NCBI RefSeq assembly: GCF_000012905.2
Contig: NC_007494.2
Location: forward strand, 630,001-662,000
Origin: Cereibacter sphaeroides 2.4.1
GTDB lineage: Bacteria > Pseudomonadota > Alphaproteobacteria > Rhodobacterales > Rhodobacteraceae
DNA: 32,000 nucleotides
Direction of reading: 5' to 3'
Positions 1 through 32,000 of this stretch are shown in pieces (positions within the stretch are counted from its first letter, which is position 1; the number at the start of each line of letters is the position of its first letter). A model generated the notes under the pieces. That model saw nothing but the letters and a program-made list of their open reading frames with translations, made no database searches and was not told where the DNA came from. The position numbers were made by a program, and so were the translations under genes.

Positions 1-437
1 GCCGAGTCATTGGCCAGCGTGATCTGCAGGCCGTCGAGGTTCAGCTCGCTGCCGTTGTCGCCATATTGCTCGTCGCGGATGGTCCAGTTCGCCTCGCCTT
101 CCTCGAAGCCGGCGTTCGGCAGCGGGCTCGAGAACAGGATGCGCAGCGGCTGGCCGTCCTGGCCGTCGAAGGTCGCATCGACCGAGCCGATCCGCTCGCG
201 GGCCGAGCCGGTCCCGAGATAGACGTCGCCGTTCTCGAACGAGATCGCGCCGTTGGCCAGCGGATTGGCGGCGCTGGTCAGGCTGAAGTTGTCGCCGGCC
301 GTGGGCGAACTGACCGAGAATTCGATGTAGCCTTCGGTAAAGGCTCCGCCGCCCGTGATCGTGATGTTCGGGTCGACGAGCTGCGGCACGCCGCCCTCGG
401 AGAAGGTCAGGGCAGAGGTCAGGTTCACTGTCGGCAT
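1..437 (-). CDS. 5' part of a large secreted repeat/adhesin-like protein (RTX/T1SS-substrate-like); the gene runs off the left edge
   Basis: Absent from the ORF track because its stop lies outside the window. My reverse translation from ATG (complement of 435-437) reads MPTVNLTSALTFSEGGVPQLVDPNITITGGGAFTEGYIEFSVSSPTAGDNF... with no stop down to position 1. A GGAGA Shine-Dalgarno (complement of 443-447) sits 5 nt upstream. Composition is G/T/N/D-rich and repeat-like. The family call is by composition only. Confidence 0.5.
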   Translation of the reverse strand, partial: MPTVNLTSALTFSEGGVPQLVDPNITITGGGAFTEGYIEFSVSSPTAGDNFSLTSAANPLANGAISFENGDVYLGTGSARERIGSVDATFDGQDGQPLRILFSSPLPNAGFEEGEANWTIRDEQYGDNGSELNLDGLQITLANDS

Positions 438-506
438 GAGAATCTCCACGAGGGCTGCACTCGGCTTTTCCGCATCGGATGTGTCGAATGGGCGTCTAAA
501 TTGAGG

Positions 507-525
507 CAAATTCGTGCCGAATTTG
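507..525. promoter_or_regulatory. Perfect 8-bp inverted repeat CAAATTCG-TGC-CGAATTTG, 70-90 bp upstream of the adhesin-like gene start; candidate operator
   Basis: Read directly: 507-514 is the reverse complement of 518-525. It lies in the AT-richer stretch upstream of the minus-strand ATG at 437. No regulator is assigned. Confidence 0.2.
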
Positions 526-1033
526 ACTCGGCTGTCGCTGAGTTGACCTAAGGGAACGAGCGGCAGATCCGCGCTCCCGAACAAGAATACCGGAACGTGA
601 TTTCTGCGATAAAAGTCTCATCTTGAGCGTGCAATGTTGATGATCGTCGCTCGGCGTCAGGGAAGAGGATGGTGGCAATGTTGCAACGGTCGCCCTGACT
701 GTCCGAAGGACGGTCTTTTCAGCCCATGTGTTCGGAAACGGACGGGACAGCCCTCCTTATGGGGGTCATCAGTGCCGTGGCAGCCGGCTGCCCCACTTTG
801 GAAACACCCCACGCGCGGTGCCTGTGCGCCCTGCCCGGACACCGTGGGCCGTCGCGCGACATTCGTCCGACGAAGCCGCTGTCGGATCAGTGCTCCGCCG
901 TGCGGGGTCCAAGGGCCCCGCTCTGGCGGGATGGAGCACCGACCGGGCGACAGGACCCGTCCAGCCAGAGCGGGGACCGGCTCCCACGTCGATTTGAACC
1001 GCGCCGGGCTTACCGGAGGCTCATTGTCTCCGG

Positions 1034-3276
1034 TTGCGCATCGATGGCGGAGCTGCCGACGCTTTCGTGGATGGTGGCGCAGGCGGGAGCGATGCTGCCG
1101 TCGGCTTAGGGCGCGAGGTCGATGGCGGCGTACCGAACGTCGAGGTGTTCCGCCGGATCCTGCGCGACCACTTGGTGGAGACCTCGCCACTCGGGCCGGG
1201 CGACGAGCTGATGGGCGAGCCGGTGACGGTGCGCCGCCTGCATTCCGTACGAACCGCGGGGCAGGCGACCGGCATCGACCAGCGGCGCATGCGCCGGATG
1301 CTGGCCGAGGCCGGGATCGTGGCGGACGCGGCCGAGGGCACATGCGATGGCTGGGAGACCTTCGACGCCGCGGCGGCCCAGCCGATCCTCGATGACCTCA
1401 CGGCGCTGACCCATCGGAACATGAGCCCCAACAAGGCCACCCATTCCGAGGGCAGGGCGCTGAGGGAACTGAAGGAGCGTGCCCGGGTCATCGCCAACGA
1501 TGATCCGCTGCTGGGGGCAAAGAGGGGCGGCAGGGTTACCGTCAGCCTCGACTGGCCTCAGGGCAGGACCCTCAGGAAATACGTCGACACCTACCTCAGG
1601 TTCGGCAGGAATTCCGTGGTGCTGCTGGATCGGGACCACATGAAAGGGCCGAGGGAGGCAAAAGATCGCCAGCGAATGAGCTACTGGCAGGAGCGTTTCA
1701 TCTCCTACGTCCTCAACCTCTGGCACGATGAAAAGAAGCCGCCCCTCGCGCCGCTCGCGAGAATGGCCGAGACTCAGTTTCCCATTCCGCCGGAGGAAAT
1801 CGCGCGCGACCGCTGGTATCCCACAATCACCACGCTACAAACCCGAAAGAACGCGATCTCCGAGGTGGCACAGACACTTGGCCGGAAGGGGATCCGTCAG
1901 GGCGCGAACCTGAAGGGCGCGGGATCCACGGACATTCCTGCGCTGATGTTCGGCGAGTATTGCGCAGTCGACCAAGTTTACCTGTCGATCCACACCGATG
2001 GCAAAGGCATCGTGCGCGCGACGGAGATCGATCCCGCGAAGGCGTCGGAAGATCTGGAAGACAACGAGATCTGCCGGCTCTGGTTGCATCTGATGATCGA
2101 CGTCGCGACGCGTCTTCCGCTGGGATGGATCATCGCGGAGTCCGCCGATGCCGATCACAGCCACGCGCTCCTTCGCATGGCAACCCGCGACAAGACGAAG
2201 GAGAAGGTCCGCTATCGTTGCAAGCGGGATCCGGCGCCCCCCGCTGGTCTGCTTCTGACGACGGCGGACAACGGGACGGCAACGCGGAACGGGACCGTCT
2301 ACGCTAGCCAGCTTGGCATCGACTCGATCGTCATGAAGAGCCGAACCCATCACTCCACGGACAATTCCTTCATCGAACGGCCGTTCGGAACCCTGCAGTG
2401 GCAGGTGCTGAATTTCCTCGATGGCTATGCCGGCAGTCGTCCGGGTGAACTGGAGGGTTACGAGCCGGAGGCGAACGCCCGGATCACCCATGACGAACTC
2501 TACGGGATCATCACGCGCTACTTCGTCGACGAATATCCGTTCGCCCCGCACCGCGGCACCGGCATGTATAAAGCGACGCCTTGGCAGAAGTACGACGAAG
2601 TTACGAAGTTCTATGGCGGGATCGATGTGCCCAACCGTCGCGATCGCTGTCTGCACCTCGGCGTGAAGCGCAAGATGCATACCACCTCGGAAGGCGTCAA
2701 TCCCTTCAACATCCCCTTCAACTCCACCGCGTTGCAAGTGTTCGCGGCCGGCAGATCGAAGGAGGTCACGGTTCACATCGATCCGGACTTCATCCGGCAC
2801 GCCTATGTCACGGCGAAGGGTCACCCTGAAATCATCAAGGTCGATCTTCGCATGACGGCGTTCAATGACCTGACGCTGGAGGAAATCCTCGACCTGCAGA
2901 AGGCCACCGCCGAAGCCAATCCGAAGAAGCGCGTGCTGAACAACGGCCACTTTCAGGAGGCGCTTGCCCAGCGTGCCCGGGTGAATCGGGCTTCTTCCCG
3001 GATCCCCAGGCCCCGTCGAGCAATCGGACCATCGCGCAACTGGAGGAAGAGGCCGATCACCTGGCCCAGGTCGAAGCGCGACCTGTACCGACGATGGGTG
3101 TGACAGCGGCGCCCGGAAGCATCATGGACTGGTCCGGGAGAACGCCCTCCCGGCGGGCGGCAACAGCGTCCGCTCCTCCTCCGGCTCTCCCGCCGGCTTC
3201 GATCCTCCAGGCGGCCACGACGGCCGTTCCCACCGACGCCCCTGCATTCGCCCCCATCAAGGGAAGCAAACTGTGA
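1034..3276 (+). pseudogene. tniA: TniA/TnsB/MuA-family DDE transposase (rve-type integrase core), frameshifted near 2975-2983; true start uncertain
   Basis: Candidate D-D-E triad in the 689-aa ORF: CAVDQVYLSIHTD, LLTTADNGTATRN, DNSFIERPFGTLQ. After ...EALAQRAR the tracked frame turns into Arg/Pro-rich junk. Frame 1 (open from 2830) continues plausibly as GESGFFPDPQAPSSNRTIAQLEEEADHLAQVEA... and ends at TGA 3274-3276, overlapping the next gene's GTG. The shift sits in a CCCGGG run. The first ~100 codons may not belong to the gene. Confidence 0.7.
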
Positions 3277-3650
3277 CCAATCCCTTCATCATCCCCGAAA
3301 TCGCCGATCTCGCGGAACAGGTATCGCACCGACATTTCCCGCTCGCCCGCGCGACGGATCTGCAGACGGCCTTCGCCAAGATCTTCAGCCGCACCTCGGA
3401 AGCCTCCGTGGTGGCCGCCCGTTCGAGTCGGAATGCCTCGTCGTCACGGGCCTTTCGGGAAGCGGCAAGACGAAGGAAATTCGCGATCTGCTGCGCCGCT
3501 TCCAGGAAAGCGCGGCGGTCCTCCCGTCGGGCCAGCCGGCACGGATCGTCGAGTGCATTCTCGATGCAAAGGGCGGCTGGAAGGACCTCAACAGGAAGAC
3601 CCTCAAGGCAATGGGGTATCCGATTTCGGACAGTTCACGACTGCGCCCAA
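3273..3650 (+). pseudogene. tniB: TniB/TnsC-like AAA+ ATPase fragment, frameshifted around 3400-3420 and truncated
   Basis: The N-terminus MTNPFIIPEIADLAEQVSHRHFPLARATDLQTAFAKIF is in frame 3. The Walker A segment FESECLVVTGLSGSGKTKEIRDLLRRF (GLSGSGKT at 3449-3472) is in frame 2, which stops at 3719-3721. Only about 120 residues of an expected ~300 are present. Confidence 0.6.
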
Positions 3651-3654
3651 CCTC

Positions 3655-4533
3655 ATGCGCGAGGGTACACGGGGTCAGGTATCGCCGGTGGAACGCGACG
3701 GCATCTTCGGCGGCGATATAAAGCTAGAGGTCTCCGACCCGCACCAGGTCTATGCACTGCTTGCCCGGATGCAGGAGATGCACATCCTCGACCAAGGCGA
3801 GATCGACCGGTTCGTGTCACGCTTCCTGCAAGCCAATCAGCGGGCCGATGAGCGGCCGGTGCTGGAAGGCATCGTCCGGCAGACAGTGGAGCGCTTCCGG
3901 ACGGCCCTGACCGAGGAGCAGCAGGAAGAGTTCCGGCAGCTGCTGGCTTCCTTCCTGCGGTTTTATGCCTTCATCTCGCAGGTCATCGCCCTCGAGGACA
4001 GCGACCTCGAGAAGATGTACCTCTTCGGCAGCTGGCTGAAACGCCTGCTTCCGTCGCGCGAGGCGCCGCAAGGCGGCGATGTCACCGACGACATGCTGGA
4101 GTTGCAGGCCTTCCGGCTCTCGGAAGGCGAGGTTGTCGATGCGTCGCTCGAAGCAACAGAGGCGAAGCCGCTGTCCCCGATCGACCGTTTCGGGGCGAAC
4201 CCTTTTACTGAAGAAGAGCGGCGCACGCTTTCGGAAATCATCAAGGCGTTCAACGACCGGCACGCCACGAACTTCACCGAAGAGGATTACATCCGCTTCG
4301 AGGCAGTGAACGAGGCCATCCTCGACGACGAGGCTTGGGCCGAAATGCTGCGGAACAACCCGCCCGAGGTCGTGCGGCCCAGGTTCGGCGAGGAGTTCAT
4401 GCGTAGGGCCATTCTGGCGTTCCAACGCGACCGCCAGATGCAGAGCGCCTTCCTCCAAGATCGGGAAGGCCGGGAGATGATCATGGGGCTGATGTTCGGG
4501 CGAGCCGTGCGCGGAGCAAGAAAGTCAGCATAG
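3655..4533 (+). pseudogene. hsdR: Orphan C-terminal fragment of a type I restriction enzyme R subunit (HsdR helical C-terminal region)
   Basis: The tail of the 3433-4533 ORF reads ...SDPHQVYALLARMQEMHILDQGEIDRFVSRF...EEQQEEFRQLLASFLRFYAFISQVIALEDSDLEKMYLFGSWLKRLLP...LSEIIKAFNDRHATNFTEEDYIRFE... This matches the conserved C-terminal layout of HsdR proteins as I know them. No helicase or nuclease part and no hsdM/hsdS are in the window. The 5' boundary is approximate, and the junction with tniB lies somewhere in 3620-3700. Confidence 0.7.
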
Positions 4534-4615
4534 AAATTGAGAATTAAGCACTCGTCTGGCAGAAAGGCCTTCCCGAAATTACATCGGGCAATTCAAAAGA
4601 ACCACCGTATTTAAG

Positions 4616-4646
4616 TTGACTGACGAAATACACATGTAGTTAAAAT
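4616..4646 (+). promoter_or_regulatory. Sigma-70-like promoter candidate: TTGACT (4616-4621), 19-nt spacer, TAAAAT (4641-4646)
   Basis: Read directly in the AT-rich spacer after the hsdR fragment. It is followed by GGAGGG (4657-4662), 4 nt before ATG 4667. The spacer is longer than optimal. Confidence 0.3.
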
Positions 4647-4666
4647 GCAGCCAATCGGAGGGCAAT

Positions 4667-4969
4667 ATGGACGGTCAGAGAGTATCACAAGAAGAGTTTG
4701 AGGAACTCCTGAGAAAACGACTGAATTTGTATGAGAAACTCCATCGTCGACAGTTTTGCGGCAAAGGCCTCAACCTCAAGCTCGCCGACAACAATTGGCG
4801 CCGCAGTGACGCCAACAAGGGCAGCCTCTCCTTTGACTTCATGGAGTTTGATGAAATGTCCGCCGAGTTTGCCAGAGACGCCGCAAACCACATCAATAAA
4901 CTCGTGGTATTAACGAGGGATGTTGCGGATTGGACTGCCATGATGAGCGAGACCGCCGATGAAAGTTAA
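4667..4969 (+). CDS. Hypothetical protein, 100 aa; probably the N-terminal part of a 303-codon gene interrupted by TAA 4967-4969
   Basis: Strong SD and a promoter-like element upstream. Charged, helical-looking sequence (EEFEELLRKRLNLYEKLHRR...). Same reading frame as 5024-5578, with only one stop between them. No family recognised. Confidence 0.5.
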   Translation: MDGQRVSQEEFEELLRKRLNLYEKLHRRQFCGKGLNLKLADNNWRRSDANKGSLSFDFMEFDEMSAEFARDAANHINKLVVLTRDVADWTAMMSETADES

Positions 4970-5023
4970 AGAAACGAGATCTACTATGAATTTATTAGGT
5001 TACCAGTCACGCTCGCGCTGTGC

Positions 5024-5578
5024 ATGCCGCAAGCCATGAAAGAGAAGTTCTACTTCTACATTTCGCATCTCGCCAATCAGGTGCGACGAATATCACATGG
5101 ACCAGTGCAGGATAACCTTGTCGAGGATCATCGAATAAATCGCGATGTTGCGAGGAAATTGATTGGCGACTGGCCGAAAGGACAAGACTTTCTGACCCTT
5201 CTGGATCGGATTTCTGATGAAGAAATGTCCAGAAGAACTCAGAACTTCAGAAATGGCTTCAGCCATCAAATTACGCCGGGCATTCACGTTGGGATGACTC
5301 GGTTTGTCACCCGGTCCATTTTCAAGAATCAGGAAGATCTTGACGTCATTTTCGGAGACCAGAGCAGGATGCCGCAAGAACTTCGGCGCCCGCCAATGAA
5401 CCCTGGCGAAAAGCGTATCATCTACGTGTTTGGCGGACAAGAAGCGCTGAAGCTTGATGATGTCGTCGCTGTACTCGTTGAACAAATACAACGAATTCAT
5501 GAATGCTACGACATGTTCAAAGAGTATGTCTGGTTCTACGAAGATCAGTTCTATGGGGATGAGAGGAAGACCATCTGA
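5024..5578 (+). CDS. HEPN-like (Abi-type RNase-like) protein or C-terminal part of an interrupted gene; RNxxxH motif
   Basis: FRNGFSHQ (R-N-G-F-S-H at 5249-5266) fits the HEPN Rx4-6H / RNxxxH signature. The protein looks helical and charged. There is no Shine-Dalgarno before ATG 5024 or ATG 5036. The 18 codons 4970-5023 are open in the same frame (RNEIYYEFIRLPVTLALC). The family call rests on this motif only. Confidence 0.45.
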   Translation: MPQAMKEKFYFYISHLANQVRRISHGPVQDNLVEDHRINRDVARKLIGDWPKGQDFLTLLDRISDEEMSRRTQNFRNGFSHQITPGIHVGMTRFVTRSIFKNQEDLDVIFGDQSRMPQELRRPPMNPGEKRIIYVFGGQEALKLDDVVAVLVEQIQRIHECYDMFKEYVWFYEDQFYGDERKTI

Positions 5579-5582
5579 GGTG

Positions 5583-5604
5583 GGAGCGCCCGCTCGCGCG
5601 CTCC
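5583..5604. terminator. GC-rich hairpin GGAGCGC-N8-GCGCTCC between the convergent HEPN-like and TIR genes; candidate bidirectional terminator
   Basis: A 7-bp perfect stem read directly (5583-5589 / 5598-5604) in the 54-nt spacer between stop 5578 and stop 5633. There is no clear U-tract. Confidence 0.3.
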
Positions 5605-5632
5605 GCCCGTCCTCCATTAGCACTCGCCGCGA

Positions 5633-6349
5633 CTAAATGGCTACCAATTCTGCAATTTTAGCCGCGACCTCCGCCATTGACTCTTCGGCAGTGCTCAGCC
5701 CCGCACGGGACGCCAACAGTAGACTGACCTTCTCAAGCTCTTCATAGGTCGTTCCATGAACGACCGGGACAAGACGCTCACGCCGGAGGAGAGCCGAAAG
5801 CTCTTTGTCTGCGATGCCTTCCGCGGGGAGGCGGCGCAACATGGCCGGGGTTACCAACACAATACCGACTCGAGAGTTTACCAAGCCCTTGTCGATCGCC
5901 CGCATCATTGGCACCCCGAGGCCAAGGTCCTTTTCACTGAACCATACCCGGACACCCCGGGCCTCCAGCAAATCATGCAATTCCTTGGCGGAGCCCTGCC
6001 TGTCATCCCATGCGTGGCATAGAAACACATCTCGAAGATCAGGCTGCGAGGCCGCCAGGTTTTCGACGTTTTCTCGAACCGGCGTGAGCGCCTGAACCTG
6101 TTCAGGCGTGTACCAGACTGACGAACCTGTTCCCGACCAGCGCGGTTTGGCGGTGCGGCGCACTGAACTACCGCTGGTCCGACCGCTGCTGCTCCCTGAG
6201 GAGGATGAAGGGGACGAATATGACCCGTAACTGCTGTAGCCATACCCGCTATAGCCGCTGGAGCGGCTGTAGCGGCTCCCACATGCAGGACATGCGGCTG
6301 CGGCAGCTGCCGAGCGATGACCATTTACTGGTGCAGTACATCTCGCCAT
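5633..6349 (-). CDS. TIR-domain protein (238 aa) with Cys/His knuckle and Ser/Gly/Tyr-rich low-complexity N-terminal region
   Basis: The C-terminal ~130 aa follow the bacterial TIR pattern: DVFLCHAWDDRQGSAKELHDLLEARGVRVWFSEKDLGLGVPMMRAIDKGLVNSRVGIVLVTPAML...GIADKELSALLRRERLVPVVHG. A Glu (E183) sits where the catalytic NADase glutamate is expected. A strong SD, AAGGAGGTG (complement of 6357-6365), lies 7 nt before ATG (6349). G+C is lower than the flanks. Confidence 0.85.
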   Translation of the reverse strand: MARCTAPVNGHRSAAAAAACPACGSRYSRSSGYSGYGYSSYGSYSSPSSSSGSSSGRTSGSSVRRTAKPRWSGTGSSVWYTPEQVQALTPVRENVENLAASQPDLRDVFLCHAWDDRQGSAKELHDLLEARGVRVWFSEKDLGLGVPMMRAIDKGLVNSRVGIVLVTPAMLRRLPAEGIADKELSALLRRERLVPVVHGTTYEELEKVSLLLASRAGLSTAEESMAEVAAKIAELVAI

Positions 6350-6497
6350 GCCTCTTCACCTCCTTCACCAAACACCACTTCGTCAGTCCGCGGATCCATT
6401 GCGCACCACGACTAGCCGTCGCTTTTTGCTCATTTGACGTCGTTTTTCAGCATAATGGACAATTTATCTGAACCGCGAGACTCTTGCCTCCCCGCCC

Positions 6498-8765
6498 TCA
6501 TCCGCACTTGGAGAAGCCGCAGCTGGCGCAGGTCATGCAGCCTTCCACCATGCGGAGGTCGTAGCTGCCGCAGGAGGAGCAGGCCTTGGCCTTCACCCCC
6601 AAGACCTGCACATCGGCATGAGGGTCGGTCTTCAGACCCATGCCCTCGCCCTCGATGAAGCCGATCGCGATCAGGTGGCGCTCGATCACGCCGCCGATGG
6701 CTGCTAGGATCGAGGGAATGTAGCGCCCCTCCATCCAGGCGCCGCCGCGGGGGTCGAAGACCGCCTTCAGCTCCTCGACCACGAAGGAAATGTCGCCGCC
6801 GCGCCGGAAGACGGCCGAGATCATCCGCGTGAGCGCCACCGTCCAGGCGAAATGCTCCATGTTCTTCGAGTTGATGAACACTTCGAACGGCCGGCGGTGG
6901 CCGGAGATGACGATGTCGTTCACCGTGATGTAGAGCGCATGTTCCGAGCCCGGCCATTTCACCTTGTAGGTCGCGCCCTCAAGGGCTGCGGGGCGGTCGA
7001 GCGGATCGGTGAGATAGACCACCTCGCCGCCCTTGGGCTCGGGCGCCTCGGCCGGAGCCGCCTGCCCCGCCTCGGAGACCGAGAGCACCGAGCCCGTCAC
7101 CTCGTTCGGCCGATAGGTCGTGCAGCCCTTGCAGCCCTGATCCCAGGCCGCGAGGTAGACGTCGGCGAATTCCTCGAAACCGATATCTTCCGGGCAGTTG
7201 ATCGTCTTGGAAATCGAACTGTCGATCCATTTCTGCGCCGCCGCCTGCATCCGCACATGTTCGAGCGGCGCCAGCGTCTGGGCATTCACGAAATAGTCCG
7301 GCAGCGGGGCGTCGCCCATCTGTTCGCGCCAGAGGCGGACGGCGTAATCGACGACCTCCTCCTCGGTGCGGCTTCCGTCCTTCTGCAGCACCTTGCGCTT
7401 GTAGGCATAGGCGAAGACCGGCTCGATCCCCGACGAGACGTTGCCGGCGTAGAGGCTGATCGTGCCGGTGGGGGCGATCGAGGTCAGCAGCGCGTTGCGG
7501 ATGCCGTGGGTGCGGATCGCCGCGCGCACATCCTCGTCCATATGGGTGAGCGAGCCCGACCCGAGATACTTGTCGGCCTCGAACAGCGGGAAGGCGCCCT
7601 TCTCGCGCGCGAGATCCGCAGAGGCGAGATAGGCCGAGCGCGCGATGGCCTTCATCCAGGCCTCGGTCCGGGCGGCGGCTTCTTCCGAGCCGTAGCGCAG
7701 CCCCACCATCAGCAGGGCATCCGCAAGGCCCGTCACGCCGAGGCCGATCCGGCGCTTCATCTGCGCCTCGCGCGCCTGTTCGGGCAGCGGGAAGCGCGAG
7801 GCATCCACCACATTGTCCATCATCCGGACGGCAAGGCGCACCAGCTCGTCCAGCTCGGCTAGATCGAGCTCCGCCCCGTCGGAAAACGGTTTCGCGACCA
7901 GCCGGGCGAGGTTCACCGAGCCGAGAAGGCAGGCGCCATAGGGCGGCAGCGGCTGCTCGCCGCAGGGGTTGGTGGCAGAGATCGTCTCGCAGTAGGCGAG
8001 ATTGTTCATCTGGTTGATGCGGTCGATGAAAATCACGCCCGGCTCGGCGAAATCGTAGGTGGAACGCATGATGCGGTTCCAGAGGTCGCGCGCCTGCAGC
8101 GTCCTGTAGACCTTGCCGCCGAAGGTGAGCTCCCACGGGCCGTCCGCCTTCACGGCCTCCATGAAGGCGTCGGTCACGAGAACCGAGAGGTTGAACATCC
8201 GCAGCCGGGCCGGGTCTTTCTTGGCTTCGATGAAACTCTCGATGTCGGGATGGTCGCAGCGCATCGTGGCCATCATGGCGCCGCGCCGCGAGCCTGCCGA
8301 CATGATCGTCCGGCACATCGCATCCCAGACATCCATGAAGGAAAGGGGCCCCGAGGCGTCGGCGGCGACGCCCTTCACCTCGGCGCCGCGCGGGCGGATG
8401 GTCGAGAAGTCATAGCCGATCCCGCCGCCCTGCTGCATCGTCAGCGCCGCTTCCTTCAGCGCGTCGAAGATACCCGCCATGCTGTCCGGGACGGTGCCCA
8501 TGACGAAGCAGTTGAAGAGCGTGACCGTGCGCCCGGTGCCCGCCCCAGCGGTGATCCGGCCGGCCGGCAGGAAGCGGAAATCCTCGAGCGCGCTGTAGAA
8601 CCGATCCTCCCAAAGCGCAGGCTCGGCCTCGACTTCGGCCAGCGCCCGCGCGATCCGCCGCCAGGTATCTTCGACCGATCCGTCGACCGGATGGCCCGCG
8701 CCATCCTTCAGGCGATACTTCATATCCCAGATCTGCTCGGCGATGGGGGCATGGAATCGGGACAT
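6498..8765 (-). CDS. nrdJ: Class II (adenosylcobalamin-dependent) ribonucleotide reductase
   Basis: 755 aa. Typical class II RNR blocks are present (FLPAGRI, LFNCFV, QGGGIGYDFS.IRP, ATNPCGEQPLPPYGACLLGS) plus a C-terminal Cys-rich tail, CSSCGSYDLRMVEGCMTCASCGFSKCG. Confidence 0.95.
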   Translation of the reverse strand: MSRFHAPIAEQIWDMKYRLKDGAGHPVDGSVEDTWRRIARALAEVEAEPALWEDRFYSALEDFRFLPAGRITAGAGTGRTVTLFNCFVMGTVPDSMAGIFDALKEAALTMQQGGGIGYDFSTIRPRGAEVKGVAADASGPLSFMDVWDAMCRTIMSAGSRRGAMMATMRCDHPDIESFIEAKKDPARLRMFNLSVLVTDAFMEAVKADGPWELTFGGKVYRTLQARDLWNRIMRSTYDFAEPGVIFIDRINQMNNLAYCETISATNPCGEQPLPPYGACLLGSVNLARLVAKPFSDGAELDLAELDELVRLAVRMMDNVVDASRFPLPEQAREAQMKRRIGLGVTGLADALLMVGLRYGSEEAAARTEAWMKAIARSAYLASADLAREKGAFPLFEADKYLGSGSLTHMDEDVRAAIRTHGIRNALLTSIAPTGTISLYAGNVSSGIEPVFAYAYKRKVLQKDGSRTEEEVVDYAVRLWREQMGDAPLPDYFVNAQTLAPLEHVRMQAAAQKWIDSSISKTINCPEDIGFEEFADVYLAAWDQGCKGCTTYRPNEVTGSVLSVSEAGQAAPAEAPEPKGGEVVYLTDPLDRPAALEGATYKVKWPGSEHALYITVNDIVISGHRRPFEVFINSKNMEHFAWTVALTRMISAVFRRGGDISFVVEELKAVFDPRGGAWMEGRYIPSILAAIGGVIERHLIAIGFIEGEGMGLKTDPHADVQVLGVKAKACSSCGSYDLRMVEGCMTCASCGFSKCG

Positions 8766-8880
8766 GGGCAGATCCTTGGGCTTGTGGTTCTCAGGGAGGA
8801 GTTGCCCAAGATATGCCCATGGGCGGGAGCGGTCAAACGTAAAGAGCCATGTCCGGGGCGCTTGGAGGCCGGGGCCCGCG

Positions 8881-8896
8881 CGTCTATATGATGGTC
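8881..8896. promoter_or_regulatory. Weak NrdR-box-like element (cgtCTATATgATGgtc) upstream of nrdJ
   Basis: 8 of the 10 core positions match the NrdR box consensus acaCwAtATaTwGtgt as I remember it. A weaker second match is centred near 8811. The centres are about 77 bp apart rather than the usual ~31-32 bp. Confidence 0.15.
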
Positions 8897-8916
8897 CTCT
8901 GCGGCGGAGAATCCCC

Positions 8917-9348
8917 TTGTCCGATCATGTGAACATTCTCAAGCTCTGCGTGGGCGCAGAGGCGGTCGAAGACCTTCTCGACTGGCAGAAGAGCCAGCGC
9001 GCCCGTTGGCCGGACGGCTTTCCGCGCCATGTCACGCGCATGTGGCCGAAGCGCGAGGCCGAGGTGCTGGCCGGGGGCTCGCTCTACTGGGTGTTCAAGG
9101 GGCTCGTGCTGGCGCGCCAGCCCATCGTCGGGCTCGAATCCGTGACGGGTGCCGACGGGATCGCGCGCTGCGCACTGGTGCTTGAACCGGAGGTGATCCG
9201 CACCGTCCCTGCCCCGCGGCGCCCGTTCCAGGGCTGGCGCTATCTCTCGCCCGAAGAGGCCCCGGCCGACCTGCCCAGGGACCGCGCCCGCGAGGAGCCG
9301 CTGCCGCCGGAACTGGCGCGGGCTCTGGCCGACATAGGCCTCAGGTAA
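8917..9348 (+). CDS. DUF1489 family protein
   Basis: The conserved N-terminus ..NILKLCVGAEAVEDLLDWQ and the overall size are typical of DUF1489. Start chosen at TTG 8917 (GGAGA at 8906-8910, 6-nt spacer). GTG 8929 is an alternative. The tracked ORF start (8743) overlaps the nrdJ start region and looks spurious. Confidence 0.75.
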   Translation: MSDHVNILKLCVGAEAVEDLLDWQKSQRARWPDGFPRHVTRMWPKREAEVLAGGSLYWVFKGLVLARQPIVGLESVTGADGIARCALVLEPEVIRTVPAPRRPFQGWRYLSPEEAPADLPRDRAREEPLPPELARALADIGLR

Positions 9349-10051
9349 GCGCCTCGGGCAGGGGCAGGCCCAGCCGCGCGCCGAGCGCCGCGAAGGGCCC
9401 CGCGGCCTCGGACCAGTCGGCCCGGCGCGAGGCGAAGAGCACGGCCTGCGAACTGTGTACCAGCGCGTCGGAAAGGATTTTCAGGTGGTTCGCCCGCAGC
9501 GTCTCGCCCGACGAGGTGATGTCGGCGATGGCCTCGGCGGTTCCGTTTTTCACCGTGCCCTCGGTCGCGCCCTGGCTGTCCACCAGCTGATAATCCGCAA
9601 CCCCGTTGGCCATCAGGAACTCGCGCACGAGCCGGTGGTATTTGGTGGCGATCCGAAGCCGGAAGCCGTGGGCCGCGCGGAAGGCCGCGGCGGCGGCGTC
9701 GAGATCGTCGAGCGTATCCACATCGATCCAGAAGGCCGGCACCGCGATGATGAGATCGGCATGACCGAAGCCGAGCGGCGCCATCTCGGCCACCTGCAGC
9801 GACCAGTCCGCAAGCTTCTCGCGCACCAGATCGGACCCCGTCACCCCCAGATGGATCCGCCCGGCGCCGAGCTCGCGCGGGATCTCTCCCGCCGAGAGCA
9901 GCACGAGCTCGACCCCGTCCACCCCGTCGACGGCGCCGGAATATTCCCGCTCGGCCCCGGTCTGGCGCATGGTCACGCCGCGCGCGCCGAACCAGTCGAA
10001 GGTCTTTTCCATCAGCCGGCCCTTCGAGGGCACCCCGATCTTCAGCGTCAT
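9341..10051 (-). CDS. hisG: ATP phosphoribosyltransferase, short form
   Basis: [21 protein letters not shown]...GVTGSDLVRE...IATKYHRLVREF...SQGATEG...AIADITSSGETLRAN is a classical short HisG. Its ATG overlaps the hisZ stop (ATGA at 10048-10051). Confidence 0.95.
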   Translation of the reverse strand: MTLKIGVPSKGRLMEKTFDWFGARGVTMRQTGAEREYSGAVDGVDGVELVLLSAGEIPRELGAGRIHLGVTGSDLVREKLADWSLQVAEMAPLGFGHADLIIAVPAFWIDVDTLDDLDAAAAAFRAAHGFRLRIATKYHRLVREFLMANGVADYQLVDSQGATEGTVKNGTAEAIADITSSGETLRANHLKILSDALVHSSQAVLFASRRADWSEAAGPFAALGARLGLPLPEALT

Positions 10052-11145
10052 GCGAGCCCCTTCAGCCTGGCCACGAGGCCCGGGCGGATCACGCCCCCGA
10101 TGGCCGGGATGGACCGCCCCTGCCCCAGCACCGCCGTCAGCGCGTCGTAACGCCCGCCGGTGGAGACCGGCGGCAGCCCTGCGTCGGCGGCGTGGAAGCT
10201 GAAGACGAATCCGTCGTAATATTCGAGCGAGCTCTGGCCGTGGCTGGCGTCGAACGGCAGCCGCTCGACCGCGATCCCGCGGGCCGCCAGCGCGGCGAGA
10301 CGGCGGCCGAACCGCGCCACCGAGGGCTCGAGCGCGGGCATCCGCCGCGCCAGCGCCTCGAGGCGGCCGAGCGCCGCAGCCGCCGGAGCTTCGAGCGACA
10401 GCAGATCGTCGAGCACCGCGGCCTCCTCGGCCCCGAGCGGCGCGGCTTCGGCATCCTCGATCAGCGCCGCGGCGCGGGCCTCGATCTCGCAGGGCTCGCG
10501 GAGCCCGATGGCCGGGCCCGCGGCCTCCATCAGCGCGACGGCGCTCGCCCCGGCCAGCCGGTCGAGCAGCCGCAGCCGCGCCTCGGGCACCGGCGTGCGC
10601 CCGGCGAACCGGTCGAGCAGCGCGCGGAACCGCGTGGGCCGCCAGACATGCCGCAGAAGCGCCGCCTTGCGCTTCTCGGTGGTCGAGAGACCGCGCACCG
10701 CAGCCATCAGGATGCCGATGTCGCCGGTGGCCGCCTGAAGGCCCAGAGGCGCCAGCAGCTCGGCGATCAGCGCGAAGACCTCGGCATCGGCGGCCTCGGG
10801 CTCAGTGCGGTCGAACAGTTCGAAGCCCACCTGCAGATATTCCGACGCCCGGGGCCCCGCATGTTCCTGCCGCCGGAAGACCTCGCCCATGTAGGTGTAG
10901 CGCGCGGGCTCGGCCCCTTCGGCCATATGGGCCTGCACCACGGGCACGGTGAAGTCGGGGCGCAGCATCATCTCGCCCCGGAGCGGGTCCGAGGTGACAT
11001 AGGCCCGCGCCCGGATGTCCTCGCCGTAAAGATCGAGGAGCGTGCCCGCGGGCAGCAGGATGTCCGCCTCGACCGGCAGCGCCCCCGCCGCCTGAAAGGC
11101 CGCGAACAGCGCCTCGGCCTCGGCGCGGACCGCGGCCTTGGTCAC
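10048..11145 (-). CDS. hisZ: ATP phosphoribosyltransferase regulatory subunit (HisRS paralogue)
   Basis: HisS-like class II core lacking an anticodon-binding domain, located between hisS and short-form hisG. Start placed at GTG 11145, which overlaps the hisS stop (GTGA at 11142-11145). The tracked start at 11217 would overlap hisS by 76 nt. Confidence 0.85.
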
Positions 11146-12626
11146 GAGAGCATGTCCTGCACCGCCCGGACGAGATCCGCCCGCGGCACCTCGACCTGCG
11201 CTGGCCGGCTCTTCCATTCCTCGAGGCTCGCGCCGGCCGCGATCTGCGCGCCGAGCACCAGATCCTTCAGCACCACGACCCCGCGCGCGGCCTCGTCCGA
11301 CCCCTGGATGACCGCCACCGGAGACTTCCGCGCATCCGCATATTTCAGCTGGTTGCCGAAGTTCTTCGGATTGCCGAGATAGAGTTCGGCCCGGAGGCCC
11401 GCGCGGCGCAACTCGCCCACCATGGCCATGTAGTCGCCCATCCGGTCGCGGTCCATGACGGTCACCACCACCGGCCCCTGCGCCTCGGCCCCCGCACGAC
11501 CCTTGGCGCGCAGTGCCGCCAGCAGCCGGTCGACCCCGATCGAGACGCCGGTCGCCGGCACCGACTGGCCGGTGAAGCGCTTGACCAGATCGTCATAGCG
11601 CCCGCCGCCCGCGACCGAGCCGAACTGCCGCTTGCGGCCCTTCTCGTCGAGGATCTCGAAGGTAAGCTCGGCCTCGAACACCGGGCCGGTATAATAGCCG
11701 AGGCCCCGCACCACCGACGGATCCACCACGATCCGGTCGGGCCCGTAGCCCTGCACGTCAAGCAGTTCGGCGATGGTTTCGAGCTCCTGCACGCCCTCGC
11801 ACCCGAGGGTCGAGGCCCCCACCAGCTCGCGCAGCCGCGCAGCCGTCGCCGCGCCCGTGTCGCGCCTGGCGGCCATGAAGCCCATGACCACCTCGGCCTG
11901 CTCGTCCGAGAGCCCCGCGCCCTTGGTGAAATCGCCGCTCTCGTCCTTGCGGCCCGAGCCCAGCAGTGCGCGCACGCCCGTCTCACCCAGCCGGTCGATC
12001 TTGTCGATGGCGCGGAGCACGATGCCGCGCTCGGCCTCGAACTTCGCCGGGTCGGACGGGTCGAGCACGCCCGCCACCTCCATCACCCCGTTCAGGACCT
12101 TCCGGTTGTTCACCCGCACGATATAGTCGCCGCGGGGAATGCCCACGACTTCGAGCGCGTCCGACAGCATGGCGCAGATCTCGGCATCGGCCGCGACGCT
12201 CGCCGACCCCACCGTATCCGCGTCGCATTGATAGAACTGGCGGAACCGCCCCGGCCCCGGCTTCTCGTTGCGCCAGACCGGGCCCATCGCATAGCGCCGG
12301 TAGGGGCTCGGCAGGTCGTTGCGGAACTGCGCCGCGACCCGCGCCAGCGGCGCCGTCAGATCGTAGCGCAGCGCGAGCCAGTCGCCATCCTCGTCCTGCC
12401 AGCCGAAGACGCCCTCGTTCGGGCGATCCACATCGGGCAGGAACTTGCCCAGCGCCTCGACGGTCTCGACGGCCGAGGTTTCCAGCGGATCGAAGCCGTA
12501 GCGATGGTAGACCTCGGCCACGGCGTCGAGCATCGCCTTGCGCTCGGTCACATCCGCACCGAAATAGTCGCGGAAGCCCTTGGGCGTTTCCGCGCGCGGG
12601 CGGCGGGAAGCCTTGTCCTTGGCCAT
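11142..12626 (-). CDS. hisS: Histidine--tRNA ligase
   Basis: From [22 protein letters not shown] (ATG at 12626) onward this is a typical HisRS, 494 aa. The 212 upstream codons of the tracked ORF are Arg/Pro-rich high-GC read-through. Confidence 0.95.
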
Positions 12627-12713
12627 GGATCGCACCCTTCGCTGTTCGTCGCGCGCGGTGTATCGGATGGGCGGGCCGCGGACAAGCGCCGGGCGAAACA
12701 CGAGGAGCAGACG

Positions 12714-12914
12714 ATGGACGAGCGGATCGAGGCGGCAGAGGTGCAGATCGCGCATCTGGTGCGCAGCGTCGAGGATCTTTCGGAGGTGGTGGCGCGGCAG
12801 GCGGGCGAGATCGCGCAGCTCCGCCGCCGCGTCGAGATGCTGCTCGAGCGCGAGGCCGAACGCGAGGCGGACGGGGTGGCGCTGATCGCCGACCAGCGCC
12901 CGCCGCATTACTGA
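12714..12914 (+). CDS. slyX: SlyX family protein (66 aa coiled coil)
   Basis: [49 protein letters not shown]... has the SlyX pattern. GGAG lies 7 nt upstream. The gene is divergent from hisS. Confidence 0.8.
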
Positions 12915-13062
12915 CGCCTGCGCCCTCGTGTCGCGCCAAGGGGCGGCTCCCGCGCGAAGCGAGACGGCCGGCTGAGCGCCGCCGACTTTGCCCGCCGTGC
13001 CGGTCGGTGTGGATCGGCCCAGCTGCGGGCCGTTGCTCTCGCCGTCGAGCCATAGGCGCGGG

Positions 13063-16000
13063 CTAGATCTCCTCGACCATCTCCACACCCGGCACGGCGC
13101 GGAGCGCGCTGCGGATCTGCGGCGAGACGGCGAAATCCTGACCGAGCTCGATGTCGATCTCCTGCCCGCCCGACGGATCGCGGACGCAGATCCGCACCGG
13201 CGCCCGGGCGCGGCCCTGCGCACGGGCCAGCAGCGCCGCCACCGAGGCCGCGGCCTCGGCACGGTCGAGATGGACGCGCAGGCTCATCGCGCCCGCATCG
13301 GCCGCCACCGCATCGATCGGCGAGACCCCGCGGGCGAGGAGCTTCAGACTGTCGCCCTCGAGCGTGGCCTCGACGGTCAGCACCACATGGCCGCCCGGCT
13401 CCAGCAGGTCGCGCGCCTGCTCGAGCACATCCGAAAAGACGGTGCATTCGTAGAGCCCCGTCGGATCCGAAAGCTGGACGAAGGCGAACCGGTTGCCCTT
13501 GGCCGACTTCTTCTCCTGCCGCGACGAGACGGCACCGGCGAGCTTGGCCACCATGGGCCCCCGCTGCGCCAGATCGGTCAGCGCGGCAAGCGTGGTGACG
13601 TTGCGCCGCTTCAGCGCCCCCATGTAATCGTCGAGCGGATGGCCCGAGAGATAGAAGCCGATCGCCTGATGCTCCTGCGCCAGTCGCTCGACCGGCAGCC
13701 AGTCGTCGCGCGACGGCAGCCGCGGCTCGGGGATGTCCGCCCCTGCTTCGCCGAACAGCGACACCTGGCTCGAATTTAGCGCTTCGTGAATGGCGGCGGA
13801 ATAGGCCACCAGCGCATCCAGCGCCTCGAACACCCGGGCACGGTTGCGGTCGAGCGCGTCGAAAGCCCCGGCGCGCGCCAGCATCTCGAGAGGACGCTTG
13901 CCGATCCGCTTCAGCTCCACCCGCCGCGCCATGTCGAAGAGCGTGGCGAAGGGCCGGTCGCCGCGGGCCTCGACGATGAGCCGCATCGCCTCGACACCCA
14001 CATTCTTCAGCGCGCCGAGCGCATAGACCACCGCGCCGTCGCGCACCGTGAAGGTGGCGAGCGAGGCGTTCACGCAGGGCGCCACCGTGCGGATGCCGAG
14101 CTTGTCCACCTCGCGCTTGTAGACGGCGAGCTTGTCGGTCAGGTGGATATCGCAGTTCATCACCGCGGCCATGAACTCGACCGGATGGTTCGCCTTCAGC
14201 CAGGCGGTCTGGTAGCTCACGACCGCATAGGCGGCGGCGTGGGACTTGTTGAAGCCGTAGTTCGCGAATTTCTCAAGCAGGTCGAAGACTTCGCCGGCTT
14301 TCTTCGCGTCGATTCCGTGGGTCTTCTTTGCGCCTTCGATGAACTTCGGGCGCTCCTTGGCCATCTCTTCGGCGATCTTCTTGCCCATGGCGCGGCGCAG
14401 AAGGTCCGCGCCGCCGAGCGTATAGCCCCCCATGACCTGCGCGATCTGCATCACCTGTTCCTGATAGACGATGATGCCCTGCGTCTCCTTCAGGATCGGG
14501 TCGATGGTCGGATGCAGGCTCTCGAGATCGCGCAGCCCGTGCTTCACCTCGCAATAGACCGGGATGTTCTCCATCGGCCCCGGCCGGTAAAGCGCCACCA
14601 GCGCCACGATATCCTCGATGCAGGTGGGCTTCATGCGTCGCAGCGCATCCATCATGCCCGAGCTTTCGACCTGGAACACCGCCACGGTCTTGGCCTGCGC
14701 ATAGAGCTCGTAGGTGGCCTTGTCCTCGAGCGGGATATGCCCGATGTCGTTCTCGGCTCCCGGCGGCGGATCGTAGAGCACCCGCCCGTCCGCAGCCATG
14801 TGCAGGGGCCGCCCCGTGCCGCGGATCAGATCGATCGCGTTCTGGATCACCGTCAGCGTCTTGAGGCCGAGGAAGTCGAACTTCACCAGCCCCGCGGCTT
14901 CCACCCATTTCATGTTGAACTGGGTAGCCGGCATGTCCGAGCGCGGATCCTGATAGAGCGGCACCAGCTCGTCGAGCGGCCGGTCGCCGATCACCACGCC
15001 CGCGGCATGGGTCGAGGCGTTGCGCAGAAGCCCCTCGATCTGCATCCCGTAGTCCAGAAGCCGCTTCACCACCTCCTCGGTCTTCGCGGCCTCGCGCAGC
15101 CGCGGCTCGTCGGCCAGCGCCTTCTGGATCGAGACGGGCTTCACCCCCTCGACCGGGATCATCTTCGACAGCCGGTCCACCTGCCCGTAGGGCATCTGGA
15201 GGACGCGCCCCACGTCGCGGACGGCGGCCTTCGAGAGGAGCGCGCCGAAGGTGATGATCTGCCCCACCTTGTCGCGGCCGTATTTCTCCTGGACGTAGCG
15301 GATCACCTCCTCGCGCCGGTCCATGCAGAAGTCGATGTCGAAGTCCGGCATCGACACCCGCTCGGGGTTCAGAAACCGCTCGAAGAGAAGCTGGTAACGC
15401 AAGGGGTCGAGGTCGGTGATCGTCAGCGCATAGGCCACGAGCGAGCCCGCGCCCGACCCCCGTCCCGGTCCCACCGGGATGCCGTTGGCCTTCCCCCACT
15501 TGATGAAGTCGGCCACGATCAGGAAGTAGCCCGGAAAGCCCATCTGCTCGATGATGCCGAGCTCGAAGGAGAGGCGCGCCTCATAGTCCTCGACGGGCGC
15601 CGCATGGGGGATCACGGCGAGGCGCGCGGCCAGCCCTTCCTTGGCCTGCCGCCGCAGCTCCTCCACCTCGTCATCGGCGAAGCGCGGCAGGATCGGCGGG
15701 CGCTTGGCCGCCTTGAAGGCGCAGCGGCGCGCGATCTCGACGGTGTTCTCCACCGCCTCGGGCAGGTCGGCGAACAGCGCGACCATCTCGGCCTCGGACT
15801 TGAAGTAATGCTGCGGCGTGAGCCGCCGCCGCGGCGCCACCTGATCGACATAGGCCCCTTCGGCGATGCAGATCAGCGCATCGTGCGCCTCATACATCTC
15901 GGGCTTCGGAAAATAGACGTCGTTCGTGGCCACGAGCGGCAGGCCCATCGCATAGGCCAGCTCGACATGCCCGGGTTCGGTCGCGCGCTCGGCCTCGGTC

Positions 16001-16554
16001 AGCCGCCCGCCCTCGCCCGGATGGCGCTGCAACTCGACATAGAGCCGCCCGGGATAGATCGCGGCGAGGCGGCCCAGCAGCGCCTCGGCCTTCGCCCGCT
16101 GCCCCTCGCGCAGATGCCGGCCCACCGGCCCGTCCGGCCCGCCGGTCAGGCAGATCAGCCCCTCCGCATGCCGCTCGAGTTCGGACGGCGTCACCTGCGG
16201 CAGCGCACCCTCCTTGCCGAGATAGAGGCAGGAGGAGAGCTTCATGAGGTTGCCGTAGCCCGTTTCGGTCTGGGCCAGCAGCACGACCGGCGCGGGCGGC
16301 TTCGGCCGCTCGCCCAGCGCCGCCGTCTCGTAGGCGACCGAGACCTGACAACCGACGATGGGCTGGATCCCTGCGCCGCTGGCCAGCACCGAGAATTCCA
16401 GCGCGGCGAACATGGCATTGGTATCCGTCACCGCCACGGCGGGCATGGCGGCGGCCGTGCAGAGGCCGATCAGCTTCTTCACCGGCACCGCGCCCTCGAG
16501 CAGCGAATATTCGGTATGGACGCGCAGATGGATGAATCGGGGAGCGTTCGACAT
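13063..16554 (-). CDS. dnaE: DNA polymerase III alpha subunit
   Basis: 1163 aa starting [23 protein letters not shown] (PHP domain), then the polymerase core and an OB-fold tail. Start at ATG 16554; the upstream part of the tracked ORF is discarded. Confidence 0.97.
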
Positions 16555-16736
16555 GGGGCGGAGCCTACAGAAGCCGCTCTCCCGCGGAAAGATGCTGCGC
16601 GCCGGGCGAGAGGACCCCCTTGCCATCGGGCGGTCCGGCAGGCTTTGATGGGTCCGAATTGTCGCAGGCCGCTTTACGCCGCATCGGGTGGCCTGCACCG
16701 GCGCAGCCGGACCCACAGAAGGCGGCAGGTTTTCAC

Positions 16737-18194
16737 ATGACGGAGATCGCGTTCATCCTGAACGGAACGCCCCTCAGCGTCGCGGCGGAGCCCACCCGGA
16801 CGCTGCTCGACTTCCTGCGCGAGGACCGCGGGCTCACCGGCACCAAGGAGGGCTGCAACGAGGGCGACTGCGGCGCCTGCACGGTGATGGTGACCGACGA
16901 GACCGGGCCCCGCGCGCTGAACGCCTGCCTCCTGTTCCTGCCCCAGCTTCAGGGCAAGGAGGTCCGGACTGTCGAGGGCCTCGCCGCGCCCGACGGCCGC
17001 CTCCATCCGGTGCAACAGGCGCTGATCGACCATCACGGCTCGCAATGCGGCTTCTGCACCCCGGGCTTCGTCATGTCGATGGCCGCGGCCCATGCCACCG
17101 GCTGCCGCGACCATGACGATACGCTCGCGGGCAACCTCTGCCGCTGCACGGGCTATGCTCCCATCGTCCGCGCCGCCCGCGCCGCCGAGGAGGCGCCTCC
17201 GCCCGACTGGCTGCCCTCTTTCACTCTGCCTCAAATATCCTCGGGGGGGACCGTGAGCGGCGAGAGCCCCTCCCCCGGAGGGGCGGCCGCGAACGCCCGC
17301 CCCGCGGGCGGGCCCGGGGGGGCAGACAGCCCCCCCGCAGCCGGTTGCCGCCCGACCAGCCTCGAGGAGCTCGCGCGGCTTTACGAGGCCCATCCCGAGG
17401 CCACGCTGATCGCAGGCGCCACCGACGTGGGCCTCTGGGTCACCAAGGATCTGCGCGACCTGTCGATGCCCCTCTTCCTCGGCGCCATCCCCGAGTTGCG
17501 CCGCATCGAGGAGGCGGCGGGCAGTCTGCGTGTCGGGGCCATGGTCACCATCTCGGACCTGCGCGCGGCACTTGCCCCCCGCCTGCCGGGCCTCGCGGAC
17601 CTGCTGCGCCGCTTCGCCAGCGTGCAGATCCGCAACGCGGCCACCCTCGGCGGCAATATCGCCAACGGCTCGCCCATCGGCGACACGCCGCCTGCGCTGA
17701 TCGCGCTCGGCGCCACGCTGCACCTGCGCCGGGGCGAGACCCGCCGCGACCTGCCGCTCGAGGAGTTCTTCCTCGATTACCGCAAGCAGGACCGGCGCCC
17801 GGGCGAGTTCGTCGAGGCGGTCACGATCCCCACCGAGGCACCGGGGCTGCGCTGCTACAAGCTCTCGAAACGGTTCGATCAGGACATTTCGGCGGTCTGC
17901 GGCTGTTTCAACATCTCGGTCGAGGCGGGCCGCGTCGCGGCGGCCCGCCTGGCCTTCGGCGGCATGGCCGGGATCCCGAAGCGCGCGGCGGCGGTCGAGG
18001 CGGCGCTTCTGGGCCGCCCCTGGACCCTCGCCACGATCGAGGCGGCCCGCCCGGCCTTCGCCGAGGATTTCACCCCGCTCTCCGACATGCGCGCCTCGGC
18101 CGGCTACCGTCTCGAGGCCGCGGCGGCGCTTCTCGTCCGCGCCTTCCACGATCTTCAGGGCCACCCCGTCTCGGTGCTGGAGGTGGAGGCATGA
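16737..18194 (+). CDS. xdhA: Xanthine dehydrogenase small subunit ([2Fe-2S] + FAD domains)
   Basis: [12 protein letters not shown]...[12 protein letters not shown]...CGFCTPGF...CRCTGY are the two Fe-S motifs, followed by an FAD-binding domain ([13 protein letters not shown]). Contains an in-frame repeat-derived linker insertion (see repeat 17232-17336). Confidence 0.93.
17232..17336 (+). repeat. GC-rich palindromic repeat element, long copy (105 bp), inside the xdhA coding sequence
   Basis: Its ends CAAATATCCTCGGGGGGG (17232-17249) and GGGGGGCAGACAGCCCCCC (17317-17335) are identical to 31205-31222 and 31244-31262. The interior holds two perfect hairpins (17266-17284, 17295-17313). Confidence 0.8.
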
Positions 18195-20668
18195 GCCTCG
18201 GTCGCGCCCTGCCGCACGATGCGGCCCCGCTTCACGTCACCGGCGCTGCGCGCTATGTGGACGACTTGCCCACCCCGCGCGGCACGCTGCATCTGGCCTT
18301 CGGCCTGTCGCCCGTGGCCCATGGCGAGATCCTGACCCTCGATCTCGACCCGGTGCGCCGGATGCCGGGCGTGGTGCGGGTGATCGGGCCCGGCGATCTC
18401 GATCCGATGCCCGACTGCTCGCCCTCGGCCCATGACGAGCCGCTCCTTGCAGTGGGCCGCGTGCAGTATGTGGGCCAGCCGCTCTTCCTCGTCGTGGCCG
18501 AGAGCCACCGCGCCGCCCGCCGCGCAGCGCGCGCCGCGCGCCCCGAGATCCGGCCCCTGCCCGCGATCCTGACCGTCGAGGAGGCGCTCGCCGCGAATGC
18601 CCGCTTCGAGGCGGGGCCCGTCGTCTGGGAGAAGGGCCGCGCGGCCGAAGCCATCGCCACAGCCCCGCACCGGATCGAGGGAACGATGGAGGTGGGGGGA
18701 CAGGAGCATTTCTACCTCGAGGGTCAGGTGGCGCTCGCCCTGCCGCAGGAGGCGGGCGACATGCATGTCCATTCTTCCACCCAGCATCCGACCGAGATCC
18801 AGCACAAGGTGGCCCATGCGCTGGGACTGCCCATGAGCGCGGTGCGGGTCGAGGTGCGGCGCATGGGCGGCGGCTTCGGCGGCAAGGAGAGCCAGGGCAA
18901 TGCGCTGGCCATCGCCTGCGCACTGGCCGCCCGCGCGACGGGGCGGCCCTGCAAGATGCGCTACGACCGCGACGACGACATGGCGATCACCGGCAAGCGC
19001 CACGACCTTCGGATCGACTATCGCGCGGGCTTCGATGACGAAGGGCGGCTCGCGGGCGTCGAGTTCCGCCATCTCTTCCGTTGCGGCTGGTCGCAGGACC
19101 TGTCGCTGCCGGTGGCGGATCGGGCGATGCTCCATGCCGACAATGCCTATCACCTGCCCGCGGTGCGGATCGAGAGCCACCGGCTGCGCACCCATACCCA
19201 GAGCGCCACCGCCTTCCGCGGCTTCGGCGGCCCGCAGGGCATGATCGGGATCGAGCGGGTGATGGACCATGTGGCCCATGCGGTGGGGCGCGATCCTCTG
19301 GCGGTGCGGCAGGCGAACTTCTACGCGCCGATGGGGCAGGTCGGGGGCGGACGTGCCGCGGATCCGGCGGGAAGGCCGGGGGCGCTGCCCCCGGACCCCC
19401 GGGATATTTCCGCCAGAATGAAGGAGGAGGAGACGGAGGCGCGGGCGCGGCTCGGGGCGGAGGAGGTGGATCTGACCTCGCGCGGGGCGGAGGCGATGGA
19501 GCACGATCTGCCGCCGCCCGCGCCCGAGGGGGTGCAGACCACGCCCTATCACATGCCGGTCGAGGATTTCATCGGCGACGCGCTGGTGGCGGAGCTCGCC
19601 GAGCGGGCGGACTATGCCCGCCGCCGCGCCGAGATCGGCGACTGGAACCGGCAGAGCCCGATCCTGAAGCGCGGCATCGCGCTGACGCCGGTGAAGTTCG
19701 GCATCTCCTTCACGCTCAGCTGGCTGAACCAGGCGGGGGCGCTGGTCCATATCTATCAGGACGGCTCGGTGCATCTGAACCATGGCGGGACCGAAATGGG
19801 ACAGGGGCTGTTCCAGAAGGTGGCGCAGGTGGCAGCGGCCGAACTGGGGCTGCCGGTCGAGGCGGTGAAGATCACGCCGACCGACACGGGCAAGGTGCCG
19901 AACACCTCGGCCACGGCGGCCTCGTCGGGATCGGACCTGAACGGAATGGCGGTGCGTGCGGCCTGCGTCACGCTGCGGGATCGGCTGGCGGAGCTGGTGG
20001 CCGAGCGGCATCAGGCGCGGGCGGAGGAGGTGCGGTTCGAGGAGGGGCGCGTGCGCGTGGGCGGCGCGGATCTCTCCTTTGCCGAAGTGGCGGCCATGGC
20101 CTATCAGGCGCGCGTGCCCCTTTCGGCCACCGGCTACTACCGGACGCCGAAGATCGTCTGGGACCGGCTGAAGGGGCGCGGGCGGCCGTTCTTCTACTTC
20201 GCCTACGGGGCGGCCGTGTCGGAGGTGGCGATCGACAGCCTCACCGGCGAGAACCGGATCCTGCGCGCGGACATCCTGCATGACACGGGCACGAGCCTCA
20301 ATCCGGCGCTCGATCTGGGGCAGATCGAGGGCGGCTATGTGCAGGGCGCCGGGTGGCTTACCACCGAGGAGCTGGTCTGGGACGCCGAGGGGCGGCTGCG
20401 GACCCATGCGCCGTCGACCTACAAGATCCCCGCCTGTTCGGACCGGCCGCGGATCTTCAATGTGGCGCTCTGGAACCGGCCCAACCCCGAGGAGACCGTG
20501 GGCCGCTCGAAGGCCGTGGGCGAGCCGCCCTTCATGCTCGGGATCTCGGTGCTGATGGCGCTCTCGGAGGCGGTGGCGGCCTGCGGCGACGGCAGCATCT
20601 ATCCGGCGCTCGATGCGCCCGCGACGCCCGAGCGGATCCTTGCCGCGGTGAGGCGGCAGCGTGGCTGA
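18191..20668 (+). CDS. xdhB: Xanthine dehydrogenase large (molybdopterin-binding) subunit
   Basis: 825 aa starting [25 protein letters not shown]. Contains GGGFGGKE and the aldehyde-oxidase/xanthine-dehydrogenase blocks. Its ATG overlaps the xdhA stop (ATGA at 18191-18194). Confidence 0.95.
19378..19411 (-). repeat. Minimal, diverged copy of the same repeat family in inverted orientation, inside the xdhB coding sequence
   Basis: The reverse complement reads GGAAATATCCCGGGGGTCCGGGGGCAGCGCCCCC. It has the same layout (AAATATCC, G-run, then G-run-CAG.C.G-C-run hairpin) but with shorter runs and no inner hairpins. Confidence 0.5.
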
Positions 20669-21602
20669 GGGCTTCGACCTCGGGGGGCTGCGGGCCGCGG
20701 TGGCCCGCCACGGACGCGTGGCGCGCGTGGTGGTGGGCGCCGTCGAGGGCTCGGCACCCCGCGGACCCGGCGCCGCGATGCTGGTCTGGGCCGGGGGAGC
20801 CCGGGGCACCATCGGCGGCGGCGCGCTCGAATGGGAGGCCATCGCCCGGGCCCGCGCGCTTCTGGCGGAGGGCGGGCTCAGGGTGGACCGGAGGCCGCTC
20901 GGCCCCGCGCTCGGCCAGTGCTGCGGCGGATCGGTGACGCTGGTGACCGAGGTCTGGGACGCGGCGGCCCTCGACGGGATCGAGGGGCCGCTCGTCGCGC
21001 GCAGCCTCGACGGGCGGCCGATGGGGCTCGAGGTGCGGCGCCTTCTGGACCGCGCCCGGCGCGAGGGGGCGCGGCCTCCGGCGCAGATCCGGCAGGGCTG
21101 GCTGATCGAGCCTCTGGCCCTGCCCGAGCGGGAGATCTGGATCTGGGGGGCGGGTCATGTCGGCCGGGCACTGGTCGCGGTGCTGAGCCCCCTGCCCGAT
21201 CTCGCCCTGACCTGGATCGATGTGGCGCGCGACCGCTTTCCCGAGATCCTGCCGGAGGGGCCGCGGGCGATCTGGACACCGCGGCCGGAGGAACTGGTGG
21301 CCCATGCGCCGCCCCATGCCGAGCATCTCGTGCTCACCTTCTCGCATGCGCTGGACCTCGAGCTCTGCCATCGCATCCTGTCGCGCGGCGCGGCCGGGCT
21401 CGGCGTGATCGGCTCGGCCACCAAGGCCGCCCGCTTCCGCGGCAGATTGCGCGCGCTTGGCCATTCGGACGGGCAGATCGCGCACATGGTGTGCCCGATC
21501 GGCGACAAGTCCTTGGGCAAGCATCCGCAGGCAATTGCCTTGGGCGTCGCGGTGGGGTTGCTGGGGCAAAAGCGCAGGGTGGGGGCGGAGATCGCGTCAT
21601 GA
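20661..21602 (+). CDS. xdhC: Xanthine dehydrogenase accessory/maturation protein
   Basis: XdhC/CoxI-type sequence with a Rossmann-like IWIWGAGHVGRAL. GTG 20661 overlaps the xdhB stop by 8 nt. Confidence 0.85.
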   Translation: MAEGFDLGGLRAAVARHGRVARVVVGAVEGSAPRGPGAAMLVWAGGARGTIGGGALEWEAIARARALLAEGGLRVDRRPLGPALGQCCGGSVTLVTEVWDAAALDGIEGPLVARSLDGRPMGLEVRRLLDRARREGARPPAQIRQGWLIEPLALPEREIWIWGAGHVGRALVAVLSPLPDLALTWIDVARDRFPEILPEGPRAIWTPRPEELVAHAPPHAEHLVLTFSHALDLELCHRILSRGAAGLGVIGSATKAARFRGRLRALGHSDGQIAHMVCPIGDKSLGKHPQAIALGVAVGLLGQKRRVGAEIAS

Positions 21603-23122
21603 CGGAACTTCTGCGGATCGAGGGAGTGACGAAGGCCTATCCGGGCGTGGTCGCGAACTCGGACGTGTCTTTCTCGATCCGGGAAGGCGAGGTGCATGCG
21701 CTTCTCGGCGAGAACGGCGCAGGCAAATCCACGCTGGTCAAGATGATCTACGGCCTCGTGCGGCCCGACGAGGGGCGGATGCGCCTGCGCGGGCAGGACT
21801 ACGCCCCGCGCGAGCCGCGCGAGGCGCGGGCGGCGGGCGTCGCCATGGTGTTCCAGCATTTCAGCCTGTTCGAGGCGATGAACGTGGCGGAGAATGTGGC
21901 GCTCGGCATGGAGGATCCGCCGAAGCTGCGCGATCTGGCGGCCCGTATCCGGCAGGTGTCCGAGGAATACGGCCTGCCGCTCGATCCCGACCGGATGGTG
22001 GGCGATCTGTCGGCGGGCGAGCGGCAGCGGGTCGAGATCGTGCGCTGCCTGCTGCAGGATCCGAAGCTCCTCATCATGGACGAGCCGACCTCGGTCCTGA
22101 CCCCGCAGGAGGTGGAGATCCTGTTCCAGACCCTGCGCCAGCTCTCGTCCGAAGGCACGGCGATTCTCTACATCAGCCACAAGCTCGAGGAGATCCGCGC
22201 GCTCTGCGACGAGGCGACGATCCTGCGCCGCGGCAAGGTGGTGGCGACCTGCACCCCGCGCGAGCGCTCGGCCCGCGAGATGGCGGAACTGATGGTGGGC
22301 GCCGTCCTGACCCCGCCCGAGCGGCATGCAACGCCCAAGGGCGAGGTGGCGCTGGAGGTGGCGGGGCTCTCGGTCGCCTCGCCCATCCCCTTCGGCACCT
22401 CGCTCAAGGACATCGGCTTCAAGGTGCGCCGCGGCGAGGTGCTGGGCATCGCCGGCGTGGCGGGCAACGGGCAGGACGAGCTTCTGATCGCGCTCTCGGG
22501 CGAACTGCGGGCTGCGCGCGATGCGGTGCAGATCGAAGGGAGCGGCGTGGGCGACCTCGGGCCGAACGAGCGGCGCCTGCGCGGCCTCGTGGCCGCCCCC
22601 GAGGAGCGCCTGGGCCATGCGGCGGCACCCGACATGAGCCTCGTCGAGAACGCACTCCTCTCGGGCGTGGTGCGCAAACGGCTGACCTGGCGCGGCTTCA
22701 TCGACTGGGCAGGCACCCGCGCCTTCGCCTCCGAGATCGTCGAGCGGTTCGACGTGCGCACCCCCGGCACCTGGGTCGCGGCCCGCGCCCTCTCGGGGGG
22801 CAACCTGCAGAAGTTCGTGGTGGGGCGCGAGTTGTCGCAGGAGCCCTCGGTCATCGTCATCAACCAGCCGACCTGGGGCGTCGATGCCTCGGCCGCGGCG
22901 GCGATCCGGCAGGCGATCCTCGACCGGGCCGCGGCGGGGGCGGCGGTCGTCGTCATCAGCCAGGACCTTGACGAGCTTCTGGAAATCGCCGACCGCTTCG
23001 CCGCGCTGAACGAGGGCCGCCTGAGCGCTCCCCGACCCACGCAGGGGCTGACCATCGACGAGATCGGTCTGATGATGGGCGGCGCGCATGGAATGGAGGT
23101 GGCCCATCATGCTCACGGGTAA
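21599..23122 (+). CDS. ABC transporter ATP-binding protein with two ABC domains (BMP/nucleoside-purine importer type)
   Basis: MTELLRIEGVTKAYPG..., Walker A GENGAGKST, signatures LSAGERQRVEI and LSGGNLQKFVVGRE. Its ATG overlaps the xdhC stop (ATGA at 21599-21602). Confidence 0.93.
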   Translation: MTELLRIEGVTKAYPGVVANSDVSFSIREGEVHALLGENGAGKSTLVKMIYGLVRPDEGRMRLRGQDYAPREPREARAAGVAMVFQHFSLFEAMNVAENVALGMEDPPKLRDLAARIRQVSEEYGLPLDPDRMVGDLSAGERQRVEIVRCLLQDPKLLIMDEPTSVLTPQEVEILFQTLRQLSSEGTAILYISHKLEEIRALCDEATILRRGKVVATCTPRERSAREMAELMVGAVLTPPERHATPKGEVALEVAGLSVASPIPFGTSLKDIGFKVRRGEVLGIAGVAGNGQDELLIALSGELRAARDAVQIEGSGVGDLGPNERRLRGLVAAPEERLGHAAAPDMSLVENALLSGVVRKRLTWRGFIDWAGTRAFASEIVERFDVRTPGTWVAARALSGGNLQKFVVGRELSQEPSVIVINQPTWGVDASAAAAIRQAILDRAAAGAAVVVISQDLDELLEIADRFAALNEGRLSAPRPTQGLTIDEIGLMMGGAHGMEVAHHAHG

Positions 23123-23140
23123 CGGCGCAGAGGCGCGCCC

Positions 23141-24223
23141 ATGCTGAGGCTCGAGAAGCGCCCGAACCCGTCGCGGTTCTGGAACTACGCAACGCCGGTT
23201 CTCGCCGTCGTGCTGACGATGGTCGCGGGCGGGCTCATGTTCGCGCTGCTGGGCAAGAACCCGGTCGAGGCGATCCGCACGATCTTCTGGGATCCGCTGT
23301 TCGGAGAGTTCGCCTGGTATTTCCGCGGCCAGCTTCTGGTGAAGGCGGGGCCGCTGATCCTGATCGCGGTGGGCCTGAGCCTCGGCTTCCGGGCGGGGAT
23401 CTGGAACATCGGCGCCGAGGGACAATACATGATGGGCGCCATCTTCGGCGCCGCGGCGGGGCTTGCGCTCTATCCCGCCGACAACCGGCTGATCTTCCCG
23501 CTGATGGTGGTGGCGGGCGCGCTCGGCGGCTGGATCTGGGCCATGATCCCCGCGATCCTGCGCACGAAATTCCGCACGAACGAGATCCTCGTCTCGCTGC
23601 TCCTCGTCTATGTAGCGCAGTCGATCCTCGCCTCGATGGCCTTGGGCGCGCTGCGAAACCCCGAGGGCGGCGGCTTTCCCGGCTCGCGCAACCTCTCGCA
23701 ATGGGCTTCCTCGGCCAACCCCGAGCTGATCGCGGGAACGGGCATGCACTGGGGAGTGGTCGCGGCCTTCGCCTCGGTGATCGCGGCCTATATCCTGTTG
23801 CAGCGCCATATCCTCGGCTTCCAGATCCGGCTTGCGGGGCAGGCGCCGCGGGCCGCGCGCTTCGCGGGCGTCTCGCCCAACCGGCTGGTGCTCCTGTGCA
23901 TGGGGATCTCGGGCGCGCTCGCGGGCCTCGCCGGGCTCTTCGAGGTGACGGGCCCGGCCGGTCAGATCTCGATCGACTTCGCGCAGGGCTATGGCTTCAC
24001 CGCCATCATCGTGGCCTTCCTCGGCCGGCTCAACCCGGTGGGCATCCTGCTCGCGGGGCTTCTCATGGCGCTGACCTATGTCGGCGGCGACAATGCCTCG
24101 ACCAACCTCGGCCTGCCCGCGGCCTCGATCCAGGCCTTCCAGGGGATGCTCCTCTTCTTCCTCCTCGCCGTGGACCTTCTGTCCAACTACCGCATCCGCC
24201 CGAGCCGGAAGGAGGCCGCCTGA
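23141..24223 (+). CDS. ABC transporter permease (BMP-family system, first permease)
   Basis: 360 aa, a multi-pass hydrophobic protein of the YufP/NupB type, starting 18 nt after the ATPase gene. Confidence 0.9.
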   Translation: MLRLEKRPNPSRFWNYATPVLAVVLTMVAGGLMFALLGKNPVEAIRTIFWDPLFGEFAWYFRGQLLVKAGPLILIAVGLSLGFRAGIWNIGAEGQYMMGAIFGAAAGLALYPADNRLIFPLMVVAGALGGWIWAMIPAILRTKFRTNEILVSLLLVYVAQSILASMALGALRNPEGGGFPGSRNLSQWASSANPELIAGTGMHWGVVAAFASVIAAYILLQRHILGFQIRLAGQAPRAARFAGVSPNRLVLLCMGISGALAGLAGLFEVTGPAGQISIDFAQGYGFTAIIVAFLGRLNPVGILLAGLLMALTYVGGDNASTNLGLPAASIQAFQGMLLFFLLAVDLLSNYRIRPSRKEAA

Positions 24224-25155
24224 TGGACCTGCTCGGAGGCATCAATCCCGCCGTGCTGGTGGCCTCGCTGATGATGGCCTCGGTGCCGATCATCCTTGCG
24301 GCCATCGGCGAACTGGTGGTGGAGAAGTCGGGCGTCCTCAACCTCGGCGTCGAGGGCATGATGATCATCGGCGCCATCTGCGGCTTTGCGGTGGCGGTCG
24401 AGACCGGAAGCCCGCTTCTGGGCTTCGTGGGCGGGGCCCTGGGCGGCGCGGCGCTGAGCCTGATCTTCGCGCTCCTCACGCAGGTCCTGATGGCCAACCA
24501 GGTGGCAACGGGCCTCGCGCTCACGCTCTTCGGCCTCGGTCTCTCGAGCCTTCTGGGCCAGAGCTATGTGGGCGTGAAACCGCCGCCGACCGGGCGGCTC
24601 GACCTCGGCCCGCTCTCGGACATCCCCTGGATCGGGACGATGCTCTTCCGGCACGACGCGATGGTCTATCTCTCGATCGCGGCGGTGGCGGCGGTCTGGT
24701 TCGTCCTGCGCCACACCCGGACGGGCCTCGTCCTGCGGGCGGTGGGCGAGAATCACGAGGCAGCCCATGCGCTCGGCTACCATGTGGTGCGGATCCGGGT
24801 GCTGGCGATCCTGTTCGGCGGCGCGATGGCGGGGCTCGGCGGGGCCTATCTCAGCCTCATCCGGGTGCCGCAATGGACCGACGGGATCACCGCCGGTGCG
24901 GGCTGGATCGCGCTGGCCATCGTGGTCTTCGCCAGCTGGCGGCCCTGGCGGGTCCTGCTCGGCGCCTATCTTTTCGGCGGCATCACCGTCCTCCAGTTGA
25001 ACCTGCAGGCGGCGGGCGCACGGATCCCGGTGCAATACTTGTCCATGTCGCCCTATCTGATAACGATCCTCGTGCTGGTCATCATGTCCGCGGACCGCCG
25101 CCGCAGCACGGCGGCACCGGCCTCGCTGGGCAAGACCTTCCACGCCTCGCGCTGA
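24223..25155 (+). CDS. ABC transporter permease (BMP-family system, second permease)
   Basis: MDLLGGINPAVLVASLMMASVPIILAAIGELVVEKSGVLNLGVEGMM..., 310 aa. Its ATG overlaps the preceding stop (TGATG at 24221-24225). Confidence 0.9.
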   Translation: MDLLGGINPAVLVASLMMASVPIILAAIGELVVEKSGVLNLGVEGMMIIGAICGFAVAVETGSPLLGFVGGALGGAALSLIFALLTQVLMANQVATGLALTLFGLGLSSLLGQSYVGVKPPPTGRLDLGPLSDIPWIGTMLFRHDAMVYLSIAAVAAVWFVLRHTRTGLVLRAVGENHEAAHALGYHVVRIRVLAILFGGAMAGLGGAYLSLIRVPQWTDGITAGAGWIALAIVVFASWRPWRVLLGAYLFGGITVLQLNLQAAGARIPVQYLSMSPYLITILVLVIMSADRRRSTAAPASLGKTFHASR

Positions 25156-25201
25156 GGCAGCTATCGGCCGGCAGCGTCCGGCAGGAACAGGGAGCTAAAG
25201 A

Positions 25202-26296
25202 ATGGATCGCAGAACGCTTCTCGCGAGCGCCGCCTCGGGACTCGCGCTGTCGCTGGCGGGAGGCCGGGTCGCGATGGCCCAGGCCAAGGACAAGGTGAAG
25301 GTGGGCTTCGTCTATGTCGGCCCGATCGGGGATGGCGGCTGGAGCTTCCAGCACAACGAGGGCCGGCTGGCCGTCGAGAAGGAATTCGGCGACCGGGTCG
25401 AGACGATCTATCAGGAAAGCGTGCCCGAGGGCTCCGACGCCGAGCGCGTGCTGACCCAGATGGCGCTGTCGGGCTGCGACATCATCTTCACCACCTCCTT
25501 CGGCTACATGGATGCGACGAACAATGTCGCGGCCAAGTTCCCGAACGTGAAGTTCGAACATTGCACCGGCTTCAAGCGCGAGCATCCGAACGTCGCCACC
25601 TACAACGCCCGCTTCTACGAGGGCCGCGCGGTCTGCGGCACCATCGCCGGCCTGATGACCAAGTCGAACAAGATCGGCTACATCGGCTCCTATCCGATCC
25701 CCGAGGTAATCCAGGGCATCAACTCCTCGTTCATCCATGCGCGGAAGGTGAACCCGGACGTCTCCATCTCGGTCGTCTGGGCCTACACCTGGTTCGATCC
25801 GGCCAAGGAAGCGGATGCGGCCAAGGCGCTCATCGAGCAGGGCATGGACGTGATCCTCGCCCACACCGATTCGACCGCGCCGCTGGCCGAGGCCGCCAAG
25901 ACGCCGGGCGTGATCGGCTTCGGTCAGGCCTCGGACATGGCCAACTACAAGCCCTCGCCGCGGGTCTCGTCGATCATCGACAACTGGGCGCCCTACTACG
26001 TCAAGCGCGTGGGCATGGTGCTCGACGGCACCTGGGAGAGCACGGACGCCTGGGAAGGCATCGGCGGCGGCGAGGTGCTGATCGGCGAAATCACCGAGGC
26101 CGTTCCGGCCGAGGTGAAGGCCAAGGCGATGGAAGTTCACGATGCCATCGGGGCGGGCACCTATCATCCCTTCACCGGCCCGCTCAACAAGCAGGACGGC
26201 TCGGCGTGGCTCGCGGAGGGCGAGACGGCGGCGGACACGGATCTTCTCGGCATGAACTTCTATGTCGAGGGCATCTCGGGCGAGATCCCGAAGTAA
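25202..26296 (+). CDS. BMP-family (Med/PnrA-like) ABC substrate-binding protein, probable purine/nucleoside binding
   Basis: 364 aa with an N-terminal signal containing DRRTLL (twin-arginine-like). BMP-family blocks VGFVYVGPIGDGGW and IGYIGSYPIPEV are present. Confidence 0.9.
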   Translation: MDRRTLLASAASGLALSLAGGRVAMAQAKDKVKVGFVYVGPIGDGGWSFQHNEGRLAVEKEFGDRVETIYQESVPEGSDAERVLTQMALSGCDIIFTTSFGYMDATNNVAAKFPNVKFEHCTGFKREHPNVATYNARFYEGRAVCGTIAGLMTKSNKIGYIGSYPIPEVIQGINSSFIHARKVNPDVSISVVWAYTWFDPAKEADAAKALIEQGMDVILAHTDSTAPLAEAAKTPGVIGFGQASDMANYKPSPRVSSIIDNWAPYYVKRVGMVLDGTWESTDAWEGIGGGEVLIGEITEAVPAEVKAKAMEVHDAIGAGTYHPFTGPLNKQDGSAWLAEGETAADTDLLGMNFYVEGISGEIPK

Positions 26297-26316
26297 GCCC
26301 TGCCCCATTCGTTCAA

Positions 26317-26345
26317 GAGGCCCGGGCCGGAACGGCCCGGGCCTC
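26317..26345 (+). terminator. Hairpin GAGGCCCGGGCC-GGAAC-GGCCCGGGCCTC, 21 nt after the substrate-binding protein stop
   Basis: A perfect 12-bp stem read directly. There is no U-tract, so it is either not a canonical intrinsic terminator or is factor-dependent. Confidence 0.45.
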
Positions 26346-27002
26346 TGGCCATTCTGGACGCGCTTTCGTCGCTTCTCCGGGCAGGAGCCTCCGAGTTCCT
26401 CGCCGGCGGCCTCCCGGCGCGCCGGACCTCCCTCTCGCGCGCCTGAGTCCGTCGCAGGGATGTCCGGGATGAGAACCCAGAACCGGACGCGCCGGAGCCC
26501 CTGCCATTCGCGAAGCGCGAAGGATGCGGCTCCTCGGCGCGCGGCGCCTTCTTTGGCGGTATCCGGTGCGGACCATGCACTCCCCGGCCCGAAAGGTCGC
26601 GCGCCCGGCTCTCTCCCACAGGGCTGGCACACCATGCCGGTCCGTTGCCCGAGTCGCGGCCGGAGCCAATTCCGGGCGCTCTGGACCGTCGGCTTCGCGG
26701 GCCGGACGAGGCCGCTCGCCCCCTCCCCTCTGCCCCGCACGCGCGAAACTGCGCCCTTCTTCCCGTTTTGACGTGAAACTTCCGTCAATTCGAACGGGAA
26801 CCCCGGCCCCCCGTATTCGCGGGAAAGGCAAGGCGTGCTATTCAGAATTCAGCGGTTCCGGGGATGCCTGTTCAATCGATCCGTTGAGACCTTCCCCCGC
26901 ACGAGTTCGCCATCGTTCGGCTTTTTTTGACCCCAATGCCTTTTCATCACGAAGCCCTGGGACCGCTGCCTGTCGATACCCTTCCCGATGCGACCTCCTC
27001 GG

Positions 27003-27030
27003 CCCCGGTCCCCGCGACCGGGGTCCTTTT
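27003..27030 (+). terminator. Intrinsic-terminator-like hairpin CCCCGGTC-CCCGC-GACCGGGG followed by TCCTTTTGTG, 84 nt upstream of sqr
   Basis: An 8-bp perfect stem (27003-27010 / 27016-27023) plus a T-tract at 27027-27030. It lies inside the ~770-bp non-coding region, so it could end an sRNA or act as a leader or attenuator. Confidence 0.35.
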
Positions 27031-27113
27031 GTGCCTGTCTACCGCGCCCGCCTCGCCGCTCGACATATTCATGTTTCATGATCTATCGTCTTGGCAGGGA
27101 AGAGGAGGAATCA

Positions 27114-28394
27114 ATGGCGCATGTCGTCGTTCTCGGGGCCGGTCTGGGCGGCTCGATCATGGCCTACGAGTTGCATCAGCAGCTCCGCAGCGAGGACCGG
27201 ATCACTGTCGTGACCCGCGATCCCACCTATCATTTCGTGCCCTCCAACCCGTGGGTGGCGGTGGGCTGGCGGACGCGCAGCCATATCAGCGCCGATCTGG
27301 CGCCGACGATGCAGCGGCTCGGGATCGCCTTTCGGACGGTGCCCGCCACGCGCCTCGTGCCGGCCGAGAACCGGGTGGAGCTCGCCGACGGCACTGCGCT
27401 CGATTACGATTACCTCGTGGTGGCGACCGGCCCCGAGCTTGCCTTCGACGAGATCGAGGGCTTCGGACCCGAGGGCCACACCCAGTCCATCTGCCATGTC
27501 GACCATGCCGAGGCCGCCCATGCGGCCTTCGAGCGGTTCTGCGAAAACCCCGGCCCCATCGTGGTGGGGGCGGCGCAGGGCGCGAGCTGCTTCGGGCCCG
27601 CCTACGAATTCGCCTTCATCCTCGATGCGGCCCTGCGCCGACGCAGGATCCGCGACCGGGTGCCCATGACCTTCGTCACCTCCGAACCCTATATCGGCCA
27701 TCTTGGCCTCGACGGGGTGGGCGACACCAAGGGGCTGCTCGAATCCGCGCTGCGCAGCCGCCATATCAAATGGATCACCTCGGCCCGGATCTCGCGGGTC
27801 GAGGCGGGGACGATGCATGTCGAGGAAGTGGCCGAAGGCGGCGCCACGAAGCCCCATGCCCTGCCCTTCGGCTATGCGATGATGCTGCCTGCCTTCCGGG
27901 GGGTGAAGGCTGTCTCGGGCATCGAGGGGCTCTCGAACCCGCGCGGCTTCACCCTCGTCGATCCTCACCAGCGCAACCCCACCTTCCCCAACATCTTCGC
28001 GGTGGGCGTCTGCGTGGCAATCCCGCCGATGGGGGTCACGCCGGTGCCGGTGGGTGTGCCCAAAACCGGCTTCATGATCGAATCGATGGTCACCGCCACG
28101 GCGCACAACATCGGCGCGCTGGTCCGCGGCAAGGAACCCGACGAGGTCGCCACCTGGAACGCGGTCTGCCTCGCCGATTTCGGCGACCGCGGCATCGCCT
28201 TCATCGCCCAGCCGCAGATCCCGCCGCGCAACGTGAACTGGTCGGCCGAGGGTCGCTGGGTGCATTTCGCCAAGATCGCCTTCGAGAAATACTTCCTGCG
28301 CAAGGTGAAGCTCGGCACGGCCGAGCCGCTTTACGAATGGGCGGCGATGAAGATGCTCGGCATCGACAAGCTCAAGGCCGCCCGCAAGGGATGA
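27114..28394 (+). CDS. sqr: Sulfide:quinone oxidoreductase (type I SQR)
   Basis: 426 aa: MAHVVVLGAGLGGSIMAYEL...YHFVPSNPWVAVGWR...GPELAFDEIEGFGPEGHTQSICHVDHAE...GAAQGASCFGPAYEF...KTGFMIESMVTATAHNIG... It is near-collinear with the R. capsulatus SQR as I recall it. GAGGAGGA SD at 27102-27109. Confidence 0.93.
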   Translation: MAHVVVLGAGLGGSIMAYELHQQLRSEDRITVVTRDPTYHFVPSNPWVAVGWRTRSHISADLAPTMQRLGIAFRTVPATRLVPAENRVELADGTALDYDYLVVATGPELAFDEIEGFGPEGHTQSICHVDHAEAAHAAFERFCENPGPIVVGAAQGASCFGPAYEFAFILDAALRRRRIRDRVPMTFVTSEPYIGHLGLDGVGDTKGLLESALRSRHIKWITSARISRVEAGTMHVEEVAEGGATKPHALPFGYAMMLPAFRGVKAVSGIEGLSNPRGFTLVDPHQRNPTFPNIFAVGVCVAIPPMGVTPVPVGVPKTGFMIESMVTATAHNIGALVRGKEPDEVATWNAVCLADFGDRGIAFIAQPQIPPRNVNWSAEGRWVHFAKIAFEKYFLRKVKLGTAEPLYEWAAMKMLGIDKLKAARKG

Positions 28395-28434
28395 CCCCTT
28401 GCCAATCCGCGCGGCGCGGGCCAGCCTGCGCCGT

Positions 28435-29505
28435 ATGGACAGCGATTTTCTCATCATCGGTGGGGGCATAGCCGGTGTCTCGGCCGCCGCCCGCCTCTCG
28501 GAGCTCGGCTCGGTCACGCTGCTCGAGGCCGAGGACGCGCTCGCGCATCACGCCTCGAGCCGGTCCGCCGCACTCTACGAGCCGCGCTACGGCCTGCCGC
28601 CGGTGGTCGAGCTGTCGCTCGCCTCGGGCGATTTCTTCCGGGCAGCCGACGGCATCCTCTCGCCGCGGGGCCTCCTGGTCGTGGGCCGCGAGGCCGAGCG
28701 TGAGCAGTTTGAGGACGAGACGGTGGGGATGCATCTCGAGCGCATCTCGGCCGAAGAGGCGCGGGCTGCCGTGCCGATCCTGCGCCCCGACGTGACGCTC
28801 GCGGCCCGCGCCGACCATGCCTGGGACATCGATACCGACCGGCTTCTGCAGGGCTTCGCCCGCGAGGCCCGCGCCCGTGGCGCCCGGATCGTCACGAAGG
28901 CGCGGGTCGGCGCCATCGCGCGCGACGGGGCGGGCTGGCGCGTCGAGGCGGGCGAAAGCTACCGTGCGCGCATCCTCGTCAATGCAGCCGGTGCCTGGGC
29001 CGACGGGGTGGCCGCGCTCTCAGGCGTGCGGCCCCTGGGCCTCGTGCCCTACCGCCGCTCGATGGCGCGCATTCCGGCGCCCGGCGGCCACGACATCTCG
29101 CGCTGGCCCATGATCTTCGGCGTGGGCGAAAGCTGGTATGCCAAGCCCGATGCCGGCGCGCTGATCGTCTCGCCCGCCGACGAGGATCCGCAGGAGCCCC
29201 ACGACGCCTGGGCCGACGACATGGTGCTGGCCGAGGGCCTCGCCCGCTACGAGGAGATGGTGACCGAGCCCGTGACACGGCTTCTGGCCTCTTGGGCGGG
29301 CCTGCGCACCTTCGCCCCCGACCGGGTGCTGGTGATCGGCGAGGATCCGGCCGCACCCGGCTTCTTCTGGCTTGCGGGCCAGGGCGGCTACGGCTTCCAG
29401 ACCTGCCCCGCCGCGAGCCGCCTCGCAGCCGACCTGATCGGCGGGCGCAGCCCCGAGGTGCCGGCGGCGCTGATCGCGGCCCTCTCGCCCGACCGCTTCG
29501 CATGA
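28435..29505 (+). CDS. FAD-dependent oxidoreductase (DAO / glycine-D-amino-acid oxidase family)
   Basis: MDSDFLIIGGGIAGVSAAARLSE is a dinucleotide-binding motif, and the C-terminal part is DAO-like. TTG 28399 is an alternative start. Confidence 0.85.
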   Translation: MDSDFLIIGGGIAGVSAAARLSELGSVTLLEAEDALAHHASSRSAALYEPRYGLPPVVELSLASGDFFRAADGILSPRGLLVVGREAEREQFEDETVGMHLERISAEEARAAVPILRPDVTLAARADHAWDIDTDRLLQGFAREARARGARIVTKARVGAIARDGAGWRVEAGESYRARILVNAAGAWADGVAALSGVRPLGLVPYRRSMARIPAPGGHDISRWPMIFGVGESWYAKPDAGALIVSPADEDPQEPHDAWADDMVLAEGLARYEEMVTEPVTRLLASWAGLRTFAPDRVLVIGEDPAAPGFFWLAGQGGYGFQTCPAASRLAADLIGGRSPEVPAALIAALSPDRFA

Positions 29506-30137
29506 GCCTGCGGCTGCCGGATTCAGGCGCGCCGACCGGTCCGGATGGCCGCCGCCACGCGCCCTCGGCCGACCGCAATGCCGAAGCCATCCTCGCCGTC
29601 CTGCGCGACGAGGCGCCCGAGGGGCGGATGCTCGAGATCGCGGCCGGCACCGGCCAGCATGCCGCCCGCTTTGCGGCGGCGCTTCCGGCCCTTCTGTGGC
29701 AACCGACGGACGTGGACCCCGCAAACCTGCCCTCGATCGAGGCCTGGCGCGAGGCTTCCGGCGCACCGAACCTGCGCGCGCCGATCCTTCTCGACGCCAC
29801 CCGGCCCGGATGGCCGGCCCGCCATCCCTGCGAGGCGCTGCTGATCGTGAACCTCCTGCACCTGATCCCGGAGACGGAGGCCGCGGCCGTCCTCTGTCAT
29901 GCCGCCTCCGCGCTGACCCCGGGCGGCACGCTCTTCCTCTACGGCCCCTTCCTGCGCGACGGCCGCCCCGGCAGCGCAGGCGACGAGAGCTTCGATGCGA
30001 GCCTGCGCGCCCAGAACCCGGAGATCGGCCTCAAGGACAGCACCTGGATCGAGGAACGGCTGGCGGAGGCGGGCCTCGCGGTGCGCAGGATCGAGATGCC
30101 CGCGCACAACCTGATGTTCGTGGCGCGCCGGACCTGA
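29502..30137 (+). CDS. DUF938 family protein (class I SAM-methyltransferase-like)
   Basis: RNAEAILAVL...MLEIAAGTGQHAARFAAALPALLWQPTD...LLIVNLLHLIP...LFLYGPF...FDASLRAQNPEIGLKD...MPAHNLMFV fits the DUF938 pattern. Its ATG overlaps the preceding stop (ATGA at 29502-29505). Confidence 0.75.
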   Translation: MSLRLPDSGAPTGPDGRRHAPSADRNAEAILAVLRDEAPEGRMLEIAAGTGQHAARFAAALPALLWQPTDVDPANLPSIEAWREASGAPNLRAPILLDATRPGWPARHPCEALLIVNLLHLIPETEAAAVLCHAASALTPGGTLFLYGPFLRDGRPGSAGDESFDASLRAQNPEIGLKDSTWIEERLAEAGLAVRRIEMPAHNLMFVARRT

Positions 30138-30396
30138 AGCGCAGCCCGGGCCGCGACCGGAGATCCGGCAGCGGCGGCTGCGCCCGCTGAGCCGCCCCCC
30201 GCCGTCAGGCTCTGGTCGCGCTGCTGCCCGCCTGCTGACATCGAGGCGCGGTCCCGCAGCCCGGCCCATGTCCGGGCCGCGCCGCCACGGCGACCGGCTA
30301 CGGCAGGTCCGCGGCCGGAACTCCTCCTCCGAGGGGTGACAGGCGACCTCGCTTGCGGCACAGTCGCGCCTGTTCTCCTCATCGCTCCGGAGCCCC

Positions 30397-31188
30397 ATGA
30401 CCCGACGCCTCCTAGCCCTCGGCCTCGCCGCGCTGCTTCTGTCCTGCGGCCGGCCGGAGGTCATCGCCGAACTGCCTTCCGGCCAGACCGTCACCGTCGC
30501 CCAGCCGAGCTTCGGCGATGCCAAGCCCCACCCCTGGAGCGGCCGGGCGCCCTCGAGCTACCAGGTCCACGGGATCGACGTCTCGCGCTTCCAGGGCCCG
30601 ATCGACTGGCCCACCGCCGCCTCGGCCGGCGTCTCCTTCGCCTTCATCAAGGCCACCGAAGGCGGCGACCGGGTGGATGCTGCCTTCCACGAGAACTGGC
30701 GCGGCGCCGGCCGCGCGGGTGTGCCGCGCGGCGCCTACCATTTCTTCTATTTCTGCCGCCCGGCCGCGGAACAGGCCGACTGGTTCATCCGGACCGTGCC
30801 GAAGTCCCCGCGCGCCCTGCCGCCGGTGCTCGACATGGAATGGAACCCCTTCTCGCCCACCTGCACCTTCCGGCCCGAGCCCGCGGTCGTCCGGGCCGAG
30901 GCGCTCACCTTCCTGCGTCAGGTCGGTGCCCATTACGGCAGGCGCCCGATCATCTATACGACGATCGACTTCTTCGAGCGCAACGAGATGTGGCGCCTGA
31001 CCGGATACGACTTCTGGCTCCGCTCGGTCGCCGCCCATCCGCACGAGCGCTATGCCGGCCATCCCTGGACCTTCTGGCAATATACCGGCACCGGGATCGT
31101 GCCGGGCATCGGCAAGGTCACCGACATCAACGTCTTCAACGGCGACGCCACCCGCTGGGCCGCCTGGCTCGCGCTGAACCTGCGCTGA
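30397..31188 (+). CDS. Glycoside hydrolase family 25 muramidase (lysozyme), lipoprotein
   Basis: Lipobox LLLSCG after a signal peptide. GH25 blocks HGIDVSRFQGPIDW, FAFIKATEG, GAYHFF, LDME, WQYT and DINVFNG are present. Confidence 0.88.
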   Translation: MTRRLLALGLAALLLSCGRPEVIAELPSGQTVTVAQPSFGDAKPHPWSGRAPSSYQVHGIDVSRFQGPIDWPTAASAGVSFAFIKATEGGDRVDAAFHENWRGAGRAGVPRGAYHFFYFCRPAAEQADWFIRTVPKSPRALPPVLDMEWNPFSPTCTFRPEPAVVRAEALTFLRQVGAHYGRRPIIYTTIDFFERNEMWRLTGYDFWLRSVAAHPHERYAGHPWTFWQYTGTGIVPGIGKVTDINVFNGDATRWAAWLALNLR

Positions 31189-31204
31189 GCCTTTCACGCT
31201 GGTG

Positions 31205-31262
31205 CAAATATCCTCGGGGGGGCCGCCGGCCCCGGCCGGCGGCGGGGGGCAGACAGCCCCCC
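31205..31262 (+). repeat. GC-rich palindromic repeat element, short copy (58 bp), intergenic between convergent genes
   Basis: It has the same 18-nt and 19-nt end blocks as the xdhA copy and a single inner hairpin (31223-31242). It fills most of the 84-bp gap between stops 31188 and 31273 and probably works as a bidirectional terminator structure. Confidence 0.8.
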
Positions 31263-31272
31263 GTCCCCGGGA

Positions 31273-32000
31273 TCAGCCGTCCTGACGGATCCGAACGTTC
31301 TTCGGATCGTAGGGCGAATCCTCGGCCACCACGGCCTCGCAGGTCTCGCGGAACATGCGCAGCTGCAGCTTCGTGCCCACCTCGGCCAGATCGGGGCGGA
31401 CATAGCCCATGCCGATCTGCTTGCCGAAGGCCACCGACCAGCCGCCCGAGGTGAGCCGGCCCACCTTCTCGCCGTTCAGAAGCAGCGCCTCCTTGCCCCA
31501 CGGATCGGCATCCGCCGGCCCGTCGATCAGGAGCGTCACGCATTTCGAGCGGATGCCGGTCGCGAGCATCGCTTCCTTGCCCTGAAAGTCCTTGCCGAGG
31601 TCGATGAACCGGTCGAGCCCCGCTTCCATCGGCGTCGCATCGCGGCCGAGCTCGTTGCCGAAGGCGCGGTAGCTCTTTTCCTGCCGCAGCCAGTTCTGCG
31701 CCCGCGCCCCCACGAGCTTCAGCCCGTGCTTTTCGCCCGCCTTCAGCAGCAGGTCCCAGAGATAGGTCGACATCTCGATCGGATGGTGCAGCTCCCACCC
31801 GAGTTCGCCCGTATAGGCCACCCGCACCGCCCGCACCGGGCACATGCCAAGCTCGATGTCGCGGTAGCTGAGCCAGGGGAAACGCTTGTTCGAGAGCCGG
31901 GTGGCGGGGTCGGCATCCTTCACCACCTCGTTCAGGATCGCGCGCGCATTGGGTCCGGCCAGCGCAAAGACCCCCCACTGGGTCGTCACGTCATGGATGT
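31273..32000 (-). CDS. 3' part of an FAD-dependent dehydrogenase with a GcvT-type aminomethyltransferase/folate-binding C-terminal domain (dimethylglycine/sarcosine dehydrogenase family); the 5' end lies beyond the right edge
   Basis: ...VAYTGELGWELHHPIEMSTYLWDLLLKAGEKHGLKLVGARAQNWLRQEKSYRAFGNELG...GKEALLLNGEKVGRLTSGGWSVAFGKQIGMGYV is typical of a GcvT C-terminal barrel. The frame stays open to position 32000. Confidence 0.85.
   Translation of the reverse strand, partial: IHDVTTQWGVFALAGPNARAILNEVVKDADPATRLSNKRFPWLSYRDIELGMCPVRAVRVAYTGELGWELHHPIEMSTYLWDLLLKAGEKHGLKLVGARAQNWLRQEKSYRAFGNELGRDATPMEAGLDRFIDLGKDFQGKEAMLATGIRSKCVTLLIDGPADADPWGKEALLLNGEKVGRLTSGGWSVAFGKQIGMGYVRPDLAEVGTKLQLRMFRETCEAVVAEDSPYDPKNVRIRQDG

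What the first reader, a model, noticed from the sequence alone, without database searches (positions are those of the whole stretch)
4534..6497. Lower-GC islet with a HEPN-motif gene converging on a TIR-domain gene: candidate undescribed defence module
The ~2 kb between the hsdR fragment and nrdJ differs clearly in composition from its surroundings. Hand counts of 60-nt lines gave 42% G+C at 4561, 50% at 5161 and 53% at 5701, while flanking genes look near two-thirds G+C.

The islet holds a promoter-like element and a strong SD, followed by a 303-codon frame (4667-5578). That frame carries FRNGFSHQ, an exact RNxxxH HEPN-type RNase signature of the kind seen in Abi-type and Cas13/Csm6-type HEPN domains.

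Converging on it, across a GC-rich hairpin, is a 238-aa protein with a clear bacterial TIR domain. The TIR domain has a Glu (E183) at the expected catalytic NADase position.

The neighbours are a restriction-enzyme remnant and a transposon remnant, which is typical defence-island context. No SIR2, SLOG, Macro or other known Thoeris ThsA-type partner is present, so this is not canonical Thoeris. I do not know of a described TIR plus small HEPN two-gene system.

The two genes could also be independent single-gene Abi-type defences, and the HEPN-like gene may be inactivated (see the separate finding).
Basis: partly seen in the sequence, partly recalled or inferred. Interest (0 to 1): 0.75.

Follow-up and report, generated by a model that had tools for sequence, protein, structure and literature searches.

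The report
Solo TIR gene beside unrelated pseudogene
The low-GC patch is a decayed piece of a horizontally acquired defence island, holding a widespread stand-alone TIR immune gene next to an unrelated, recently inactivated gene of an uncharacterised family, and the two do not form a new two-gene system.

Summary
The sequence-level observation holds. This stretch has the lowest G+C in the window. A 303-codon frame (4667-5578) is broken by TAA at 4967-4969 and carries RNxxxH. It converges on a 238-aa TIR gene (5633-6349, minus strand) with an invariant Glu183.

The "TIR + HEPN module" reading does not hold. The TIR protein matches PADLOC's ThsB model PDLC00424 end to end. Its family keeps 60-90% identity across phyla, on chromosomes, plasmids and predicted viral contigs, with variable neighbours. 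Of 86 fetched TIR loci, only the Cereibacter ovatus orthologous island carries the 303-aa gene. Ten independent loci of the 303-aa family hold no TIR.

The 303-aa family is rare (164 hits among 1.8 billion representatives). R and H of the motif are invariant. A very confident AlphaFold model finds no PDB match, and the HEPN Pfam hits are sub-threshold, so HEPN membership is unproven. C. ovatus has GAA where this window has TAA, and dN/dS is 0.17, so the inactivation is recent.

Best reading: these are two independently acquired single genes beside a transposon-truncated type I restriction gene. Interest is modest. The leftovers worth following are the TIR's zinc-knuckle and Ser/Gly/Tyr-rich N-terminus, and the unmatched fold of the 303-aa family.

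The parts
3726..4533 (+). 3' remnant (last ~269 codons) of a type I restriction hsdR gene, truncated upstream by unrelated DNA that carries a TnsB-like transposase ORF (1034-3103)
   Evidence: Homology with C. ovatus L001 begins at window 3726 and runs into its intact 997-aa HsdR gene (Pfam HSDR_N, ResIII, T1R_D3-like). RefSeq calls the remnant a 281-aa hypothetical protein.
4534..4666 (+). AT-rich intergenic region (41% GC) with a GGAGGG Shine-Dalgarno sequence and a by-eye promoter-like TTGACT-19 nt-TAAAAT
   Evidence: The consensus scan did not call a promoter here. The region is about 90% conserved in C. ovatus.
4667..5578 (+). 303-codon gene of an uncharacterised family, here a pseudogene (annotated as two ORFs, 4667-4969 and 5024-5578)
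   Evidence: Single frame with one stop. The intact 303-aa orthologue in C. ovatus is 88% identical. The family has 164 members at E<1e-3. dN/dS against C. ovatus is 0.17.
4967..4969 (+). In-frame TAA nonsense codon (codon 101) that splits the gene
   Evidence: The C. ovatus orthologue has GAA (Glu) at the aligned position.
5249..5266 (+). R-N-G-F-S-H (R195...H200), the family's invariant Rx4H motif
   Evidence: R and H are invariant in 30- and 70-sequence family alignments. In the AF2 model of homologue P0122 the motif lies in a short helix (190-196) inside an alpha/beta insert.
5579..5632 (.). 76%-GC convergent intergenic spacer with a 7-bp GC stem
   Evidence: The folding energy is not better than shuffles (z 0.58). 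This is the least conserved part against C. ovatus, at 68-75%.
5633..6349 (-). Stand-alone TIR gene (238 aa): CHCC zinc-knuckle-like N-terminus, Ser/Gly/Tyr/Arg-rich linker, KPRWS motif, TIR domain
   Evidence: Pfam TIR_2 at 1.2e-15. PADLOC ThsB PDLC00424 at 3.3e-121 over 1-238 of the protein and 1-234 of the 234-position model. Closest solved sequences are PdTIR 3h16, TcpB 4lqc and AbTIR 8g83. dN/dS is 0.04.
6281..6340 (-). Codons 4-23: C4-x6-H11-x8-C20-x2-C23, a putative zinc knuckle
   Evidence: C4, H11, C20 and C23 are conserved in 73-77 of 77 family members. Zinc binding is inferred from the spacing, not tested.
6149..6280 (-). Codons 24-67: low-complexity linker
   Evidence: Across 69 family members the linker averages 43 aa and is S 36%, G 23%, Y 13%, R 11%. 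The sequence varies but the composition is conserved.
5801..5803 (-). Codon for Glu183 in the invariant DKELSALL motif, the presumed catalytic Glu of the TIR NADase
   Evidence: 77 of 77 members have E. The motif resembles the KEL/REL of PdTIR and TcpB, although HMMER's own alignment there is offset by a few residues.
6350..6497 (-). Upstream region of the TIR gene with an AAGGAGGTG Shine-Dalgarno sequence; the island ends at the nrdJ stop codon
   Evidence: Alignment with C. ovatus stays at 90-97% up to about 6490.

Best explanation
The islet is the decayed end of a horizontally acquired defence island that Cereibacter sphaeroides shares with C. ovatus, inserted beside nrdJ. It holds three independent pieces.

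(1) A type I restriction-modification operon. Only the last ~269 codons of hsdR survive, after a TnsB-like transposon replaced the rest.

(2) A rare 303-codon gene with its own ribosome-binding site. It encodes a helical-bundle protein with an invariant R-N-x3-H motif. It was under purifying selection until a recent GAA-to-TAA change at codon 101 killed it in this lineage.

(3) On the opposite strand, a self-contained TIR gene.

The TIR protein belongs to a very widespread, strongly conserved family that travels as a one-gene cassette. Examples are IS-flanked copies on Klebsiella plasmids, cargo on predicted viral contigs, and insertions into varied defence islands.

Mechanism (inferred, not shown): the TIR protein is a stand-alone sensor-effector. 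The N-terminal CHCC knuckle and the Ser/Gly/Tyr/Arg-rich linker would drive infection-triggered clustering, perhaps on nucleic acid. The clustered TIR domains would then cleave NAD+ through Glu183, either depleting NAD+ or releasing a cADPR-type product.

The 303-aa protein, where intact, is most likely a stand-alone toxin or Abi-type enzyme that uses an Arg/His dyad, possibly with RNase chemistry like HEPN. Its fold is not demonstrably HEPN.

Shown: gene structures, homologies, conservation, distribution, lack of co-occurrence, pseudogenisation. Inferred: NADase activity, the roles of the N-terminal parts, and any nuclease activity.
For: Shared island and truncation:
- C. ovatus has nrdJ, TIR, an intact 303-aa gene, an intact 997-aa hsdR, a 79-aa ORF, hsdS and hsdM. 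Homology with the window starts at 3726.

Nonsense mutation:
- TAA here against GAA in C. ovatus. dN/dS is 0.17 for the 303 gene and 0.04 for TIR.

TIR identity:
- PADLOC ThsB PDLC00424 at 3.3e-121 over the full length, TIR_2 at 1.2e-15, and PdTIR/TcpB/AbTIR as the nearest solved sequences.
- C4/H11/C20/C23 are conserved in 73-77 of 77 members and E183 is invariant.

Solo status of the TIR gene:
- More than 8000 relatives and at least 423 genome hits spanning Alphaproteobacteria, Gammaproteobacteria, Bacteroidota, Bacillota, Verrucomicrobiota and Planctomycetota.
- DNA homology stops within about 25 nt of the ORF ends.
- No neighbour family is shared by more than 11 of 86 loci. Among the 138 scanned neighbours, the commonest families are CapP/CapH, other ThsB-like TIRs and RmrA, each in about 5-6; IetA/IetS lies upstream in about 8 loci.
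- A SIR2 protein is nearby in only 2 loci.
- The gene sits alone between two ISNCY transposases on K. quasipneumoniae pA708-2 and is solo on a Bacillus plasmid.
- It is found on 210 plasmid records and 27 IMG/VR viral contigs.

No linkage between the two genes:
- tblastn of the 303-aa protein hits only L001 among 86 TIR loci.
- There is no TIR in the 303-family loci.
- Composition differs: 48% against 59% GC.

303-aa family:
- 164 hits at E<1e-3, with invariant R and H.
- AF2 gives pLDDT 96 and pTM 0.89.
- No PADLOC, NCBIfam or Pfam family is matched.
Against: - Nothing here demonstrates enzymatic activity or a defence phenotype for either gene.
- The TIR family is filed by PADLOC among ThsB models, so some members may work with an effector encoded nearby or in trans.
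- The neighbour survey took only the nearest ORF of 120 aa or more on each side. The batch scans list only the 25 most frequent families, so a rare or small partner could be missed.
- Only about 10 independent contexts of the 303-aa family could be examined.
- The pair has stayed adjacent in two Cereibacter species. That is expected from common descent, but it does not exclude a lineage-specific functional link.
Confidence: 0.72

Rival explanations
1. TIR and the 303-aa protein form a lineage-specific Thoeris-like signalling pair. The TIR senses infection and makes an ADPR-derived signal that activates the 303-aa HEPN-like effector.
For: - The genes are adjacent (54-bp spacer) and retained together in C. 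sphaeroides and C. ovatus.
- The TIR matches a ThsB model.
- Thoeris TIRs are known to swap among many effector types; 29 putative types are reported in bioRxiv 10.64898/2025.12.03.692087.
- R and H of the motif are invariant in the 303-aa family.
Against: - The orientation is convergent, with separate ribosome-binding sites.
- Composition differs between the genes.
- None of 85 other TIR loci has the 303-aa gene, and none of about 10 303-family contexts has a TIR.
- No recognisable ligand-sensing domain (SLOG, Macro, SAVED, CARF) was detected in the 303-aa family.
- The effector candidate is a pseudogene here while the TIR stays under strong purifying selection, with dN/dS 0.04. The TIR therefore does not depend on it.
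- The cited preprint lists no HEPN effector in its text or held supplements.
Confidence: 0.05
2. The 303-aa gene belongs functionally with the type I restriction-modification operon just upstream on the same strand. This would resemble the PrrC/RloC anticodon nucleases that are embedded in, and held in check by, type I R-M loci. The TIR would be a bystander.
For: - In C. ovatus the order is hsdM, hsdS, a 79-aa ORF, hsdR and the 303-aa gene, all on one strand, with the 303-aa gene 135 nt downstream of hsdR.
- In another lineage (L090-L093) a family member sits directly after an HNH nuclease gene, with stop and start abutting.
- Loss of hsdMSR here coincides with loss of the 303-aa reading frame.
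Against: - Only one type I R-M association was seen.
- Other family members sit beside unrelated unknown genes, with no shared neighbour.
- The gene has its own AT-rich upstream region and Shine-Dalgarno sequence, and a GC content different from hsdR (48% against 62%).
- It has no homology to PrrC or RloC and no ATPase domain.
Confidence: 0.12
3. The TIR protein is a true ThsB-type signal generator whose effector is encoded elsewhere in the genome (in trans), rather than a self-sufficient NAD+-depleting effector.
For: - Full-length match to a PADLOC ThsB model.
- Other ThsB-like TIR genes are neighbours in about 5 loci, as in multi-ThsB Thoeris islands.
- The nearest solved relatives (AbTIR family) are known from the literature to make cADPR isomers (my own knowledge of Manik et al. 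2022, not checked here).
Against: - No ThsA-type or other effector lies in the 32-kb window.
- No effector is recurrent next to the family.
- One-gene mobility, between IS copies on plasmids and on predicted viral contigs, argues that the gene is useful by itself.
Confidence: 0.15
4. The 184-aa C-terminal ORF (5024-5578), or the 100-aa and 184-aa products together, is still functional, so the gene is split rather than dead.
For: - RefSeq annotates both pieces as proteins.
- The 184-aa product recurs in 7 sequences on 17 contigs.
- The C-terminal part carries the R/H motif and is the most conserved part against C. ovatus.
Against: - In the AF2 model of the full-length homologue, the first two of the four long core helices (7-30, 52-91) come from the part upstream of the stop.
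- No Shine-Dalgarno sequence precedes ATG 5024.
- No family member of the 164 is naturally this short, except for fragments.
Confidence: 0.08

Closest known systems
Thoeris ThsB TIR proteins (PADLOC model PDLC00424, 'ThsB1|ThsB')
   Same: End-to-end HMM match covering 1-238 of the protein and 1-234 of the 234-position model, at E 3.3e-121. It has a TIR domain with a conserved Glu and sits in defence-island neighbourhoods, including next to other ThsB-like genes in some genomes.
   Different: No ThsA (SIR2-SLOG), Macro-TM or other recurrent effector lies beside it, neither here nor in 80+ other loci. It moves as a single gene. The recent systematic Thoeris survey explicitly set aside stand-alone TIR proteins.
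Tcp-type bacterial TIR NADases (PdTIR 3H16, Brucella TcpB/BtpA 4LQC, Acinetobacter AbTIR 8G83/7UWG)
   Same: These are the nearest solved sequences to the TIR domain, at E 8e-16 to 5e-12 over about 130 residues. They are single-gene TIR proteins with a non-TIR N-terminal part, and they share the same (D/R/K)-K/R-E-L Glu motif region.
   Different: Those proteins have N-terminal regions that I recall as coiled-coil (my own knowledge, not checked here). This family has an invariant C-x6-H-x8-C-x2-C knuckle, a ~43-aa Ser/Gly/Tyr/Arg-rich linker and a KPRWS motif.
HEPN superfamily Abi-type RNases (nearest Pfam models HEPN_Cthe2314 PF18730 and HEPN_Apea PF18739)
   Same: R-N-x3-H with invariant R and H. 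The protein is mostly helical and occurs on mobile elements and in defence islands. HEPN_Cthe2314 is the only Pfam family hit by more than one member: 3 of 71, best E 0.012.
   Different: - No hit reaches significance.
- A family profile finds no PDB sequence.
- Foldseek with a pLDDT-96 model finds no HEPN structure or any other: best E 0.76, TM <= 0.25.
- The motif lies in a 7-residue helix within an alpha/beta insert, not at the start of a long core helix. The canonical HEPN position is from my own knowledge, not checked here.
PrrC/RloC-type nucleases embedded in type I R-M loci
   Same: In C. ovatus the gene sits immediately downstream of hsdR in a type I R-M operon, and it has an Arg/His motif.
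   Different: There is no sequence similarity and no NTPase domain. The association was seen only once.

Membership tests
Thoeris (any type) | A TIR-domain (ThsB) protein | tested here: met
   PADLOC PDLC00424 at 3.3e-121 over the full length. Pfam TIR_2 at 1.2e-15.
Thoeris (any type) | A cognate effector gene (ThsA SIR2-SLOG, Macro-TM, caspase-like, etc.) adjacent and recurrently associated with the TIR gene | tested here: not met
   No such gene lies in the 32-kb window. No partner recurs in 86 loci, and SIR2 is nearby in only 2. The adjacent 303-aa gene is convergent and found only in the Cereibacter island.
Thoeris (any type) | Infection-triggered production of an ADPR-derived signal that activates the effector | not testable with these tools
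   Needs phage infection followed by LC-MS of lysates.
TIR NADase | TIR fold with a conserved catalytic glutamate | tested here: met
   TIR_2 match over residues 108-201. E183 is invariant in 77 of 77 members within DKELSALL. It aligns near the KEL/REL motif of PdTIR and TcpB. The exact structural equivalence was not modelled.
TIR NADase | NAD+ cleavage activity | not testable with these tools
   Needs a biochemical assay.
HEPN superfamily | Conserved Rx4-6H motif | tested here: met
   R195 and H200 are invariant across 70 family members. The consensus is T-x-x-F-R-N-x3-H-R.
HEPN superfamily | HEPN helical-bundle fold recognisable by profile or structure comparison | tested here: not met
   - No Pfam hit is significant. 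The best are HEPN_Cthe2314 at 0.012 in 3 of 71 members and HEPN_Apea at 0.029 in 1 of 71.
- The profile search against PDB sequences found none.
- Foldseek against PDB and BFVD found none at E<0.7, using models of pLDDT 91 and 96.
- hhalign against one HEPN_Swt1 sequence gave probability 0.2%.
- A remote relationship is not excluded, because no HEPN profile library for HH-type search was available.
HEPN superfamily | Metal-independent RNase activity | not testable with these tools
   Needs a biochemical assay with R195 and H200 mutants.
Two-gene defence module (generic) | Co-occurrence of the two gene families as neighbours in independent genomes | tested here: not met
   1 of 86 TIR loci has the 303-aa gene, and that one is the orthologous island. 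None of about 10 independent 303-family loci has a TIR.
Two-gene defence module (generic) | Co-directional operon organisation | tested here: not met
   The genes converge, on + and - strands, and each has its own Shine-Dalgarno sequence.
Type I R-M HsdR (remnant) | Collinear homology with an intact HsdR gene | tested here: met
   Window 3726-4533 aligns with the 3' end of the 997-aa C. ovatus HsdR (HSDR_N, ResIII, T1R_D3-like). The remnant alone gives no Pfam or PADLOC hit.

The most novel reading that the evidence does not exclude
Two separate novelties remain possible.

(a) The 303-aa family may be a new toxin or nuclease fold. It would place a HEPN-like Arg/His dyad on a scaffold with no solved relative and act as a stand-alone defence or addiction gene on mobile elements.

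(b) The solo TIR family may be activated by condensation or assembly of its zinc knuckle plus FUS-like Ser/Gly/Tyr/Arg-rich linker, perhaps on phage nucleic acid. That would be a bacterial counterpart of condensation-activated plant TIR-only proteins.

A lineage-specific TIR-to-303-aa signalling link in Cereibacter is not strictly excluded, but it is the least likely of these.
Probability: 0.2. Interest if true: 0.6.

Novelty: new member of a known kind. Interest (0 to 1): 0.3.

Why it matters
The proposed new TIR + HEPN system would have been a notable addition to TIR-based immunity. The evidence says it is a chance juxtaposition, which removes a false lead.

Two things remain useful.

First, this is a clean example of a TIR gene that spreads and persists as a one-gene unit. 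The family keeps 60-90% protein identity across phyla and occurs on chromosomes, on plasmids (123 of 210 plasmid records are Klebsiella) and on predicted viral contigs. Systematic Thoeris surveys deliberately exclude such stand-alone TIRs, so how they sense infection is open. The invariant CHCC knuckle and the Ser/Gly/Tyr/Arg-rich linker give a concrete hypothesis to test.

Second, there is a rare protein family with a very confident predicted structure, no structural or profile match, and an invariant Arg/His motif. An intact copy is available in C. ovatus for experiments.

Tried and rejected
- The word-indexed protein search with the read-through 303-aa sequence, and later with a family profile, returned only the protein itself and one relative. 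It even missed the 88%-identical C. ovatus orthologue. The exhaustive representative search was needed to find the family.
- The search for related loci with the broad family alignment failed for lack of a conserved stretch. With the close subfamily it gave one short metagenome locus and no viral locus.
- Foldseek with the fragment model and the full-length model, against PDB and BFVD, gave only noise. The weak cluster of ClyA-type pore-forming toxins (NheA, Hbl-B, MakA; E 0.8-8, TM about 0.2) was rejected as generic long-helix similarity.
- hhalign of the family against a single HEPN_Swt1 protein showed no relationship.
- No tRNA or Rfam element marks the island borders.
- The hairpin between the genes was tested as a terminator and is no better than shuffles.
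- A SIR2 protein near the Ochrobactrum TIR copy was considered as a hidden ThsA. It recurs in only one other locus, and weakly.


Full report
**What is there**

The window is from the Cereibacter (Rhodobacter) sphaeroides 2.4.1 lineage. A RefSeq record of a 2.4.1-derived strain carries the same TIR protein at 100% identity, with the same neighbours.

The lowest 1-kb G+C of the whole 32 kb is 0.479 at 4501-5500, against a mean of 0.679 and sd of 0.052.

The dip is not uniform:
- the intergenic region 4534-4666 is 41% GC;
- the 303-codon frame is 48% (GC3 57%);
- the TIR gene is 59% (GC3 62%);
- the hsdR remnant is 62% (GC3 81%);
- core genes such as nrdJ and hisG are 66-70% (GC3 88-89%).

These are three different compositions, which already suggests pieces of different origin.

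**Gene structures**

Frame 4667-5578 is a single frame of 303 sense positions, interrupted once by TAA at 4967-4969. It starts 7 nt after a GGAGGG and carries FRNGFSHQ (R195 at 5249-5251, H200 at 5264-5266).

The 238-aa TIR protein is encoded at 5633-6349 on the minus strand, behind an AAGGAGGTG. The two genes converge on a 54-bp, 76%-GC spacer.

The stem-loop in that spacer (-20 kcal/mol) is no more stable than shuffled sequence: z = 0.58, and 140 of 200 shuffles fold as well. A TTGACT-19 nt-TAAAAT can be seen by eye upstream of 4667.

**The orthologous island**

Cereibacter ovatus carries the same island next to nrdJ. The order is nrdJ, TIR (97% identical), an intact 303-aa gene, an intact 997-aa hsdR, a 79-aa ORF, hsdS and hsdM.

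The alignment shows GAA (Glu) in C. ovatus where this window has TAA. Homology between the two genomes begins at window 3726. Only the last ~269 codons of hsdR therefore remain here. Upstream lies unrelated DNA with a 689-aa ORF that gives weak transposase and TnsB hits.

dN/dS against C. ovatus is 0.17 for the 303-codon gene and 0.04 for the TIR gene. Both are real genes. The nonsense mutation is recent, and the TIR gene remains under strong constraint although its neighbour is dead.

**The TIR gene is a known, stand-alone, highly mobile family**

The protein matches Pfam TIR_2 at 1.2e-15. It matches PADLOC's ThsB model PDLC00424 from end to end at 3.3e-121. The nearest solved sequences are PdTIR, TcpB/BtpA and AbTIR.

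The family is very large:
- more than 8000 relatives in the protein search, the best 120 of them 80-98% identical;
- at least 423 genome hits at 60-90% identity, in Alpha- and Gammaproteobacteria, Bacteroidota, Bacillota, Verrucomicrobiota, Planctomycetota and others;
- 210 plasmid records, 123 of them Klebsiella;
- 27 IMG/VR viral contigs.

DNA-level similarity between loci stops within about 25 nt of the ORF ends.

Neighbours vary:
- The commonest neighbour cluster is shared by only 11 of 86 loci.
- IetA/IetS sits upstream in about 8 loci. Batch scans of 138 flanking proteins show CapP/CapH regulators, other ThsB-like TIRs and RmrA in about 5-6 members each, with nothing general.
- A SIR2 protein is nearby in 2 loci only.
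- On K. quasipneumoniae pA708-2 the gene sits alone between two ISNCY transposase genes. On a Bacillus plasmid it is also solo.
- No SIR2, SLOG or Macro protein is encoded anywhere in this window.

Within the family the following are conserved:
- C4, H11, C20 and C23 are conserved in 73-77 of 77 members, with spacing C-x6-H-x8-C-x2-C;
- a linker averaging 43 aa follows, variable in sequence but constant in composition (S 36%, G 23%, Y 13%, R 11%);
- then come KPRWS, DVFLCHAWDDR and DKELSALL, with E183 invariant in 77 of 77.

**The 303-aa gene belongs to a rare, uncharacterised family**

No Pfam, PADLOC, NCBIfam or PHROG model matches it at a meaningful level.

An exhaustive search of 1.8 billion representatives with the 202-aa part after the stop found 164 proteins at E<1e-3 and 36 at E<1e-10. 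Nearly all are 250-320 aa, unnamed, and from metagenomes. A few come from isolates such as Shewanella loihica.

In alignments of 30 and 70 members, R and H of T-x-x-F-R-N-x3-H-R are invariant. P121 and G209 are also invariant, and an HLxHQAN motif is conserved.

AlphaFold2 models are very confident. The fragment gives pLDDT 91 and pTM 0.80, and the full-length homologue P0122 gives pLDDT 96 and pTM 0.89. The full-length model has four long helices (7-30, 52-91, 95-140, 259-292) and an alpha/beta insert (141-258). The R/H motif lies in a short helix of that insert (190-196).

Searches for a known relative found nothing:
- Foldseek finds nothing in PDB or BFVD, with best E 0.76 and TM <= 0.25.
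- A family profile finds no PDB sequence.
- The only Pfam family touched by more than one of 71 members is HEPN_Cthe2314 (3 members, best E 0.012), plus HEPN_Apea in one. All are below threshold.

The Rx4H feature of HEPN is therefore met, but the fold criterion is not. 'HEPN-like chemistry on an unmatched scaffold' is as far as the evidence goes.

**The two genes are not a module**

- tblastn of the intact 303-aa protein against all 86 TIR loci hits only the C. ovatus island.
- Ten independent loci of the 303-aa family have no TIR. These are L087, L090, L094, L095, L096, L098, L101, L105, L106 and short contigs.
- Those loci share no neighbour with each other.
- One lineage has an HNH nuclease gene abutting the family gene.

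Taken with the convergent orientation, the different composition, and the fact that the TIR gene stays constrained after the 303-aa gene died, the adjacency is best explained as two cargo genes that landed in the same defence island.

A recent systematic survey of TIR systems lists 29 putative Thoeris types and explicitly removes stand-alone TIRs. It mentions no HEPN effector in its text or held supplements (bioRxiv 10.64898/2025.12.03.692087).

**Most likely mechanism**

Shown:
- the TIR fold and a conserved Glu at the catalytic position;
- the conserved CHCC spacing and the conserved linker composition;
- one-gene mobility.

Inferred from established TIR biology (bacterial TIR domains are NAD+ glycohydrolases or cyclases that become active when they assemble):
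- the protein is a self-contained sensor-effector;
- its N-terminal knuckle and Ser/Gly/Tyr/Arg-rich linker promote infection-triggered assembly;
- NAD+ is then cleaved via E183.

Whether the outcome is NAD+ depletion or a signal for an effector encoded elsewhere cannot be decided here. I give the in-trans option about 0.15.

For the 303-aa family, I infer a stand-alone toxin or Abi-type enzyme using the Arg/His dyad. A functional tie to the upstream type I R-M operon, in the manner of PrrC, is a minor alternative (about 0.12). It rests on one arrangement plus the HNH pairing.

**Verdict**

The TIR gene is a new member of a known and already annotated family. The 303-aa gene is a pseudogene copy of an uncharacterised family. 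Interest is modest at 0.3. It comes from the unexplored architecture of the solo TIR family and from the confident but unmatched fold of the 303-aa family.

Noticed in passing
window 5633-6349 (-); loci L002-L086, L102, L103, L107-L133: The solo TIR family combines an invariant C-x6-H-x8-C-x2-C N-terminus with a ~43-aa Ser/Gly/Tyr/Arg-rich linker whose composition resembles the low-complexity region of FUS (my comparison, from memory). It keeps 60-90% protein identity across at least six phyla, while DNA homology ends within ~25 nt of the ORF.
   Followed up: partly
L102 (K. quasipneumoniae pA708-2) 3306-7124: The TIR gene sits alone between two ISNCY-family transposase genes, which looks like a one-gene composite transposon. 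123 of 210 plasmid hits are Klebsiella.
   Followed up: partly
window 5141-5440 against L001: The 303-codon gene is mosaic relative to C. ovatus. A ~300-nt block is 100% identical (dS 0.04 over codons 150-260), flanked by 79-89% identity (dS 0.58 in codons 1-100). This suggests recent recombination between the lineages.
   Followed up: partly
L002, L003, L012, L013, L018 and others, about 3-0.3 kb upstream of the TIR gene: A recurrent arrangement appears in about 8 loci: an AAA ATPase, an S8 peptidase (PADLOC IetS, 1.4e-293), a ~72-aa ORF and then the TIR gene.
   Followed up: partly
neighbours of the TIR gene in about 6 of 138 scanned flanking proteins: CapP (Peptidase_M78) and CapH (HTH) regulator pairs lie next to the TIR gene. 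Such pairs are known from the literature (my own knowledge, not checked here) to control CBASS and other defence genes.
   Followed up: no
L090-L093, 6410-7858 in L090: A 196-aa HNH nuclease gene ends exactly where a 285-aa member of the 303-aa family begins. They form a two-gene islet between housekeeping genes of a marine metagenome bacterium. The HNH protein weakly matches PADLOC PtuB and PDC-M01B models.
   Followed up: partly
L098 8001-9574 (Shewanella loihica PV-4); L096 5524-6945: Distant members of the 303-aa family are each followed closely by a different unknown gene (252 aa, 202 aa) with no detectable similarity to each other.
   Followed up: partly
window 1034-3103 and 3726: A 689-aa ORF gives weak TnsB, IS3 and rve hits. 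It lies just upstream of the point (3726) where homology with the intact C. ovatus hsdR begins, so a transposon insertion probably destroyed the type I R-M operon.
   Followed up: partly
window ORFs outside the islet (not attributed to a specific ORF): The batch PADLOC scan of 19 window ORFs gave hits to mad3 (2.4e-39), mad8 (3.5e-14), HEC-02A/B and AriA. These probably come from housekeeping ABC-type ATPases or DnaE rather than defence genes. The tool does not say which ORF matched.
   Followed up: no
window 1-32000: No tRNA gene and no Rfam family at gathering threshold was found anywhere in the window, so neither marks the island borders.
   Followed up: yes
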